From NCBI GenBank assembly GCA_964570625.1, contig CAZMYW010000006.1, positions 420-64,419 on the forward strand: a DNA stretch of 64,000 nucleotides, written 5' to 3'. The notes below the pieces were generated by a model. The model was given only the letters and a program-made list of their open reading frames with translations. It was not told where the DNA came from and did no database searches. The translations under genes and the position numbers were made by a program. Positions 1-64,000 of this stretch are shown piece after piece (position 1 is the first letter of the stretch; each line of letters starts with the position of its first letter). This DNA comes from an uncultured Nitrospirota bacterium (GTDB lineage Bacteria > Nitrospirota > Nitrospiria > 2-01-FULL-66-17).

Positions 1-1
1 G

Positions 2-1288
2 GGTCATCAGAAATCCCACAACCTGTTTACGCACGCACAGACCCTGATCCCCGGCGGCGTCAACAGCCCGGTCAGAGCGTTTCGTGCGGTCAACCGGACG
101 CCGCCGTTCATTCTGCGCGCCAAGGGCTGCCGGCTGTACGACGTGGATGGACACTCGTATATCGATTACGTGGGCTCGTGGGGGCCCATGATCGTAGGGC
201 ACGCGCACCAGCAGGTCGTCAACGCGATCAAGCGCGCGGCCAATCACGGCACCAGTTACGGCGCGCCCACACCGTTGGAGGTCCGGCTCGCGGAAATGCT
301 GGTGGACGCGGTGCCGTCGCTTGAGATGGTCCGGCTGGTGAGTTCGGGGACGGAGGCGGTGATGAGCGCGATTCGTCTCGCGCGTGCGGCCACCAAGCGG
401 GACAACATCCTCAAATTCGACGGCGGATACCACGGCCACGCGGACAGCCTCCTGGTCAAAGCCGGATCGGGCGTGGCCACGCTCGGACTGCCCGACAGCC
501 CGGGCGTGCCCGAAGATCTGGCCCGGCACACGTTGACCGCTCGGTATAACGATTTGGACGACGTGCGCCGCCTGCTGGAGGCCGCGCCGAGATCCGTGGC
601 CGCGGTGATCGTGGAGCCTATCGCGGGCAACATGGGCGTTGTGCCGCCCATGCCGGGATTCCTCGAAGGACTCCGCGACCTGACCCGAGAGCACGGTGCG
701 CTGTTGATCTTCGACGAAGTGATCAGCGGGTTTCGCGCGGCCTATGGCGGAGCCCAGTCGCTCTACGGAGTTCTCCCCGATCTGACGTGTCTGGGGAAAA
801 TCATCGGCGGCGGACTCCCGGTGGGCGCGTACGGCGGCCGGCGCGACCTGATGCAGATGATCGCGCCGGCCGGGCCCGTGTACCAGGCAGGGACTCTTTC
901 CGGCAACCCATTGGCCGTGAGCGCGGGCATCGCGACCCTCAAACTCCTGCAAAAGCCCAAGGTCTACGAGGTCTTGGAGACGCGCAGCGCTTCGCTCGCG
1001 GATGGCCTGGCCGATGCCGCGAAAACCGCCGGCGTGCCGGTGCAGATCAACCGCGCGGGGTCGGTCCTGACCGTGTTCTTTACCGCCACCCCGGTTCGCG
1101 ACTACGCCACGGCCAAGACCGCGGACACCGCTCGATTCGGACGGTTCTTCTCGGGCATGCTCGACGCCGGGGTCTATCTGCCGCCTTCGCAGTTCGAAGC
1201 GTGGTTCGTATCCATGACGCATACCGGGCGCGAGATCGACCGCACGCTCAAAGCTGCGCGCGCCTCCTTCGCAGGGGTCAGCTCCTAG
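2..1288 (+). CDS. hemL: Glutamate-1-semialdehyde 2,1-aminomutase, 5' end truncated by the window edge
   Basis: The reading frame is open from base 2 (GHQKSHNLF...). The PLP aminotransferase class III pattern is conserved throughout (YIDYVGSWGP, DEVISGFR, GKIIGGGLPVGAYGG). The ORF track shows only the GTG-143 sub-ORF. Confidence 0.9.
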   Translation, partial: GHQKSHNLFTHAQTLIPGGVNSPVRAFRAVNRTPPFILRAKGCRLYDVDGHSYIDYVGSWGPMIVGHAHQQVVNAIKRAANHGTSYGAPTPLEVRLAEMLVDAVPSLEMVRLVSSGTEAVMSAIRLARAATKRDNILKFDGGYHGHADSLLVKAGSGVATLGLPDSPGVPEDLARHTLTARYNDLDDVRRLLEAAPRSVAAVIVEPIAGNMGVVPPMPGFLEGLRDLTREHGALLIFDEVISGFRAAYGGAQSLYGVLPDLTCLGKIIGGGLPVGAYGGRRDLMQMIAPAGPVYQAGTLSGNPLAVSAGIATLKLLQKPKVYEVLETRSASLADGLADAAKTAGVPVQINRAGSVLTVFFTATPVRDYATAKTADTARFGRFFSGMLDAGVYLPPSQFEAWFVSMTHTGREIDRTLKAARASFAGVSS

Positions 1289-1397
1289 TCCTGCGACCCC
1301 TCGGATCGCCGCACCTCGGAGGAGGCGATCAACTGAACCCCCGAAAAGCATTCACAAAATTGACAGCCGGAGGCTTGCCAGATACGTTCATTATTGT

Positions 1398-4289
1398 ATG
1401 GCCGATTCACCGACCCGTCCGCCTTCGCTCCATCCCGACACCACCGGAGCAACGCCTAGTTCCGAAGAGCCCTTGAGGGACGAACGGCCGCCATCCCCAC
1501 CTCGACGTCCGGCCTGGCTCTTGATGTATTTCGTCCTCGCCGGATTTGATCTGCTGACGGTCTTGTTTGGCCTCTATCTCAGCCATCAGACGACCCGGAT
1601 CTACACGGAATCGGTGGCGGTCAACCAGCGGTGGGCCGAGCGACTGGGCAGCTATGACGAGCTCCATCGCCTGGCCGGGTCGGTCAACGCGCCGGGCAAT
1701 AACGTCTTCGATTCCCGTTCGGTCGCGACCGAACGGGCGGAGTTGGAAGCCGCCAGAGCTCGCTTCAGCGAGGCTATCACCGCCGCGGCAAGCGATCTCG
1801 GGAGCGAAGCTCCCTCATCGCTCTCGGATCACCTGTCGGCTGACCTGGAGTCCATTGGCATTTCCGTAGAGAGTATGGTGGCCGAAACCCGACTGATCTT
1901 TATGGCCCTTGAGCGGAAAGAACCGACCAAGGCCGGACAACACATGGCGACCATGGATCGCACGTACGGTCAGGTTCAGGAGGCCTTCGGCCGTCTCAAT
2001 CAACGTGTGCGAGCGATCCAGACTGCGCATTTCCGCGAGCAGATCGCCACGGCGGACAGCATCCGGCGGTACGAGTGGGTGATCGCGGCGCTGGTGTTGC
2101 TCATGGTGGCCGGCGCCACGGCGTACGGCTACTACCTGTTTAAACAGGCCGCTCTCGCGGCCAGGAAGCGAGAACACGCCCAGCGCCTCGACGCCATGCT
2201 GCAGGGCGAACAACGGTTCCGCACCCTGATCGAACACGGCGGCGACATGATCTTGATGCTGGATCGAACCCTGGCGATTCGATACGCCAGCCCCTCCGTC
2301 ACCCGCGTCCTGGGTTTGGAGGCTGAGGCGCTGCTCGGTCGTGGAGCGATGTCGCTGATTCACCCGGAGGAGGTGTCCAGGGTGTCGGAGCAATGCCGCC
2401 GCGCGTTCGACGCGCCGGGATTCCGGTTCTCGGTCGAGTGCCGACTCCAACACGCCGAAGGGTCCTGGCGGACGGTCGAGGTCGTGGGCCACTCTGCGGT
2501 CCACGCGCCGTTCGCCGCCGCGGAAGCTGTCCGGCTCATCCTCAACGCCCGGGACACGACCGAACGGCGAGACGCGATTCGGGCCGTTGAAGTCTCCGAG
2601 CAGCGGTATCGGGGGCTGGTCGAGACCATGCACGAGTTGGTCGCCGAGATGACCCCCGAGGGCACGCTCCGGCTGGTCAACCACGCCTTGTGCGTGGTCA
2701 CAGGGTACCCGGAGTCGGAGGTGATCGGATCGAACTTTTTTTCCTATGTCCACCCGGACGACCTCGCTCAGACCGCCCACCAGTTCGAACGGCTGCGGGA
2801 GCATCGCCAACCGATTCGAAACGCTGAATATCGGTTCCGCAAGCGCGACGGCACCTACCTGCACCTGGCGACCAACAGCGATCCGATCAGCGACGATGAC
2901 GGCCGAGTCAAGGCGGTGGTGCAGGTCTGTTTCGATCTGACTCAACACAAACAGGCCGAGGAAACCATCCGGAGACTCGCCTACCACGATCCCCTCACGC
3001 AACTCCCCAATCGCGCGCTCCTGGTGGAACGCATGGCCCGGACCATCGGCAGCGAACCCCAAGGGGCGCAACCGGTTGCGCTGCTGATCCTGGATCTCGA
3101 TCAGTTCAAAGACATCAACAACACGCTGGGTCACCATCACGGCGATGTCTTGCTCCAGCAACTCGCCGCGCGGCTGGTGGGGCTTGTCCGACAAGCCGAC
3201 ACGGTCGCGCGGTTGGACGGCGACGAATTCGCCATTCTTCTTCCGGAAACCGGCCTGGACGGCGCGCTGCGCGTGGGTGAGAAGATTCGGGCGGCGCTCG
3301 TCGCTCCGTTCGACGTGGAAGCGTTGTCTATGACGGTCGAGGCCAGCATCGGCATCGCCGTCTTTCCAGACCATGCCGCCTCGCCCGACGCCCTGCTGCA
3401 ACGGGCCAACGTCGCGATGGACGCGGCCAAAGAACGCCGGAGCGGTCTGGTCGTATACGCCGCTGAACACGATCACTACAATCCCTGGCGGCTTGCCTTG
3501 ATGGGAGAACTCCGGTTCGCCATTGAACACGAGGAATTGACGCTGTTCTTTCAACCCAAAATCCAGATGGCGACGCGGCGCGTCATCGGGGTAGAAGCGC
3601 TCGTGCGTTGGAAACACCCCCACCGCGGCTTGATCCCGCCCGACGAATTCATTCCACTGGCCGAACAAACCGGCCTCATCCGGCCGTTGACCCGCTGGGT
3701 GCTCACGTCGGCGCGCGCGCACGACGCTCGATTGCGGGAAGCGGGCTACCGGCTCACCATCGCGGTCAACCTCTCCGCTCGAACTCTGCACGACGCGGCG
3801 CTGGTCGACTTCATCGCCACCCTTCTCCACCCGAGCCAACCGTCATGGCTCGAGCTGGAGATCACCGAGAGCGCCATCATGGCCGATCCCGAGCGGGCGC
3901 TGGGCGTTCTCCAGCAACTGCACGACATGCACATCCCGTTGGCGATCGATGATTTTGGAACCGGCTACTCCTCCCTCGCGTATCTGAAGAAACTGCCGGT
4001 CGGCACCATCAAAATCGACAAGTCGTTCGTCAAGAACCTGGCCACGGACGACAGCGACGCCGCGATCGTGCGCTCCACGGTCGAGATGGGACACCACTTG
4101 GGTTTGACGGTCGTCGCCGAAGGGGTCGAGGCAGTTGAGGCGTGGGATCAGTTGGCTGGGCTGGGGTGCGACGCGGCGCAGGGCTACTATATCTGTCGGC
4201 CGATGTCGGATCGGGACCTCGATCAGTGGCTCCGCAACGCGGCCTGGCGGATCGACCGCACGACCGATCGCACACCTCACGCCGCCTAA
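1398..4289 (+). CDS. Membrane sensor protein with PAS domains, a degenerate GGDEF domain and an EAL domain (c-di-GMP phosphodiesterase-type)
   Basis: There is an N-terminal TM segment and two PAS-like regions. The GGDEF signature reads RLDGDEF, so the first Gly is replaced by Asp. The EAL signature is intact (GVEALVRW, DDFGTGYSSL). The true start may be an internal Met near 1523. Confidence 0.85.
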   Translation: MADSPTRPPSLHPDTTGATPSSEEPLRDERPPSPPRRPAWLLMYFVLAGFDLLTVLFGLYLSHQTTRIYTESVAVNQRWAERLGSYDELHRLAGSVNAPGNNVFDSRSVATERAELEAARARFSEAITAAASDLGSEAPSSLSDHLSADLESIGISVESMVAETRLIFMALERKEPTKAGQHMATMDRTYGQVQEAFGRLNQRVRAIQTAHFREQIATADSIRRYEWVIAALVLLMVAGATAYGYYLFKQAALAARKREHAQRLDAMLQGEQRFRTLIEHGGDMILMLDRTLAIRYASPSVTRVLGLEAEALLGRGAMSLIHPEEVSRVSEQCRRAFDAPGFRFSVECRLQHAEGSWRTVEVVGHSAVHAPFAAAEAVRLILNARDTTERRDAIRAVEVSEQRYRGLVETMHELVAEMTPEGTLRLVNHALCVVTGYPESEVIGSNFFSYVHPDDLAQTAHQFERLREHRQPIRNAEYRFRKRDGTYLHLATNSDPISDDDGRVKAVVQVCFDLTQHKQAEETIRRLAYHDPLTQLPNRALLVERMARTIGSEPQGAQPVALLILDLDQFKDINNTLGHHHGDVLLQQLAARLVGLVRQADTVARLDGDEFAILLPETGLDGALRVGEKIRAALVAPFDVEALSMTVEASIGIAVFPDHAASPDALLQRANVAMDAAKERRSGLVVYAAEHDHYNPWRLALMGELRFAIEHEELTLFFQPKIQMATRRVIGVEALVRWKHPHRGLIPPDEFIPLAEQTGLIRPLTRWVLTSARAHDARLREAGYRLTIAVNLSARTLHDAALVDFIATLLHPSQPSWLELEITESAIMADPERALGVLQQLHDMHIPLAIDDFGTGYSSLAYLKKLPVGTIKIDKSFVKNLATDDSDAAIVRSTVEMGHHLGLTVVAEGVEAVEAWDQLAGLGCDAAQGYYICRPMSDRDLDQWLRNAAWRIDRTTDRTPHAA

Positions 4290-4442
4290 CTCGATCCCGT
4301 CGCGGGAACACGAGCACCGCCCCTCTCCCGGACCTCGGACTCTCCCAACACCCGTTCGCCGGTGGCGCGTTTGACAGGTCCCCGACTTGCCGGTACGTTC
4401 ACCTATTGCGCGGGTGCATCGGGTGCACGCGCAATTCCCCCA

Positions 4443-6442
4443 TGAGCCGGATGAACATTCGAGACCTCCGCGTCCGCTCCGTCCTCCTGTGCACCGTCGT
4501 CGCACTGGTGGCGTCGTTGGTCGGTTACGCGACCACGGCCGGCGTCGTCATGTGTGTGATGCTGACCGCCGGTTTGATCGTGATCGGGATTGAGTGGCTG
4601 CTCACCGGACGGATCCGGAGACTGGCCGACGCGGTCGAGCGCTTGTGCAACGACACCGGTCCTGCCACCGGCGGCGCAGGGCCCAAGCGCGACGACCTCG
4701 ATCGGATCAACGAAGCCGCGCACCACTTGGCGACCGTCCTTCGCCAACAACTGGCCGACCAGCACGTCATGGAAACGATTCCCGACGCGCTGTATATCCT
4801 CGACCTCGACGGACGTCTGATCCGATGGAATCATCTGGCGGAGTCCGCGACCGGACGAACACCTGATGAACTGAATCGGATACCGTTTGTCGAACTGATC
4901 GTGTCCGAGGAACGCGAGATCGTCTTCGACGCGGTCCGTCGCGGGGTTGCCGACGGCACGTCGGAGATCGAGGCGCGGCTCCTGCGAAAGGACGGGACCT
5001 CGTTCCCGCTCCACTGGAGTTGCGCGAGCCTGAAGGACAGCCAGGGACACGCTCTCGGACTCGTGGGCATCGGCAGAGACATCACCGACCGCCGACGCGC
5101 CGAAGAGACGATCCGGCAACTCGCCTACTACGATTCGCTCACCACATTGCCCAATCGGGCCATGGTGCATGAGCGGCTCGTACAAGCCGTCCGATCCGGC
5201 GAGCGTCGCCAGACCCCGGTGGCCTTCCTGCTCATGGACCTGAACGACTTCAAGGACGTTAACAACACCCTCGGCCACCACCATGGCGACCTGGTGCTGC
5301 AGCAGATCGGCCCACGCCTTCGCGACATCCTCCGTCAATCGGATACGGTGGCTCGTCTGGGCGGAGACGAATTCGCCCTGGTGTTGCCCGACACCGACTT
5401 GGAGGGCGCGCAGCTCGTCGCGAAGAAAGCGCACCAGGTCCTGGAAACCCCCTTCAACGTCGACGGCTTGAGTATCGGGGTGGAGGCCAGCGTAGGCATC
5501 GCGTTGTTCCCGGATCATGGGACGAGCGCCTCCCTGATCATGCAGCGCGCCGACGTGGCCATGTACGCGGCCAAACGAAGCGGGGGCGGCTCCGCGGTCT
5601 ACTCGGCGGAGCGGGATCACTACAGCCCGAGACGTCTGGCGCTAATGGGAGAGCTGCGGTACGCCATCGAACACAACGAACTCGCGTTGTATTACCAACC
5701 AAAAATTCACATGCAGAGCCGGCGCGTCATCGGTGTGGAGGCGCTGGTGCGCTGGAAACACCCCCACCGAGGCATGATCCCGCCCGACGACTTCATCCCC
5801 TTGGCCGAGCGAAGCGGTTTGATCAGGCCGCTCACCCAGTGGGTGCTCTCCACCGCATTGGATCAAATTCGGCAGTGGGAGCAGGCCGGATTCCAGCTCA
5901 GCGTCGCCGTCAATCTCTCGGCCAGAAATCTGCTGGATGCGCAGCTCCCCGACCATCTGGAGGAACTGCTGCGCGGGACCGGCACGCGGCCCAATCGCCT
6001 CGAATTGGAGATCACCGAGAGCACCATCATGATCGATCCCGTCCGCGCGTTGGACATCTTGACCAGACTGCACGGCATGGGCGTCCCGCTGGCGATCGAC
6101 GATTTCGGAACCGGCTACTCCTCCCTGGGGTATCTCAAACGGCTTCCAGTGTCGGCCGTGAAGGTCGACAAGTCTTTCGTCAAGAATATGGAAGCCAATG
6201 ACAACGACGCGGTGATCGTGCGGTCGACCATCGAACTGGCGCACAACCTCGGCTTGCAGGTCATCGCCGAGGGGGTGGAGACCTCCTATCTCTGGGACCG
6301 TCTGGCCGGGTTGGGCTGCGACGCTGCGCAGGGGTACTACATCAGTCAACCGGTGCCGGCCGACGCACTCAGCCGGTGGTTCGTGGACTCGCCATGGGAG
6401 GTGGCGCTGGTGCCACCGGGATCCACGTCCGAGGCCGCGTGA
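4443..6442 (+). CDS. PAS-GGDEF-EAL protein, paralog of the upstream gene, with an intact GGDEF motif
   Basis: The motif ARLGGDEF is intact and the EAL signature is present (GVEALVRW, DDFGTGYSSLGYLK). The C-terminal 450 aa are very similar to the upstream paralog. The start was chosen at ATG 4443 (MSRMNIRDL) to avoid a 148-nt overlap with the upstream gene. Confidence 0.8.
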
Positions 6443-6443
6443 G

Positions 6444-9080
6444 TCAGGCCGATCCGCGGGTTCGCAGCCAGCGCGACAGGGCGTCCATCTGCGCGGCTCT
6501 GAACGCGATCCCGACGTCGATAAATTCCAAGGTTTGAACGAGCGCTCTGGCCGCGGACTCCACACGGTTGGCGGGGTCGGTGAAAAACGCGGCGACGTCG
6601 CTCCGCCACTCCTCCCGCCACAAACCTCGAGTGGCCTGGATGATGCGGCTCGCGCCCACCGGACCGATCGTTTCGCGCAGCCGACCCCAGTGTGTTTTCA
6701 GAAACGCCCACGTCGGATCCTGGGCCGCGGGTCGTGCGAGCAACACGCGAAACGGCTTCCACGCGTCCTGGCCGCGTACCTCGCCCGAGAGCAGCCACGC
6801 CAGCAGTCGCCGGACCAGATGCGGGTGAGGAAACTCGGCCAGCGCGGCAAGAAACCGATCGCGATCCTCGGGCGTGACCGCCCGTTGCCAACACGCCAGA
6901 TACGCGTCGAACCGCGCCTCGTCCCCAAACCGGGCGCCCAGCCGCACCACGGTAGACGCGAGCGTGGGATCGAGTGACGACGCGTCCTTGAGATAGGCGT
7001 CCACCCGGCGATCAAGCTCCCGGCGCACCGCGGGATCAACGACCACTGCGCCCATCAGCCACAGGACCGCGGCGCGCGTCAGGCGAACCTCGTCGTCTTC
7101 CGCCCCCCCGCGCTCCCAGCCCAGCCGGGCCCACAGCGGCGCGGTTACCTCCCCCACCACACCGGCGAACAACGGATGATCCTCCGGAGCAACCAGCCGT
7201 TCCGCCAGGGTGTCGAAGGAGTCTGCCAACGCCTCCACGACCACGCGCGCCTCGTCTCCCCGACACGCGAGCAGGGTGTCCATCACCGTGTCGATCGGCT
7301 CGTCCCCGGCCTGTGCAGCGCCCCATGCATGACTGAGCAGGCCGAGGCGCTCCGAAGGAGTCAGGTGCGGCAGCCCCGTGGCCAGGAGCGCCTGGCGGAG
7401 CACGGCGTCGTGCTCGACACGGTAGAAGCCCGACTCTCCTCCGTTGGCATACACCCAGTGCACCGATCCGCGTCCGGGCAGCGTGACCGCCACTTCGGGC
7501 CCGTCCACCTGCACGCGATGCGCGTGCGTCCCGGCGTCGTCCTGGTAACGAATGACCGCGGGAATACGCCATCGGCCAGCCACGGGATGACGTCGCCCGT
7601 GAGCCGACCAGCGTCGTTGCTCGAGCGTCACGCGTCGTCGGTCCGATGACGCGGCGCGGACGCTCAACACCGGATAACCCGCCTGGGTCAACCAATCGTG
7701 TGCGAGCGCGCCGACCGGTCGGCCCGACGCGCCTTCAAGGTCACGCCACAGATCGGCGGCCACCGTGTTCGCGAACTGGTGGCGCTTCATGTACGCCCTG
7801 ATCCCCGCCCGAAACGCGTCTTCGCCCAGGAACTGCTCGAACATCCGCAGCACCGCCGCACCCTTCTCGTACGTCAACGGGTCGAACATCGCCTCGATCT
7901 CCGCGGACGAGGCCACCGCTGCCACGATTGGGCGCGAGCTGTCCAGGCTGTCCAAGGCGAGCGGTACCTGTTTTCCGAGCTCGAACTCTTCCCACGACCG
8001 CCACGCGGGGCGCCACTGATCGACGATCTTGCATGCCAGCCACGTGGCGAAGGCCTCGTTGAGCCACAGATCGTCCCACCACGCCATGGTCACGAGATTG
8101 CCGAACCACTGATGGACGATTTCGTGGACGATGACGTTCGCCACCACGCGCTGCGTGGTCGTCGACGTTCGCTGAGGATCCACCAACAATCGCGAGTCCC
8201 GAAAGAAAATCGCGCCCCAGTTCTCCATCGCGCCCATCGCGAAATCCGGCACCGCGATCAGATCCAACTTGGGATACGGGTACGGCAACGCGAAGTAGTC
8301 GTTGAGCAACGGCAGCGTGGCTTCGGTCACGTCGAGCGCAAAATCCGCCAGCGCCAGCTCGTGGGGAAGCGCCCACACCGCCACCTCGGTCCCGGCGATC
8401 AGGCGTCGTCTGGACGCCAACCGCCCCACCGCGATCGCCACCAGGTAGGTGGACATCACCGGCGTTTCGGCGAATCGCACCGTCTTGACCGCTCCGCGGC
8501 TCGTTTCCGACACGGCCGGCATGTTCGACAGAACCGTCAGGTGGCTCGGCGCCGTCACCTCGACGCGAAACGCCGCTTTCAATCCCGGCTCGTCGAAACA
8601 TGGGAAACAGCGCCGCGCGTCGGTCGGCTCGAACTGGGTGAACGCGTACCGCTCCTCCACGCCGTTGACCAGGGCTTTGGCCTGATACAACCCCTTCATC
8701 TGCCGGTTGAGGTCGCCGGAAAACTCGATGTCCAGCGCGGCCTGGCCGGGTGTCAGTGGCTCCGGCAGGGTGAGGGTGAGGCGGGTCGTCGGTGGATCGA
8801 GCGTCACGCCGAGCGGGTGGCTGCGATCCTCGATCCGAAGTTTCGCCGCGTCGATTACCAGGTCTTGCGCGTGGAGCACGATCTCGCGGGTAGACGCGTC
8901 CACGCGAACGGAGATGCTCACCCGACCGGAAAAGCGGCCCTCCTCAGGCCGCACATCCAGGGCCAGATCGTAAGAAATCGGCCGCACCACTACCGGCAAA
9001 CGACCCGAAGATCGATCAACGCTCACGCGATCACCCCGTCGAAACCGGCGTATTATCGCAAAAGGCGTGCACACGCGCAA
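6444..9080 (-). CDS. pepN: Aminopeptidase N (M1 family zinc metallopeptidase)
   Basis: The HEXXH-18-E zinc-binding motif is present (HEIVHQWFGNLVTMAWWDDLWLNEAFATW), with the GAMEN-type region upstream (GAMENWG). It is convergent with the upstream gene with almost no gap. Confidence 0.9.
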   Translation of the reverse strand: MRVCTPFAIIRRFRRGDRVSVDRSSGRLPVVVRPISYDLALDVRPEEGRFSGRVSISVRVDASTREIVLHAQDLVIDAAKLRIEDRSHPLGVTLDPPTTRLTLTLPEPLTPGQAALDIEFSGDLNRQMKGLYQAKALVNGVEERYAFTQFEPTDARRCFPCFDEPGLKAAFRVEVTAPSHLTVLSNMPAVSETSRGAVKTVRFAETPVMSTYLVAIAVGRLASRRRLIAGTEVAVWALPHELALADFALDVTEATLPLLNDYFALPYPYPKLDLIAVPDFAMGAMENWGAIFFRDSRLLVDPQRTSTTTQRVVANVIVHEIVHQWFGNLVTMAWWDDLWLNEAFATWLACKIVDQWRPAWRSWEEFELGKQVPLALDSLDSSRPIVAAVASSAEIEAMFDPLTYEKGAAVLRMFEQFLGEDAFRAGIRAYMKRHQFANTVAADLWRDLEGASGRPVGALAHDWLTQAGYPVLSVRAASSDRRRVTLEQRRWSAHGRRHPVAGRWRIPAVIRYQDDAGTHAHRVQVDGPEVAVTLPGRGSVHWVYANGGESGFYRVEHDAVLRQALLATGLPHLTPSERLGLLSHAWGAAQAGDEPIDTVMDTLLACRGDEARVVVEALADSFDTLAERLVAPEDHPLFAGVVGEVTAPLWARLGWERGGAEDDEVRLTRAAVLWLMGAVVVDPAVRRELDRRVDAYLKDASSLDPTLASTVVRLGARFGDEARFDAYLACWQRAVTPEDRDRFLAALAEFPHPHLVRRLLAWLLSGEVRGQDAWKPFRVLLARPAAQDPTWAFLKTHWGRLRETIGPVGASRIIQATRGLWREEWRSDVAAFFTDPANRVESAARALVQTLEFIDVGIAFRAAQMDALSRWLRTRGSA

Positions 9081-9091
9081 ACGGACGGGTC

Positions 9092-10786
9092 TTGATTGCC
9101 GCGCTGAACTCCCTTAGGATGCTGGCCTACGAAGGTTGGATGACTCACCCGTCACCGGTCTCTCACCCGGGAGGCTTGCACGACATGGCCAACAGCGCAA
9201 CCGTGGTTCCGCGCCTCGGAGACCTGTTATGCGCCCAGGGCGCACTCACCCGCGACGGTGTGGGACGGGGCCTCGACGAGCAACGCCAGCGGGGAGGCCT
9301 GTTGGGCGACCACCTTGTGTCGCTCAAGCTCCTCACCCCTCATGCGCTCTCGACCGCGCTGGCGCGTCAGGCCGACCTTCAACGCGCGGCATATGAAGAC
9401 CTAATTCCCGCGCTGGCCACTGAAGCGGCTCACGGCCGACCCCAGGACAGCGCCGCAGGCGCACCACCGTTAGTGCGTTTGGTCGACGCGCTGTTGACCT
9501 ACGGGGTAATCCGCCAGGCCAGCGACCTGCACGTGGAGCCGGAAGCCGACGCGAGCCTGGCGCGGTATCGCGTCCACGGCCTCCTGACGCGCGCCTTCAC
9601 CCTACCGCGCGCGCTCCACCCCGCGCTGGTGTCTCGACTCAAAATCCTCGCGTCATTGGACATCGCGGAGCGGCGGCTCCCCCAGGATGGCGCGGTCCGT
9701 GGTCGCTACGCGGGCCGGCCCGTGGACCTGCGCGTCGCGTCGCTCCCCAGCCAACACGGCGAGAAAATCGTGATTCGGATTCTGGATCACGCCCGCCAAC
9801 TGCTGAGCCTCGGAGCGCTCGGGTTATCGTCGCACGAAGCCGAAGCGGTCGGCGCGATCCTGACCCGTCGAAAAGGCATCATCCTGGTGACCGGACCCAC
9901 GGGAAGCGGGAAAACCACCACGCTGTATGCCATGCTCAACGCCATTCGAGACGGCACGAGCAATATCGTGACGGTGGAAGATCCAATCGAATATTCGATC
10001 GCCGGAGTCAACCAGGTGCAGGTCCACGCGGAAATCGGATTGACCTTCGCACGCGCGTTGCGGGCCATACTGCGGCAAGACCCCGACGTCATTCTCATCG
10101 GCGAGATCCGCGACGGCGAAACCGCCGAGATCGCGTATCGCGCCGCCATGACCGGGCATCTGGTGCTCTCGACCCTACACACCAACGACGCGGCGGCTAC
10201 CATCGCCCGCTTGACCGACTTGGGGGTGCCGCGTTATCTGGTGGCCGCACACACCGCGGGGATCTTGGCGCAGCGGTTGGTCCGGAAGCTGTGCCAGGTC
10301 TGTCGAGCGCAAGGTCGACCTTCGCCCAGCCACGCGTTGCACCTCGGGCTCTCCGCTGCAGCGGTCGACGACGATCAGGCGTGGGGGCTCCCCACCGGAT
10401 GCGCCGCGTGCCACGGCACCGGATACCAGGGACGCATGAGCCTGTTCGAGTCCCTGCTGCCGTCTCGCGATCTCCGCGAACAGATCGGCGGCGGCGCATC
10501 CGAAGACGCCCTGCGCCTGACCGCGCTCCGATCCGGCATGGTCTCGCTGCTCGCCGCAGGACTGGCCAAGGCACGCGAGGGACTGACGTCGCTGGAAGAA
10601 TTGGGACGCGTGTTGGAGCCGGACGAAGGCGGACCCGCGCTCTGCGACGCGTGCGGCAAGATCCGGCCGGGCCCATCCCCGTTTTGCCCGTTCTGCGGCG
10701 CGCGGGCAGCCGGCGCGTGCACCGGGTGCGGTCGGGGGATAGCGCCGTCGTGGTCCCACTGCGCGTCCTGCGGCACGGCCCGCTGA
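9092..10786 (+). CDS. GspE/PilB-family secretion ATPase with an MshEN-like N-terminal domain and a C-terminal Cys-rich zinc-ribbon extension
   Basis: Walker A is GPTGSGKTTTLYAML and the T2SSE core is present (His box HLVLSTLHTN). An N-terminal tandem RLGDLL...Q / LLGDHLV...ALARQ region resembles the 24-residue MshEN c-di-GMP-binding motifs. The C-terminus carries CDACG...CPFCG...CTGCG...CASCG. The likely start is ATG 9185. Confidence 0.8.
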   Translation: MIAALNSLRMLAYEGWMTHPSPVSHPGGLHDMANSATVVPRLGDLLCAQGALTRDGVGRGLDEQRQRGGLLGDHLVSLKLLTPHALSTALARQADLQRAAYEDLIPALATEAAHGRPQDSAAGAPPLVRLVDALLTYGVIRQASDLHVEPEADASLARYRVHGLLTRAFTLPRALHPALVSRLKILASLDIAERRLPQDGAVRGRYAGRPVDLRVASLPSQHGEKIVIRILDHARQLLSLGALGLSSHEAEAVGAILTRRKGIILVTGPTGSGKTTTLYAMLNAIRDGTSNIVTVEDPIEYSIAGVNQVQVHAEIGLTFARALRAILRQDPDVILIGEIRDGETAEIAYRAAMTGHLVLSTLHTNDAAATIARLTDLGVPRYLVAAHTAGILAQRLVRKLCQVCRAQGRPSPSHALHLGLSAAAVDDDQAWGLPTGCAACHGTGYQGRMSLFESLLPSRDLREQIGGGASEDALRLTALRSGMVSLLAAGLAKAREGLTSLEELGRVLEPDEGGPALCDACGKIRPGPSPFCPFCGARAAGACTGCGRGIAPSWSHCASCGTAR

Positions 10787-10897
10787 AAAAGTCCATCGAC
10801 AGCGTTGCCGCTGCGCATCCGGTGCTCACGTACACATCCAGTACGCTGCGCTCCGGTGCTCGCGGCGCCTTGTCGCTGGAGCTTTTTGAGCGGGCCG

Positions 10898-10931
10898 CAT
10901 TCCCTCAACGAGGGAACTCGTTGAGGGAATG
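10898..10931. terminator. Perfect 15-bp stem / GGAA-loop hairpin between the convergent gspE-like and thiL genes
   Basis: CATTCCCTCAACGAG-GGAA-CTCGTTGAGGGAATG was read directly from the sequence. There is no clear U-tract on either strand. Confidence 0.4.
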
Positions 10932-10938
10932 GATGGCC

Positions 10939-11964
10939 CTAACCAACGTCTCGGAAATGTTCGTATCCTACACGCGGGAGTGAACGCCGTCGTCCTGTCG
11001 CATCGATCACGGCGAGGCCGCGGCGTGCGGGTGTCACACGGCCGATAACTGTCAGCATGGCGTCGTCAGCCACCGCGCGACGGGCCCGATTCAAGCGCCG
11101 AGGCGATACGGTGGCTAGCAGCTCGAAATCCTCGCCCCCGCGCAACGCGTATTCGATTGGGTCGCGCCGGACTGCCGCGGCGTAGGCCCGCAACGCGGGC
11201 GAGAGCGGTAACGCGCCCAGATTAATCTCCACCCCCACCTTGCTCGCTTCGCAGAGCCGACGCACGTCGGCAGCCAGGCCGTCGGACAGGTCGATCGCCG
11301 CGGTGGCCAGGCGGTGCTGCGCGAGACGGGCGCCGACGTTCAGTCTGGGGGTGGGACGCTGGTGACGGTCGATCAACCAACGCGCGTGTGATCGTGAAAG
11401 GCCACGCGGCAATCGTGTGCCGCGACCCAATAAACCCAATCCCGCGACCGAATCACCCAGCGTGCCGGTCACACACAAGAGATCCCCTGGCCGCGCTCCG
11501 GAGCGCATCAGTGCGCGCCCACGTACTACCTCGCCGATGACCGTCACCGCGATCGACCAGCAGGGCGCGGCCGATACGTCTCCCCCTGCTAACACGACAC
11601 CATAGCGCCTGGCGGCACGCCCCAATCCCCGATAAAGCCCCTCCGCATCGCGAACCCGCGCCTGGGTGGGCAGCGACAACGCCACAAAAAATGCGACCGG
11701 CCGTCCTCCCATAGCCGCAATGTCGCTGAGGTTCGCGACCAGCGCTTTTTCCCCCAACCGATCAAACGGCCAAACACGCAGGTCGAAGTCGATTCCTTCC
11801 ACCAACACGTCGGTCGTGACAAGCAACTCGGTCCCGGCCCGCTGCCGGACAACTGCCGCGTCGTCACCAACGCCGACGCGCAAGCGAGGCAAAGTGGTCG
11901 GACAGAGCCTGGCGAGCCGGGCAATCAGCCCAAACTCCCCCAATCGCCCTAGATTATTTTCCAC
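10939..11964 (-). CDS. thiL: Thiamine-monophosphate kinase
   Basis: AIR-synthase-related N- and C-domains are present (GDDAAVV, LLVTTDVLVEGIDFD, ANLSDIAAMGGRP). The start is set at GTG 11964 (VENNLGRLGEF). The longer ORF extending to 12096 would read through the intergenic repeat element. Confidence 0.8.
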   Translation of the reverse strand: MENNLGRLGEFGLIARLARLCPTTLPRLRVGVGDDAAVVRQRAGTELLVTTDVLVEGIDFDLRVWPFDRLGEKALVANLSDIAAMGGRPVAFFVALSLPTQARVRDAEGLYRGLGRAARRYGVVLAGGDVSAAPCWSIAVTVIGEVVRGRALMRSGARPGDLLCVTGTLGDSVAGLGLLGRGTRLPRGLSRSHARWLIDRHQRPTPRLNVGARLAQHRLATAAIDLSDGLAADVRRLCEASKVGVEINLGALPLSPALRAYAAAVRRDPIEYALRGGEDFELLATVSPRRLNRARRAVADDAMLTVIGRVTPARRGLAVIDATGRRRSLPRVGYEHFRDVG

Positions 11965-12001
11965 AGATGTTTTTCCCCAGAGCGCACGCTTCGGCGCTCT
12001 G

Positions 12002-12126
12002 GGAGCCTGTTCAGGAGCGCGCCAGATGCCAGGCGCCGCGAGCACCCGCACCGCAGCGTACTGGGTCGTACGTGAGGAGCGGATGCGCAGCGGCAACGCC
12101 GCAGATGGCCGCTCATGGACAGGCTC
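12002..12126 (+). repeat. Copy 1 of a ~125-bp structured intergenic repeat
   Basis: Near-identical to 19566-19689. It has imperfect terminal inverted repeats (GAGCCTGTTCAGGAGCG ... CGCTCATGGACAGGCTC) and internal hairpins (CGTAC-TGGGT-CGTACG, GCGGC-AAC-GCCGC). It abuts the lon stop codon. Confidence 0.7.
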
Positions 12127-14594
12127 TACGCGTTGATGGGAAGGGAGGAGCGGTTTTGGCGCGGCGATGGCCGCGCCCGCGGCTTCACCATGCGAAACCC
12201 CCGCAACGCAACGGGCAACACGTCGTCCATCGTTTCGGCGAACACAAGCTGTAACCCCTGTTTGACGTGTTTGGGCACGTCTTCGAGGTCTTTCTCGTTG
12301 CGCTTGGGGATGATGACGGTTTTCATGCCCGCCCGCTTGGCAGCCAACAACTTTTCCTTCAGACCCCCGATCGGCAACACCCGTCCGCGCAGCGTCACCT
12401 CACCCGTCATGGCGACCTCATGCCGCACCGGGGTATCGGTGAACACCGAGGCCAAGGCCGTGGCCATCGTAATGCCCGCCGAAGGACCGTCCTTGGGAGT
12501 CGCGCCTGCCGGCACGTGGATGTGGACGTCGAGTTTGCCGAACACGTCGGGCTTGACGCCGATCTCGTGTTGCCGGGACTTGATGTAGCTGAGCGCGGCC
12601 TGCGCCGACTCTTTCATCACGTCGCCCAGGTGGCCGGTCAGGGTGAGCACACCCTTGCCCTTCATGGTGGTGGCCTCGATGTAGATGATGTCGCCGCCTG
12701 ATTCGGTCCACGCCAGGCCGGTGGCCACGCCAAGCTCGTCGTGCTCCTGCTCCGCCTCCGGCACGTGTTTGGGGATGCCGAGATAGGCTTGGAGGTTCTT
12801 GGGCGTGATGATGTACTGCTTGACCTTCCCTTCGGCGATCTTCCGGGCCACCTTGCGGAACACGTTGGCGATCTCGCGCTCCAGGTTCCGCACGCCCGCC
12901 TCGCGCGTGTACTGCGTGATGATTATCCGCAGCGCGGACTCGGTGAGTTCCGCGTGTTTCTCCGAAATGCCGTGCTCCTTGAGCTGCCGCGGAATCAGAT
13001 AGTTCTTGGCGATCCCGACCTTCTCCTCCTCGGTGTACCCCGAGATATCGATCACTTCCATCCGGTCGCGCAGCGGGCCCGGGATAGGATCGAGCAGATT
13101 GGCGGTGGTGATGAACATGACGTTCGAGAGGTCGAACGGCACGCCCAGGTAATGATCGGTGAACGCGTGGTTCTGCTCCGGATCCAGCACTTCCAGCAGG
13201 GCCGCCGCGGGATCGCCGCGGAAGTCCATACCGATCTTGTCCACCTCATCCAGCATGAACACCGGGTTATTGGACCCGCCCTGCTTAATGCCCAGGACGA
13301 TCCGGCCCGGCAACGAACCCACGTACGTACGCCGGTGGCCCCGGATCTCGGCCTCGTCGCGTACCCCGCCCAGCGACATCCGCACGAACTCCCGTCCCAG
13401 CGCCCGGGCGATCGACTTGCCCAACGACGTCTTGCCCACGCCGGGCGGGCCGAGGAAACACAGGATCGGCCCTTTCATCTTTTCTTTTAACTTGCGCACC
13501 GCCAGGAACTCGAGGATCCGCTCCTTGACCTTCTCCAGATCGTAGTGGTCGTCGTTGAGCACCTTTTCCGCGGCCGGGATGTCCAGATTGTCCTTGGTCG
13601 TTTTGCTCCACGGGATCTCGACCATCCATTCCAAATACGTGCGGATCGTGGCGGCCTCGGCCGAGTCCGGGTGCATTTTCTCCAGGCGCTTGAGCTGCTT
13701 GTCGGACTCTTTGAACACCTTCTCGGGCATCTTGGACTGTTTGATGCGCTTGCGAAACTCGTTGATCTCCTCAGCGCGTTCGTCGACGTCGCCCAGTTCC
13801 TTTTGGATGGCTTTGAGCTGCTCGCGCAGGAAATACTCCCGCTGGCTGCGGTCCATCTCCCCCTTGGCTTCGGCCTGGATTTTCTGCTGCATCGACAGCA
13901 GTTCGATCTCCTTGTTCAGGATCTCGTTGACGCGCCGCAGCCGCGCGACCGGGTCCAGGAGTTCCAGGACCTCTTGCGCCAGGTCCACCTTCAGCCCCAG
14001 ATTGGAGGCGATCATGTCGGCCAGGCGGCCGGGTTCATCGAGATTTTCGATGACCACCATGATCTCGGGCAACATCAGCTTGCCGAACCCGATGATCTTT
14101 TCGAGCTGCTCCTTGACGGTTCGCATCAGCGCCTCGATCTCGAGGCTGACCTCCGGCGCCGCGGCATCGGGCAGTTTTTCGGTCTGGACCACGTAGAACG
14201 GCGTCGTCTGGACGTACTCGAGCACGCGCACGCGAGCCATCGCCTGCACCAAAATCTTGATGCGGCCGTCGGGCAACTTGAGCATTCGCATGATCATGCC
14301 CACGGTGCCGACCGAATACAGGTCCTTCGCTTGGGGGTTCTCCACGTCCAGTGCGCGCTGGGCCACCAACAGCACCAAGCGGTTGCCGGCGAGCGCCTCG
14401 TCGATGGCCTTGATCGACATCTCGCGGCCCACGAACAGCGGCAGCACCATGTGCGGAAACACCACCAGATCCCGCACCGGGAGCATCGGCAACTGGCTGG
14501 GGATTTCGACCTGCTGGGTGTCTTGCTCGACCGTCTCTGTCACGCGTTCGGTTCCCCCTTTCCTGGTTTCACCCTTCTTGCACCGGAATTTCAA
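12126..14594 (-). CDS. lon: ATP-dependent Lon protease
   Basis: Lon N-domain ([10 protein letters not shown]), AAA+ Walker A ([15 protein letters not shown]) and the C-terminal Ser-Lys protease domain ([13 protein letters not shown]) are present. The start could instead be Met at 14486 (MLPVRD), which would remove the overlap with hsp20. Confidence 0.9.
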
Positions 14595-14979
14595 TCGCTT
14601 TCTGCCGTCGGTCCGGAATCTTGGGAAACGTCACGGTAAGCACGCCGCGTTCGTATCGCGCCATCGCCGCGTGGGGATTGATCGGAATCGGCAGATGCAC
14701 CACGCGGTGAAACGCCGTGGAATTGCGCTCGACCCGCAAGTAACACCCCTTCCCCGCGTCGCTGCGCGTCCGACGGCCCTCGATCGTGAGGTTGTTCTGC
14801 GAGACCACGATCTTCAACTCGTGAAGCACGATGCCCGGCAGGTCGACGGTCACCACCAACCCATCCGGCACCTCATAGAGATCGAGCAGCGGTGTACTGG
14901 GCGCTTCCTGCGCGGACAGGAGCGGCGCCACCAACAACCGCTCGCTCGTCATCCGCACCGTAGTTTCCTGTTTGGCCAT
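14569..14979 (-). CDS. Hsp20/alpha-crystallin family small heat-shock protein
   Basis: The alpha-crystallin domain pattern is present ([16 protein letters not shown] ... GVLTVTFPK). It lies directly upstream of lon in the same orientation. Confidence 0.85.
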
Positions 14980-15056
14980 GCCGAGCCTCCTCCACGTCCC
15001 CGGGCTGAAACACGCCAGGGCTGGCGGAGTGTCCCTGGTGCGGGACGCCCGCCGGA

Positions 15057-15932
15057 TTATTTCAACCGCAGTTGCTCCAGATACCGCCGGAACGCCGGAC
15101 CCAACTCGGGGTTCTTCAGTCCGAATTCGACCGTGGCTTTGAGAAACCCCAGCTTATCGCCGGCGTCGTGCCGGTGGCCGTCGAGGATCTTTCCGTACAG
15201 CCGGCCTTGTCGCGCCAACACACGTAAGGCGTCCGTCAACTGGATCTCGCCGTTTCGGCCCGGTTCCGTATGCTCCAGGATCGAGAAAATATCGGGCGTA
15301 AGCACGTAGCGGCCGATCACGGCAAGCGTGGACGGCGCCTGCTCGGGGGCGGGTTTCTCGACCAGATCTTCGATCTGAAACACGCCCGGTTTGATTTCAC
15401 GCCCCTGGATGATGCCGTATTGGCTCACTTCCTCCCGCGAGACCGGCTGCAGGCCGATCGCCGCCACGCCCACCTCCTGATGCATCGCGATCAGTTGCTG
15501 GATGGCGGGCTGAGGATGGTCGATGATATCGTCGCCCAACAGCACCGCGAACGTCTCGTTGCCCACCCCCGGGCCGGCCTGCAGCACGGCGTGCCCCAGC
15601 CCTTTGGCCTCCCGCTGGCGCACGTAGATAAACCGCGCCAGGCCCGTGATGTGCTGGATCTCCTGCAACTGTTTGTGTTTACCCTGGCCCCGCAGCGTGG
15701 ATTCCAGCTCGAACGCCACGTCGAAATGGTCCTCGATCGCGCGTTTGCCGCGGCCGGTGACAATGATGATGTCCTGAATTCCCGCGGCGACCGCCTCTTC
15801 GACCACGTACTGGATGAGCGGCTTGTCCACCAGCGCCAACATCTCCTTGGGAGACGCCTTGGTGGCGGGGAGAAATCGCGTGCCGAGCCCCGCGGCCGGA
15901 ATCACGGCTTTGACGATCGGGGAAGCGTTCAT
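15057..15932 (-). CDS. galU: UTP--glucose-1-phosphate uridylyltransferase
   Basis: The N-terminus KAVIPAAGLGTRFLPATKASPKEML is the GalU signature. Confidence 0.9.
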   Translation of the reverse strand: MNASPIVKAVIPAAGLGTRFLPATKASPKEMLALVDKPLIQYVVEEAVAAGIQDIIIVTGRGKRAIEDHFDVAFELESTLRGQGKHKQLQEIQHITGLARFIYVRQREAKGLGHAVLQAGPGVGNETFAVLLGDDIIDHPQPAIQQLIAMHQEVGVAAIGLQPVSREEVSQYGIIQGREIKPGVFQIEDLVEKPAPEQAPSTLAVIGRYVLTPDIFSILEHTEPGRNGEIQLTDALRVLARQGRLYGKILDGHRHDAGDKLGFLKATVEFGLKNPELGPAFRRYLEQLRLK

Positions 15933-15985
15933 TCGGCGTGATTCTAGGGGTGCATCGGATGAAAGTCAACGAACAGAACAAACGA

Positions 15986-16771
15986 TCAAAATCCCGTCGA
16001 GACTCCCACCATCCCATACCACGCGACACGGTCATCGGGCCCAAACACGTCGGACCCGAGCCCGGCGTCCGCCACGATCCGGTGGCTGATCTGGTGGCGG
16101 ATCCCCATCTCGATGCCCGTGGTGTTCGACTCGGAGGTGTCCGATGATTGCTGCGTGAAGACATCGACGATCAGGGTCTCGCGAAAGCGCATCGGATATC
16201 CCAACGGATAACTCGCGCCGACCGCGGCGTTGTACCGGCCCCGGCGCTCTCCCGCCGCCGCGGAGGCCGCGACGAGATAGTCCGCGTTGACGTGGGTCCG
16301 CATCCGGCCGAACGTGCGGGTCACGATCAACCCGCCGGAGGCGTCCACGCCGGTGTCCCGAAACCCGCTCGTCGCCTCGGCTTCGGCCCGCACCGCGAAC
16401 GCGGGCCATTGCAGCGACTCGCTGTTGAAGTTGTAGAGCACACCCAGCGCCGCCGCGGTCTCGCGATCAGTCGCGGCGACCGACGACCCTTCGAATGCCG
16501 CGTCTCCGCTGATCTCGATCTGGGCGTTATAGCCGATGCCGTACAACACCCCGATTCCGAGACCGTACCCGAAACCATCCCCGCGCCGATCGTGGACCGT
16601 GGCGCCGACGTCCACGCCGATTTCGCCTTTGGGGATCGGATAGGCATCGTCGATCCGCAGCGGCCGCCCCGCTTCCAGGTTGTCGTGATCCAGCGCCAGC
16701 ACCGGCGCGGTCCCCAGCGCCCACGCAGCGCCCCACGCCGCCCATGCCGCCACCCGGACGTCAGTGCGCAT
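15986..16771 (-). CDS. Outer-membrane beta-barrel protein (putative transport-related OMP)
   Basis: The call rests on a signal peptide, alternating amphipathic beta-strand pattern and a C-terminal aromatic residue (...VGVSTGF). The start was taken at Met 16771 (MRTDVRVAAWAAW). Confidence 0.5.
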   Translation of the reverse strand: MRTDVRVAAWAAWGAAWALGTAPVLALDHDNLEAGRPLRIDDAYPIPKGEIGVDVGATVHDRRGDGFGYGLGIGVLYGIGYNAQIEISGDAAFEGSSVAATDRETAAALGVLYNFNSESLQWPAFAVRAEAEATSGFRDTGVDASGGLIVTRTFGRMRTHVNADYLVAASAAAGERRGRYNAAVGASYPLGYPMRFRETLIVDVFTQQSSDTSESNTTGIEMGIRHQISHRIVADAGLGSDVFGPDDRVAWYGMVGVSTGF

Positions 16772-17714
16772 GCGGGGTTTTCGGCGACCGGACGATGAAC
16801 GGGTTCCCGGCATCCGCGCTCGCCAGGTAATACGTCTCCATCAGTCGATAGATTTCGCTGCGCTTGGCTTCCCAGGCGGGCAACGTCTCGCTGGCCAACA
16901 CGTCGCTGACATTGTCGTGCAGCATGTGGAGGTTGTCGAAGATATTCGCGATCTCGGGATGCTGATCCGCGAACGCCGGGCTGAGTTCCCCAGTGAGCGG
17001 CATGAACGTCCACTCGACCGGCGGACGGTCCAGATACCCGCGATAGGTCGCCAAGATCGGTTGCAGACGCTCCCGCTGCCCGGCGTGGTCGGCCCCGGAG
17101 ATCAACGGATCGTACGCCGCGCCCTGCAGATAGTGGTAGGCCCAGATCGTGGCGTTGAACAGCGGAAACCGTTGTCGAAACGCCCGGGAATACGGGAACT
17201 GGTCCAACCGTTGGTGGTCGAGCCGCTGCGCGGTGACCGCGTACGGGCTTGCCTGGTAATACGCCAGCGCCCGGTGAATCGCGGGCGCCTTGTCCGTCAC
17301 CACCTGCGACGCGTAGATGTCGTACGTGGCGCGATGCAGGGCGTGCGCCTCATCGAACATGTTCTGCGCGCGCCACGCCAGACGGATATACGTGGGCGCG
17401 ATCGCCTCTTCGTTGGGGGGCAGCGCGGGGCGCGACGCGATAAACGCCAGGGTTTGCCGCCGCGCCCGTTCTTCGACCGCGGGCACGTCGTTCCCTCCCG
17501 TGCGCAACAACGTCTCGTACAGGTGCGAGTGGCCGAAGTCCACGCCGTTGAACGCGACGTCCAACTCCGGAATGCCCTGGTGCAGGGCGAGGTTCCAGGG
17601 ACCCCGGCCGTGAAATCGTTTGTCGCGAGGCTCCCACTGGGCCGACGCCGGGCCCGGATTCGCCACCACCAGCGCGATGAGGGCCGCGGTCGCCGTCAGA
17701 TATCGCACGAACAT
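16761..17714 (-). CDS. Hypothetical secreted protein
   Basis: A signal peptide (MFVRYLTATAALIALVVANPGPASA) begins at ATG 17714. No family was recognised. Confidence 0.5.
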   Translation of the reverse strand: MFVRYLTATAALIALVVANPGPASAQWEPRDKRFHGRGPWNLALHQGIPELDVAFNGVDFGHSHLYETLLRTGGNDVPAVEERARRQTLAFIASRPALPPNEEAIAPTYIRLAWRAQNMFDEAHALHRATYDIYASQVVTDKAPAIHRALAYYQASPYAVTAQRLDHQRLDQFPYSRAFRQRFPLFNATIWAYHYLQGAAYDPLISGADHAGQRERLQPILATYRGYLDRPPVEWTFMPLTGELSPAFADQHPEIANIFDNLHMLHDNVSDVLASETLPAWEAKRSEIYRLMETYYLASADAGNPFIVRSPKTPHAH

Positions 17715-17793
17715 ACCGCCTCCTCGACCAGCGCAGGGCGCAAGACGTGACGCGTGAGGAACAACCGATAGAAACAACCAGAGGTGAAGGCGG

Positions 17794-18459
17794 TCAAGCA
17801 CGCGGCTGTTGCGGACGCCCCCGCGGGCCAACGACGCGCGGCCGCCTGGATCCGGCGGAACCACCGGATGCCAGCAGTTCTTCGTGGATCCGAGCCACCA
17901 AGCCGCGGATCGCGGTTTTGGGACGTCGGCCGTCGATGACGTAGTCCGCCACCCGCCGTTTGGCGGCCATCGACCACTGGCTCTTGATCCGCGCCAAGGC
18001 CTCGGCACGCGACAGGCCGTCGCGCGCGGCCAAACGGGCCAGTTGCGTACGCTGATCCGCGCTCACCACCACCACCGCGTCCATACGGTGATACGCGCCG
18101 CTCTCGATCAACAGTGCCGCGTCGAACACCACCACCGCATCGGCATCGCGGGCCGAGACCTCGCGCGTCAGCCGGCGTTCGGCCGCAAACACGGACGGAT
18201 GGACGATGGCCTCGAGTTGCCGACGGCGACGCGGGTGCCCGAAGACCAGCGCGCCCAACTTCGCGCGGTCCACCACGCCGCCGGGCGCGACGTCACGGCC
18301 GAATGCGCGCGCCACCGCGCGGGCCCCGGCCGAGCGCGGCGCGAGCGCGGCGCGAGCGAGCCGATCCGCGTCGATCACATACGCTCCCAGGTCGCGAAAC
18401 ATCGCCGCGACCGTGCTTTTGCCGCAGGCGATGCCGCCGGTCAGGCCGACTTTGATCAT
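17794..18459 (-). CDS. coaE: Dephospho-CoA kinase
   Basis: MIKVGLTGGIACGKSTVAAMFRDLGAYVIDADRLAR carries the P-loop and matches the CoaE N-terminus. Confidence 0.85.
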   Translation of the reverse strand: MIKVGLTGGIACGKSTVAAMFRDLGAYVIDADRLARAALAPRSAGARAVARAFGRDVAPGGVVDRAKLGALVFGHPRRRRQLEAIVHPSVFAAERRLTREVSARDADAVVVFDAALLIESGAYHRMDAVVVVSADQRTQLARLAARDGLSRAEALARIKSQWSMAAKRRVADYVIDGRRPKTAIRGLVARIHEELLASGGSAGSRRPRVVGPRGRPQQPRA

Positions 18460-18566
18460 GGAGGCCGCAGTGTAGCACGGATGCGAGAACCCTGGCCGCC
18501 GTTGATCCCGACGTAAGGCCCGGCGTACAATCCCGCACCGCGCATGACCGACCCCCGCTCCATCCC

Positions 18567-19544
18567 GTGACCCCGCGCCGCCGACGCAGCCGACCATCCC
18601 ATCGCTTCGGCCGCACGATCGCGGGGACCGTGTTCGCGATCGGCGCCATCGCGGCCGGGTACGGCGCCTACGTGTACTTCACGCTCCCGGACGTCGCTCC
18701 GCTCAAAACCAAGAACCCCACCACCACCGCGTTTATGGCGCTGCGGGAGCGGGAGTACAAGGAACGCGACGGCCGCGCGCCGCGTAAACACCAGCAATGG
18801 GTGCCGTTCTCTCGCGTGTCCCAGCACCTGGTCGACGCGGTGTTGCTGGCCGAGGACGCGGGGTTCTACTCCCACAACGGGGTGGACTATCACGAGTTAT
18901 GGGAATCCATGAAGATCAACTGGCGCACCAAAAAAATCCGGCGGGGCGCCAGCACGATCACCCAACAGCTCGCGAAAAATCTCTACCTCTCGTCGGAACG
19001 AACCCTGACCAGAAAATTTCGCGAGCTCCTGATCACCAGACGCCTCGAACAGGATCTGAGCAAACGTCGCATTTTGGAACTGTATCTCAACGTAGTGGAG
19101 TGGGGCCCGCACCTCTACGGCGTGGAGCAGGCCGCGCGCACCTACTTCGGCGTGTCGGCCCGGAATCTCACGCCCGCGCAGTCCGCCACACTCGCGGGCA
19201 TGCTCATCAATCCCATCCGGCACACCCCGCTCGCGCCCTCGTCTCGGCTCGCGCGCCGCAAGCGCATCATTCTGGATCGCATGGTGCGATACCAGAAAAT
19301 CACCCAAGAGGAATACCGCATCGCACTCGGCCTGACCCCACCCGAACCCGACCAAGAGCCAATCCCCGTCGTCGAACCCACACCCGTGCCCGAACCAGCC
19401 GACGACGGCCTAGCCGAAGACGAACCCACTCCCGAACCGCCCATCACTCCAGTCCCCCCCATGGAACTGACCGACCCCCCACCCGACCCCGCCCCAGCAC
19501 CCACTCTCGATTCACCCCCGACCGAGAATCCGGGCGGCACTTAG
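18567..19544 (+). CDS. mtgA: Monofunctional biosynthetic peptidoglycan transglycosylase (GT51) with a Pro-rich C-terminal tail
   Basis: GT51 motifs are present (EDAGFYSHNGVD, RGASTITQQLAKNLYL, RKFRELLITRRLE). The C-terminal 70 aa are a low-complexity Pro/Glu-rich region. Confidence 0.85.
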   Translation: MTPRRRRSRPSHRFGRTIAGTVFAIGAIAAGYGAYVYFTLPDVAPLKTKNPTTTAFMALREREYKERDGRAPRKHQQWVPFSRVSQHLVDAVLLAEDAGFYSHNGVDYHELWESMKINWRTKKIRRGASTITQQLAKNLYLSSERTLTRKFRELLITRRLEQDLSKRRILELYLNVVEWGPHLYGVEQAARTYFGVSARNLTPAQSATLAGMLINPIRHTPLAPSSRLARRKRIILDRMVRYQKITQEEYRIALGLTPPEPDQEPIPVVEPTPVPEPADDGLAEDEPTPEPPITPVPPMELTDPPPDPAPAPTLDSPPTENPGGT

Positions 19545-19565
19545 CACTCCCGACTCGTCAGAGTC

Positions 19566-19689
19566 GGAGCCTGTTCAGGAGCGCGCCATTCGCAAGGCGC
19601 CGCGAGAACCGGACCGCAGCGTACTGGGTCGTACGTGAGGACCGAAAGCGCAGCGGCAACGCCGCAGATGGCCGCTCATGGACAGGCTC
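19566..19689 (+). repeat. Copy 2 of the ~125-bp structured intergenic repeat
   Basis: Aligns with 12002-12126 over its full length with a few substitutions. A 7-bp hairpin (CCGACTC...GAGTCGG) precedes it. Confidence 0.7.
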
Positions 19690-19903
19690 CTAGTGCCTGT
19701 GCTAGGATCGCGCCACTTGGGAGGCGCTATGCTCCCCCAACGCTCGATCCGTCACCCACTCATCCCTGCACAACCTGCAGCCACCACCCTGCGCGCGCGG
19801 CGCCGCGCCTCACCCCGTATCGACCCGAGACGATGCGGGGCCTCGATCAATCTCCCCGGACCGCACCCGCGGCCCGAGGCCTGCTCGGAGGGGAGGATGC
19901 CGT

Positions 19904-20203
19904 ATGGGGATGCGGCTCTATATCGGCAATCTGTCGTTCGCGGCGTCTGACGCCGATCTGCGGGAGTTGTTCGCTCAAGTCGGTGAGGTGCAATCCGCCA
20001 AGGTCATCACCGACGTGTATACCGGTCGATCGCGCGGGTTCGGATTCGTGGAAATGGCCACCCGGGATGAAGGGCAACAGGCCATCGAGCAGTTCAACGG
20101 CAAGCCGCTGAAAGGTCGCCCCATTATCGTGAACGAAGCGCGTCCGCCGGCGCGGCGCCACGGCAACGATTCCAGCGCGCCAGGCCCCTCGCCCAGCACC
20201 TGA
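19904..20203 (+). CDS. RRM-type RNA-binding protein
   Basis: RNP-2 (LYIGNLSF) and RNP-1 (RGFGFVEM) motifs are present. Confidence 0.85.
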   Translation: MGMRLYIGNLSFAASDADLRELFAQVGEVQSAKVITDVYTGRSRGFGFVEMATRDEGQQAIEQFNGKPLKGRPIIVNEARPPARRHGNDSSAPGPSPST

Positions 20204-20207
20204 CCCG

Positions 20208-21950
20208 TTGGCGCCCTCCACGCAACCGACGCCCGACCGCTCCGACGCTTCCGTCCTGCATTCGGCCCAGCGCCTGTCTCCCGGACGGTTTCCCGAAACC
20301 CTGACCCGGCATCTCATCGAACTCCAGCGCGGCGGATTCCTCGCGCGGTTGCGCGATCGCGCGACTGATTTGTGGAACCCCGACCCCGCGCACCAGGCGG
20401 TGGCGGCCAATCGGCTGGGCTGGCTCGACGTGCTGCCGTTGATCAACACCCACGCGGCGCACCTGACCGCGTGGGCCCGCGACGCGCGCGGCCGGTTCGA
20501 CGCGTTCGCCTTGTTGGGCATGGGCGGATCCAGCCTGGCACCCGACGTCATCGCCCGCGTGGCGGCCTCGCCGCAAGACGCGGCGCGATTCGCCATGCTG
20601 GACTCCACGGATCCGGACGCGATCGCCGCGCTGGCGAAGCGGCTCGATGCCGCCAAGACCCTCCACATCGTCTCGTCAAAATCCGGCGGCACCATCGAGA
20701 CGCGCTCACACGCCGAGTTTTTCTGGGCACGCGCGGCCACACGTCCGGGGCAGGGGTTCGCCGCGATCACGGACCCGGGCTCGCCCCTGGCGCAGCTCGC
20801 GGCCGCGCGCACGTTCGAACACGTGTTCCTCAACGCCCCGGACATCGGCGGCCGGTACGCCGCGCTCTCCCTGGTGGGGCTGGTCCCCGCCGCGCTGTTG
20901 GGGCTGGACGTCACCGCGATCGCCGAGCGCACGGCCGCCATGGTGGACTCCTGCGCGCCCCAGGCGCCGACATACGACAACCCCGGGCTGGTCTTGGGCG
21001 CACTCATGGCCGTGTCCGCGCTCAACGGCGCAAACAAATTAACCCTGTTGACCTCGCCCTCGCTCCTTCCGTTTGCCGCGTGGGCCGAGCAACTGGTGGC
21101 GGAAAGCACGGGCAAAGACGGCAAAGGAGTGATCCCGGTGGTGGGCGAGCCGTTGGATCGGGTGGAGTTCGGAGCCGACCGCTGCGTGGTGGCGCTCAGG
21201 TTGAAAGACGAGGCCAGCCCGGCGCTCGACGAGATCCTCCCCGTGCTCCGCAACAGCGGCACGCCGCTGGTGGAGATCGTGCTGCCGGATCGGATGGCGG
21301 TGTTCGGCGAGTTCTACAAATGGGAGATCGCCACCGTGGTCGCGGCCGCACTACTCGGGGTGGATCCGTTCGACGAACCCAACGTCAAAGAGAGCAAGGA
21401 CATGACCGCCTCCATTCTCAACCGCGTGGAGCAAACCAAGTCTTTCGGCATCCCCCCGCCCGCAGTGGACACCGGTCACCTCGCGCTCTGGGGCGCTCCA
21501 TCACCCCCCCACCCCTCGATCGAAGGCGCCTTGCGCGCGTTCCTGGCCCCGGTCAAACCACCCATGTACCTGAGCCTGTTGGCGTACCTGAACCCGACCC
21601 CCCAAGTCGAAGCCGCCATCACGCAAATCCGCCGGGCCTTGGGTCCCACGCTGGGAGTGCCGACGCTCTTCGGCTGGGGTCCACGTTACCTCCACTCCAT
21701 CGGCCAACTCTACAAAGGCGGCCCACCCAGCGGCGCGTTCATCATCCTCACCTCAGACCACGCCACCGACCTGCCGATCCCCGAAGCCGCCTACACGTTC
21801 GAGCAATTAGAAATGGCCCAAGCCCTAGGCGACTTCGAAGCCCTGAACAAACACACCCGCCCCGTCCTTCGTATCCATCTCAAAGGCGATCTAACGACCG
21901 CACTCGCCGAGCTGGAACGCGCCGTCACCGCCAGCCTGACTGACCGTTAG
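20208..21950 (+). CDS. pgi: Glucose-6-phosphate isomerase (short, tal-pgi-type PGI domain)
   Basis: Sugar-isomerase (SIS) motifs are present (LLGMGGSSLAPDV, VSSKSGGTIET), together with the N-terminal LW..D...NRLGWL region typical of this PGI subfamily. Confidence 0.7.
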   Translation: MAPSTQPTPDRSDASVLHSAQRLSPGRFPETLTRHLIELQRGGFLARLRDRATDLWNPDPAHQAVAANRLGWLDVLPLINTHAAHLTAWARDARGRFDAFALLGMGGSSLAPDVIARVAASPQDAARFAMLDSTDPDAIAALAKRLDAAKTLHIVSSKSGGTIETRSHAEFFWARAATRPGQGFAAITDPGSPLAQLAAARTFEHVFLNAPDIGGRYAALSLVGLVPAALLGLDVTAIAERTAAMVDSCAPQAPTYDNPGLVLGALMAVSALNGANKLTLLTSPSLLPFAAWAEQLVAESTGKDGKGVIPVVGEPLDRVEFGADRCVVALRLKDEASPALDEILPVLRNSGTPLVEIVLPDRMAVFGEFYKWEIATVVAAALLGVDPFDEPNVKESKDMTASILNRVEQTKSFGIPPPAVDTGHLALWGAPSPPHPSIEGALRAFLAPVKPPMYLSLLAYLNPTPQVEAAITQIRRALGPTLGVPTLFGWGPRYLHSIGQLYKGGPPSGAFIILTSDHATDLPIPEAAYTFEQLEMAQALGDFEALNKHTRPVLRIHLKGDLTTALAELERAVTASLTDR

Positions 21951-21987
21951 TTGATCTAAGGAGGTTTCGGCCGCTTTTATGCGGCCG

Positions 21988-22110
21988 CTGGCCGCCGAGA
22001 AGTGGGTAGCTGCCAGGCGGAGCAAGAAGCCGCACCGCAGCGTACTGGGTCGTACGTGAGGATGCGGCTTCGCCGCGACAACGCCGCAGATGCCCGTTTC
22101 TCGGCGGCCA
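21988..22110 (+). repeat. Copy 3 (diverged) of the structured intergenic repeat
   Basis: It shares the core GCACCGCAGCGTACTGGGTCGTACGTGAGGA ... CAACGCCGCAGATG with copies 1 and 2. Here it is flanked by a perfect 14-bp inverted repeat (CTGGCCGCCGAGAA / TTCTCGGCGGCCAG). Confidence 0.6.
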
Positions 22111-22129
22111 GATTGACACCGGGAAGGGA

Positions 22130-22879
22130 ATGATGCTACCAACACCCGTGCCCCGCTCATCAGCCATACCAGCTCCCGCTGAAAAAGAACGCACCGTCCA
22201 GCGCATGTTCTCCGCCATCGCGCGCTGGTACGATCTCAACAACACGGTCTTGTCGCTCGGCCTCCACCACGCGTGGAAGCGTCAAGCCGTGGCGCTGACG
22301 CAGGCCAAGCCCGGCAACACCGTGCTGGATCTGTGCGCGGGCACGTGCGACCTGGCGATTTTGCTCGGGGATACGGTCCGGCCGAGCGGCCGCGTCACGG
22401 CGTGTGATCTGAACGCGGAGATGCTGGAGATCGGCCGGCGCAAAGTTGCCAAGCGCGGGTACGATGATCGCATCACCTGCGTGTTGGGCAACGCGGAGTC
22501 GCTGCAATTCGAGAGCAATACGTTCGACGCCTTGACCGTGGCCTTCGGCCTGCGCAACGTCACACACCTGGACCGGGCCCTCGCGGAAATGTATCGGGTG
22601 CTACGACCCGGCGGCCGCGCCGTGTGCCTAGAGTTCTCCCAGCCCACCAACGCGGGGTTTCGCAAGGCGTATGACTTCTACTCGTTCACGCTCCTGCCCA
22701 AGATCGGTACCTGGATCGCTCGCGACCGCACCGGTGTGTACCAGTATTTGCCGGACTCGATCCGGAACTTCCCGTCCCAGGAGCGTTTTGCCGCCATGTG
22801 GCGCGAGACCGGCTTTCACGGCGTGCGGTACGTGAACCGCTCCGGCGGCATCGTGGCTATGCACATCGGCGTGAAATGA
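22130..22879 (+). CDS. ubiE: Demethylmenaquinone/ubiquinone C-methyltransferase
   Basis: RTVQRMFSAIARWYDLNNTVLSLGLHHAWKR and the SAM-binding VLDLCAGTCDLA are present. Confidence 0.85.
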   Translation: MMLPTPVPRSSAIPAPAEKERTVQRMFSAIARWYDLNNTVLSLGLHHAWKRQAVALTQAKPGNTVLDLCAGTCDLAILLGDTVRPSGRVTACDLNAEMLEIGRRKVAKRGYDDRITCVLGNAESLQFESNTFDALTVAFGLRNVTHLDRALAEMYRVLRPGGRAVCLEFSQPTNAGFRKAYDFYSFTLLPKIGTWIARDRTGVYQYLPDSIRNFPSQERFAAMWRETGFHGVRYVNRSGGIVAMHIGVK

Positions 22880-24450
22880 GCGCGATGAAGTCCATCCTCT
22901 ACGTGTGGCTGCCGTGCAAAGAGATCTACCCCATCGGCCTGACGTACCTGGCGAACTTTATCCATGGGCACCACCCCGAGATCAGCCAGCAGATTCTGGA
23001 TCTGACGCCCATCCCGCGCGAGCGGCGCAAGCAGGTGCTGCGCGACGTGATCGCTCAGAACAAATCCGACCTGGTCTGCTTCTCCTGGCGCGACATCCAG
23101 GTGTTCGCTCCGCACGAAGGCGACGCGAGCCTGAAGTACGCATTCAACTTCTACCACTCGATCAACCCGTTCAAGAAAGCGTTCGCGTCGTACAAGGGCT
23201 TGGAATTTCTCTGGCGCTACTACCAGGGCATTCGCGAGTTCCTGGGCTATCCCTGGCTAGTGGCCGAGGAGTTCCCGGACACGCGCATGATGATCGGTGG
23301 CGGCGCGTTTTCGGTCTTTGCGGATCAATTGATCCACAAGCTGCCCGAAGGCACGATCGGCATCTTGGGCGAGGGCGAAGAAGCCGTACTCAAAGTCGTC
23401 GAAGGCAAACCACTCGACGACGAGCGCTACATGGTCAAAGAGCGTGGCGTCGTGCACTCGGGCAAGAAGGGGCATTACCTGCCGCTGACCGACTTCAATC
23501 TGGACGTGCCGTACCTTTCCAAGGTCTACCCCCAGCACACCGTACACCGTGGCAACTACATCGGCGTGCAGACCAAACGCGGCTGCCCCTACGATTGCCA
23601 GTTCTGCGAGTACCCCTACATCGAAGGCAAAGAAGTGCGGCACCGCCCGCCCGCCGCGGTGTTGCACGACATGAAGCAGCACTACGAGTTCTGGGGCACG
23701 CGCAAATTCTGGTTCACCGACGCGCAATTTATCACCGGCCGCGAAGCCTACCTGCAAGTCATGGAAATCCTGGAGCGCATCAAGGCCGAGAAATTCCAAA
23801 TCGAGTGGTCCGGTTACCTGCGCACCAGCCACATCACCGCTGAACTGGCCAAGTTGATGGTGGCCACCGGCGTGGGCGACCTGGAAGTCGCCATCACCTC
23901 GGGCTCGCAAGCCATCATCAACGAGCTGCACATGGGCTTCTCATTAGAGAAGCTCTACGAAGGCTGCCGGCACTTGAAGGATGCGGGCTTCAAAGGCAAA
24001 GTGATCCTCAATTACTCCCCCAACTCTCCGGGTGAAACCGAGCAGACCCTGCTGGAGAGCGTGGAGTCCTACAAAAAGATCGCCGCGATCCTGGGCGAAG
24101 ACCACGTCTTCCCCATGCTCTTCTTCCTGGGCGTCCAACCCCACACCGGCTTCGAAGACCGTCTGCTGACCGAAGGCTACCTGAGCCAAGGTTACAACCC
24201 CCTCTCCCTGAATCCCCTGACGATCAAGAAACTCCTCTACAACCCCGCGCCCTTCTCCAAACTGATTGCCAAGGCCTGCCTGAAGGCGTGGGAGGCCAAA
24301 GAGAAGGAACTGCGCCAGACGCATGAAGTCGCGCGCGATCTCACCGGGCACTATGCGGATACGAATCTGTTCGCCGGGGTGGTGAAGGATTCGGGCAGGC
24401 AGGTACTGATCAACATCGAGCGGGAACTGGTCGGACCGCCTGGTCGTTAG
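22876..24450 (+). CDS. B12-binding-domain radical SAM protein (class B-like), function unknown
   Basis: Radical SAM CxxxCxxC motif is present (RGCPYDCQFCEYP), with an N-terminal cobalamin-binding-like domain. The start ATG overlaps the ubiE stop (ATGA). Confidence 0.75.
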   Translation: MSAMKSILYVWLPCKEIYPIGLTYLANFIHGHHPEISQQILDLTPIPRERRKQVLRDVIAQNKSDLVCFSWRDIQVFAPHEGDASLKYAFNFYHSINPFKKAFASYKGLEFLWRYYQGIREFLGYPWLVAEEFPDTRMMIGGGAFSVFADQLIHKLPEGTIGILGEGEEAVLKVVEGKPLDDERYMVKERGVVHSGKKGHYLPLTDFNLDVPYLSKVYPQHTVHRGNYIGVQTKRGCPYDCQFCEYPYIEGKEVRHRPPAAVLHDMKQHYEFWGTRKFWFTDAQFITGREAYLQVMEILERIKAEKFQIEWSGYLRTSHITAELAKLMVATGVGDLEVAITSGSQAIINELHMGFSLEKLYEGCRHLKDAGFKGKVILNYSPNSPGETEQTLLESVESYKKIAAILGEDHVFPMLFFLGVQPHTGFEDRLLTEGYLSQGYNPLSLNPLTIKKLLYNPAPFSKLIAKACLKAWEAKEKELRQTHEVARDLTGHYADTNLFAGVVKDSGRQVLINIERELVGPPGR

Positions 24451-24524
24451 TCTCAACGCTCGCTCGTGTCATCAGCAAGGCCCGACCCCAGCGATGTGAT
24501 GGCGTCTTCCTAAGGGGTACACCG

Positions 24525-25847
24525 GTGTTGCAAATCAAACAATTTGTCCAGCGCGATCTCTGGACCACCGACCTTCGGTCGCTCTCCGTCGTGCCGCGCG
24601 TGGGCGTTCAGGCCATGCGCCTGGCCATCGCGGTGTCCCTGGAATTTCGCCATCGCTTGCTCGATGCCCGGGCCGCCGGCCTGGTCTACACCACCCTGCT
24701 GTCGCTGGTGCCGTTCCTCGCCGTGGTGTTTTCGGTGTTGAAGGGCTTCGGCGCGCACCACCAGATCGAACCCGTGTTGGCGCAGGTGCTGGAGCCGTTG
24801 GGCCCGAAGGGACAGGAAATCACCCAGCAGGTGATCGGGTTCGTGGACAACCTCAAAGTCGGGGTCCTCGGGGTGCTCGGGGTCGCGGGCCTCTTGTACA
24901 CCGCCTACTCGCTCATCGATAAGATCGAACAGTCGCTGAACGCGATCTGGCAGGTGCGCCGGGGACGATCCTGGACGCGCAAGTTCACCGACTATTTGAG
25001 CGTGCTGCTGGTCGGGCCGGTGCTGGTGGTCACGGCCCTGGGCCTGCTGGCGTCGGTCCAAAGCCAAACCCTGGTCCAACGCGTGATGGCATTCCAACCG
25101 CTGGGATCGTGGGTGGTTGCGCTGGCCCAGTTGGTCCCGTTTCTCCTGCTCGCCGTGGTCTTTGCGTTCATCTACAAGTTCGTACCCAACACCCGGGTCC
25201 ATTTTGCCTCGGCCCTGGTGGGCGGAATATCCGCCGCCGCGTTGTGGGGTCTGGCGGGCATGGCATTCGCGAAATTCGTCGCGGGATCGGGCCAATACGG
25301 CGCCATCTACTCCGGCTTCGCGATCGTGCTGTTGTTGCTGATCTGGCTCTACGCCGCGTGGCTGATCGTGCTGGTCGGCGCCCAGGTGGCGTTTTTCCAT
25401 CAACATCCGGCCGCGTATCAATCCACGTTGATGTGGCAACAACACACTTCTGCCCTGCGGGAACAGGTGGCCCTGAGAGTAGTGGCCGCGCTGACGCGAC
25501 GGTTTCTGGACGGCGCAGGCCCGGTTCGTGCGGCCGATCTGGCCAACGAACTCAACCTTCCGGCCTCCTTGGTGGAAGCGCAGGTGGACCAACTCGTGAC
25601 GCACGGCTTTCTCGGCCGCCTGAGCGAACCTGCCGGCGTGACCCTGATCAAACCACCCGACACCACGCCCATCAACGACGTGCTCGACGCGGTTCGGGAG
25701 GTCAAAGCCTCCGAAGTCATGATTCCGAACCACGCACACGACCCCATCACCGATGCGCTGCGCCGCCGCGATCAAGCCGCTGAACAAGCCCTCGCCGGGC
25801 TCACCCTGGAATCCTTGGTAACCGAACGTAATGATTCGGCACGATGA
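24525..25847 (+). CDS. YihY/BrkB-family inner-membrane protein with a ~130-aa C-terminal extension
   Basis: The family-typical N-terminus and six TM segments are present (AGLVYTTLLSLVPFLAVVFSVL...). Confidence 0.75.
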   Translation: MLQIKQFVQRDLWTTDLRSLSVVPRVGVQAMRLAIAVSLEFRHRLLDARAAGLVYTTLLSLVPFLAVVFSVLKGFGAHHQIEPVLAQVLEPLGPKGQEITQQVIGFVDNLKVGVLGVLGVAGLLYTAYSLIDKIEQSLNAIWQVRRGRSWTRKFTDYLSVLLVGPVLVVTALGLLASVQSQTLVQRVMAFQPLGSWVVALAQLVPFLLLAVVFAFIYKFVPNTRVHFASALVGGISAAALWGLAGMAFAKFVAGSGQYGAIYSGFAIVLLLLIWLYAAWLIVLVGAQVAFFHQHPAAYQSTLMWQQHTSALREQVALRVVAALTRRFLDGAGPVRAADLANELNLPASLVEAQVDQLVTHGFLGRLSEPAGVTLIKPPDTTPINDVLDAVREVKASEVMIPNHAHDPITDALRRRDQAAEQALAGLTLESLVTERNDSAR

Positions 25848-25894
25848 GGATCGTGCGCCGGATGAACAGAGGGCTGCGACTCACGCGCTCAGAG

Positions 25895-25923
25895 TAGGCT
25901 TTCCCGATAGAGGTTGTTATAAT
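25895..25923 (+). promoter_or_regulatory. Candidate sigma70-like promoter for brnTA
   Basis: A TATAAT hexamer at 25918-25923 sits 48 nt upstream of the brnT start. The -35 element is weak (TAGGCT with 17-bp spacing). Confidence 0.3.
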
Positions 25924-25938
25924 GCGCACCACGATTGA

Positions 25939-26497
<559 letters not shown>

Positions 26498-26571
26498 CAC
26501 TGCCGGTCAGCAAGCCCTGGCTGGCAGGAGATATCATGCCTAAAATGATGAGTCTGCGCGGGTAAATCTCG

Positions 26572-26997
26572 ATGCTACTTAAAATCAAGCGGCTGTCTCA
26601 GACAGCAACGATCCCGAACTACGCCCATCCCGGTGACGCAGGCATCGATCTCTATGCGGCAACATCCACTACCCTGGAACCAGGAGAAGCCAAATTGATC
26701 GCAACCGGGATTGCGGTCGAACTTCCGTCGGGCACAGAGGCGCAGGTCCGACCTCGGAGCGGCCTGGCCTTGAAACACACCGTCACCGTCCTCAACACTC
26801 CCGGCACGATCGACGAGGGCTACCGCGGCGAGATCGGCGTGGTACTCATCAACCACGGGAAAGCCCGATTCGACGTTCACCACGGCATGAAGATCGCGCA
26901 GTTGGTGGTGGCGCCCCGACTACGGGTCGAGATTTCCGAAGTCAGTCAATTGTCTGACGCAGAGCGCGGCAACGGGGGATTCGGATCAACGGGATGA
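26572..26997 (+). CDS. dut: dUTP diphosphatase
   Basis: dUTPase motifs are present ([34 protein letters not shown]). Confidence 0.9.
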
Positions 26998-27010
26998 TCC
27001 GCGACGACCG

Positions 27011-28045
27011 ATGAGTAAGATGAAGGTAGTCCAGGTCACCAAACCCAAGGGTCCCTTTGAACTCGTGGAACGCGAGATCCCCGAGCCCGGACCCGGACAC
27101 GTGCGGATCAAGGTCCAGGCGTGCGGCATCTGCCACAGCGACATGTACACCAAAGACGGCCTCTGGCCCGGTATTCAATTCCCGCGAATTCCGGGACACG
27201 AAGTCGCCGGGGTGATCGATGCGTTAGGCCAGAGCGTCAACGGATGGACCGTTGGCCAGCGCGTGGGCGTGGGTTGGCACGGCGGCCACTGCGGGTACTG
27301 CGATTCGTGCCGCCGCGGCGAATTCGTGACCTGCCAAATCGAAAACACCGTCACCGGCATCTCCCGCGACGGCGGCTACGCCGAATACATGATCGCCCAC
27401 GAAGGAACCCTGGCCAAAATCCCCGACGCCCTCACTCCTGAAGAAGCCGCGCCCTTGATGTGCGCCGGCGTTACCACCTACAACTCCCTGCGCAACAGCG
27501 GCGCGAGGGCCGGCGATACCGTGGCCGTGCTGGGCTTAGGCGGTCTCGGCCACCTGGGCGTGCAGTACGCGAACAACATGGGCATGAGAACCATTGCCCT
27601 GGCGCGGGGCAAAGATAAAGAACCCTTGGCCAAGAAACTCGGCGCGCATCATTATATAGACAGCCAGGCCACAGACCCCGCGGCAGAACTGATGAAGCTG
27701 GGCGGAGCCAGCATCATCCTGTCCACGGTCACGGACGCCAAAGCCGTGAACGCGGTCATGGGTGGATTGGGCCTGAACGGAAAACTCGTCATCGTAGGCG
27801 CCCCGCACGAACCCCTCTCCGTGTCCCCCGGTTTCCTCATCGGAGGACGCCGATCCATTGCGGGCTGGCCCTCCGGCTCGTCCATCGATTCGCAGGACAC
27901 GCTGGCGTTCAGCGCCTTGACTGGCGTGCGGTCAATGAACGAGGTCTTCCCTCTGGAGCGCGCATCAGAGGCCTACGATCACATGATGAGCGGCAAGGCA
28001 CGGTTTCGAGTCGTTCTGACAACCGGACCACAGGGTCGGTCGTGA
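27011..28045 (+). CDS. Zinc-dependent alcohol dehydrogenase (MDR family)
   Basis: GHEVAGVIDALG, the structural-zinc Cys cluster CGYCDSCRRGEFVTC, and the GLGGLGHLGVQYA Rossmann motif are present. Confidence 0.85.
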   Translation: MSKMKVVQVTKPKGPFELVEREIPEPGPGHVRIKVQACGICHSDMYTKDGLWPGIQFPRIPGHEVAGVIDALGQSVNGWTVGQRVGVGWHGGHCGYCDSCRRGEFVTCQIENTVTGISRDGGYAEYMIAHEGTLAKIPDALTPEEAAPLMCAGVTTYNSLRNSGARAGDTVAVLGLGGLGHLGVQYANNMGMRTIALARGKDKEPLAKKLGAHHYIDSQATDPAAELMKLGGASIILSTVTDAKAVNAVMGGLGLNGKLVIVGAPHEPLSVSPGFLIGGRRSIAGWPSGSSIDSQDTLAFSALTGVRSMNEVFPLERASEAYDHMMSGKARFRVVLTTGPQGRS

Positions 28046-28184
28046 AGCGGCACGAAATCAAGATTCAAATCCTGACCCTGCCGGTAAACCCAGTGGCTCG
28101 GCCTGTCGGCGACGAGAGCGCCTTCGGGACACGCTCCCCCGAGGGATCATCCCGAAAAAGCGGTTGACTCGAAGACTCCTCCCT

Positions 28185-28309
28185 TAACCCGGCTTATTCA
28201 TGAACCTTCTACTGTACCCGCGGATATTTCCTGCGCCTTGCGGCGCTAAGCATATTTCGCTGGCGTCTTCGCGGGTTCGTTACAAACGTTCATGAATAAG
28301 CCGGGTTAA
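28185..28309. repeat. Perfect 22-bp inverted repeat (TTAACCCGGCTTATTCATGAAC) with an 81-bp spacer, ending 5 nt before the start codon of the BcsZ-BcsA fusion gene
   Basis: The arms lie at 28185-28206 and 28288-28309 and were read directly from the sequence. Confidence 0.6.
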
Positions 28310-28314
28310 CCGAA

Positions 28315-31300
28315 ATGACAACTCGCTTGTTTTCGGTTCGAGGCCTCGTCCTCGTGGCCTTCTTGTCGATCACCTGTTCGTCCGGACAGGCGCAAACGCC
28401 CGATAGCCCCAGCGACGCGGCGATCCGGCAGGTGGATGAACTCTCCGCATTGTGGAGCTTCTACAAGCACACCTACATCGCGACCGGACGCGTGATCAGT
28501 TTGGACGAACAGGGCGTCACCACATCCGAAGGGCAAGGCTACGCCATGCTCCGCGCGGTGTGGTCGAACGATCGGATCACCTTTGCGGACGCCTGGAATT
28601 GGACGAAGCAGCATCTTCAGGTCCGGAGCGATCACCTCTTTGCCTGGAAGTGGAAAGGCAAAGTGCTCTCGCTCAATTCCGCCACTGACGCCGACACCGA
28701 CATTGCCCTGGCGCTGATTCTGGCCTCGCGGCGGTTTTCCGAGCCCGCCTATGAACAAGCGGCGCTGGACGTGCTGGATTCCATTTGGAACAAGGAAATT
28801 GCGAAGATCGGTCGTCAGTATTATGTGACCGCTGGAAACTGGGCGGTCCAGGAAGACTATCCCACGATTCATGTCGCGTACCTGGCCCCGTACGCGTATG
28901 AGATCTTCGCGAGCGTGGACGACCGATATCCGTGGAAACGGTTAGTTGACAGCTCTTATCAGATCCTCGAGTGGATCTATTCCGAGCAAAGGTTGCAGCT
29001 CCCACCGGAGATTCTGTTTCTCGATAAACAGACCGGCCGGTTCCTCTTGAAGCACCCCCGCACCGGAGCGTCGGCGTCCTTTGGTTACGACGCGTTTCCG
29101 ATCTTCTGGCGGGTCGCGCTGGATGCCCAGTGGTTCGGTCGGCCCCAGAGCGAGCTTCGTCGCACCATGCTCGCATTCTTTCAAGACGAGTGGCGAGCCC
29201 GCAAGGCATTCTCCGATCGGTACTCGATTGGTGGTCAGCCGCTGTCTCGGATCGAAGGGCTTCCCCTCTACGCCACGGTCCACGCACTCGCCCTCCAGGA
29301 GGACCAAGCCCTTGCCCGCCTCATCGGCAACGCGAAGCTGGACACGCTTCGTCAGAACGCGCTGGGCGGCCGCGCGACGCCCTATTACCTGCACAACTGG
29401 CTGTGGTTCGGGCGCGCCTTCGAACTCCAAGCGTTGCGGACGTACGATGAATTTCTGGGATTTCTGCGCCCGTTCGATTTCAAAGGATTCTCGGCTCACT
29501 TCCCGTGGGCGCTGTTCGCGGTGACGATCGCCCTCTTTTTCCTCGCCCGCGTTCATCCCCGTTTCAAGCTCGCCTTTCTGGTGTGCGGCTTCGCTCTCTG
29601 CGGGTACTACCTCGTCTGGCGCCTCTTCAACACGCTGAACTTCGTGGAAACCGCGGGACCGTTTATCAGCCTCTCGTTATGGGGGGCGGAATTGTATGCT
29701 TTTTCAACCGTGCTGCTGCTCCTCGTGCAGGTGGGGCTGGGCGGAAAGCAGAAGACGCATAATGCGCCGCCGCTGCCGGGATACTCGCCATCCGTCGACA
29801 TCCTGATTCCGATTTATCCCGAATCGTGCGAGATCCTCACGAAAACGCTGGTTGCGGCCCGCGCCATCGAGTACGCAAACAAGCGCGTCTACGTGCTGGA
29901 TGACGGCCACCGCCCCGAGGTGGCCCGCGTCGCGGGGCGATTCGGCGCCACATACATCAAAGGACCGCGAACGCACGCCAAAGCCGGCAATCTCAACCAT
30001 GCGTTGGACCAAACGCAGGGCGAGCTCGTGGCGGTGTTCGATACCGATCACATTCCCGTGACCACGTTCTTGAAAGAGACCGTGCCATTCTTTGCCGATC
30101 CCAAGATGGCGGTGGTACAGACCCCGCACCACTTTTACAACCCGGACATCTTCCAGCGGGCGTTCGGGGGCAGCGAGCAGATTCCGAACGAACAGGACAT
30201 GTTCAATCACGCGATTCAGAACGGGAGGGATGCCTGGAACGGGGCGTTCTTCGTCGGGAGCGGCGCCGTGTTCCGGCGCTCGGCCCTCGCCGACGTCAAC
30301 GGCTTCAATCTCATGAGCATGACGGAGGACATCCACACCAGCCAGCATCTGCACGCCGCAGGATGGCGCTCGGCGTTTCTCGATAAGGACCTGGCGGTCG
30401 GGCTCGCGGCCGAGAATCTGTCGTCGTATCTGGGGCAACGGAGACGCTGGATGCTCGGCTGCCTGCAGATCTTCTTCAAGGACAATCCCTTGATCCGCCG
30501 AGGCCTGACAACACGGCAACGGCTGGGTTATTTCGCGTCGCTCTACTATTTCTTCTTTCCGGTGACCCGGATGGTGTTCTGGATCACCCCTCTCTATTTT
30601 CTGCTGTTCCATTTCCATCCCATTCTCTCGGACGTCTCGGTCCTGGTCGCGTACTTGCTGCCCTTCATCATCATCCTGCCGCTGATCGCGAGCACGCTCT
30701 TGCCAGGCTGGCCGCGACTGTTCTGGGCCTCGGTGTATGAAGCCACGGTCAGCTTTCAGCTCTTTCGGTCCATGTTCGATCTCTTCCTGCCCAAACGACT
30801 GGGCTTCAAGGTCACCCCGAAGGGATTGCGGTCCCACACGCGGGCGTTCGACTCCACCTCCGCGACCCTGCCCCTCATCGCGACCGGGATCACGCTCGTG
30901 GCGATCGCCAAAGGCCTGTGGGAGTTCTTCTACTTCGGCATCGAAAAGGACGCCTACTTTTTCAACCTGAGCTGGGCCTCGCTCAACCTGTTGTTCCTAC
31001 TCGTCGGCCTCTTGGTCGCCTGGGAACGACCGCAGCAACGAAGCGCGGACCGGATCAAGAAGTCGGTGCCGTTCGAGCTGGAGCGCGCCGGTGTGTCGCT
31101 GACGGGAACCACCCACGACCTCAGCTTGTCCGGGCTCTCGTTCATGACCGCGTTAAACGAGCCCATCCCGCTGTTCGGGGAGATCACCCTCCGCGACCGC
31201 GACCCGATCACGTGCCGGTATCAGGTCGTGTACCATGAACGCGTCTCGCGCCGAGCGTCCCGGTGCGGGGTCGCGTTTCTGGATGTGTCTCACGATGACC

Positions 31301-31755
31301 GATGCAAGCTGATCGTCGATCTATTTGCCGATTCGGGAACCTGGAATGGGGCTCATGCAACCCGAGTGCGCAGCAATTTACTGATGGCCTTCCATCTGTT
31401 CCGAGGCATCGTGCGATGCCTGCGACCCTTGCAACGCCGCACCCGAACCTGCCCGCGGCGCAAGACCTTGCGCCGCATCTCGGTGCGGGTCGGGAGTGAC
31501 CAGCGGCACGTGCTCTTGAGAGACTGGTCGTCACGCGGGATCGGAATCCTGCACATCGGCAAGGAATGGCCTTCGACCACGGAGAGCGGGCTGTCGGCTG
31601 ACCGCTTCCACGACACACCGTTCCAAGAGGTCTATCAAAAACAGCTGCTGCCCCATGTGTGGCGCGTCGGGCTGCGCGTCGCCACTCGCCCCGTCGGTGA
31701 GGCGATCCCCGCTCCCGTGCAAGGGCGTGAGATGGCCTTGCACCAGGACCGTTAG
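28315..31755 (+). CDS. Multidomain exopolysaccharide synthase: GH8 BcsZ-like endoglucanase, TM region, processive GT2 (BcsA-like, QRRRW) and two C-terminal PilZ domains
   Basis: There is a signal peptide. GH8 motifs are present (TSEGQGYAMLRAV, DADTDIALALILA). GT2 motifs are present (VLDDGHRPE, VFDTDHIP, LGQRRRWMLG). PilZ #1 has RSADR...DLSLSG and PilZ #2 has RRKTLRR...DWSSRG. Confidence 0.8.
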   Translation: MTTRLFSVRGLVLVAFLSITCSSGQAQTPDSPSDAAIRQVDELSALWSFYKHTYIATGRVISLDEQGVTTSEGQGYAMLRAVWSNDRITFADAWNWTKQHLQVRSDHLFAWKWKGKVLSLNSATDADTDIALALILASRRFSEPAYEQAALDVLDSIWNKEIAKIGRQYYVTAGNWAVQEDYPTIHVAYLAPYAYEIFASVDDRYPWKRLVDSSYQILEWIYSEQRLQLPPEILFLDKQTGRFLLKHPRTGASASFGYDAFPIFWRVALDAQWFGRPQSELRRTMLAFFQDEWRARKAFSDRYSIGGQPLSRIEGLPLYATVHALALQEDQALARLIGNAKLDTLRQNALGGRATPYYLHNWLWFGRAFELQALRTYDEFLGFLRPFDFKGFSAHFPWALFAVTIALFFLARVHPRFKLAFLVCGFALCGYYLVWRLFNTLNFVETAGPFISLSLWGAELYAFSTVLLLLVQVGLGGKQKTHNAPPLPGYSPSVDILIPIYPESCEILTKTLVAARAIEYANKRVYVLDDGHRPEVARVAGRFGATYIKGPRTHAKAGNLNHALDQTQGELVAVFDTDHIPVTTFLKETVPFFADPKMAVVQTPHHFYNPDIFQRAFGGSEQIPNEQDMFNHAIQNGRDAWNGAFFVGSGAVFRRSALADVNGFNLMSMTEDIHTSQHLHAAGWRSAFLDKDLAVGLAAENLSSYLGQRRRWMLGCLQIFFKDNPLIRRGLTTRQRLGYFASLYYFFFPVTRMVFWITPLYFLLFHFHPILSDVSVLVAYLLPFIIILPLIASTLLPGWPRLFWASVYEATVSFQLFRSMFDLFLPKRLGFKVTPKGLRSHTRAFDSTSATLPLIATGITLVAIAKGLWEFFYFGIEKDAYFFNLSWASLNLLFLLVGLLVAWERPQQRSADRIKKSVPFELERAGVSLTGTTHDLSLSGLSFMTALNEPIPLFGEITLRDRDPITCRYQVVYHERVSRRASRCGVAFLDVSHDDRCKLIVDLFADSGTWNGAHATRVRSNLLMAFHLFRGIVRCLRPLQRRTRTCPRRKTLRRISVRVGSDQRHVLLRDWSSRGIGILHIGKEWPSTTESGLSADRFHDTPFQEVYQKQLLPHVWRVGLRVATRPVGEAIPAPVQGREMALHQDR

Positions 31756-31772
31756 ATCCCAGAGGGCTCTTC

Positions 31773-33350
31773 TTGGATTGGAGGAATACGCTTTTTGCGC
31801 TGTTGATGGTTCTCGCCATGCTCCTCAGTGCCGCCACTGCGTCCGCGGCAGGGTTCAGTGAATCCTGGTACATGTACCGGGGAAACGCCAACATCGAGAT
31901 CGGCAACTATAAGGCGGCCATCGAAGCCTTTGAAAAGGTCCTGGAGCTAAACCCGGACAATCGGGAAGCCATGCGAAGCCTTGGCCTGTCCTACGAGCGA
32001 CAAGGCTTGAAGGATAAATCTATCGAGCTGTTCGATCGTTATCTCCAGAAGTACGATGACGACCCGGAGATTGCCTTCAAACAAGCCGAAGCCCTGGAGT
32101 GGTCACGGTACGCGTACCGCGAAAAAGACGCCCTGAAATATTACCGGATGGGGCTGAAGCGACGAGATGACCCCAAACGGCGTCTCAAATACGCCTCACA
32201 TCTGGCCAAAACCCGGGAAACCAGCCAGGAAGCGGTGGTTCAGTACGAGCGGGTCATTGCGGTGCAGCCCCGCAATGCGGAGGCGCACCGCGGCCTTGCG
32301 AAAGCCCACGCCTGGCTCGGCGACCGCGACCGCGCCCTCTATCACGCGAACCTGGCGGACCGCTACGCGATGACGGAGACCGGCGATCTGACCGCGCTGC
32401 GCCGCGATATGACGAAGGGGCGCGAACCGACCCTTGAAGGCATCGTCGGATTCCTCGCTCAGCCCCAAGACCCCTTCGAGTTATATGCAGTCCGGCTGGG
32501 CTCGCGCGTCAAAGGCGACCTGACCCCGTTCACCACCACCACGCTCGAAGCCGGTCTCGAGTACTTTGGGGATTCATCCGAAAAGTCGACCGGCGGATAT
32601 CTTGCGTTCGGAACCCAGGCCCGCTTCAATCCGTCCAATCGAATCAATGGCATGTTGGAGTATCACGGCGCCGCGCTGGCCAATCCTCTGGCCTACACCC
32701 TTGAGTACACGTATGCCGCGGCGTCGTTCTCGTTTCGCCCGGGCGTCAAACGCGCGCTCAAATACGATTCCCTCCCCGCGCTAGTGGGGAGTCGGGTCTC
32801 CGGCCAACTCATCGGCGCCGCGCGCTCAACCTTGTTCTACACCGACCTGGCCGTTTCCAAAGGCAGCCTCCAGGTCAACGCCACGCCGTTTGCCGGCTGG
32901 GTCGACGGCGAGTCGCTCGCCAACAACGGGCAGGTGGGGCTGGATGCGAAAGTGGCCATGCCGTTCTGGAGCCGTGACACCTGGAACGTGTCCGGCGAAT
33001 ACCTCTTGTACCTGACCCACTACGCCAACGACCAATCAGAGTTCGATACCGGCGCGGCCCCCCTGGCCGGCTATTTCAGCCCCCGCCTGTTCGTCAATCA
33101 GACCCCGCGCCTGGTGGCCACGTACGTCTCACCCACCAAGAACGAGCTATCCGTGGCAGCAGGCCCGTCGATTCAGTATATCGACGAAGCCAGGAACGAC
33201 CCCGCGCTTCGAATCGGCGCGGATGCGCACGTCTCGTACACCGCCCGCGTGCCGGACCGCTTGCTCCTCAAATTCATGGCAGATCTAACCCAGATCACCG
33301 GCATCCAGACGCGCGTCCAGTTGCAGGGGCTCCTGGTGTACACGTTCTGA
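31773..33350 (+). CDS. TPR-repeat outer-membrane beta-barrel protein (BcsC/PgaA-like polysaccharide export porin, compact)
   Basis: A signal peptide and N-terminal TPR repeats are present (AIEAFEKVLELNPDNREAMRSLGLSYERQG). The C-terminal beta-strand-rich region ends in ...LLVYTF. Confidence 0.65.
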   Translation: MDWRNTLFALLMVLAMLLSAATASAAGFSESWYMYRGNANIEIGNYKAAIEAFEKVLELNPDNREAMRSLGLSYERQGLKDKSIELFDRYLQKYDDDPEIAFKQAEALEWSRYAYREKDALKYYRMGLKRRDDPKRRLKYASHLAKTRETSQEAVVQYERVIAVQPRNAEAHRGLAKAHAWLGDRDRALYHANLADRYAMTETGDLTALRRDMTKGREPTLEGIVGFLAQPQDPFELYAVRLGSRVKGDLTPFTTTTLEAGLEYFGDSSEKSTGGYLAFGTQARFNPSNRINGMLEYHGAALANPLAYTLEYTYAAASFSFRPGVKRALKYDSLPALVGSRVSGQLIGAARSTLFYTDLAVSKGSLQVNATPFAGWVDGESLANNGQVGLDAKVAMPFWSRDTWNVSGEYLLYLTHYANDQSEFDTGAAPLAGYFSPRLFVNQTPRLVATYVSPTKNELSVAAGPSIQYIDEARNDPALRIGADAHVSYTARVPDRLLLKFMADLTQITGIQTRVQLQGLLVYTF

Positions 33351-33489
33351 TCACCGACTCGTGATCCGGGAGGCGTCAAGGCCAGAATCTTGACATCCCG
33401 ATCAGGATGCGCGCAGAGTAACGCCCATGGCTCGACCGCTCGGAATCGACTATCCGGGCGCCGTCGACCACGTGAGCGGTGTCCTGATG

Positions 33490-33693
33490 GGCGGACGCCG
33501 ATCCATCACGGGCTGGCCGTCCGGATCGTCTATCGATTCGCAGGACACGCTGGCGTTCAGCGCCCTGACGGGCGTGCGGTCGATGAACGAGGTTTTCCCT
33601 CTGGAGCGCGCATCAGAGGCCTATGATCGGATGATGAGTGGCAAGGCACGGTTCCGAGTCGTGCTCACAACCGGGCATCACAGCGGGTCCTGA
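33490..33693 (+). pseudogene. Orphan 3'-terminal fragment of a zinc alcohol dehydrogenase gene (diverged duplicate of 27840-28045)
   Basis: About 90% nucleotide and about 93% amino-acid identity to the last ~65 codons of the ADH at 27011-28045, with no upstream ADH sequence. Confidence 0.7.
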
Positions 33694-33840
33694 GACGAAA
33701 AGACCTTATCCCAACGCAAGGCCTGGTCCTCAGTCCCCCACTGAATCGAGGGAGCTACCCTCAGAAGCCTAGTTTGGAATCCACCGATAGAGCCCTCTAG
33801 GCTGAGTAGAGTCGGGCTCGTATCTTGGAGCGGGCATCCA

Positions 33841-36800
33841 GTGCCTTCTCCCAACCTTCAAACAAAAGTACTTCGACGCAAGACCACGCCAGAGGAGTAC
33901 CGCGTGTATCGGGCGGGCCTCGAATGGGACTTAACCGATCCCATAGTTATCGAGACGCGCAAGGACCTGAAATCTGAATATCTTTGGCGTGACCGGATGG
34001 AGCCCTATCATCATCAGGTCACAAATCTCATCACCTTCTGCCGCCGCCTGCCGGTCACGCTGCTCGCCGACGACGTCGGTCTCGGCAAAACGATTAGCGC
34101 CGGGCTGATCATCAGCGAGCTAATCTCCCGCTCCCGTCTTTCCAGGATTCTTATTGTCTGCCCCAAGCTGCTCGGCCCGCAGTGGCAGGAGGAACTGCTC
34201 ACGAAATTCAACATTCCTTCTGAGATTGCGATCGGGAGAGACCTGATCAAAGCTGATCCCGAGGGAACCGGTGCCGTCATCACAACCTATCATTCGGCGC
34301 GCCTGCATCTCGATCCAATCCCGAAGGATCGTTTCCAGATGCTGGTGTTGGATGAGGCGCACAAGCTGCGAAACCTCTATGGCGTCGAAAAACCCCCGCA
34401 GGTGGCCAAGCGTTTCCGGAAGGCCCTGGAAGAGCGCCGGTTTCGCTTCGTCCTTATGCTGACCGCGACGCCGATACAGAACCGCCTGTGGGATCTCTAT
34501 TCGTTGGTCGATCTGTTGACCGTTGCGCGTGGGCACCAAAACCCCTTTGGCAGCGAGGACATGTTTGCTCGGAAGTTCATCGCCGACAATCGGGAGCAGA
34601 CCCGCCAGTTGAAGCCGGAAGCGCGCGACGAGTTCCGATCGATTGTCTACGGCTACATGTCGAGGGTCCGGCGCGGAGACGCCAGGCTCTATTTCCCGGA
34701 CCGAGTCGTGCAAATGCACAAGGTCGACCCCACAGCGGCAGAGTTGCAGCTGATCGACGCTATCGCCAAGCCGATCCAGAAACTGAACCGGCTCGCGCAA
34801 ATTTCGATCCTGCAGGCTCTCACTAGTAGCCCAGATGCGTTGATGGCACAGTTGAACAACATGGCAAAGAACGGCACTGTTCCTGAGGAGCTTGCCGCGA
34901 CGGTCCGCGCCATCGTCACCGGAATGCCCACCAGCGCCAAGCTTCATGGGCTCGGCGGGCTGATCGACAGACTAAAACGGGAGAATCCGGAACGCTGGCG
35001 GCTCGTCGTATTCACAGGACGGCTAGAGACCCAGACCACCATCCAAGCCTTCCTGGAAAAGTACGGCCTCAAGGTCGGGATAATCAACGGTATGTCCGGC
35101 CCGCGTAATCAGGAGACCATCACGCGTTTCAGAAAAAACCCGCCTGATTCCCACGTTATCGTGTCTACCGAAGCTGGATCCGAGGGCATCAACCTTCAAG
35201 TCGCCAACGTACTGGTCAACTACGACCTGCCCTGGAACCCAATGATCGTCGAACAGCGTATCGGACGCGTACAACGCTTGGCGTCCGAGCATGCGAGCGT
35301 CGGTATTTTCAACATCATGCTGCGTGGTACCTTCGAGGAGTACATCGTTGGACGCTTGATGGAAAAACTTCAGATGGCGTCCCACGCGATCGGCGATATT
35401 GAATCGCTGCTCGAAGCATCCGGAATCAGTGGAGAGGATGAGGACGGGGCAACGAGCTTTGACGAGAAGATCCGCCAGCTCGTCATAGCGGCGCTCGCAG
35501 GCAAGGACGTGGAGGCAGCAACACGCCAGGAGGAGCAAAGTATTGCCAATGCGAAGAGCGCTCTGGAGCGCGAGGAAGAGAGCATCAACACCCTACTCGG
35601 CGGAATGGATGGAGCCGAGTATGTCGGACCTCGCGCGCCGGCCCTGCCCGGCGTCGTGCGATCTATGGAGCCGCGCGATTTCACTCTGGCAGCCTTAAGG
35701 AGTCTTGGCGCGCGTATCACGCCGCAACCGCCGGATCTGTATCTGGCGGAAGGAAACGGCGGACGTGAACACATCCGTTTTGAGGAAAACGCTGGCGCAG
35801 GCGTAAAAAGCACCCTCTACGCTCCCGGCACTGCCGCCTTCATCCGGCTAGTCGGTCGGATCATTGCAACCGGCGTTTATGAAGTAGAAGACCTCGACCA
35901 AAATCCAGCCAAAGAGGCCGAGGAACTCGCCCGCCGGTGGGTCCTGGCCTTCAGCGGAACGCCCAAGGCAGTAGAGGTCGAAGAGGTGCGCCGTTGTTTC
36001 GAAGGGACGGCTCTCGTCCGAGTGCGCGCCACGGTTGCGCATGACAGCTATGAGCGCCTCGTGGAAGTTTCCTGTTCATCGGCAGAGTACTATGCTGATA
36101 CAGGCCGATCAGGGCTTGGCCCCTTGTCTCAGACAATTGAGAATCCCAACGCCCTTGGGATCAACATCGACAGATTGGCTGACGCTGCAAAATTGGATGG
36201 GGCAATCTCCGAATTCTCCCGCTTCTACTTGGAAAGGCGAGCACAGGAAATGCAGGCCGCAGCCGGGGATGAGCGGAAAAAAAAGAGGCTAGAGGATGAG
36301 TTCACCCCCCGCCTTGAAATGACGCTGGTTGCGCTCGAAGGAAGGCTGCACCGCCAGCTAAGAGTTAAAGCGCAATACACGCTTGATGCTGAAGCCGATT
36401 ACCATAGTTTGCTGACCGTTATACCGCATACGGGAAGATGGGTCGATGCTCCAGAAATGGGGCTCTGCGCTCGATCGGGCAAGACTGTTCCTAAGACGTG
36501 CCTCAAGCAATGTCAGATCGCGGGGGCGGTGGTGCTGCAGCATCTCCTCGCCCGGTCCGAGATGAGTTCAAGGCTTGCGCTGCCGGAATTTACGGTCCTG
36601 TGCAGCCTAAGTGGCAAGCGCGTTCTCAAGGACGAAGCCGAGTTGTCAACGGTGAGTAGACAGCTGGTCGCAAGCTCACTCCTTAAGACTTCGGTTCTAA
36701 GCGGGCAGCGGGCAGAACCCAGTCATTTTGGTCAGTGCGAATTTACTAAAGCCGAGGTTCTCAATACCGAGCTTGCCATTAGCGAAGTGTCGGGTAAGCG

Positions 36801-37539
36801 CTATCGCGTCGATGAGCAAGTGCGATCGGTTGTTTCTGGAAAGACGGGCCACAGGTCGGAGTTTCTGATCTGCCATGAGACCCGACAGCCCTTAATTGTG
36901 TCGGAAGCCGAGCAATGCAGGGTCACCGGTATGTACGTTCGGCCGGGAATCTTGGAGCCATGTGCGATCACGCAGACGCGGGTACTGCCCTCGGAGCTTG
37001 AGCGTTGCGCTGCTACCGGCAAGCGCGCGCTAAAGAAGCTGTTGGTGACGAGCAGCTTGTCGGAAGCGCGCATTCTGGAGGATGTTGCTGTGCGGTCGGC
37101 TACTGGAAAATTTTGTGCGCCGGTTGAAACCAAGACTTGTCTTTGGAGTGGCCGGAAGTGCCATCCAGATGATCTTCGCGCGTGCGCGCTGACTGGCCTT
37201 CCTATCCACTTTGAATTTGCCACGACAAATGGTAAACCCCGTCTCCAGCCGCTTGTCGACCTGCTCAACGGCATCAAGAGAACCGCGGACGAGCCCAAGT
37301 TGTGGGACACCGTAGCGACCGAGATCACAGCGAAACTCGGGAAGGGGTGGTGCCGTGTGGAGGCTGCGGTTCTTTCACCAGATAGGCGGCATCTTGCAGT
37401 CTGCTCCGAGGTCCGTACGTTGCTCGGCTTCCGGGTGAATCAAGCTGGTTTGGTGTACGCCATCGGAGACCATTCCATCCTTGGTCGAACGGCTCAAGGG
37501 CGTCGTACTTCCGAGGGATGGTCAGAGGTCAAAAGCTAG
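33841..37539 (+). CDS. SNF2-family helicase (RapA/HepA-like ATPase core) with a ~600-aa C-terminal domain containing ~10 tandem Cys-rich 16-17-aa repeats
   Basis: SNF2 motifs I (LLADDVGLGKT), II (LVLDEAHKLRN) and III (LMLTATPIQN) are present, with a helicase C domain (VSTEAGSEGINLQ, QRIGRVQR). The C-terminal repeats follow the pattern [CS]xx[ST]GK[RT]. An alternative start is ATG 33997 (MEPYHHQ). Confidence 0.8.
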   Translation: MPSPNLQTKVLRRKTTPEEYRVYRAGLEWDLTDPIVIETRKDLKSEYLWRDRMEPYHHQVTNLITFCRRLPVTLLADDVGLGKTISAGLIISELISRSRLSRILIVCPKLLGPQWQEELLTKFNIPSEIAIGRDLIKADPEGTGAVITTYHSARLHLDPIPKDRFQMLVLDEAHKLRNLYGVEKPPQVAKRFRKALEERRFRFVLMLTATPIQNRLWDLYSLVDLLTVARGHQNPFGSEDMFARKFIADNREQTRQLKPEARDEFRSIVYGYMSRVRRGDARLYFPDRVVQMHKVDPTAAELQLIDAIAKPIQKLNRLAQISILQALTSSPDALMAQLNNMAKNGTVPEELAATVRAIVTGMPTSAKLHGLGGLIDRLKRENPERWRLVVFTGRLETQTTIQAFLEKYGLKVGIINGMSGPRNQETITRFRKNPPDSHVIVSTEAGSEGINLQVANVLVNYDLPWNPMIVEQRIGRVQRLASEHASVGIFNIMLRGTFEEYIVGRLMEKLQMASHAIGDIESLLEASGISGEDEDGATSFDEKIRQLVIAALAGKDVEAATRQEEQSIANAKSALEREEESINTLLGGMDGAEYVGPRAPALPGVVRSMEPRDFTLAALRSLGARITPQPPDLYLAEGNGGREHIRFEENAGAGVKSTLYAPGTAAFIRLVGRIIATGVYEVEDLDQNPAKEAEELARRWVLAFSGTPKAVEVEEVRRCFEGTALVRVRATVAHDSYERLVEVSCSSAEYYADTGRSGLGPLSQTIENPNALGINIDRLADAAKLDGAISEFSRFYLERRAQEMQAAAGDERKKKRLEDEFTPRLEMTLVALEGRLHRQLRVKAQYTLDAEADYHSLLTVIPHTGRWVDAPEMGLCARSGKTVPKTCLKQCQIAGAVVLQHLLARSEMSSRLALPEFTVLCSLSGKRVLKDEAELSTVSRQLVASSLLKTSVLSGQRAEPSHFGQCEFTKAEVLNTELAISEVSGKRYRVDEQVRSVVSGKTGHRSEFLICHETRQPLIVSEAEQCRVTGMYVRPGILEPCAITQTRVLPSELERCAATGKRALKKLLVTSSLSEARILEDVAVRSATGKFCAPVETKTCLWSGRKCHPDDLRACALTGLPIHFEFATTNGKPRLQPLVDLLNGIKRTADEPKLWDTVATEITAKLGKGWCRVEAAVLSPDRRHLAVCSEVRTLLGFRVNQAGLVYAIGDHSILGRTAQGRRTSEGWSEVKS

Positions 37540-37675
37540 TGGCTCCTCACGCGCCACGGTAAAGCGCCATAGGCGCGAGTACGATCCGGTAGCAAGGGTA
37601 AAGCCGGTCGCGGCGTGGATCGACCGCGATGAAGGTCAGAGAGCCAATTCCACTATTCCGTTGGGGGAGGCCCAC

Positions 37676-39355
37676 GTGGATAAGGAAACTGCTTTCGCTA
37701 GAGCGACTTCGGGGGGTTCGCAAGTTCCTGAAGATTGGATGCCAGCAACGGGAACACGTGCTTTTGTATTTGAGGATCCTATTCTCATTTGGCTGGAATT
37801 TCACGGCGAAGCGAATGGATTTCAGAAAGACGCCTCATCGCCCTACGATTTCATGACGTTTATCTTCGAAAAGGGAAGGCAGTTCGAAAATAAGTGGATT
37901 TCTGAATTTGCTCCAGAGGCAATACGCGTTTGCTCGCACGCGTATGAGGTTCGCCGAGTCGAAAGATTCCACCAAACACTCGACCTTATTGAGCGCGGCA
38001 CTCCGGTTATCGCAGGCCCCGCTCTTTGGTGGGCTCCAGAAAAAATATTGGGAGTCCCGGACCTTTTGGTGCGGAGTGACTGGCTTAGTAAGCGCTTACC
38101 GAATACCCGTGTTCAATCAGAATCGGCTGAGCATTACGTGGTGTTGGACATGAAATTCACGACGAAACTCGACTCGACAGAGAAAAAGTTGTCGTTTTCG
38201 AACTACGAGGCACAGGTGAGAATCTACTCTTACATAGTCGGCCAGCTTACGGGTGTAATGGCCCCCCACTCCTTTCTAGTTTGCCGCGACCGGATCGACA
38301 ATCCGCTCGATGTCCCGACCCATTCAGCCATCGGTCCTCTTGATGAGGATCTCCGTAGATTCCGCGAATCTTACCTCGACATTAAGCTCAAGGGTGGCGC
38401 GTACCGACCGGGAATAGACTCTCAGATTGCGGTGAACCTATCAAACGACCAAGATGATCCTTGGCATACGGCAAAGATCGAGATTGCAAGAAACCGAGTA
38501 CCCGGTGGTGACCCATGCCTCGTTTATGAAATCGGGGCGACACAGCGGCAGGCACTTGCAGACAGAGGATTCGGAAATCTGAAGGCCCTCATGGAAATTG
38601 TTCCGGAACAAATCCCTCTGGAATCTTGCAAGGGCCTCGGGGCTGCCAAATGTCCGCGAATCCGGGCCGTGCTGCGAGCAAACCAGACAGGAACGGTTAC
38701 CCGTAACAAACCAACGCGTCTGCCGGTTGAAAAGTCAGTCGAGCTTTACGTCGACTTCGAGACATTCAACAACCTCAACGTCAACTTCGACAGAGAATGG
38801 CCCACGCTCCAAGGCTGTGAAATGATCTTCATGATTGGTGTCGCATGGGTGGAGAACAATAGCTTGCGATATCAAGCGGTCATCGCCGATACCGAGAGCC
38901 AAGCAGGCGAACGTCGGCTTTTGGAAGATTTCGAGAAGCTCATTCGCTCCCGAACAAATGGTTCGACTGTCGATCCGTCATCCACGGCTCTGGTCCACTG
39001 GACAAGCGCCGAAGTCTGGCAGCTTAAACGGGCCTGTGACCGACAGGGCTTCGAGGCGAGTCATCCGCTCAGAAATCTCCCGTGGTTCGATCTTCAAAAG
39101 GAAGTCTTCCTCGCAGAACCAATCGGTGTCCCGGGGGCATGGGGTTACGGAATTAAAGAGGTTGTGCTTTCGCTAGGACTACTCCAATGGCCTGGGGATC
39201 TGGATGACGGTCTCCGCGCCAGTGTCGCCGGATGGAAAGGTTATCAATCAAGCAAACCCCTTGAGTCTTCCGATATGCAGATCGTGGTGCAGTACAACGA
39301 GGTGGATTGCAACGCACTACACGAAGTCGTGAAGTGGCTTCGCCGATCGGCCTGA
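37676..39355 (+). CDS. RecB-family PD-(D/E)xK nuclease fused to a C-terminal RNase-H-like (DnaQ-type) domain (TM0106-like)
   Basis: The nuclease motifs are GVPDLLVRSD and VVLDMKFTTK (D...D-x-K). The C-terminal domain begins YVDFETFNN (DxE). The start was set at GTG 37676, which follows a strong SD (GGGGGAGG) and avoids overlap with the SNF2 gene. Confidence 0.65.
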   Translation: MDKETAFARATSGGSQVPEDWMPATGTRAFVFEDPILIWLEFHGEANGFQKDASSPYDFMTFIFEKGRQFENKWISEFAPEAIRVCSHAYEVRRVERFHQTLDLIERGTPVIAGPALWWAPEKILGVPDLLVRSDWLSKRLPNTRVQSESAEHYVVLDMKFTTKLDSTEKKLSFSNYEAQVRIYSYIVGQLTGVMAPHSFLVCRDRIDNPLDVPTHSAIGPLDEDLRRFRESYLDIKLKGGAYRPGIDSQIAVNLSNDQDDPWHTAKIEIARNRVPGGDPCLVYEIGATQRQALADRGFGNLKALMEIVPEQIPLESCKGLGAAKCPRIRAVLRANQTGTVTRNKPTRLPVEKSVELYVDFETFNNLNVNFDREWPTLQGCEMIFMIGVAWVENNSLRYQAVIADTESQAGERRLLEDFEKLIRSRTNGSTVDPSSTALVHWTSAEVWQLKRACDRQGFEASHPLRNLPWFDLQKEVFLAEPIGVPGAWGYGIKEVVLSLGLLQWPGDLDDGLRASVAGWKGYQSSKPLESSDMQIVVQYNEVDCNALHEVVKWLRRSA

Positions 39356-39434
39356 AAAGGGGACGGGAAAGGTGTCAGGAACCATTTTAAAGATGGTCCT
39401 AATCTCCCACCAAGGGCAGCCTCGGGGGTCACAG

Positions 39435-39467
39435 CCTCGGGGGTCAGGCTTGACTCTGTTGACTAGG
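39435..39467 (+). repeat. Direct repeat A (CCTCGGGGGTCAGGCTTGACTCTGTTGACTAGG), preceded by a 16-bp tandem duplication; contains two TTGACT -35-like hexamers
   Basis: Second copy lies at 40285-40314. The two copies flank the gene 39524-40270. Confidence 0.6.
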
Positions 39468-39523
39468 CGGGGCTTGTAGACGTTGCGGCATTAGTGGCGT
39501 TGCTTACGACTCCGGGGATAGCG

Positions 39524-40270
39524 ATGACAACCCAAACCAAAAAAGTACTGGTCGGCGCGGCAATCGTCCTGATCGTCGCCCTCGTTGGCGGTGTCTGGTG
39601 GGTCTACCACTCGCTTGATCGGCTGGTGGCGTCCGCGATCCGCACGTTCGGCCCCGAGATCACCGGCGTCTCGATCTCCTTGGACCGGGTGAAGATCGAT
39701 GCGCTGGATGGTCACGCTGAGTTGTACGGCCTGGTGGTCGGCAATCCCAGAGGCTTTTCCACCGATCACGCACTCTCGCTCGGCGAAATTCGCATGACGC
39801 TCGACCTCGCGTCGCTGACCAAGGACGTGATCGTCATCAAGCAGATCGCGATCGTGAAGTCCGCCGTCACCTATGAGCTCGGCGCTGACGGCAGTAACCT
39901 GGGGGCAATCCAGCGCAACGTGGACCGCTACGTGGGGCGACCCCGCGCGGCCAACACGTCCCAACCGGAATCCGAGTCGGGCAAGAAACTCGTGATCGAA
40001 GATCTGACCATCAAGAACGCCACGGCCACGGTCAGCACCGCGGTCATGCGCGGCCCGCCCGTCTCAGTGCCGATCCCTGACTTGCATCTCCGAGATATCG
40101 GCAAACAATCCGGCGGCGCCACCGCCGGAGAAGCGGTCCAGCAGGTCCTGGCCGCCCTCACGCTGAGCGTGACCCAGGCGGTCGCGTCGCGAAACCTCGG
40201 GGGATTGATCGACACGCTGAAGAAAGATCCCGCTTCGGCCGTGGACACACTCAAAGGGTTGTTTCGATGA
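39524..40270 (+). CDS. Hypothetical membrane-anchored protein (DUF748/AsmA-like)
   Basis: It has an N-terminal TM anchor (VLVGAAIVLIVALVGGVWWVY) and a periplasmic beta-rich region. The family assignment is tentative. Confidence 0.5.
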   Translation: MTTQTKKVLVGAAIVLIVALVGGVWWVYHSLDRLVASAIRTFGPEITGVSISLDRVKIDALDGHAELYGLVVGNPRGFSTDHALSLGEIRMTLDLASLTKDVIVIKQIAIVKSAVTYELGADGSNLGAIQRNVDRYVGRPRAANTSQPESESGKKLVIEDLTIKNATATVSTAVMRGPPVSVPIPDLHLRDIGKQSGGATAGEAVQQVLAALTLSVTQAVASRNLGGLIDTLKKDPASAVDTLKGLFR

Positions 40271-40284
40271 CAGGGGATGCACAA

Positions 40285-40314
40285 CCTCGGGGTCAGACTT
40301 GACTCGTTGACTTT
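40285..40314 (+). repeat. Direct repeat B (CCTCGGGGTCAGACTTGACTCGTTGACTTT); possible promoter for tag
   Basis: 28 of 30 matches to the repeat at 39435-39467. Confidence 0.6.
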
Positions 40315-40377
40315 GCAATACCGCTCAGTGCTAACCTCACGCTCGACGCCGCTCCGGTGTTGGCCGGGCCTGCACGC

Positions 40378-40993
40378 CATGACCAAACGTCGCTTACGCC
40401 AACCATCCACACCGCTCTCCGCGGCCGTCACCCGATGCCCCTGGCCCACGCCCGGCGACGCGCTCTATTTGGCCTACCACGATCAGGAATGGGGCGTGCC
40501 GGTTCACGACGACCGCACGATCTTCGAGTTTCTGGTCCTCGAAGCCTTCCAAGCTGGGCTATCGTGGCGCACGATCCTACATAAGCGGGAGAATTTCCGG
40601 AAGGCATTCGCCGGATTCGATTACCGCAAGGTGGCGCGCTTCGGCCGTCGGGACGTAGCCCGCCTGCTCAAGGATGCGGGCATTGTCCGCAACCGCCTGA
40701 AGATCGAGGCCGCCATCACCAACGCCCAGCACTTCATCGAAGTGCGCGCGGAACATGGCACCTTCGCGGCCTATATGTGGTCGTGGGTGAAGGGCAAGCC
40801 GATCGTGCACCACTTCCGAACAATTAAGGATTATCCGACCGCTATCGACGAAGCCGTGGCATGGTCCAAGGACTTGAAGTGGCGCGGCTTTAAGTTTCTC
40901 GGTCCCACGGTGGTCTACGCCCACATGCAGGCCGTGGGTATGGTGAACGACCACACCGTCGATTGCTTCTGTCGCGTCACGCCCAGGAAATAA
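40378..40993 (+). CDS. tag: DNA-3-methyladenine glycosylase I
   Basis: The Tag signature is present (RCPWPTPGDALYLAYHDQEWGVP ... FEFLVLEAFQAGLSWRTIL). Confidence 0.85.
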
Positions 40994-41154
40994 CTCCACC
41001 CCCACAATGCGTTCAGCTCTGCCCCCGGTGGGATGCCCGGTTGACGGGTGCGGACGGCGCCTGCTATCGTGCGGCCATGTTGACGGAATCTCTGGATCTG
41101 CCCCATTAACACCCTGTGTCTCACCCGCGTGTGGTTCTCTGACACTGCGAAATC

Positions 41155-42297
41155 GTGAGAGTTCGCCGACTTATCATGTTGGTTGCGTGCGCCCTTCTCG
41201 TCTGGGAGAAGGCCCAGGCATCAGTTCCTCTGAATCTTGATGCAGGCCTCTTAAAAGCCGAGAGGTCCGGAATCGAAGCGATGGGCACACGCGACGACAC
41301 GGTTTGGATTCAAACTTCAGAAACCACGCTCAAAAACGTCATCGCGCTGCCGTTGCCACGGGATTTCTCGCCGCGTGCCTTCGAACTCCTCGATATTCGC
41401 ATGAAAACAGATGCGCGAGTACACGGCTTCTCCTTTCACTGGTTACAGACAGATCACAAGGGCTCAACAAAGTCGTTCGTGATTGAGCGACCGACGTACC
41501 GGGACGATCAATTCCATCGGTATTTGATCCGACTTGATCTCCACCCAGCGTGGACAGGATCAATCCAGGGGATTGGGCTCGGGTGGATTGGATCACACGC
41601 CTCCATTGAGATTGAGAGCGCGAAATTGGAGGCCATGACGTTTGTGGGTTGGATGACCTACGAATGGCTGCAGTTTTGGACTCCCGAGTTGCTGAGGCCC
41701 CTCAGCGTCCATGCAATCCCAGGACTTCGGGTCTTTGATCTGCCCTTTGCAAGTCTCTTGGCGGCGACGTGTCTGGGGGGTATGGCGATCGTTGTGTTGG
41801 TGAGACTTCGGCGATTGAGGGATCCGCGGCAGAGGTCGGCCGAGTGGTCGTCTCCTACCCTGGCCTCTCTATTGTTTGTTCTGCTAGTCGGGTGCTGGAT
41901 CATCTACGACCTTCGCGATGTGTATAGCCACCTCCAAACGCTGGACTCTGAGCGCCGTCATTTTCTCGCGAAGCCCGTCGGCACCCGGCATTACTTTGAG
42001 CTCGATGATCTCCAGGATTTCTTGGACGCCGTTGATCGACGGCTTCCCCAGGGAGAGTCGGTCGCGTTCTTCAGCAGCATGCCGCACGACATGCAGGCGC
42101 GCTATCGGTTGTATCCTCGACGGGTGATGCCGAGAGACCCTACCGCCCCCTCCGTCGTGGTGTTCCAAGATCCGACGATCACGTTTCGGAACGGGCATCT
42201 GTTCGAGGGCGGCATTCCCATGCAAGGGCAGTTTGAACGATTGTGGCAGTTTGGACCTTCCGCAGAAATTTTTCGAAAGATCGCAACGGACAATTGA
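41155..42297 (+). CDS. Hypothetical exported/membrane protein
   Basis: It has a signal peptide and a central TM segment. No family was recognised. Confidence 0.4.
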   Translation: MRVRRLIMLVACALLVWEKAQASVPLNLDAGLLKAERSGIEAMGTRDDTVWIQTSETTLKNVIALPLPRDFSPRAFELLDIRMKTDARVHGFSFHWLQTDHKGSTKSFVIERPTYRDDQFHRYLIRLDLHPAWTGSIQGIGLGWIGSHASIEIESAKLEAMTFVGWMTYEWLQFWTPELLRPLSVHAIPGLRVFDLPFASLLAATCLGGMAIVVLVRLRRLRDPRQRSAEWSSPTLASLLFVLLVGCWIIYDLRDVYSHLQTLDSERRHFLAKPVGTRHYFELDDLQDFLDAVDRRLPQGESVAFFSSMPHDMQARYRLYPRRVMPRDPTAPSVVVFQDPTITFRNGHLFEGGIPMQGQFERLWQFGPSAEIFRKIATDN

Positions 42298-42374
42298 GCA
42301 TGGACGGCCGTTTCCGATCGCCTCACTCCGTTCGGCCGGTTCGGTGACAATCCCTTCATCGTCAAGCACGTCCC

Positions 42375-43748
42375 ATGACTGAGATCGTTCAGACCATCCT
42401 CATTTTTGTCGGACTTTCCTTCTTGGGATACGCCCCTCTGCGCGGGTTCGTATCCACCGAGGTTCGAAGCGGCGAGCGCCTTCTCTTGGGCCTGTCGCTT
42501 GCGCTGGGGCTGACCCCGCTGGTTCTCTTCTTTTTGTTGCTGGCTGGCGGCCATCTTGGCCTGATTCCCGTCTGGCTGTTCGTCACCGGAGCCAGCCTTG
42601 GATTCGTTCTGTGGGTCGTTGACGCGTACCGCTCGGGGTGGAGCCGCCCGGAGTTGCCTGCGTCTCGACCGCTCACGCTCCGATCGACCGTTCAGATGGC
42701 GCTCGCTGGAATCATCACTGCCCTCCTGATCGAAAAACTGATCTTCGTGGCCGTTCAGGGATTTGCGTTTCCGACCTACTTTTGGGATGCCGTCGCCAAT
42801 TGGAATTATCGAGCGAAGATCTTACACGCCGTCGGACGTCTCGACTTGGATCCACACAGTGACGCCTTCCTGGGAGGAGGGTTGCCGCACTATCCGTTGG
42901 GGCCGTCCATCTTCCGGGCCTGGACGACCACGCTCATCGGGAGGTGGAGCGAGCCGGCCGTTGCCGCGCACTCGATCGCGACCTACGTCCTTCTGTTCGG
43001 GATCATCTGGATCCGGCTGTCAAAAAGGATCGGACGATGGTCCGGTTTCGTCTTTGCGTATCTCGCGATCAGCATTCCGCTGATGGCTTATCATGCCTAC
43101 GCGGGTTACGCCGATCTGTTGATCTCGTTCTTCTTTACTGCCTGCCTGATCTATGGCTACCAGTACCTCACCACCCGGGACACACTTTCGGGTCTGGTAT
43201 CGGCTCTGTTCCTCGCCAGCGCTCTGTTCACCAAGAACGAGGGGCTCGTCCTGATCCTCCCCGCGCTCGGGGTCACCGTCCTCGTGGTGTTCTGGTCGGG
43301 ACGAATGACCCTGAGATCTTCGGCCGCCTATTTCGGCATCGCGATCGGCTTACTCGTGCCTTGGATCGTGCTCAAGGCGTACTTTGGACTTCCCTATGCT
43401 CCGACGGACGCGAACGCGAGAATTGCGTTCCACATCGAGGGGCTGCAACAACTCTTCGGCGTCGTGTTCCTGCAAGGAAGTTTTAATCTGTTTGGCCTGT
43501 TCTTCGTGCTCACGATCCTGCTGTTTTCGTCGCTCTGGTGGAAAACGGACGTCGGATTTCTGGCCCTCCCAAACTTTCTCTTTATCGGAGCCGTCCTGGC
43601 AGTCTTCCTGTTCACCGGCAATTACGAATTTCTTGACAACCAAATGACGATCAACCGAACGCTGATGATCGCGATGCCGAGCTACATCTACTTAGTCGGC
43701 GTCTCGTTCGGCAGGAAATGGCCCGGTGCGAGTGGAACAACGGATTGA
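42375..43748 (+). CDS. Polytopic integral membrane protein, putative GT-C-type glycosyltransferase
   Basis: About 12 predicted TM helices. It is convergent with a polyprenol-phosphate GT2. Confidence 0.45.
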   Translation: MTEIVQTILIFVGLSFLGYAPLRGFVSTEVRSGERLLLGLSLALGLTPLVLFFLLLAGGHLGLIPVWLFVTGASLGFVLWVVDAYRSGWSRPELPASRPLTLRSTVQMALAGIITALLIEKLIFVAVQGFAFPTYFWDAVANWNYRAKILHAVGRLDLDPHSDAFLGGGLPHYPLGPSIFRAWTTTLIGRWSEPAVAAHSIATYVLLFGIIWIRLSKRIGRWSGFVFAYLAISIPLMAYHAYAGYADLLISFFFTACLIYGYQYLTTRDTLSGLVSALFLASALFTKNEGLVLILPALGVTVLVVFWSGRMTLRSSAAYFGIAIGLLVPWIVLKAYFGLPYAPTDANARIAFHIEGLQQLFGVVFLQGSFNLFGLFFVLTILLFSSLWWKTDVGFLALPNFLFIGAVLAVFLFTGNYEFLDNQMTINRTLMIAMPSYIYLVGVSFGRKWPGASGTTD

Positions 43749-43801
43749 CCCCACTCCCCCGCCACATCCGATCGCCGTAGGATCGGGGAGCAACAACCAG
43801 G

Positions 43802-44488
43802 TCAGTGCCGTTTTAGCCGGTACTTGAGGACGCACCACAGCGCCCAAACTCCGTCTTTCCACCCGATCTTTTTGCCCTCGGTGTAATCTCTCCCGCTGTA
43901 AGAAATGCCGATTTCATAAATTCGCCAACGTTTCCGCGCAACCTTTGCCGTAAACTCGGGCTCAAACCCGAACCGATCCTGCTCGAGCCTTAATCCGCGC
44001 AACACGTCGGTACGGAACATTTTGTAACACGTTTCCATATCGGTCAGATTGAGATTTGTGAGCATATTGGACAGTAGCGTCAAGAATTTGTTGCCCACGG
44101 AGTGCCAAAACAACAACACTCGATGCTCGTCGGCCGTCAGAAAACGAGACCCGTAGACCACGTCGGCGCGGCCGTCCAAGATTGGCTTGATGAGGCGATG
44201 ATATTCCTCGGGATTATACTCGGTATCCGCGTCCTGAATAACCACCACCTCTCCGGTAACCTTCTCAAATCCTGTCCGGAGCGCCGCGCCCTTCCCTCTA
44301 TTTTTGTCATGATAGAAGACCTGAACGTCCACGTCTGATATCGCTCGCAGGAGCTCTCTCGTTCCATCGGTCGAACCGTCATCGACGACAATGATCTCCT
44401 TCTCGATGGCGACTTTCTGCACGCGCCTGATGATTGCGACAACGGTCGGGGCTTCGTTAAAAACCGGTATGACAACCGATAGTTTCAT
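43802..44488 (-). CDS. GT2 polyprenol-phosphate sugar transferase (DPM1/ArnC-like)
   Basis: [16 protein letters not shown]...[10 protein letters not shown]...[14 protein letters not shown] match the family. Confidence 0.8.
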
Positions 44489-44762
44489 CGAATCGCTCCC
44501 TCAACACAGGCGTCCTCGCACCTGTAAGGCCGGCTCGCCTTTCCAGGAGATCGATCTCTCAATACTTCCGCCTTAAAGGCCTGACTAACGATCTGCCGCT
44601 TGCCCATCGGACCCTCCTCGGAGGACATTATCCTCCTATCTGAGTGTCCACGAAAGAGACTTGATCGGGGACGTTATTTCGCCGGAGAGATTTCGCCATC
44701 TCCTGGACACGGCCTTGAAATTTCCCACGTCATTCTAGGACTCTACAGTAGGGATCACCGCG

Positions 44763-45080
44763 ATGAAACTGCTCGACATCATCTTTTCCGTCATAGTCAT
44801 CGCCTCGGTGGTGTTGTGCCACCAGATCATTACTCATTCCATTGCGAACCAGGACAACAAGATCGATTACGCCGAACTCAGCCATATCCAATACGGCCTG
44901 CTCAATATAGAAGCGTGGAAGGAACAAATTGCCCCCATTCTTGCCGGAGAGATTGACCGGCTGTATTTATCGAGGACGAATGAGCAGTTGCTCCGACAAC
45001 ACATCGAAGTGCTGTTGAACCGGCTGATTGATCAGATCGACAAGAAAATCAGGAAAGAGAACTCCGAAACGGTAGTTTAA
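44763..45080 (+). CDS. Small hypothetical membrane protein (noticeably lower GC than surroundings)
   Basis: One N-terminal TM helix. GC is about 50% compared with about 65% in the rest of the window. Confidence 0.4.
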   Translation: MKLLDIIFSVIVIASVVLCHQIITHSIANQDNKIDYAELSHIQYGLLNIEAWKEQIAPILAGEIDRLYLSRTNEQLLRQHIEVLLNRLIDQIDKKIRKENSETVV

Positions 45081-45161
45081 TCAATACAATAGCTTAAATC
45101 CTCGACAGATAAGTTTCCCGACGGCGATCGGCCATAGCTCCCCCGAATCCGCCTCTTCCCC

Positions 45162-45398
45162 TTACTCCGTTCCTTCGTTCCATCCAGTTAACCTCGCCCC
45201 GAACAGCACGACCGCCTGACGTTCCGCCTGCTCAACACTCCCGAACCAGTACTCCGCCAGTGGCGGCTCGTCCGGCGAGGCCAACAACTGCAGGCAGTAC
45301 GCGTCCACCTCGGCGTCGTAGAGTATAGCGAGCTCGGACACTTCGGGCAGCGGGTCTCCTGGCAAGAGACGCGCGGTTTTGAGCAAATCGTTCTCCAC
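45162..45398 (-). CDS. Hypothetical small protein
   Basis: ORF only; no recognised family. Confidence 0.25.
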   Translation of the reverse strand: MENDLLKTARLLPGDPLPEVSELAILYDAEVDAYCLQLLASPDEPPLAEYWFGSVEQAERQAVVLFGARLTGWNEGTE

Positions 45399-45411
45399 AA
45401 AAATTCTGACT

Positions 45412-46185
45412 CTATCTCGTCTCTCGCAATAGAAATTCGAGTACCGCCTGGTTAAACAGATCAGGTCTCCGTGCGAACACCCGATGGTCGGCGTTCGGGA
45501 TGATGCAGAGCTCCCCGCGTTTCAACAACTGAAACAGCTTGACGGTATGGTTGCCATCGACGAACTGCTCGTGATCGCCCGCCACGACCAACGTGGGCAC
45601 GGTGATCGAGGAGATCTCTTGTTCCGAGTAGTGAGGTGACGTGCGCCAGAGGGTGATGACCTTCTTGAAAAATTGGTTCCAGGACTCCGGCCCCTGCGGA
45701 GACAGGCGCTGATAAGACTCGACAATCTCCGGCGACCAACACCCGGTCTCCTCGGATTCGGTCGGTTTGTTCAGCCAGTTCCGAAAACCCGGGATCAACC
45801 CAGTCACATCGAAGTTTGCGCCCACCAGGATCTGCTTCTTGATCACGCCGGGATGGTGGATCGCGAGATGCAGGCCGATGATCCCCCCGTCGCTCCATCC
45901 GCACAGATCGGCGCTCTGAATCCCAAGGTGCTTGAGCAGTTCAAGCACATCCGAGGCCATCACGGCATAGCTGAACGGATCATCTGAGTCTGTGCTGCGA
46001 CCGTGGCCTCGGCTGTCCGGCATGATGAGCTGAAAGTGGCGGGCAAAGGGCTCCAGGTAGCCGGACCAGCATTCGGAAGACACGGTTCCCCCGTGGAGCA
46101 ATAACAACGGCGGTCCCGACCCCAGGGTCTCGTAGTACAGTTTGATGCCGTTCACCTCGGTGTACTGTCCTCTTCCTCGCTCCAC
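45412..46185 (-). CDS. Alpha/beta-hydrolase fold protein
   Basis: LLLLHGG and the nucleophile elbow-like GWSDGG are present. Confidence 0.75.
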   Translation of the reverse strand: MERGRGQYTEVNGIKLYYETLGSGPPLLLLHGGTVSSECWSGYLEPFARHFQLIMPDSRGHGRSTDSDDPFSYAVMASDVLELLKHLGIQSADLCGWSDGGIIGLHLAIHHPGVIKKQILVGANFDVTGLIPGFRNWLNKPTESEETGCWSPEIVESYQRLSPQGPESWNQFFKKVITLWRTSPHYSEQEISSITVPTLVVAGDHEQFVDGNHTVKLFQLLKRGELCIIPNADHRVFARRPDLFNQAVLEFLLRETR

Positions 46186-46299
46186 GCTCCCCTCTCACAC
46201 CTATCTTGGCGACAGCGTAACAGATCTGACCGCACAACTCATTCGGAAGCCGTGGTGTCAGCCTTGTGATTTGCGACTTTTCCGTGTTATAGCTCGCTC

Positions 46300-46740
46300 A
46301 TGAACGACGACTCGCTCCTCCAGGCTGGACCGGAGCACGACGGCCTGCGGCAACGCTCGATTGAGCTTCGTCATGCGCTCCTCTCCCTGCACAAGGTGCT
46401 GATCGACTCCGAACGCGCGAGTTTCGAAAAAACGATGGGTACGATCCAGTCGCCCAATCATTTCCTGCAGCTGCTCACCAGCGATCCGTGGTTCACCTGG
46501 CTGCAACCGCTGTCATCCCTCATTGTCTCCATGGATGAACAGTTGGACCAACAAGAGCCGTTGACGATCAAGGAATTGGACGCGTTGATCAGCCAGTCCG
46601 GTAGCCTGCTCGTCCCCCTGGAACAGGGCAACGGGTTTTCCGGGCACTACTTCGAGGCATTGCAACGCGATCCGCGGGTGGTGCTCGCACACGCGGAGGC
46701 GGTCAAATTCCTCGGCCTGAGGGAGCCCACCAAAGAATAG
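46300..46740 (+). CDS. Hypothetical protein
   Basis: ORF with plausible codon usage; no family recognised. Confidence 0.35.
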   Translation: MNDDSLLQAGPEHDGLRQRSIELRHALLSLHKVLIDSERASFEKTMGTIQSPNHFLQLLTSDPWFTWLQPLSSLIVSMDEQLDQQEPLTIKELDALISQSGSLLVPLEQGNGFSGHYFEALQRDPRVVLAHAEAVKFLGLREPTKE

Positions 46741-46872
46741 TTCGGGACGCAGAGCGACCGCCCCTCGCGTCAACACAGCACGACACAATCGATTGTCCTG
46801 GCAGGGGTACTCGGTTGGTGGGGGGCTGAAGCGCAAGGCCGACGCGGCAACGCTTCCGCGTCGGCTGCAGGA

Positions 46873-47496
46873 CTACTTGGTGCTGGCTGAATAGTACGGG
46901 TTGGTTCCGTCTGCGTGATCCGTCACGTCCAACACGTCTTTAATCTGCGGCACGGCTTTCTTGATCATCACCACGATGCCCTGTTTCAACGTGACGTCCG
47001 CCGAGCTGCAGCCTTGACAGCCTCCGCCGAGTTTGACGTACGCGATATCATCCTTGACGTCCACCAGCGTCACGTGGCCACCGTGGCCGGCCACTCCCGG
47101 GTTGATCTGTTCGTTGATGACTTTCAGCACCGCTTCCGCGAGCGGCCCGGTAGGCGGAGCGCCACCCATCCCGGGCAGCACCGGCGGCTTGTAGGGACTC
47201 TCGATCTTAAAACCGCTCCCGCTGGGCCCGCTGAGATAGTTGATCGTGGCCCCATCGAGAAACTTGAGCTGGTGCCGTTCGAGGAACACCTTGATGCCCT
47301 CGGAATCCACGATCACTTCGTTGCCGTCCGCGGTCGGTCGGTCGACCAGGCTGAGGGCGAATTGTTGGTTGGCGGTTCCCGCCTGTTTGACGATCAACCG
47401 GAGGCCATGGGCTTTCCGGCCCTCCATATTCATCGCGGCGAGCAGCTGCTCGCGCGCCGGAGGCGTAATGGTCAGGGTCAGCGTCTCTGTTAACAT
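46873..47496 (-). CDS. nfuA: Fe-S biogenesis protein NfuA-like (degenerate A-type carrier N-domain plus Nfu CxxC C-domain)
   Basis: N-terminal HesB/IscA-like region is present. The C-terminal Nfu domain carries GGGCQGCSSA. Confidence 0.75.
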   Translation of the reverse strand: MLTETLTLTITPPAREQLLAAMNMEGRKAHGLRLIVKQAGTANQQFALSLVDRPTADGNEVIVDSEGIKVFLERHQLKFLDGATINYLSGPSGSGFKIESPYKPPVLPGMGGAPPTGPLAEAVLKVINEQINPGVAGHGGHVTLVDVKDDIAYVKLGGGCQGCSSADVTLKQGIVVMIKKAVPQIKDVLDVTDHADGTNPYYSASTK

Positions 47497-47553
47497 CGGG
47501 CTCTCCGTGTAGGCGGGGATCGTACCACAAATTCTCCGCCGCCGCCTCGACCC

Positions 47554-48132
47554 TTGTTAACAATAGACAAATGGACAACGCCTCGCCCTCTCGCGCTGGG
47601 TTCCTCGTCACTACTTCCGCCGCTGCGACGCGAACGGATAGGTCATCTCTTGCGCATCCTGGCTAAGCACCCCGTCTTTGACAGATCCCCCTCCCCTGAC
47701 TACGCTTTCCACCTGTCACACCAAACCCTGACCGAGAGACCGAACGTGCAAAATCGGATCGTGCTTCACTATGGAGATGGTCGAATCGTCAAAGGCAACA
47801 CCGGTGATTTTTTCCCGGATAAACAATGGTTTCACGTCACCGACAAAACCACGGAAAAAGCGAATCGAGTCGACCTCTCGAAACTGAAAGGCATCTTCTT
47901 CGTCAAAGACTACGACGGGAATCCCGAGTATCAGGAGCGGAATGACGTGGAGCGCACGGGGCTGGGAAAGAAAGTGAAGGTCTGTTTCAAAGACGGTGAG
48001 GCGATCGTGGGCTACACCCCGGGATTTTCTCCCAACAAGGCGGGGTTTTTTCTCTTTCCTTCGGACCCCAAGAGTAATACGGAAAAGATTTACGTGGTGA
48101 ACGCCGCCACGGAAGAGATTACGTTCGTGTGA
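47554..48132 (+). CDS. Hypothetical protein with an internal tandem duplication of a ~70-aa domain
   Basis: DGRIVKGNTGDFFPDKQWFHVT and DGEAIVGYTPGFSPNKAGFFLFPS are repeat halves. The true start is probably internal (GTG near 47752). Confidence 0.4.
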   Translation: MLTIDKWTTPRPLALGSSSLLPPLRRERIGHLLRILAKHPVFDRSPSPDYAFHLSHQTLTERPNVQNRIVLHYGDGRIVKGNTGDFFPDKQWFHVTDKTTEKANRVDLSKLKGIFFVKDYDGNPEYQERNDVERTGLGKKVKVCFKDGEAIVGYTPGFSPNKAGFFLFPSDPKSNTEKIYVVNAATEEITFV

Positions 48133-48294
48133 CCTGAGTCATCACAGCCGACGTCAGTTAGGCTTCGAGCGCGCCATTCGCTCGGGCCGTCGCAGATCGA
48201 CCTGCGGCACCACCCCCTGCAATAGCCCCCACACCGGAATATAATAGACTCGTCCGGCCCCAGGTGAGTATCTCACCCTGACACCGAGTTCACG

Positions 48295-49182
48295 ATGGCT
48301 GACACCAAGAAACGGTTGGCAACCAACGTCGCGGGAAACTTTTTCGTCGACGCCACGTGTATCAACTGCGATACCTGTCGGCAACTCGCCCCGACGAATT
48401 TCCAGGAGGTGGGTGAGTATTCGGCCGTCAGTCAACAGCCGCAAGGACACGTAGAATTGCATCAGGCGTATCAAGCGCTGTTAGCCTGCCCGGTGGGCTC
48501 GATCGGCACCGCCCACAGCGACAAAGCGCTTCTTCAGGACGCGATGGCGAGTTTCCCGCTCCATCTGGACGGCGGAGTGTTCTTCTGCGGATTCAACTCG
48601 GAAAAATCCTTCGGCGGCAGCAGCTATTTCATCCGGCATCCGGGCGGCAACTGGCTGATCGATTCACCGCGCTACATCAACTATCTGGTCCGCGCGTTCG
48701 AGGCGCAGGGCGGCATTCGCTATATCTTCCTCACCCATGAGGACGACGTGGCCGACTCCTCGCGGTATGCGAAGCACTTCGGCGCCACCAGGATCATCCA
48801 CCACGCCGACGCAGCCGCTGCTCCCGACGCGGAGTGGATCGTGGAGGGCGACGACCTCGTCGCGGCCTCGGAATCGTTTCGCATCATCCCCGTGCCCGGG
48901 CACACCAAAGGGAGCATCGCGCTCCTGTATGACGACCGATTCCTGTTCTCAGGTGACCATCTGTGGTGGGACCGTGACCTCAGCGGCCTGGGCGCTCTGG
49001 AACATTTAGCTTGGAACAAGACACTCCTACTGAAGTCGGTGGCTGCATTGCTCGGCTACCGCTTCGAATGGGTACTCCCTGGCCACGGCGACCGTATCCA
49101 TCTACCCGCCACCGAAATGAAGACCCATCTGGAACGCCTGCTGGAGCGCAGGAGAACCGCCCGAGTCGGAATGAACCATTGA
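48295..49182 (+). CDS. Ferredoxin-like Cys motif fused to an MBL-fold metallo-hydrolase
   Basis: N-terminal FVDATCINCDTCRQLAP is ferredoxin-like. The MBL-fold region is LTHEDDVADSSRY ... HH ... PGHTKGS. Confidence 0.65.
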   Translation: MADTKKRLATNVAGNFFVDATCINCDTCRQLAPTNFQEVGEYSAVSQQPQGHVELHQAYQALLACPVGSIGTAHSDKALLQDAMASFPLHLDGGVFFCGFNSEKSFGGSSYFIRHPGGNWLIDSPRYINYLVRAFEAQGGIRYIFLTHEDDVADSSRYAKHFGATRIIHHADAAAAPDAEWIVEGDDLVAASESFRIIPVPGHTKGSIALLYDDRFLFSGDHLWWDRDLSGLGALEHLAWNKTLLLKSVAALLGYRFEWVLPGHGDRIHLPATEMKTHLERLLERRRTARVGMNH

Positions 49183-49240
49183 ATCCGACAACCCCGCTTG
49201 TTGACGCGCCAACCATCGCAAGGATCCGTGACCTGAACCG

Positions 49241-51391
49241 ATGACGCGCCGCCGACCCGCACGAACACCTTCGGCAACCGACACGTCACCACCCACCAGT
49301 AGAGCACCCACTGCCGGGAATGAGACGCCGAGTACTCTCTGGTTTTGGCACGGGTTGGCCATCGTGCTGGTGGTTTCCCTGGTTGCCGTCGCCTATGCCA
49401 ACAGCCTCCACGGGGAGTTTCACCTCGACGATCAGAACATCACCACCGACTCCGCACTGCACCTGCGCGACCTCAGCGTCGATTCGCTGGCCAACGCGGT
49501 GTGGCACCGGCGGCCGGTAGCGAGCCTGACCTTTGCCCTGAACTACTACTGGGGCGAACACGAGGTCTTCGGTTACCACCTGCTGAATGTCGCGATCCAC
49601 GCAGCGACTGCGCTGGGCCTTTACGCGTTTCTGTTGCTGTTGTTCCGGCTCCCGCGTGCGCGAGAGGCCGCCGACGAACTCCGCGCGCCGATGGCGTTGG
49701 GCGCCACCCTGCTGTGGGCCGCGCATCCGGTGCAGACTCAAGCCGTCACCTACATCGTGCAGCGCATGACAAGCCTCGCCGCATTGTTCTACGTGCTGGC
49801 GTTGATCACCTATCTCAAAGGCCGGGAAACCGGGGGGCGCGGCCGCATCATCTGGTGGCTTGGAGCGGCGGGGTGCGGCGCGCTGGCCCTCGGCAGCAAA
49901 GAGATGGCTGCCACGCTGCCGTTTGCCCTGCTCTTGATCGAGTGGTGCTTCTTCGACACGGATCGTCGAACCGTGCGGCGAGGGATGATCGCCACGGGAA
50001 TGTTGTTGCTTCCCATCGTGGTGGTGGCGATCTTCACGGTACAGGACCGGACCGGCGCGTCGTTCTGGGGGCAGTTGACCACCCACCGATCGACCATCCA
50101 GCTCTTTACCACGACCGAACACTTCCTGACCGAGGGGCGTGTGGTCGTCCACTACCTCACGCTGCTCGCGTGGCCCCACCCGTCGCGACTCACGTTTGAC
50201 TACGACTTCTCCATCTCTCGCGGCTGGTTCGACCCGCCGACCACGGCGCTGTCGTGGCTCGTGATCCTCGGCACGATTGCCGTCGGGTTCGCGCTCCGTC
50301 GCCGCGCCCCGCTCGCGGCGTTCGCGGTGTTGTGGTTTTTCTTGCAGCTCGCCATTGAATCGAGCTTCATTCCGCTCGATCTGGTCTTCGAGCACCGGCT
50401 CTACCTCCCGTCCATGGGGCTCGCACTCCTCGCCGTCCTGGCGGGTGCACGGGCGTGGCAACGGTGGCGTGGCAGTCGCTTCCGTTATCTCCCGGTTGTG
50501 ACCGCCGCCGCGATTGTCATCGTGTGGACCGGCTGGACGATCCAGCGGAACCGGGTCTGGGCGACGGAGTTCTCCCTCTGGACCGACACCGTGGCCAAGG
50601 CTCCGTCGAATCCCCGCGCTATGTCCAGCCTGGCGGTCGCGTATCGGGACCGCGGCGACCTCGACCGCGCGGTGACGTTGCTACAAGAGGCCACCCGCGC
50701 CAATCCAGGATTCCACCACGGTTTCGGACAACTGGGAGTCGCCCTGCTCGACCGGGGCGACCTCGAGCCCGCACTCGAGGCGTTTCAGCGCGCCCACGCG
50801 CTCGATCCGGCCGATGCACAGGACACCTACCATCTCGGCGTGGTGTATCAGAAGCTGGGGAGACCCGGCGACGCTGAACGCGCGTACCAGGACACCATTC
50901 GCCTCAAACCGGATGATGCGGAGGCACACAACAACCTCGGCGCGGTGTACCAGGAGAAAAACCAGTGGGATGACGCGCTCGCCGAGTATCAAACCGCCGC
51001 CCGGCTGGACCCGACGTTGCCGCAGGCCCACTATGGGATAGCCCGCGTCTTGGAACGTCAGGGAAGACCGGATGAGGCGATTCGCGCCTACCGAGCCGCG
51101 ATCGAACAGAATCCCCGGCACGTGGACGCGCACATCGCGCTCGCCGGGCTCTACCTGACCCGAGGGGAAAAAGGGGCCGCGGTGGAGACTTTCGAGGCCG
51201 CGTTACGGTTAGCCCCCGATGTGCCCGAAGGGCACTATCAGGTCGCGCGACTGCTGGATGACCTCGACCGCAAGGCCGAGGCCTTACCGCATTACCGTCG
51301 ATTTTTGGAGTTGGCCACGGCGGCCCAGGCCAATGCCCGCGCCTGGGTGGAGGCGCGCATTCGGACCCTGGGGCCTGCTGCGTCGCGTTAG
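49241..51391 (+). CDS. TMTC-like protein: N-terminal GT-C membrane domain (DUF1736-type) plus C-terminal TPR repeats (putative protein O-mannosyltransferase)
   Basis: N-terminal motif NSLHGEFHLDDQ...ASLTFALNYYWGE is followed by about 10 TM helices and then at least 8 TPR repeats. Confidence 0.7.
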   Translation: MTRRRPARTPSATDTSPPTSRAPTAGNETPSTLWFWHGLAIVLVVSLVAVAYANSLHGEFHLDDQNITTDSALHLRDLSVDSLANAVWHRRPVASLTFALNYYWGEHEVFGYHLLNVAIHAATALGLYAFLLLLFRLPRAREAADELRAPMALGATLLWAAHPVQTQAVTYIVQRMTSLAALFYVLALITYLKGRETGGRGRIIWWLGAAGCGALALGSKEMAATLPFALLLIEWCFFDTDRRTVRRGMIATGMLLLPIVVVAIFTVQDRTGASFWGQLTTHRSTIQLFTTTEHFLTEGRVVVHYLTLLAWPHPSRLTFDYDFSISRGWFDPPTTALSWLVILGTIAVGFALRRRAPLAAFAVLWFFLQLAIESSFIPLDLVFEHRLYLPSMGLALLAVLAGARAWQRWRGSRFRYLPVVTAAAIVIVWTGWTIQRNRVWATEFSLWTDTVAKAPSNPRAMSSLAVAYRDRGDLDRAVTLLQEATRANPGFHHGFGQLGVALLDRGDLEPALEAFQRAHALDPADAQDTYHLGVVYQKLGRPGDAERAYQDTIRLKPDDAEAHNNLGAVYQEKNQWDDALAEYQTAARLDPTLPQAHYGIARVLERQGRPDEAIRAYRAAIEQNPRHVDAHIALAGLYLTRGEKGAAVETFEAALRLAPDVPEGHYQVARLLDDLDRKAEALPHYRRFLELATAAQANARAWVEARIRTLGPAASR

Positions 51392-51428
51392 GCCCGCGTC
51401 ACTCGATACTCGGATTGGTCGTTAGGAC

Positions 51429-52702
51429 TTAGGAGCACACCGCGCCAAACACGCGGACGCAATTCCGCCCGGCGTGTTTGGCTTCGTATAGGGCTTGATC
51501 GGCGCGATGAATGAACTCTTCCGGCGTGGGGGCGCGCGGTTCGTCGCGGCCTAAAGTGTGGACCCCGAAGCTGCACGTCGCTACGGCCTCGTCCGGAAGC
51601 AATCGTTCCTTTTCGACCTCGCCCCGAATCCGTTCAGCCATGGCCACGGCTTCCTCTTCGCCGGTTTGCGCCATCAAAATCACGAACTCCTCGCCCCCGA
51701 GCCGCGTCACCGTGTCATACGCCCGCACGTATCGGGACAGCACCTGGGCCAGCCCGCGGAGGACGCGGCGCGGTCCAATTCGCCGACCATGATCTCGTTG
51801 AGATAGCGTCGGTTGTACAGGCTGGTCAAGGGATCTCGGATCGAGAGGGTCTTGATCTGTTCAAACGCCTGTTGTTTTTGAATCGCCAGCACGGCCTGGG
51901 TGGCGAGCGGTTTCAACATGCTCAGGATGGACGGATTGAACGTGCGTGGCCTGAAATCGTCGACGTAGAGAATCCCCACCGGGCCGCGCTCCGAGATCAG
52001 CGGCAGGGCGATCAGGGAACGGATCCCCTCCTTGATCAACACGGGGTTCTGAAACGCCGGATAGTCCGCGATATTGGGGACGACCACTGGTTCGGTCTGC
52101 TGCAGGATGTGTTCGGTCAGCCCGCCCGAGCGGACGGGGTACACCGCGTGATCCCGATAAAAACCCGACGAGAATCCCTTCGCCGCGACCAGGAAGAGCT
52201 CGTTCTTCTCATGATTGACAATGGATAGCGATCCGGAGGGCATCTCGGTGATGCGGGTTCCGCCCGTGACAATCGCTTCGAAGATTTGCTCCGGAGTCTG
52301 CGACTGCGACAACATGAGGTTGATGTCAGCCAACACTTGATGTTCCCGCAGGTACTCTCGCACCTGGATTTCTCGGTCCTCCAGGGTCTGGATGACGTTC
52401 CAGAGGAGATGGGAAACTTGTCCGGAGACGAGATCGAACGTGCGGCCGGAGAGCGCGGTCAGGCGAGCCTGCACCGCGGGATTGCCGGTCAGGTCGAACA
52501 CGAGGTCCACCTCACCGGTCGGCAATTCTTCGAGCGGCTTGTCGACGAAAACCGGCACCTTGGCCTGCCGCGCCAGGACCAGACCGGGAGCATTCGGGTC
52601 GCGATCATGGACTCCGACCACCGTGACCCAATCGAATTGGAGGAGCCGGCTCAACACGGCCTGGCCTCCTTTGCCGGCTCCAATGATCAACACCCTGACC
52701 AT
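51429..52702 (-). pseudogene. GAF-GGDEF diguanylate cyclase gene disrupted by an internal deletion and frameshift within the GGDEF domain
   Basis: ORF 52702-51707 encodes a Rossmann-like domain, a GAF domain and the start of GGDEF (DPLTSLYNRRYLNE...ELDRAASS), then terminates. ORF 51743-51429 in another frame encodes the end of the domain (VLSRYVRAYDTVTRLGGEEF...). The ~30 residues normally carrying DxDxFKxxND are absent. Confidence 0.6.
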
Positions 52703-53105
52703 CGATTCACTCCGATCCGATCGTCCTCTACCGTAGCCCAGAATCGGATATTGTCAACGCGCAAATAGCGACGGGCCACGGCTCAACCAACGCGGCGGAT
52801 GGTCCCCTGCGTCACCGGGGGGGGCGAACGTTTGACTCGGCCCGAGAGCCTCAGATACAGTGATGGGCTGGTGAAACCGAGGCCACGCGTACGGCGGAAG
52901 CGGTCTGGACCGCAGGGTTAAAAGACGGCAATGGCACGGTCAAACTCGGCAGCGGCGCGTATGAAAGGAACGACGCGGTGAAGTTTCGCGAGTATGCCGA
53001 GGCGGCCAAGGCCGGTCGCCCGGTCTCGCGCGCACTGGCCGGGGTGCCGATCGAGTTGGACGCCACGCTTACCGCGTAACCGCGGCTCAACGAGGAGGGT
53101 TTGTC

Positions 53106-53651
53106 ATGCGAGGGATTCGACTGTTGCTGGCGTGTGTTCCGGTCCTGCTCGCCACGGGTTGTTCGACGCTGAATGCGGACTATGACTATGACCCGGCCGT
53201 GGATTTTTCGACTCTTCACACCTTCGGCTGGTTGCCGAGGACTTCGGACTCATCGCTGCAGGCGTTGACCGCAAAGCGGATTCAGAATGCGGTCAACGCC
53301 CAGCTCCAGGCCAAAGGACTGACACCGCAGGCCGACAATCCCGACTTTCTGATCGGCATGCAGGTATCGGGCAGGACCAAAGACGCGGGGTCGGTGGGTG
53401 TGGGCGCGTCGATCGGCATCCCGGTCGGCCCCGGCTCCATCTCCTTGGGCACGGGACGCAGCAAGAACAAGGAAGAGCAAGAAGGTACGCTGGTCCTGGA
53501 CTTCCTGTCGCCCACCGATCGGTCGCTGCTCTGGCACGGCTCGGCGACCGGAACCGTCCACCCGGAAGCTCCGCCTGAAGACCAGGAAAAACGGATCAAC
53601 CAGGCGGTGGCGAAGATGTTGGAGAATTTCCCGCCTCAGCGAAAGAAGTAA
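53106..53651 (+). CDS. Lipoprotein (DUF4136-like)
   Basis: Lipobox LLATGC. Family assignment is tentative. Confidence 0.5.
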   Translation: MRGIRLLLACVPVLLATGCSTLNADYDYDPAVDFSTLHTFGWLPRTSDSSLQALTAKRIQNAVNAQLQAKGLTPQADNPDFLIGMQVSGRTKDAGSVGVGASIGIPVGPGSISLGTGRSKNKEEQEGTLVLDFLSPTDRSLLWHGSATGTVHPEAPPEDQEKRINQAVAKMLENFPPQRKK

Positions 53652-53924
53652 CTCCCGGAATACTCCCGGCTCGGCGTTACGAATTTGCTCAGGGATTACG
53701 CCCGAAGCCCGTTTTCTCGCGGTTCCACCGGATTCTTGGTACCAAACCCCTCCACACCATCCTCCGCCCACTTCGAACTCTGAGGAAGCTCCCGTTGTCT
53801 TCGGCTGCGTCCGGACGGGAATCGGCTGACACTCGAGTCTGGTATCATCAACCATCCCCCCTGGAGGCGACAGATGGTTCGACCCTCGGTGCGACCTTGC
53901 AGGAAAAACAGGTGTGGATCTGGC

Positions 53925-54989
53925 ATGCGGAGACCTACCACATCCCTGAAACTGTTGCTGACGGCTCTCAGCCTCGTGATGGGACTGAGCCAGGTCTCGT
54001 GCACCGGGCGCGGACCGCTTCAAGTCGGTGGCTGGGTTACCTACTGGGACTTTCAGCCGGGGCTGGAGTTGCTGCACCGCCACCCGGGCGCTTTGAGCGA
54101 CGTGTTCTTTTTTATCGCCCATCTCGACACAGACGGCCGTCCAGTGCTTGTCGATCCCACGCTCCCCGTCGACCAAGCAGTCGCCCGCGTCAAGGCCAAT
54201 GGCGGACGCCCATGGCTGACTATCGTAAACGACATCAGGTCGGACCGAGGCGTCGCGCTGAAGGATCCACAGGTTGTCCACGACGTCCTTGGCAGCACGG
54301 ACCGGCGGGCCGCCCATCGCGCTGCCATCATCGAGCTGGTGTCGCAGTATGGGATGTCTGGCGTGGATATCGACTACGAGAATCTCTGGGCCCGTGATCG
54401 AACATTGTTCACGACGTTCATCCGCGAATTAGCGGCCGACGCGCGCCGACGGGGCGTCTTGCTGTCCGTGACGGTTCAGCCCAAACTCGGCGAGCGCGGG
54501 TCCGACGGCCCGGGTGCGGCGGACTGGGGGGCCCTTTGCGCGACCGTCGATCGCCTCCAAATCATGCTGTACAACCTCCACAGCCGAGCCACCGGTCCCG
54601 GCCCCATGGCCACCGGCCGATGGATCAGGGGCGTGTTGAGCTACGCGAACTCGCAGTGCGATCCCGAGCGCATCGTGCCGGCGTTAAAAATCAGCGGGAT
54701 GCGTTGGGCGGACGACACGGTCGAAGGGGTGCAGTATGTTCAGGCGATGGCCTTGGTCCAAGAGCACAGCGCGTTGATCTCACGGGACGCGGACGATCAG
54801 GTCCCACATTTTTCCTATCAGGCGGACGGCCGGTCCCACACCGTGTACTACGAGGACGCCGTCAGCCTGCGGGAGAAATTGGCCCTCATCCGGTCGCTCG
54901 GTTATCGGTCCGTGGCGCTGTGGAGTCTGGGGCGGCAGGATCCCGCATTGTTCCAGCCGCCGGCGTCCGGCGAGGCCGGCGATCGTTAG
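53925..54989 (+). CDS. Glycoside hydrolase family 18 protein (chitinase-like), secreted
   Basis: GH18 catalytic motif GVDIDYE is present, with a signal peptide. It is convergent with the PNAG-like operon. Confidence 0.7.
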   Translation: MRRPTTSLKLLLTALSLVMGLSQVSCTGRGPLQVGGWVTYWDFQPGLELLHRHPGALSDVFFFIAHLDTDGRPVLVDPTLPVDQAVARVKANGGRPWLTIVNDIRSDRGVALKDPQVVHDVLGSTDRRAAHRAAIIELVSQYGMSGVDIDYENLWARDRTLFTTFIRELAADARRRGVLLSVTVQPKLGERGSDGPGAADWGALCATVDRLQIMLYNLHSRATGPGPMATGRWIRGVLSYANSQCDPERIVPALKISGMRWADDTVEGVQYVQAMALVQEHSALISRDADDQVPHFSYQADGRSHTVYYEDAVSLREKLALIRSLGYRSVALWSLGRQDPALFQPPASGEAGDR

Positions 54990-57900
54990 AATCGCAGGCT
55001 CACGGAGCCATCGAGCAGCCAACTCTGGTATCCCGGTGAGCGAGAGTAGTCCCATCCCAGCCGAGACTGAATTCGCTCGGTCCACGCCTGGACGGCTTCA
55101 ACGGCCGTGTCGCTCACCAGGCGGTTGCCGCGCAGGGACTCATCTGCCCAGCCCGCCCCAGCCTCGCCCGACAGTTCCCACCCCGAGGCCCATCGCCGCC
55201 GGTAGGCGACGATCCCACGCCCCACGGTCAGGTCTTCGGGTGTGTAGTACCGATTGGACTGCACGCGGGTGTCGCTGCGAGTAATCGCCAGACCCAGCCG
55301 CCACTCGGGCCACGGCGAGAGGACGCGCCGAACCGCGGCGCGGAGATCGAGGCGCACGTTTCCGTCGTCGTAGAACCGTTGCGAGCCGAACACGGAAGCA
55401 TCCCACTCCGGGGCGGGGCGCACCAGATACGACGCGGCGTACCCTCGGCTCTGCAGCCCGATCTCGTGCGCGCGGACCGTATCCACGTCCTCGGACGCCC
55501 ACTGCAGTCGCAATTCATGGACGTCCGACTCGTACACACCCAGAAGCCACACGTTGACGCTGTTCGCACTCTGTTCGATAAACCGGTCACGCACGTGCAC
55601 GCGCAGGCTCAGTCGATTCGTGGCCTGCCACTCGACACCCGCGGTCACCTCGCGGCCCGAAAGATCCGGCAGGCCCTCCTCGGTGAAGCGAACCACGCCG
55701 GCTTCGGTCCAGAGCGTCACGGGACGGGTCAACGGATAACGCAACTGTACCGCGTCCCACCAGTTGGTACGGCCGTTGGAGTCCCGGAACATCCCGAGGC
55801 GCTCCGTCACGCGGGGCCGGTTTTCCCACAGAATACGCGTCATCAGATCGCGGCTTTCGCTGGATCGTTCTCCATAGAGCATGGCGGTCTGGAGGTGATG
55901 TTGGGCCTCGCGAACCAGCCCTTGATGAAACGCCACGCTGGCGAGCTGGTACGCTCTCTCTCCGGCCAGCAGTGGGGTCTGTGCGTCGAGGCTTCGGAAA
56001 GCGGCTCGCGATTGCTCGTACCGCCCGCTCCAGGCCCACGACTTGCCGAGCTGCATCTGAGCGATATGGCGCGGATGGTGGGTGGCCAGGTGCTTGAGCA
56101 GTTTCTCGCCGTTCCAGGAGCGAGGGATGTTGAACCGGCGCAACATCCCCGACGCCGACGAATCCACCTCGTTGTACCCGCTCTGGTCCTGCACGAACCC
56201 GTAACGGAAATAGCGAAACAGCAACCGCTCGTTGAGGTCCGCGGCGTCCGGCTCATTGCCCGCGTTCTCTTGACCGGCCTCGGAGAACGGAAAGGCGTAG
56301 CCGACCACGCGCAGGCCCGCGACGTGATCCTTGAGCTGGCTGACCGTGTCTTGATAGTCCTGTTCCAACCGGCGCGCGTACTCGTCCCGGGTCTCGAGCC
56401 GCTCCTGTCCCTCCAGCCACAGCCGGTTGACCAGAAACCCGCCCATCTGTTCAGTCTCGTCGATCGGAATCAGATCGTGGGCGTGATGGCCGTGTCCCTG
56501 GAGATCCCAGCGGCCGGTCTTGGCGTAGCGGCGGACCAGGTCCCAGTCCGCGAAGAACGGATGGTCGTCCAAAATCCTGGCGGTGGGTACGAACATCGTG
56601 GCTTTCATACCGTACTTGGCCAGGACCGGATCGCCGAGCTGAAACGAATCGATGCGGGCGTCGTCAAAGGTGATGAGGATCGGCTGCCGGGGAAACGGCT
56701 GTCGCCCTCCCATCATCTCGACCAACTCACGAAACGTAATCGCGGTGTAGCCCGCGTCGCGCAGCGCCCTGAGTTGGGACTCAAACAGGGCGACGGGCAG
56801 GTTCGCGCTGCGGGGATGCTCGCCCAGCCCGTGGTACAGCAGGATGGGAACGTAGTGCGCCGTGGGCGACGCCACGCGGGTGAACAACGCGCGCGCGTCG
56901 TCGCCCCGTCGCTGGGCAAGCAGAATGCGTGCCCGCTGTAACTGCACCTCGTAATCTTTGAAAAAGGTCGCGCGATTGCGCTCAAGCAGTTCGAGCGCCT
57001 CCCGCGGGCGGTCGGCCTCGATCAAGGTGTTGAGGAGGCCGATGAAGACCCGTCGATTGCGTGGGTATCGGGCCAAGAGGGCGGCGTACTCGCGGTAGGC
57101 CTCGTCGTACCGTTGGCCAAGACGTTGACTGTCCGCCGCGCTGATCAGAATCTCCAGGTGGTCGGGGTGTTTCTGCTTCGCCCGCTCGAGCGTGGCCTCG
57201 CTGTCCGCGATCATCCCTCGCTCGCGGTACAGCGTCGCCAGCTCGGTCCAGAACGCGGGTCGCTCGGGATAGGATTGGACCGCGAGTTCGTACCAGCGCG
57301 CGGACTCTCCCGTGTTGCCCTGAATCAGCGCGTCCTCGATCAAGAACCGCACCAAGGCTTCGTCGGGACCCTCGTTCGCAATCGCTTCTTTGGCCGCGCT
57401 GAGGGCGGCGTCGTACTCGCCCAGGCTGTACCGCGATCGCAGCCAGTAATACCGCGCCCGGGGTGACCGGGAACCGAGCGTCAGCACCCTGCGCCATTGT
57501 GCTTCACCGGCGCGATAATCGTGGTATTGCATAAGCAGTTCGCCCCAGAAAAACTGGACACCGAGGTCCTGGGGATACGACGCGGCCAAGCCGCGGGCGT
57601 AGCGTTTGGCCCGTTCGAACTGCCCGTCCCAGAACAACGCTTTCGCCAGTTTGAGCTGTTCGCCCGGCTGATCCGGAGCCAGGCGCAGACTGGTTTGGAT
57701 GGTTTGAATCGCCGCGGGGTATTCCCGATGGGCCAGGTGGAGCTGGGTCAAGAGATTGTGGGCCTCCGCGCGACGAGGATAGAGCTCGGCGTATCGGGTC
57801 CAGATCTCCTCGCACTGCGCCCACCGAGCGGCGCGCCAGTAGGCCCAGCCCAGGTCCCGCAGCACGTCGGCCGACTCCGGGTCGTAGCCCAACGCCCGCT

Positions 57901-58942
57901 GATAGCGCTCGATGGCGTCGTCGAGTCGATCGGCTTGATACGCCGCGGCGCCCTGGAACGCGTAGATCCAGCCGAGCGCGCGCCTGATCTGCGCGCCGGA
58001 CCCGGCGGTCTTGATTCGCTGCTCGAACCAGGCCGCGCCCTGCCGGGAACGGTCATGGCGGAGGAAGAGGTTCGCGACCCGCAGCGACCAATCCGTCTCG
58101 GCGGTGGACACTTCGAAAACCCGGTCCAACCACCCCAACGCTTGATCATCGCGCCCATCCTGGAACGCGAGATCGGCCAGGCGAAAGGCGATCTGGGGGA
58201 GGCGCGGTCCCGCGTCCCAGGCTTTTCGGTACCAGGTCCTGGCGCTGGAGGCGTCCCCGATCTCCCGCGACGCGTCGGCCAAATGGCGGTAGAGCTGCTC
58301 GGCATCGGGTTGAAGGGCCACCGCCTGCTTCCACGCGCTGATGGCTTGTCGCGTCTTCCCCTGTTTGCGCGTGGCCCATCCCAGATCGGCCAACAACTCC
58401 GCGTCGAGCGGATCCGTCTCGAGCTGTTTCAGATAGGAGAGCTCCGCGGCGTGGTACTCGCGAGCCGCCTGGTCTCGGTGTCCCAAAACTTCATGGATCC
58501 TGGCGATCCGAAACAGGATCTGCGGTTGGTCGGGAACCGCGAGCAGACTGTCTCGGTATCGTGCCAGCGCCTGGTCCCAGGCCCGCCGGTCCGCGAAGAT
58601 CGCCCCGATTTCGTTGATGACCTCCACCGTGTCTGGCTCGATCTTGAGCACGGTCTCCCAGATGCCGATCGCCTTGTCGTCCTGGTCCAGCCGGCGATGG
58701 GCCCATCCGAGGTTTTCCCAGGCTTTGAGCAACCCCGGATCGAGTTGCGTCGCTTCTCGAAGCGCACCCACCGCCTCTTCAAACTGTCCGCTTCGATACA
58801 GTTCGGCTCCGCGGTCCAGGGCCTCCTGCCCCGGCGACGCGCTCCAAGCCGGCGCGCCGAGTTGGAGCGCCGACCACGCCATCAACACGAGCACCCAGCC
58901 GGTACGCCCGGACACACGGCGGCGGGGATCAGCGGCTCGCAT
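54986..58942 (-). CDS. Fusion protein: N-terminal TPR array, CE4 polysaccharide deacetylase (PgaB-like) and C-terminal outer-membrane beta-barrel (PgaA-like porin)
   Basis: A signal peptide follows Met 58942. At least 12 TPR repeats are present. CE4 motifs are ILITFDDARIDS and HGHHAHD. The C-terminal ~450 aa show beta-strand periodicity and end ...SVSLRF. The start overlaps the upstream gene by 14 nt. Confidence 0.7.
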   Translation of the reverse strand: MRAADPRRRVSGRTGWVLVLMAWSALQLGAPAWSASPGQEALDRGAELYRSGQFEEAVGALREATQLDPGLLKAWENLGWAHRRLDQDDKAIGIWETVLKIEPDTVEVINEIGAIFADRRAWDQALARYRDSLLAVPDQPQILFRIARIHEVLGHRDQAAREYHAAELSYLKQLETDPLDAELLADLGWATRKQGKTRQAISAWKQAVALQPDAEQLYRHLADASREIGDASSARTWYRKAWDAGPRLPQIAFRLADLAFQDGRDDQALGWLDRVFEVSTAETDWSLRVANLFLRHDRSRQGAAWFEQRIKTAGSGAQIRRALGWIYAFQGAAAYQADRLDDAIERYQRALGYDPESADVLRDLGWAYWRAARWAQCEEIWTRYAELYPRRAEAHNLLTQLHLAHREYPAAIQTIQTSLRLAPDQPGEQLKLAKALFWDGQFERAKRYARGLAASYPQDLGVQFFWGELLMQYHDYRAGEAQWRRVLTLGSRSPRARYYWLRSRYSLGEYDAALSAAKEAIANEGPDEALVRFLIEDALIQGNTGESARWYELAVQSYPERPAFWTELATLYRERGMIADSEATLERAKQKHPDHLEILISAADSQRLGQRYDEAYREYAALLARYPRNRRVFIGLLNTLIEADRPREALELLERNRATFFKDYEVQLQRARILLAQRRGDDARALFTRVASPTAHYVPILLYHGLGEHPRSANLPVALFESQLRALRDAGYTAITFRELVEMMGGRQPFPRQPILITFDDARIDSFQLGDPVLAKYGMKATMFVPTARILDDHPFFADWDLVRRYAKTGRWDLQGHGHHAHDLIPIDETEQMGGFLVNRLWLEGQERLETRDEYARRLEQDYQDTVSQLKDHVAGLRVVGYAFPFSEAGQENAGNEPDAADLNERLLFRYFRYGFVQDQSGYNEVDSSASGMLRRFNIPRSWNGEKLLKHLATHHPRHIAQMQLGKSWAWSGRYEQSRAAFRSLDAQTPLLAGERAYQLASVAFHQGLVREAQHHLQTAMLYGERSSESRDLMTRILWENRPRVTERLGMFRDSNGRTNWWDAVQLRYPLTRPVTLWTEAGVVRFTEEGLPDLSGREVTAGVEWQATNRLSLRVHVRDRFIEQSANSVNVWLLGVYESDVHELRLQWASEDVDTVRAHEIGLQSRGYAASYLVRPAPEWDASVFGSQRFYDDGNVRLDLRAAVRRVLSPWPEWRLGLAITRSDTRVQSNRYYTPEDLTVGRGIVAYRRRWASGWELSGEAGAGWADESLRGNRLVSDTAVEAVQAWTERIQSRLGWDYSRSPGYQSWLLDGSVSLRF

Positions 58943-60860
58943 AGACCGGATGTGAGGAGGACAACGCGGGGTTCTCGCCGGTCGCCAACAGGAATCGGCG
59001 TCCCTGTCCACGGAGACGTCGCTCCACCTGAGCCACCGCCGCTTCGAATCCCCGTTGATCAGAAGGAGACAGACCAGCCGGATCGACCCGGAGCCCGCCC
59101 CACCCTTCACCCTGCACCCGGGCGACCACATCGGCGGCCCACCCGGCCGGCCTCCGGGGCCCCTCACCCGACGAGCCCACCGGCTCGGCCTCGTCCCTCG
59201 GCAGGAGACGAATGGTGGGCACCAACTCCCACCCGTAACGATGGGAGAGGATCGAGAACAGCTCCCGATCGAAGCCGACCTCGTGCAGGTCGTCTCCGGC
59301 GACCACCGCTGCCAGAGGAGAGACTGCCGCAATGGAGCGCGCGTCGCGGATCAGGGCCTGCACCTCCGCCTGCGTGGGCCGCGCGCTCACAACGCGGACG
59401 TCGAAGGGATACCGGGACAGAGTCAAACGAGCCAATCGGACCTGCGCCACCGGCTCGGTTCGCCAACCCACCACGCCGACGTTTCCCCGCCACGCGCCGG
59501 GCAGGTACACCGGACGGTCGGCCAGAGGGCGCCCGTCCCACTCCGCCCACACGCCTGAACCCCGTTTGACCAATGTGAGATGGTGCCATGCGTGCGGTTC
59601 GATGCCACCCGGGAATGTGGCGAGCGTCTCGCTCACGGTCCCCCACTCAAGCCGCTGGAGGTAGACCGCCCGATCGTGGCCGCCCCAACGCCACGCCTCG
59701 CCGGGACGCGTCGTCGACTCTTGAACGATCCACACTTCGGTCCCGTCGGTCCGGACATCGGCTTCGAGGACCCAGTCGCTGGTCCACTGGCTCCCGGGCA
59801 GCCACACGTCGACTCGCGGGGTACCCGTCATGATCAGCTCCTCGTTTTCCACGCGGGCCAGACCGGCTCCGGACGCCCACGCGGAGAAACCGACCCCGTC
59901 GGGGGACTTGGCCGGGGGATCGCTCAGGGCCGCGTGGACGCGTCGCATCAAGAGGTCACGGGACCAGGTTGGATCGACTCGGAGCCGTTTGAGGCGATGC
60001 GGATCGGACTCCCGGTCATTGACTCCGAACCGGTCGTCGACGAACCCGAGCGAGTACCCGGCGGTCATCGCGTCGTGATTGACCTGATAGACGTCGCGCC
60101 CGCCGGCTGCGCCCGAGAAGCCGATCCGCGACGCGCACGCAAGCACTTGGTAAGCCCGCAGGTGGGATTCGATCACCTGTTTACTCTCCTCGTAGTCCCG
60201 GCGCACGCGCGCCGTGAACTCCTCCCACGTCTCCACGCGTCCTGCCTCGGCGAGCCATTTTCGATCGGCCAGAAACGACCCCGCGGCGCCTCGATCATCG
60301 ATCAGGATCGGATCGTGACTGAGATGACCCTGCGCGCCGATCTCCCACACCCCGCTGTCCACCATGCGCTGGGTGCGATCCCAATAGATGAAAGCAGGGT
60401 CGCGGCGCACCTGGCGATTGCTCACCAGGAACATCACGGCCCGCCACCCCATGTTGCGAAGGACGGGATCCGCCGCGGCGTACGTATCCAGGTAGCCGAA
60501 GTCGAACGTCAGGAGGATGGGCTTGGACGGGAGTGGCTGCCCCCGGTGATAGAAGGCGGCCAGTTCGCGTAACGTGATCGGCTGAAACCCTTCACGACGG
60601 AGGCTTTCCAGGTGCTCACGCAGGATGGCTGGGTCGAGATGGCTGTCCGCTCCTCGATCGCTGACGCGGTCGAAAGCCAGCACCACGATCCGTGGATCGG
60701 TGGACCGGGCCGCGGCGGGGTCCGGAGGCGGTACCGCGGCATGGTGCAACCCCCAATAACCGCCGGCGACGGACACTATCGTCGCCACGAACAGGACCAG
60801 CCACGCGCGACGATCCTCTTTGAATGTCCGCGCCGAGTGCGGTGTGGTTTGGTCGGACAC
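58929..60860 (-). CDS. PgaB-like polysaccharide deacetylase (CE4 domain with variant TFDFG motif) plus C-terminal GH-like domain, membrane-anchored
   Basis: N-terminal TM helix is present. The CE4 region has LLTFDFGYLDTY and HGHLSHD. The GTG start lies 3 nt after the stop of the upstream GT2 gene. Confidence 0.65.
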   Translation of the reverse strand: MSDQTTPHSARTFKEDRRAWLVLFVATIVSVAGGYWGLHHAAVPPPDPAAARSTDPRIVVLAFDRVSDRGADSHLDPAILREHLESLRREGFQPITLRELAAFYHRGQPLPSKPILLTFDFGYLDTYAAADPVLRNMGWRAVMFLVSNRQVRRDPAFIYWDRTQRMVDSGVWEIGAQGHLSHDPILIDDRGAAGSFLADRKWLAEAGRVETWEEFTARVRRDYEESKQVIESHLRAYQVLACASRIGFSGAAGGRDVYQVNHDAMTAGYSLGFVDDRFGVNDRESDPHRLKRLRVDPTWSRDLLMRRVHAALSDPPAKSPDGVGFSAWASGAGLARVENEELIMTGTPRVDVWLPGSQWTSDWVLEADVRTDGTEVWIVQESTTRPGEAWRWGGHDRAVYLQRLEWGTVSETLATFPGGIEPHAWHHLTLVKRGSGVWAEWDGRPLADRPVYLPGAWRGNVGVVGWRTEPVAQVRLARLTLSRYPFDVRVVSARPTQAEVQALIRDARSIAAVSPLAAVVAGDDLHEVGFDRELFSILSHRYGWELVPTIRLLPRDEAEPVGSSGEGPRRPAGWAADVVARVQGEGWGGLRVDPAGLSPSDQRGFEAAVAQVERRLRGQGRRFLLATGENPALSSSHPVYASR

Positions 60861-60863
60861 GGC

Positions 60864-62729
60864 TCAGCGGGTTCCCCAGTGGTTCCTGCGGACCGTACAC
60901 ATCGCGTAGTAGGTTTGCCACACGAGGATCAGCATGTAGAACGCGCTGAAGAGGATGCCGTAGACCCACAGGCCGTTTCGGTATCGCGCCAGATAACACA
61001 GGCCGTACAAGGTAGCCATCAGGATCGATCCATAGATGTAGATGAGGGACAGGCTCCCGTACCCCAGAAGGGGCAATACCAGGGCGTTGAACACGATCAG
61101 CGGAGAGACGATGGGAAACGTGACCCCGAGGTAAAAGAAGAAGGCGGCGAACGGGTGTCGTCGCCAGATGAACAGGCTGGCCAGGAGGCTCTCGCGGATC
61201 CAGGATTTCTTCCACCGAAGCTGCTGTCGGAAGAATTTCATGTAGGTTTCAGGCACGATGGTGGTGCAGACCGCTTCGGAATGATAGATCACGCGGTGGC
61301 GCCGCAGCATGAAATTGGTCAGACTGCGATCATCGCCGAAGGTCGCCGGCGTGCCGAGAAACGTTTGATGGAGCCACGGGTCGAGCACCTCCAGCACGTA
61401 GCGCCGGCGGTATGCCGCGAGACAGCCGGAACAACACGAGACGGTGGAAAACAAGGACTCGGCGGCCTTGATGACCCGAAACGCGATGAAATAGCGGACC
61501 TCCTGCATTTTGGTCAGGAGGTTCTTGCGGGCGTTGGCCACGTTGGCGTGACCGCAGACCGCCCCGACCGCGGGATCCCCGAACCCCTGCGCCATCTTGC
61601 GGATGGCGTCCCGCCGGACGAAGCTGTCAGAATCGATGTAGACGAGGATCTCTCCGCTCGCTGTTTGGGCTCCAGCCGCCATGCCGTGGCGCTTTCCGCG
61701 GTTCTTTTCAAAGTGGATGACCTTCAATCCCGGGTGGCGGTCCCGCGCGCGTTCCATCTCTTTCAGCGTGGTATCGGTGGAGCCGTCGTCCACCGCGATG
61801 ATTTCGAGGCGGTCGGCGGGATAGTAGGACTGGGCGATACAGTCGATCGTCCGCCCGATCGAATCCTCTTCGTTCTTACAAACGATGATCGCGCTGACCG
61901 ATGGCAGGTACCCGGCGTCCGGAGGCGGCCGATAGAAGGACGCGAGCACGAAGCGGGACAGGATATAGAAGGAAATCATCACGCTGCAGGTATTGACCAG
62001 GGGGTGGTACCAGAAGTAGTAGAGGTTGAAGCTCTTGAGATAGGCCACGTTGGCGCAGGCCGCGATGAACAGTCCCAGGGCGAGCCAGGGGATCCACCAC
62101 TCCAGCAGATTGAGACCCCACGACTTGCGATCGACCGTGAACGCGAGACCGGAAAAAAAACCATCGCGGTCTCTGGCCGCCTCGTCCGGGGCCGCTTCAC
62201 TCACGACCCGCCCCCAGATCCACCGATTCGTGGGAAGGTTGGCTGGAACCTGACAGCGCTGAGCCGCGGTCGGCTCTACTCTGAGATGAACCCATTCTCC
62301 GATGTCGAGGGGCCGGGACGAGTGGAGACAGCCCCCGCGGACGTTCCAGTCGGTCAGCACCGTGGTTCCACCCCTCCGAAGGCCGAATCGGTGTATTCGG
62401 GTATACCGCGCGGGTAGGGGCATCTTCGACCGCGGGGTTACGCGTTGCGCCGAAAACCCGTGGGGTGCCGGAGCGCCCCCTGGGGTAGGGCGACTCGATC
62501 CTACAGTGGACGTTGCCGAGATCATGGCCAACCTTTCAGATGGTGGGAGAGTCCGATGCGTGATTACAGGTCCTGCTGGATCGAAGCAACACCCGTGCCC
62601 GGCGCTTTGCGGTGGCCGACCCGGCCACAACTGCTCAAAACGCACAGAACACGCGGTTCCGAAGTGTGTCTCTGGTCCAGTGGTCGAGATTCGTAATGTC
62701 GAGATCGTAACCAGGAAAGCGCCCGCCAA
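60864..62729 (-). CDS. PilZ-domain-fused processive GT2 synthase (PgaC/HAS/BcsA-like, QQLRW)
   Basis: N-terminal RYTRIHR...(13 aa)...DWNVRGG parallels the PilZ RxxxR/DxSxxG motifs. GT2 motifs are present (AVDDGSTDT, YIDSDS, GDDRSLT, QQLRWKKSW), with TM helices at both ends. The alternative start is ATG 62423. Confidence 0.75.
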   Translation of the reverse strand: MAGAFLVTISTLRISTTGPETHFGTACSVRFEQLWPGRPPQSAGHGCCFDPAGPVITHRTLPPSERLAMISATSTVGSSRPTPGGAPAPHGFSAQRVTPRSKMPLPARYTRIHRFGLRRGGTTVLTDWNVRGGCLHSSRPLDIGEWVHLRVEPTAAQRCQVPANLPTNRWIWGRVVSEAAPDEAARDRDGFFSGLAFTVDRKSWGLNLLEWWIPWLALGLFIAACANVAYLKSFNLYYFWYHPLVNTCSVMISFYILSRFVLASFYRPPPDAGYLPSVSAIIVCKNEEDSIGRTIDCIAQSYYPADRLEIIAVDDGSTDTTLKEMERARDRHPGLKVIHFEKNRGKRHGMAAGAQTASGEILVYIDSDSFVRRDAIRKMAQGFGDPAVGAVCGHANVANARKNLLTKMQEVRYFIAFRVIKAAESLFSTVSCCSGCLAAYRRRYVLEVLDPWLHQTFLGTPATFGDDRSLTNFMLRRHRVIYHSEAVCTTIVPETYMKFFRQQLRWKKSWIRESLLASLFIWRRHPFAAFFFYLGVTFPIVSPLIVFNALVLPLLGYGSLSLIYIYGSILMATLYGLCYLARYRNGLWVYGILFSAFYMLILVWQTYYAMCTVRRNHWGTR

Positions 62730-63302
62730 AGTTCCGGCAGAGTGACGACCGCCGCGTTACCCACAGAGCCGGTGCCGGGCGTATAAAAAAACTACGGGTC
62801 GCGCCACTCCCCCATGGATGGCGCGACCCACTGCTGGGCCGTGGGGGTGGGCGGACACGGCCAGCGGTCGATAGTCGCAATGTGGCTCGCACACGACGCG
62901 CGAGCCGGCGGGTTATGGTTGCTCGTCCCTCATCACGTCGTTCAAGGTATCAATGTCCCAACATCCACGGCCGGATGCCACGACCCACGCGTGAGCCGTG
63001 GCGGTGGGACGCCCCGGGTAACGTCTCCGCGCGCGGCGCGTGACTGCTGCACTCGTTGATGGCGCGCGCCCTCCGAGTGGCGGCAAACACTATGGAGCAC
63101 GCAGGCGCAGTCGCCACGATCCGGGGCGAGAGCACCCGACATTCCGGGCAGGGCGGCGCGGATACTGAACCATCGGCTTGAAGTCGGAAAACACGCCGCA
63201 TGCGATGCCGTCGGTCGCAGCGCCTTGTCGAACGGCGTCGGTGATTCGTACAATGGGGCGTCGCCGTGACGCGGGGCTTACCCTGTTTTAGAAAGGACGC
63301 GT

Positions 63303-63764
63303 ATGCCGAAGACTCAGGCCAAGCAGTTTGACGTCAAGACCATCTTGGTTCCCACCGACTTCTCGGCCGGCGCGCAGACCGCGATGGATCACGCCACGGT
63401 GCTGGCCAAGTCGTTCAACGCCAAGATCATCGTGCTCCACGTAATCGAGACCTTCACGTATACAATGACGGAAGCGCTTCAAGTGGTGAACGTGTACGAG
63501 CTGGTCAAGACCGCGGTGGAACCGGTGCTGGACCAGACCGTGCAAGACCTCGGGGAACAAGACGTCACCGCATCACGCGTTCTGGTCCAGGGCAAGGCGG
63601 ATCAGGAGATCGTGGCCCAGGCCAAGGCAGCCGGCGCCGACCTGATCGTCATGGGTACACACGGCCGACGCGGCGTCAGCCACGCCTTCACGGGCAGCGT
63701 GGCCGAGCGCGTGGTGCGTACAGCGCCCTGCCAGGTACTGACCGTGCGGACGCCCGACAAGTGA
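63303..63764 (+). CDS. uspA: Universal stress protein
   Basis: ILVPTDFS...ADLIVMGTHGRRGVSHAFTGSVAERVV matches the family. Confidence 0.85.
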   Translation: MPKTQAKQFDVKTILVPTDFSAGAQTAMDHATVLAKSFNAKIIVLHVIETFTYTMTEALQVVNVYELVKTAVEPVLDQTVQDLGEQDVTASRVLVQGKADQEIVAQAKAAGADLIVMGTHGRRGVSHAFTGSVAERVVRTAPCQVLTVRTPDK

Positions 63765-63778
63765 AAGGCCGCTCCGGC

Positions 63779-64000
63779 ATGACAATCGCGGCCGCGCTGG
63801 ATTTGAACAGATCTTTCCCCCGCAGCCCCAAGGAACAACTCGGCCCGTACGCGCACCTGGGCCGAATGATCGACAAGGCCCGCGCCAAAGCTGCGGGCAC
63901 CATCGGGGAGTACATTTACCCCTGTCCGCTGGATCGACTGTTGTTGGATTTCTTGGCCATCGACAGCGAGGCGCTCTTGGCTGTCGCGAAGGATCTGCCC
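63779..64000 (+). CDS. Hypothetical protein, 3' end truncated by the window edge
   Basis: ATG at 63779 opens a frame that runs to the end of the window. Confidence 0.35.
   Translation, partial: MTIAAALDLNRSFPRSPKEQLGPYAHLGRMIDKARAKAAGTIGEYIYPCPLDRLLLDFLAIDSEALLAVAKDLP

Follow-up and report, generated by a model that had tools for sequence, protein, structure and literature searches.

A SNF2-family ATPase with a 15-residue repeat array and its dual-nuclease neighbour: a candidate accessory cassette in a Nitrospirota genome

In a stretch of 64,000 nucleotides of DNA from an uncultured Nitrospirota bacterium (hereafter the window, along which all positions are counted), a gene for a SNF2-family ATPase with a repetitive C-terminal half (SNF2-CTD, gene 1) is followed on the same strand by a gene for a nuclease (gene 2), and an initial annotation had proposed that the two make up an anti-phage or anti-MGE system. 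The question raised by this locus is whether the two genes belong together at all and, if they do, what such a pair would act upon. Our tentative answer is that the pair is an unnamed helicase-nuclease cassette, accessory to the genome and acquired horizontally, similar in kind to those that anti-phage and anti-plasmid systems contain. The features on which the analysis was built are collected in Table 1.

Table 1. Coordinates of the two genes and of their predicted parts in the window.
Feature	Position	Strand	Basis
Gene 1, SNF2-family ATPase with family-specific C-terminal half (SNF2-CTD)	33841..37539	+	ORF, Pfam, homologs
SNF2 ATPase core, aa ~47-520, motifs I-VI intact	33979..35400	+	Pfam, PDB sequence matches
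Middle region, aa 561-865: one long helix followed by alpha+beta subdomains (helix + long beta-hairpin)	35521..36435	+	
Repeat array, 17 tandem 15-aa units, aa 876-1130 (255 aa)	36466..37230	+	register, column consensus, autocorrelation
C-terminal alpha+beta domain, aa 1136-1232: one helix + 5-stranded antiparallel sheet	37246..37536	+	AF2
Shine-Dalgarno-like GGGGGAGG, 5 nt upstream of gene 2 GTG	37663..37670	+	read from sequence
Gene 2, dual nuclease (RecB/Cas4-like PD-(D/E)xK + helical linker + DnaQ/RNase-H-like exonuclease)	37676..39355	+	Pfam, invariant residues, AF2, Foldseek
PD-(D/E)xK nuclease domain, gene 2 aa ~1-245	37676..38410	+	invariant columns in 60 homologs, Foldseek
DnaQ-like 3'-5' exonuclease domain, gene 2 aa ~350-559	38723..39352	+	PF13482, invariant columns, Foldseek

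Architecture of the two proteins

The ORF of gene 1 translates into an intact SNF2-type ATPase of 1232 aa, as the initial annotation had it. SNF2-rel_dom (PF00176) covers aa 73-307 (3e-28, 99.1 bits against a Pfam cutoff of 24.9) and Helicase_C (PF00271) covers aa 384-480 (9e-18, 65 bits against 23.5), and motifs I (DDVGLGKT), II (DEAH), III (TATP) and VI (QRIGRVQR) can be read directly; with both scores above gathering and the motif series complete, the sequence places the protein in the SNF2 family. The best PDB sequence matches were the Sulfolobus SNF2/Rad54-like helicase 1z63 (7e-27) and RapA (7e-24). Full-length homologs from 80 genomes shared 64-92% aa identity over the N-terminal half and 45-80% over the C-terminal half.

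Beyond the core, AF2 predicts non-repeat helices and alpha+beta domains for aa 561-875 and 1131-1232, with the repeat array lying between them, and VAHDSYER, EFSRFYLERR and KLEDEFTPRL are invariant motifs in the middle region. The tandem repeats noticed at the outset are real, given a periodicity at lag 15 with z = 9.2 against shuffles in a BLOSUM autocorrelation and an array that was conserved in 24-60 homologs, with 12 conserved Cys, but the description of about 10 repeats of 16-17 aa over ~600 aa was wrong in count, unit length and extent, as the units are exactly 15 aa long and are limited to the array in Table 1. The unit follows the consensus [CS]-x-[VLI]-[ST]-G-[KR]-x-[VA]-L-x-[SD]-E-L-x-x, or in short form [CS]xx[ST]G[KR]x6Lxx, and holds at most one Cys, within a knuckle-like C-x2-[ST]-G motif; in the AF2 model it forms a strand-turn-strand with a 6-residue loop (pLDDT ~90-94). 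The initial annotation had raised zinc knuckles or ribbons as a possibility for this domain; these would have CxxC-type ligand pairs that make up metal sites of four ligands. Array length differs among homologs, the largest proteins reaching 2098 aa, and from the periodicity of the secondary structure we infer that the array is a rigid, length-variable, beta-rich rod. The repeat tail had been said to resemble no known domain, and it indeed gave no match in Pfam, PHROGs, PADLOC or NCBIfam and no fold match in the PDB, while the repeat profile, when run against PDB sequences, had MfpA as its sole match (E 0.011). No nuclease similarity was detected in the C-terminal half.

The terminal domain, modeled by AF2 as H592-606 and E610-669 (fragment numbering), has conserved W, G and R columns. 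The C-terminal module recurs in at least 504 protein clusters (E <= 1e-3), nearly all on the same SNF2 chassis, and the matches begin at ~aa 870 of the SNF2 protein almost without exception. As judged from these comparisons, it is a real, selected, family-specific domain consisting of alpha+beta domains, the Cys/Ser-ladder array and the terminal alpha+beta domain, and the SNF2-CTD family is under strong purifying selection. The 45-80% identity of the module over 60 homologs extends across phyla, which is unusually high for a defence sensor and counts against reading the pair as a cassette of this kind.

The strong Shine-Dalgarno sequence and GTG start ascribed to gene 2 were both found (GGGGGAGG and GTG 37676), and the leader travels with the gene, because DNA homology with the nuclease copy at locus L171 starts at 37645. 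The product is 559 aa long, as are its closest homologs, and an identical protein is already on record, on a 64.7-kb contig. The proposed fusion of a PD-(D/E)xK nuclease to a DnaQ/RNase-H-like domain was borne out on both sides. Across 60 homologs, D129, D158-x-K160 and Q180 are invariant and Y184 is at least 90% conserved, which fits the RecB-family pattern (D...(D/E)xK, QxxxY) for the N-terminal domain, and D360-x-E362, E446 and Y540-x3-D544 are invariant in the C-terminal one, where aa 372-555 match RNase_H_2 (PF13482) with 32.1 bits against a cutoff of 22; this score, together with the DEDD-type acidic site, makes the domain a member of that family. The AF2 model (pLDDT 92.7, pTM 0.88) had Cas4 (8d3l_I, prob 1.00) and a DnaQ domain (8h18, 0.99) as its top Foldseek matches, followed by Dna2, RecE and lambda exonuclease for the PD-(D/E)xK half and by TREX1/RNase H folds for the DnaQ half. 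Gene 2 thus encodes one polypeptide with both active sites intact.

Surroundings and mobility

The defence proposal had leaned on an island context, with the pair next to a TA module and between direct repeats. The sole direct repeat in the 20-52 kb region (27829-28045 and 33477-33693, 87% identical) consists of two copies of the 3' end of a Zn-ADH gene; it brackets bcs-like (cellulose-synthase-like) genes at 28315-33350, and its right copy ends 148 bp upstream of the SNF2 start. The BrnT toxin gene (25972-26244) lies 7.6 kb upstream of gene 1, with dut, adh and bcs-like genes between. The island arguments therefore do not apply to the pair. Pfam assigned the window ORFs at 22-51 kb to ADH, bcs-like, DUF748, Tag, glycosyltransferase and other families. 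The immediate neighbours are ordinary, namely an ADH fragment, a DUF748-like gene and a Tag glycosylase, and this counts against the cassette reading. GC content across the window reaches its minimum around the pair (0.557-0.586), the outer parts having 0.61-0.67, and the window flanks share no synteny with other SNF2-CTD loci.

The SNF2-CTD family is rare and widely scattered, with only 132 confirmed matches in 185,579 species genomes, from at least ten phyla. Nucleotide homology of gene 1 to other phyla (67-83%) is confined to 33815-37541, stopping at the ORF ends, and that of gene 2 to other genomes is confined to 37645-39360. By sequence, the SNF2-CTD gene is accessory and horizontally transferred, and the homology tracts show that the two genes move independently of each other, which counts against a cassette. 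In favour of one, other SNF2-CTD loci and those of the gene 2 family lie in surroundings of a defence type. Of the SNF2-CTD loci, one has Wadjet, Fic and an integrase, a true DrmD gene adjoins SNF2-CTD in two, IetS and PDC-M54A are also immediate neighbours, and HsdR, IS elements and TA genes are found around them. The gene 2 nuclease family elsewhere adjoins SF1 helicases (one in a TA-rich island), another SNF2, a Cap4-NACHT-TPR STAND protein, an Mrr-like endonuclease or Qat (QatABCD).

Cassette, coincidence, repair or mobile element

If the two genes belong together, their association should be seen in other genomes. A nuclease of TM0106 type (PD-(D/E)xK plus RNase-H-like) adjoins the SNF2-CTD gene, at <= 400 bp, in 23 of 80 genomes or loci, and in 15 of the 59 loci with at least 2 kb on both flanks. 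These nucleases belong to three mutually divergent subfamilies and stand on either side of the SNF2 gene; 21 of the 23 are co-directional with it, with gaps often between -16 and +40 bp. Other nuclease-type neighbours are DUF2130 (6 loci) and RmuC (1 locus), SF1 helicases are nearby in 3 loci, two of them as nuclease fusions, and no other conserved neighbour of the SNF2-CTD gene was found across the loci. The helicase-nuclease pairing that had been put forward is thus supported at the superfamily level, but the two genes do not make up a fixed system, as 57 of the 80 loci (~70%) have no adjacent nuclease of this architecture.

The latter figure would also be expected under a chance juxtaposition, in which each gene is an accessory module of its own, working alone or with other partners, and a variable region of this genome happened to take up both next to each other. 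This explanation, which we consider somewhat unlikely, would account for the strictly gene-sized homology of each gene and for the gap of 136 bp in the window, which exceeds that common at paired loci. It would also fit the partners of gene 2 relatives, as a SNF2-CTD neighbour was found in none of 80 metagenome loci of this nuclease family, and copies 82-88% identical in nucleotide sequence adjoin a 1485-aa SF1 helicase (L170) or an Mrr-like protein (L171). However, 23 adjacencies in 80 loci to a rare architecture are far above chance, and the partners come from three divergent subfamilies, mostly co-directional and nearly abutting. Moreover, locus L041 keeps the gene order of the window with a nuclease that is a distant relative of gene 2 (27-30% identity), and in L079 and L024 a nuclease-SF1 helicase fusion adjoins the SNF2 gene, which ties the components together.

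An accessory DNA-repair or recombination module like MrfA/MrfB, acting on damaged or broken host DNA and not on foreign DNA, seems improbable to us. It draws on the precedent of MrfB, a DnaQ-superfamily exonuclease that teams with a helicase in mitomycin repair (PMC11194089; bioRxiv 10.1101/426304), on the strong purifying selection, and on repair genes in the vicinity: the 3-methyladenine glycosylase gene tag two genes downstream of the pair in the window, a Tag homolog ~5 kb downstream in L053, Ku and LigD 5-8 kb upstream of SNF2-CTD in Bradyrhizobium (L001), and a LexA/DnaE2 cassette beside the gene in L248. Yet none of these neighbours is conserved, Ku and LigD being confined to that one genome and the window flanks being without shared synteny, and gene 1 is of SNF2 and not of YprA/DUF1998 type. 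A repair role is also difficult to reconcile with the sparse, patchy spread of the family with cross-phylum transfer, and with the many loci that have integrases, IS elements, TA genes and known defence systems on their flanks.

Least probable is a function serving not the host but a mobile element on integrative islands (maintenance, replication, anti-defence or inter-element competition), since no CTD relative was found in 72,556 plasmids, 50,697 phage records and 2.9 million IMG/VR contigs, no recombinase or transposase among the ORFs examined within ~10 kb of the window pair, and none of the former near most SNF2-CTD loci, despite the 13 loci with recombinases within 10 kb (serine recombinases in 9, tyrosine integrases in 4), the IS elements flanking or disrupting L001 and L247, the ParB_N-like and DUF2130 module alongside the genes in L002 and L041, and the gene-sized transfer at high nucleotide identity.

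A cassette of helicase and nuclease, the reading that we prefer, would probably be anti-MGE in function, and guilt by association points to a defence role. It can be hypothesized that the SNF2 motor, like other SNF2 enzymes, moves along double-stranded DNA and does not unwind it, that the repeat array offers a surface on which a target or the partner is sensed or docks, and that the partner nuclease attacks the engaged DNA at ends or nicks and degrades it in both polarities, 5'-3' by the RecB-like head and 3'-5' by the DnaQ-like head of gene 2. One nuclease partner may be exchanged for another, and it is also possible that the SNF2 protein works by itself or relies on a partner whose gene lies elsewhere. 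A bolder extension, doubtful in our judgement, is that SNF2-CTD forms the centre of a new immune family, anti-phage or anti-plasmid, that has been transferred widely. The 15-residue Cys/Ser-ladder array, ranging from 17 to >40 units, would then adopt a new fold, a beta-rich rod, and serve as sensor or molecular ruler, with interchangeable nuclease effectors being recruited; the effectors would then be the three TM0106-type subfamilies, DUF2130, RmuC and the nuclease-SF1 helicase fusions.

Comparison with known systems

Profile comparison places neither protein in a named defence family, in agreement with the initial annotation, which had been unable to assign the pair to one. The best PADLOC/NCBIfam matches of gene 1 were SNF2 components of anti-phage systems (1e-53 to 1e-32), spanning the generic helicase core only and scoring 66-186 bits against curated cutoffs of 500-1500; no PADLOC model was matched over its full length by either protein, and gene 2 matched none at all. 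For DISARM DrmD, gene 1 reached 186 of the 610 bits required by NF038317 and 168 of the 950 required by NF038318, in core stretches only, and the ORFs at 22-51 kb include no drmA/drmB (DUF1998), drmC or methyltransferase. The BREX BrxHI/BrxHII match (1e-52) fell into two separate pieces of the core, of which aa 338-516 scored best, with no pglZ/pglX/brxC among the window neighbours. Dpd DpdE (NF041062) gave 169.6 bits against 500 and Zorya ZorD (NF041790, SNF2 plus Mrr-like nuclease) 65.8 against 1500, and neither ZorA/B nor Dpd genes were among the window neighbours. RapA, the SNF2 ATPase associated with RNA polymerase, is together with the Sulfolobus SSO1653 SNF2 core among the closest known proteins, but it (NF003426, 114.6 bits against 576) is a core, vertically inherited gene whose N- and C-terminal domains are unlike those of gene 1.

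In MrfA/MrfB (YprA/YprB), a helicase gene adjoins a DnaQ-superfamily exonuclease gene as in the window (PMC11194089). However, MrfA is a YprA-family helicase with DUF1998, for which gene 1 has no Pfam match, MrfB is without the PD-(D/E)xK domain of gene 2, and mrfAB is widespread and has a phenotype in repair, in contrast to the rare and horizontally scattered SNF2-CTD family. Gene 2 has the architecture of the TM0106 family (TIGR03491), a Cas4/RecB-like PD-(D/E)xK domain ahead of an exonuclease with RNase-H fold, but scored 32.5 bits against a cutoff of 97.45, matching only model positions 216-462, the C-terminal half, and by sequence its subfamily is separate and divergent despite the shared architecture. 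The gene 2 subfamily conserves only C86 and C545 (60 homologs), whereas the relatives in L007 and L037 have the Cas4-type 4-Cys cluster, and other subfamilies of SNF2-CTD-adjacent nucleases match Cas4 models. Gene 2 itself is not a Cas4, as it has no Fe-S four-Cys cluster and no PADLOC Cas4 match, and the ORFs examined near the pair include no cas genes. The fold matches of its two halves are nevertheless CRISPR-adaptation trimmers, Cas4 (from Cas4-Cas1-Cas2) and the S. thermophilus DnaQ domain, at ~11% sequence identity (E-values 1.6e-3 and 8.7e-3), and gene 2 would join in one protein their opposite end-trimming polarities.

The 15-aa unit can be read as three segments of 5 residues each, hydrophobic at positions 3, 8 and 13 and small at 1 and 11, a possible resemblance to pentapeptide-repeat proteins (MfpA/Qnr) and other beta-solenoids. 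Gene 1 shares its ATPase core superfamily with DrmD (DISARM), BrxHI/HII (BREX), DpdE (Dpd), ZorD (Zorya) and HmaA (Hma), all of which are without the repeat tail, and ZorD and DISARM likewise combine a SNF2 motor with a nuclease.

Gene 1: an SNF2 ATPase with a tandem-repeat tail

The best-supported reading of gene 1 and gene 2 is that they form an unnamed accessory helicase-nuclease cassette, in which an SNF2 translocase with a new repeat tail is joined by an interchangeable dual-polarity exonuclease. The SNF2 core of gene 1 is intact, as the initial annotation had stated: Pfam places an SNF2-related domain at residues 73-307 (3e-28) and a Helicase_C domain at residues 384-480 (9e-18), and the helicase motifs DDVGLGKT, DEAH, TATP and QRIGRVQR can all be read, intact, in the translation. 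Among solved sequences, the Sulfolobus SNF2/Rad54-like core 1z63 (7e-27) and RapA (7e-24) come nearest. Public records give its relatives generic names ('helicase-related protein', 'DEAD/DEAH box helicase'), and promoter and terminator scans were uninformative.

The C-terminal tandem repeat is real but differs from the first estimate (some 10 repeats, 16-17 aa each, over about 600 aa): residues 876-1130 (255 aa) comprise 17 units, each exactly 15 residues long in register, with the column consensus [CS]-x-[VLI]-[ST]-G-[KR]-x-[VA]-L-x-[SD]-E-L-x-x and a one-residue slip in the register near residues 1086-1100. Autocorrelation (BLOSUM62, against 1000 shuffles) peaks at lags 15, 30 and 45 (z = 9.2, 7.5 and 7.0) and is negative in windows sampled elsewhere in the protein, as far as about residue 810; the array is flanked by non-repeat regions (residues 561-875 and 1131-1232). 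A low-complexity artefact absent from homologs had been raised as a possibility, but the array is conserved in 60 homologs, in which the repeat region shows 45-80% identity and 12 cysteines are invariant or almost invariant. Further canonical units are present in some homologs, e.g. ...C-x-[VA]-[ST]-G-K-R-V-L-x-S-E-L-E-x...

The AlphaFold2 model of the C-terminal half (CTD), built from a 60-sequence alignment, has a mean pLDDT of 88.4 (90-94 through the array) and a pTM of 0.53. Each 15-aa unit is predicted to comprise a 6-residue loop ([CS]xx[ST]G[KR]) followed by two 3-residue strands joined by a 3-residue turn, with a long helix and helix-plus-curved-sheet domains predicted on the flanks of the array. 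The C-terminal 632 aa had no Pfam match at E <= 10, and the CTD model had no PDB match at E <= 1e-3 with Foldseek; PHROGs matched only the helicase core and left the CTD without a match. The sole return of the repeat profile from PDB sequences was the pentapeptide-repeat protein MfpA (E 0.011), a poor alignment that is not significant at the domain level (E-value 0.97). That the domain matches no known one, as was first supposed, stands: no relative was detected in Pfam, PHROGs, PADLOC, NCBIfam or the PDB. We regard the array, as modelled, as a regular, beta-rich repeat without a detectable relative among solved structures; solving its own structure would probably establish a new type of repeat fold. 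An hhalign comparison of the CTD and nuclease families gave no sign of a nuclease hidden in the CTD (probability 0.1%).

When the repeat-region profile was searched against 1.84 billion representative proteins, the tail was found in at least 504 proteins at E <= 1e-3, 240 of them at E <= 1e-30. Almost every full-length hit has its match starting near residue 870, so the chassis is one and the same SNF2 protein. Many family members reach 1350-2098 aa and show up to 11 matched stretches. Arrays are greatly expanded in many of the members P0241-P0387, as in P0241 itself (2098 aa, at least 44 motif units), and in long arrays Cys-bearing and Ser-bearing units often alternate, a C-S-S pattern making a 45-aa super-repeat. 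Acidic or low-complexity N-terminal extensions occur in some homologs, the acidic ones being 150-340 aa. None of the 147 representatives carried a fused TM0106-type nuclease (PD-(D/E)xK plus RNase-H-like). The array is a conserved module in hundreds of protein clusters, with a strikingly variable number of units, for which Pfam holds no model.

The dual nuclease and its recurrence beside SNF2-CTD genes

Judging from the sequence, the most plausible start of gene 2 is GTG 37676, which comes five bases after GGGGGAGG. The strong SD and GTG start of the initial annotation are borne out by this upstream element and by a length equal to that of homologs, the closest of which (93% and 82% identical) are likewise 559 aa; the exact sequence is on record in a 64.7-kb contig. 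The TTG at 37481 given by the ORF finder was rejected, as it adds an unconserved arginine-rich extension overlapping gene 1 to which the family alignment gives no support. The fusion of a PD-(D/E)xK nuclease to a DnaQ/RNase-H-like domain is confirmed by 60 homologs, in which D129 and D158-x-K160 of the former and D360-x-E362, E446 and Y540-x3-D544 of the latter are invariant, as is Q180 of the RecB QxxxY motif (Y184 being at least 90% conserved). Pfam RNase_H_2 scores above cutoff, and TIGR03491 (TM0106-family RecB-like nuclease) matches weakly (32.5 bits; cutoff 97.45). AF2 gives a compact model of high confidence (pLDDT 92.7, pTM 0.88), and its best PDB fold matches are Cas4 (probability 1.00), a DnaQ domain (0.99), Dna2, RecE and lambda exonuclease. 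The four-cysteine cluster of Cas4 is absent; no match was found in PADLOC, PHROGs or PDB sequences. Full-length distant relatives (21-28% identity, about 540 aa) are encoded by 75 IMG/VR viral contigs (L172-L246), many of them giant-virus MAGs labelled GVMAG, so the fusion is not confined to bacteria.

In a neighbour census, ORFs were called around all loci and nucleases were found with an iterated HMM that combined gene 2 with divergent neighbours brought up by clustering. In 23 of 80 genome loci, and in 15 of the 59 with at least 2 kb on both flanks, SNF2-CTD has a PD-(D/E)xK plus RNase-H-like nuclease as its neighbour (<= 400 bp). Of the 23, 21 are co-directional, 10 lie upstream and 13 downstream, and most gaps measure -16 to +40 bp. 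At least three subfamilies, divergent from one another and named after homologous loci, are represented: the L007 type, which has a Cas4-like Cys cluster, the L037 type and the window/L041 type. Loci L079 and L024 encode the nuclease as a fusion with an SF1 (AAA_11/AAA_12) helicase, and a separate SF1 helicase lies between nuclease and SNF2 gene in L002. The other recurring neighbours are DUF2130 (6 loci), a PD-(D/E)xK family (PMC3424549), ParB_N-like genes (2 loci) and RmuC (1 locus), with no other conserved neighbour among 122 immediate neighbours. Because 23 of 80 is far beyond chance for so rare an architecture, the link between SNF2-CTD and an end-processing nuclease is real at the superfamily level, and to that extent the helicase-nuclease pairing proposed from the sequence stands; a fixed two-gene system does not, as about 70% of SNF2-CTD loci are without such a nuclease.

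Loci L002 (4105-13525) and L041 (6439-15063) contain a larger cluster of DUF2130, ParB_N-like, TM0106-type nuclease and SNF2-CTD genes, the SF1 helicase being in L002 only; the cassette may be present there in its 'full' form. Between the two, the DUF2130 products are 53% and the ParB_N-like products 73% identical.

The window's nuclease family has no SNF2-CTD neighbour in any of 80 metagenome loci, where a different 836-aa SNF2 lies directly downstream in about nine, SF1 helicase matches occur in three and a Cap4-nuclease/NACHT/TPR STAND protein lies upstream in about six. This STAND protein (L105/L129 1815-6905 and related loci) is of roughly 1700 aa and directly precedes the nuclease, and in about eight loci the nuclease sits beside a conserved, roughly 600-aa uncharacterised protein and a metallo-beta-lactamase-fold protein. 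Elsewhere it is found beside QatABCD or inside a toxin-antitoxin-rich island. Two copies of gene 2, 88% and 82% identical in nucleotides, are homologous to the window over 37645/37666-39355/39360 only; a 1485-aa SF1 helicase follows one of them after 22 bp, and an Mrr-like endonuclease precedes the other. The close Nitrospirota relatives of gene 1 (L006, L007 and L009) have an L007-type nuclease upstream, whereas in the window gene 1 is preceded by an ADH fragment and followed by another type of nuclease. By these comparisons the two genes behave as independently shuffled cassettes, and a less probable reading is that they are independent modules that merely abut, a reading against which the frequency of nucleases beside SNF2-CTD argues. 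If it restricts foreign DNA, the helicase-nuclease cassette would give a clear natural example of effectors being exchanged around a single motor protein.

Surroundings, distribution and mobility

The pair had been placed between direct repeats and next to a toxin-antitoxin module, and neither placement was upheld. The sole direct repeat in 20-52 kb, a duplicated 3' end of a Zn-dependent alcohol dehydrogenase gene, brackets a 5.4-kb bcs-like segment instead; with no integrase present, this segment resembles an insertion at the 3' end of the ADH gene that would have carried its own replacement end. The BrnT gene lies 7.6 kb from gene 1, with dut, adh and the bcs-like genes between, and the ORF overlapping it is probably a BrnA-type antitoxin. 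The BrkB/YihY-Rrf2 fusion in the same window is an unusual combination. Downstream of the pair are a DUF748-like protein and the Tag glycosylase, and an imperfect inverted repeat, which may be chance or paired terminator-like elements, brackets exactly the SNF2, nuclease, DUF748-like and tag genes. The nearby Tag gene favours an accessory repair function with MrfAB-like logic, which we consider unlikely; the cassette would then provide a rare instance of a mobile, accessory SNF2 repair enzyme.

Coordinates of features in the window
Feature	Position	Strand	Remarks
ORF fusing BrkB/YihY-type membrane domain to Rrf2-type transcriptional regulator domain	24525-25847		
BrnT toxin gene	25972-26244		Pfam 3e-27; beside dut
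ORF overlapping brnT downstream	25972-26497 (with brnT)		no Pfam match
Direct repeat	27829-28045 / 33477-33693		217 nt, 87% identical
Fused GH8-GT2-PilZ cellulose-synthase-like gene	28315-31755		between direct repeats
BcsC-like TPR gene	31773-33350		between direct repeats
88-aa ORF	33427-33693		matches last 63 residues of aldehyde reductase model
Imperfect inverted repeat	33668-33699 / 41012-41043		32 nt, 78% complementary
Gene 1, SNF2 ATPase	33841-37539	+	1232 aa
Gene 2, dual nuclease	37676-39355	+	559 aa

In other genomes, the surroundings of SNF2-CTD have the flavour of variable, defence-rich regions. It lies beside Wadjet (JetABCD), Fic and an integrase in locus L003, adjoins a genuine DrmD in two loci as well as IetS and PDC-M54A, has IS elements beside it in L001 and L247, and sits beside HsdR and a LexA/DnaE2 cassette in L248; recombinases are near in 13 of 80 loci. 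A Ku/LigD association was dropped, being present in one genome only.

A pattern scan of one genome per species found 132 confirmed SNF2-CTD relatives among 185,579 species. The best 80 of the 132 come from Nitrospirota, Planctomycetota, Acidobacteriota, Desulfobacterota, Alpha- and Gammaproteobacteria, Verrucomicrobiota/Lentisphaeria, Ignavibacteria, Elusimicrobia, Cyanobacteria and several Patescibacteria lineages, with amino acid identities of 64-92% for the ATPase half and 45-80% for the tail. Gene 1 and loci from other phyla are 67-83% identical in nucleotides from within about 25 bp of the start codon to the stop codon. The copies in L010, L013, L014 and others, in Planctomycetota, Acidobacteriota and a deltaproteobacterial MAG, are 77-83% identical over 33815-37541, the homology stopping at the ORF borders. 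This implies recent transfer of the single gene; SNF2-CTD is an accessory gene, moving as a unit of one gene. Transfer of gene-sized tracts, at about 70-83% nucleotide identity and over at least 10 phyla, Patescibacteria among them, is unusual and calls for a mechanism. The gene pair lies within the lowest-GC stretch in the window (0.557-0.586). Since the window flanks have no synteny with any compared locus, the island borders cannot be set by comparison. By tblastn neither protein matched plasmid or phage records, and the CTD had no relative in IMG/VR; that the cassette serves a mobile element is improbable.

Comparison with known motor-nuclease systems

The absence of a named defence family also stood up, as PADLOC and NCBIfam matches to gene 1 were confined to the helicase core and all under cutoffs. 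No family name exists in Pfam, NCBIfam (June 2026), PADLOC 2.0 or PHROGs, and no description of the SNF2-CTD family was found in the literature on TM0106, DUF2130 and SNF2 with Cas4-like and anti-phage. The data show the domains, the intact active sites, their conservation, the mobility and the recurring adjacency; from these we infer that the helicase-nuclease cassette acts against mobile genetic elements. If it restricts foreign DNA, an unnamed SNF2-based system would join the defence repertoire, and the interest would be greater still should the repeat turn out to be a new fold that works as an immune sensor.

The pairing of an SNF2 motor with a nuclease is already known as a principle, and in ZorD, DISARM and the type I/III restriction enzymes a motor and a nuclease act on DNA. 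Gene 1 and gene 2 would cooperate in this genome; by analogy with these systems, the SNF2 motor would track along double-strand DNA and the partner nuclease would degrade it, with the repeat tail as the obvious candidate for target sensing or partner docking.

Follow-up and report, generated by a model that had tools for sequence, protein, structure and literature searches.

What kind of polymer is made by a cell whose exporter carries its own deacetylase? This question is raised by a locus at positions 53925-62729 of the window (the whole 64,000-nucleotide stretch of Nitrospirota DNA that was analysed), where the genes for a GT2 synthase, a CE4-fold membrane protein (gene 2) and a TPR/CE4/beta-barrel protein (gene 3) converge on a GH18 hydrolase gene. 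A preliminary description had taken them for a PNAG-like operon. Characterised synthase-dependent exopolysaccharide systems are few (cellulose, alginate, PNAG, Pel, mixed-linkage glucan and Nfr), and we lean towards the view that this locus encodes a self-contained four-gene system of this class, whose product would be partly deacetylated beta-1,4-GlcNAc (chitin/chitosan-like).

Gene layout and spread across phyla

ORF calling recovers all four genes as previously described, three abutting ones on the minus strand and the GH18 gene convergent to them (Table 1). Both claimed gene junctions can be read directly in the sequence: the synthase stop meets the gene-2 start in TGAgccGTG (60866-60858), and the gene-3 ATG (58942) overlaps the gene-2 TGA (58931-58929) by 14 nt. 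At the other end, TTAG (54986-54989) holds the overlapping stop codons of gene 3 and the GH18 gene. The reported motifs are all present, namely QQLRW in the synthase, TFDFG in gene 2, and TFDDARIDS, HGHHAHD and a terminal F (...SLRF) in gene 3. Pfam annotation, which had been proposed as a check, returns GT2 in the synthase, CE4 in genes 2 and 3, TPRs in gene 3 (residues 40-690) and GH18 in the convergent gene.

The synthase most likely starts at the ATG at 62525, preceded by GAAAGG at 8 nt distance, which would give a protein of 553 aa; its homologs are 536-555 aa long, with N-termini MISA.../MTIT.... Position 62729, also considered as a start, is merely the first TTG of the open frame, and homolog lengths and N-termini favour the ATG. 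The leader hairpin listed in Table 1 has no Rfam match.

Table 1. Features of the locus, in window coordinates
Feature	Position	Strand	Basis or remark
GH18 glycoside hydrolase with N-terminal signal/lipoprotein-like peptide	53925..54989	+	PF00704, 71 bits (cut-off 29.6)
Gene 3, 1318-aa outer-membrane protein (signal peptide, TPR, CE4, helical linker, barrel ending in F)	54986..58942	-	ORF, Pfam, homologs, model
16-strand outer-membrane beta-barrel, residues 1044-1317	54989..55813	-	predicted structure
TPR-like helical linker, residues ~945-1042	55817..56110	-	helices 256-352 of model; weak TPR matches
CE4 domain, PgaB-type, circularly permuted, catalytically intact by residues, ~696-940	56123..56857	-	YH, TFDD, HGHHAH
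TPR region, residues ~40-690	56873..58825	-	TPR_19 1.7e-42, TPR_16 5e-33 (Pfam)
Gene 2, 643 aa (TM helix, CE4 fold, beta-sandwich, alpha/beta domain)	58929..60860	-	
Synthase gene, 553-aa inner-membrane processive GT2 with N-terminal PilZ-like domain (most likely start)	60864..62525	-	ORF, homolog lengths, Pfam, PDB matches
PilZ-like domain, residues ~20-135, cytoplasmic, directly before TM1	62121..62468	-	family alignment
Hairpin in leader, GC-rich, 11-bp, with T7 run	62785..62829	-	~260 nt upstream of synthase start; may not belong to system

The four-gene set is found in ~26 loci with varying flanking genes, in Nitrospirota, Acidobacteriota (including the cultured Holophaga foetida), Gamma- and Deltaproteobacteria, Nitrospinota and Verrucomicrobiota. 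The synteny check proposed earlier thus shows the three genes to be one conserved unit. The only other gene conserved beside them is the GH18, which accompanies the operon in these ~26 loci but varies among three positions or orientations. This linkage bears out the earlier suggestion that the convergent gene belongs with the operon; that it is the cognate periplasmic hydrolase of the system is our proposal. A monoderm version lies on a plasmid of Paenibacillus cellulositrophicus KACC 16577 (NZ_CP045296.1, 264669-269475). It encodes a PilZ-GT2 whose catalytic part is 43% identical, a gene-2 homolog (hhalign 99.2%) and a GH18 in the same order; it is without the TPR-porin, and its active-type CE4 is a free-standing 492-aa protein encoded upstream.

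The components of the general class (a GT2 with a second-messenger receptor domain, a TPR and barrel exporter, a modifying enzyme and a hydrolase) are all present by sequence or fold, and they are syntenic across phyla. We found no published description of this four-gene system, and we rate the module as a new variant of synthase-dependent exopolysaccharide systems.

A deacetylase within the TPR-porin

The 1318-aa protein is a genuine fusion, neither chance nor an assembly artefact, since there are ~55 full-length homologs at 90% clustering and CE4 and barrel occur together within one long protein in at least 75 representatives at 50% clustering. Its structure model (pLDDT 93.3) shows the CE4, the linker and the barrel. 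The barrel topology is borne out with 16 strands, but these take up ~275 aa and are preceded by ~100 aa of TPR-like helices, instead of the ~450 aa of barrel first assigned.

In Foldseek searches, the best matches of the CE4 domain are the PgaB/BpsB/IcaB de-N-acetylases (1e-17 to 1e-11; PgaB 4U10/4F9J/3VUS), and YH lies ahead of TFDD, the PgaB/IcaB motif order. Base Asp, metal Asp, His pair and acid His of an active CE4 are all in place, and YH, TFDD and HGHHAH are invariant or nearly so in 53 sequences. The barrel is best matched by PgaA (4Y25, E 2.8e-14, TMt 0.73), followed by BcsC and PelB. In fold, then, a PgaA-like TPR-porin and a PgaB-like de-N-acetylase are indeed combined in one protein, as had been proposed. 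In sequence the distance is large: the PgaA model TIGR03939 matches the TPR part with only 59.9 bits, where 366.65 would be needed, and none of the curated PgaA, PgaB and PgaC models comes near its cut-off on the window proteins. A PF21197 match is on record for one gene-3 homolog. The CE4 of PgaB docks on those TPRs of PgaA that lie near the outer membrane, and this binding activates it (PMC9384988). Because the fusion makes covalent this PgaA-PgaB contact, shown biochemically in E. coli, it supports the idea of deacetylation at the outer-membrane-proximal TPRs.

Could the locus then be a divergent PNAG system, in which the GT2 makes beta-1,6-GlcNAc, gene 3 replaces PgaA and the PgaB deacetylase, and the GH18 replaces the PgaB GH153 domain or dispersin B? 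The PNAG systems of E. coli, Yersinia and Bordetella (pgaABCD/hmsHFRS/bpsABCD) also have a TPR and 16-strand porin, a PgaB-type permuted CE4 at the outer-membrane-proximal TPRs, dependence on c-di-GMP (predicted here) and a hydrolase encoded in the locus. For the CE4 folds of gene 2 and gene 3 alike, the closest structures are PgaB/BpsB/IcaB, and the family next nearest to gene 2 is annotated PgaB. A CE4 and a porin closest to PNAG proteins, the former in permuted order, would fit a beta-1,6 product and count against the chitin-like reading. We nevertheless consider a PNAG system unlikely. In PNAG loci, the CE4 is not inserted covalently between TPRs and porin, the synthase is PgaC with PgaD, and there is no extra membrane-anchored pseudo-CE4/lectin protein. 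No PgaD gene is found at our locus, where genes abut or overlap and leave no room for a further ORF, and Pfam finds no GH153 domain (PF14883, the C-domain of PgaB) in the window proteins, the hydrolase being a separate GH18. The known PNAG hydrolases belong to GH20 and GH153, and we know of no GH18 enzyme that cleaves beta-1,6-GlcNAc. The hydrolase domain of PgaB has been described (PMC5933820). Thus, with a synthase that is not PgaC-like (see below) and a GH18 hydrolase, the label "PNAG-like" fits only the modification and export half of the system.

Pel (PelA GH166 and CE4, PelB TPR and porin, PelD/F) offers another comparison. Its deacetylase-hydrolase also acts docked on a TPR-porin, the aminosugar polymer that it makes is cationic and partly deacetylated, and a PelBC structure (9H80) is among the matches of the gene-3 barrel. 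Unlike the present system, Pel has a soluble GT4 (PelF), a GGDEF-I-site receptor (PelD) and an alpha-1,4-GalNAc polymer, and its fusion protein joins hydrolase and deacetylase, the porin being separate. The gene-3 barrel has a neutral net charge (36 acidic and 35 basic residues), which lends no support to polycation transport.

The synthase and its PilZ-like domain

By sequence, the synthase groups within the hyaluronan synthase/NodC/chitin synthase clade and not with PgaC. It carries DDGS246, DSDS298, GDDR397, QQLRW434 and a C-terminal WGTR550, that is, the D, DxD, G/EDR, QxxRW and WGTR of this clade, together with its C-terminal membrane homology, and Pfam matches it to GT2 and Chitin_synth_2. 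The closest solved structures are hyaluronan synthases (2e-35), and the CvHAS alignment reaches the last residue. In tblastn, HasA scores 179 bits at 96% coverage and NodC ~150-167 bits at 84-98%, whereas PgaC scores 110-131 bits at only 57-69%; PgaC alignments end after QxxRW, while those to HasA and NodC continue to the terminal WGTR. Among NCBIfam models, PgaC_IcaA (TIGR03937) comes second, which a PNAG system would explain, but its 139.9 bits stand against a cut-off of 422.3 and its match spans only profile positions 19-307 of 407. The best model, NodC, reaches 190 bits against a cut-off of 550, and the synthase is thus no NodC equivalog.

Could the synthase instead be a class I HAS-type enzyme with two substrates, adding GlcNAc and another sugar (GlcA, for example) in turn to form a hyaluronan-like or other heteropolysaccharide, on whose GlcNAc units CE4 and GH18 act? 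In addition to the structural matches, HasA is the best annotated tblastn match and JGI labels the synthase family "hyaluronan synthase". Yet the synthase is no more identical to HasA (~31%) than to NodC, and in none of the loci examined is a UDP-glucose dehydrogenase or any further sugar-nucleotide gene conserved beside the cluster. We also know of no CE4 that de-N-acetylates hyaluronan and of no GH18 that cleaves it, and we consider this reading very unlikely. Since the synthase is about equidistant from HasA and NodC, and below every curated cut-off, its sequence does not reveal linkage or sugar composition. Class I hyaluronan synthases, NodC and chitin synthases are closest in catalytic and membrane domains, with GDDR, QxxRW and terminal WGTR in common, but lack a PilZ domain and dedicated TPR-porin, CE4 and GH18 partners.

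The PilZ domain that had been claimed for the N-terminus of the synthase stands at the family level, whereas the window copy falls below the Pfam threshold. PF07238 is matched by 20 of 30 diverse homolog N-termini (best E 4e-11), the Paenibacillus homolog exceeds the cut-off of 22.5 bits with 27.4 bits, and a homolog-alignment profile has the BcsA PilZ domain as its best PDB match, weak (E 0.06) but with both motifs aligned. The window domain itself gives no PF07238 match, even at E<=10. Homologs share the consensus RRxxxR ... [D/N]xSxxG (xxSxxGA); in the window copy, the first Arg of RR is Gln (RxxxR being kept) and Ser is Asn in DWNVRGG, which aligns with the second PilZ motif as reported. 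The first motif had been sought in RYTRIHR, but the homolog-aligned one is R28-V-T-P-R32 (QRVTPR). Some orthologs (Vicinamibacteria, L003/L010; L009) are entirely without the domain. The synthase family thus carries an N-terminal PilZ domain, and the window copy may bind c-di-GMP.

Two other systems place a PilZ domain on related machinery. BcsA-BcsB-BcsC-BcsZ likewise combines a processive GT2 with a fused PilZ, a TPR and 16-strand porin (BcsC) and a periplasmic hydrolase (BcsZ), and BcsB is a membrane-anchored periplasmic partner with carbohydrate-binding domains, comparable to gene 2. However, the BcsA PilZ is C-terminal, there is no deacetylase, the hydrolase is a GH8, and the GT2 is only distantly related (E 1e-6). 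In the alginate co-polymerase Alg44, an N-terminal cytoplasmic PilZ is directly followed by a TM helix, as here, but Alg44 is separate from its synthase Alg8 and has a periplasmic membrane-fusion-like domain.

From a probably inactive partner and a hydrolase to a proposed machine

Gene 2 had been described as a membrane-anchored CE4 deacetylase with a variant TFDFG. Anchor, fold and motif are there: a conserved cytoplasmic motif RTFxxDRxAW with invariant juxtamembrane F13/D16/W20 leads into TM 14-38, a PgaB-like CE4 fold (~55-310), a CBM66/lectin-like beta-sandwich (~330-490) and a small alpha/beta domain (~495-625). Activity is improbable, since the residue set of an active CE4 is incomplete family-wide: the catalytic-acid His is Asp (AFD in place of YH) and the metal-binding Asp after TFD is F/H/Y/E/Q/G. 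Might gene 2 still be a second active deacetylase with a non-canonical catalytic set, so that the polymer is deacetylated at both inner and outer membrane? The window copy keeps the TFD base Asp (>90% conserved in the family) and the H..H pair (QGHLSHD), and passes the Pfam CE4 cut-off at 40.9 bits. We find this quite unlikely, because whole clades have also replaced or deleted the His pair (GRIGN, or a 5-residue deletion) while keeping the rest of the protein. Gene 2 probably serves the synthase as a membrane-anchored partner that bears a lectin-like domain and is itself inactive.

The GH18, in contrast, has the PF00704 domain and the DxDxE of active enzymes: its catalytic motif GVDIDYE is intact, with E at residue 152, and GxDxDYE is conserved in 28 of 29 orthologs. 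Its PDB matches are YdhD, 4Q6T, 5JH8 and CFLE. The nearest characterised relatives (YdhD, YaaH/SleL, CFLE) act on spore peptidoglycan, not chitin.

How would these parts work together? Most likely, the module produces a GlcNAc-based biofilm polysaccharide, removes part of its acetyl groups, trims it and exports it. The GT2 would polymerise UDP-GlcNAc and push the chain through its own membrane channel, its activity coupled to c-di-GMP by the PilZ-type domain just before TM1, as in Alg44. Gene 2, held beside the synthase by its juxtamembrane motif and TM helix, would display its dead CE4 fold and lectin-like beta-sandwich in the periplasm, where it would bind the polymer as a co-subunit or guide and not work as an enzyme. 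The TPR scaffold of gene 3 would then take up the chain, its built-in CE4 would partly de-N-acetylate it, hard-wiring the non-covalent PgaA-TPR:PgaB contact of E. coli, and the chain would exit through the barrel. In the periplasm, the GH18 would trim or release polymer, like BcsZ, PelA and the PgaB GH153 domain in their systems. Catalysis by GH18 enzymes relies on the acetamido group of GlcNAc in beta-1,4 linkage. Because the synthase is of the chitin/HAS type and a catalytically intact GH18 is always linked, the product is most likely beta-1,4-linked rather than beta-1,6 PNAG. A bolder claim, to which we would give slightly less than even chances, is that this is the first bacterial synthase-dependent machine to secrete a chitin/chitosan-type (beta-1,4-GlcNAc/GlcN) exopolysaccharide under c-di-GMP control, widespread and including a porin-less Firmicutes form.

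The few characterised systems would gain another one, set apart by its synthase lineage (HAS/NodC-like, with N-terminal PilZ) and by the family of its hydrolase (GH18). The module also brings two architectural novelties, an active-type deacetylase inside the TPR-porin and a CE4/lectin partner that is conserved but, in all probability, without catalytic activity; if the chitin/chitosan reading is true, such machines would here show two new principles of design, this fusion and the pseudo-deacetylase co-subunit. The cultured carriers Holophaga foetida DSM 6591 and Paenibacillus cellulositrophicus KACC 16577 make the hypothesis testable. Since the carriers belong to environmentally important, mostly uncultured phyla, including nitrite and manganese oxidisers (Nitrospirota), the system would bear on how these organisms form flocs and biofilms. 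If the polymer is chitosan-like, it would bear on the origin of environmental aminosugar polymers, and chitosan-like matrix polymers of soils, sediments and groundwater would have a large bacterial source so far overlooked.

The gene cluster and its fused TPR-deacetylase-porin

The three minus-strand genes and the convergent plus-strand gene (see table) are present as the preliminary description stated. The sequence across the synthase stop and the gene-2 start is TGAgccGTG, and the end of the gene-2 TGA lies 14 nt downstream of the gene-3 ATG at 58942. The stop codons of gene 3 and of the GH18 gene overlap, leaving no intergenic terminator space between them. The synthase start had to be moved: its frame had been opened at TTG 62729, but synthase homologs measure 536-555 aa and begin at a position equivalent to ATG 62525, and so we place the start at that ATG, which has GAAAGG 8 nt upstream. 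Pfam identified a GT2 domain in the synthase (PF00535, Chitin_synth_2), CE4 (PF01522) in genes 2 and 3, TPR families across gene-3 residues 40-690 and GH18 in the convergent gene.

Features in the window and related loci in other genomes
Feature	Sequence	Position	Strand	Details
Glycosylation-type neighbours	window	42375-44488 and 49241-51391		PMT_2-like membrane protein; 228-aa GT2; 716-aa membrane protein with C-terminal TPRs
GAF-GGDEF diguanylate cyclase gene	window	51429-52702	-	two frames: GAF ORF 51707-52702, GGDEF C-terminal part 51429-51743
GH18 gene	window	53925-54989	+	
TTAG, overlapping stops	window	54986-54989		TAG of GH18, TAA of gene 3
Gene 3, TPR-CE4-barrel	window	54986-58942	-	1318 aa
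Gene 2, CE4 fold	window	58929-60860	-	643 aa
RTFxxDRxAW region of gene 2	window	60750-60860	-	residues 10-40
Synthase (GT2)	window	60864-62525	-	553 aa
Leader hairpin	window	62785-62829	-, operon strand	11-bp GC-rich stem GGGTCGCGCCA ... TGGCGCGACCC, 12-nt loop, then TTTTTTT
Holophaga foetida DSM 6591 locus (L029)	NZ_KI912268.1	4369-12912 (locus coordinates)		complete four-gene set
Paenibacillus cellulositrophicus plasmid locus (L006)	NZ_CP045296.1	261845-269475		canonical CE4 492 aa; PilZ-GT2 625 aa (PilZ 27.4 bits); gene-2 homolog 589 aa (hhalign 99.2%); GH18 357 aa

The proposal that TPRs, deacetylase and barrel are joined in one 1318-aa protein was borne out. A search with this protein returned about 55 relatives of full length, 1270-1470 aa, that share its TPR and PF01522 content, from Nitrospirota (the closest, at 90% identity), Vicinamibacteria and gamma- and deltaproteobacterial MAGs, all annotated merely as 'TPR repeat protein'. 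When the CE4-plus-barrel half was run by exhaustive HMMER scan against 1.84 billion cluster representatives, 425 matches reached E<=1e-30; of the top 150, no fewer than 75 were proteins of at least 800 aa with a single C-terminal alignment over CE4, linker and barrel. By these comparisons, the fusion is an established and widespread architecture. An assembly fusion is ruled out by dozens of independent contigs with the identical full-length architecture.

AlphaFold2 modelled residues 690-1318 confidently from a 53-sequence alignment (pLDDT 93.3, pTM 0.83) as a CE4 domain, six helices and 16 antiparallel strands. The barrel is smaller than the ~450 aa first estimated: its 16 strands occupy about 275 aa (residues 1044-1317) after some 100 aa of TPR-like helices. 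We assign it from the predicted structure because Pfam and NCBIfam gave only one weak match in this region (Autotransporter, E 0.005). In Foldseek searches the nearest PDB fold to the barrel is PgaA (4Y25, E 2.8e-14, TMt 0.73), with BcsC and PelB next, and the nearest to the CE4 domain are the PNAG de-N-acetylases (E 1e-17 to 1e-15), namely PgaB of A. actinomycetemcomitans (4U10) and E. coli (4F9J/4F9D/3VUS) and Bordetella BpsB (5BU6). The catalytic set is complete (YH, TFDD and the HGHHAH His cluster) and invariant over 53 sequences, with the acid His of YH located N-terminally, the order seen in permuted PgaB/IcaB enzymes. Acidic and basic residues of the barrel balance (36 versus 35), so its neutral net charge is uninformative as a hint on polycation transport. 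The CE4 domain sits precisely between TPRs and porin. The deacetylase domain of E. coli PgaB docks on the outer-membrane-proximal TPRs of PgaA and is stimulated by them (PMC9384988); by analogy, the fusion would make this contact covalent.

The synthase and its proposed membrane partner

Several comparisons place the synthase in the HAS/NodC/chitin synthase clade and not with PgaC. Among NCBIfam models, NodC aligns over the full length with 190 bits and outscores PgaC/IcaA, which aligns in part with 140 bits; both lie far below their cut-offs. The nearest solved structures are Chlorella virus HAS (2e-35) and Xenopus HAS1, with the alignment reaching the C-terminal WGTR. In tblastn against annotated plasmids, coverage was 96% for HasA (179 bits), 84-98% for NodC (about 150-167 bits) and just 57-69% for PgaC (110-131 bits), whose alignments stop shortly past QxxRW. 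The motifs agree: the QQLRW noted at the outset is indeed there, alongside DDGS, DSDS, GDDR and terminal WGTR.

The N-terminal PilZ domain held at the level of the family and not for the window's own copy, whose N-terminal 143 aa gave no Pfam match to PilZ even at E<=10; the claim thus rests on family-level evidence. PF07238 matched 20 of 30 diverse homolog N-termini in our alignment (best E 4e-11), the consensus of which is RRxxxR ... xxSxxGA. Searched against the PDB, the profile of this alignment found the BcsA PilZ domain as its best match, with both motifs in register; at E 0.06 the match is weak, suggestive and not decisive. The alignment also shows that RYTRIHR is not the PilZ motif, since RxxxR falls on R28-V-T-P-R32 (QRVTPR). 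This variant and DWNVRGG are common to close Nitrospirota relatives, which points to a domain under selection. A few synthase orthologs are devoid of PilZ.

Gene 2, described as a membrane-anchored CE4 deacetylase, probably is not a second deacetylase. Its model (pLDDT 88.7) includes an N-terminal TM helix (14-38) and a small alpha/beta domain. In a 61-sequence alignment, Asp stands where the catalytic-acid His should be (AFD), F/H/Y/E/Q/G take the place of the metal-binding Asp of TFDD, and entire clades have lost the His pair through replacement (GRIGN) or deletion. On this residue conservation we take the gene-2 product to be an inner-membrane partner of the synthase that binds the polymer and has lost catalysis, in a role likened to that of BcsB. 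A cytoplasmic juxtamembrane motif, RTFxxDRxAW, has F13, D16 and W20 invariant in all 61 sequences, a conservation beyond that of the adjoining 'enzyme' domain, which suggests docking on the synthase.

Distribution and surroundings of the module

Synteny argues for a unit: GT2, a ~640-aa CE4 protein, the TPR-CE4-barrel protein and GH18 occur together in the neighbourhoods of four distant homologs, where the flanks are unrelated and GH18 lies either upstream (divergent) or downstream (convergent or co-directional). Scanning one genome per species yielded 80 loci; by tblastn with eight domain queries, about 26 of them contain the complete set, in Nitrospirota (Manganitrophaceae), Acidobacteriota, Gammaproteobacteria, Delta/Desulfobacterales, Nitrospinaceae, Verrucomicrobiia and Eisenbacteria. 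The GH18 catalytic GxDxDYE is retained in 28 of 29 orthologs. More distant variants (loci L034-L086) come from Elusimicrobiota, Methylococcales, Omnitrophota and the candidate phyla radiation (CPR) groups Saccharibacteria and Paceibacterota. In these, a GT2 at 45-55% identity adjoins a TPR-CE4 protein whose barrel tblastn often fails to detect; most lack the C-terminal domains of gene 2, and GH18 is present just sometimes. CPR bacteria, among the carriers of this variant, have unusual envelopes.

The best plasmid match is from Paenibacillus cellulositrophicus, where the CE4 is separate and there is no TPR-porin. This module is a monoderm (Gram-positive) version, in parallel to ica versus pga. 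A 1.3-kb stretch between its first CE4 and the GT2 is unannotated.

Upstream of the synthase, the 1.1-kb leader and intergenic region, compared with Rfam in search of a c-di-GMP riboswitch, gave no match at E<=1, and a promoter and terminator scan did no better than on shuffled sequence. Within the 780-bp divergent intergenic region, some 260 nt before the synthase start, lies a strong hairpin whose loop length kept the simple terminator scan from picking it up. It matched no Rfam family and looks terminator- or attenuator-like.

On the other side, the genes at 33.8-53.7 kb are unrelated housekeeping genes without conserved synteny to the cluster in other genomes. Among the flanking genes are those for Usp, DUF4136, a membrane TPR protein, a ferredoxin/metallo-beta-lactamase protein, NifU, a small GT2, a PMT_2-like protein, a methyladenine glycosylase and an SNF2 helicase. 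The glycosylation-type genes nearby (see table) likewise do not keep company with the cluster in other genomes. The GAF-GGDEF gene located 1.2 kb from the GH18 gene of this putatively c-di-GMP-controlled system is disrupted: it lacks about 27 codons, among them the DxD...FK...GH region, it carries a frameshift, and the GGDEF Pfam match is confined to positions 66-160 of the 161-position profile. We take it for a probable pseudogene or an assembly error.

No curated NCBIfam model names gene 2, gene 3 or the GH18. Literature searches on PilZ domains in combination with chitin synthases, NodC or HAS, on GH18 alongside deacetylases in synthase-dependent systems and on chitin-like EPS, with subscription journals outside their coverage, found no description of the module. 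A 2020 census of EPS operons names fusions such as BcsZ-BcsC and GT-PgaB but does not include this one. The bacterial chitin synthases gained horizontally from eukaryotes (PMC5122149) differ in gene context and are not the same system. We class the module as a variant of synthase-dependent EPS systems for which we found no published description.

Probable product and proposed mechanism

We lean towards a beta-1,4-GlcNAc-based, chitin/chitosan-like polymer as the product. Catalysis by GH18 enzymes is substrate-assisted and acts on beta-1,4-linked GlcNAc, and in characterised systems locus-encoded hydrolases or lyases such as BcsZ, AlgL and PelA work on the polymer of their own system. The GH153 domain of PgaB does the same (PMC5933820). 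Together with the HAS/NodC-type synthase, these points favour the beta-1,4 polymer over PNAG, which we consider unlikely even though the CE4 and porin are of PNAG type and so count against our preference. Two further points against it are that the nearest characterised GH18 relatives target spore peptidoglycan and that the synthase is equidistant from HasA and NodC; an HA-like or other heteropolymer takes what likelihood remains.

The best reading of the four genes is a synthase-dependent exopolysaccharide machine. A putatively c-di-GMP-responsive synthase would polymerise and translocate a GlcNAc-containing chain. Gene 2 would act as a guide for the chain, the TPR-CE4-porin would see to partial de-N-acetylation and export, and GH18 may trim or release the polymer. 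The cultured acidobacterium Holophaga foetida DSM 6591, whose complete set includes a GH18 in co-directional orientation and canonical motifs for PilZ (DDRRSSTR ... DCSRGGA), offers a practical experimental handle on this machinery.
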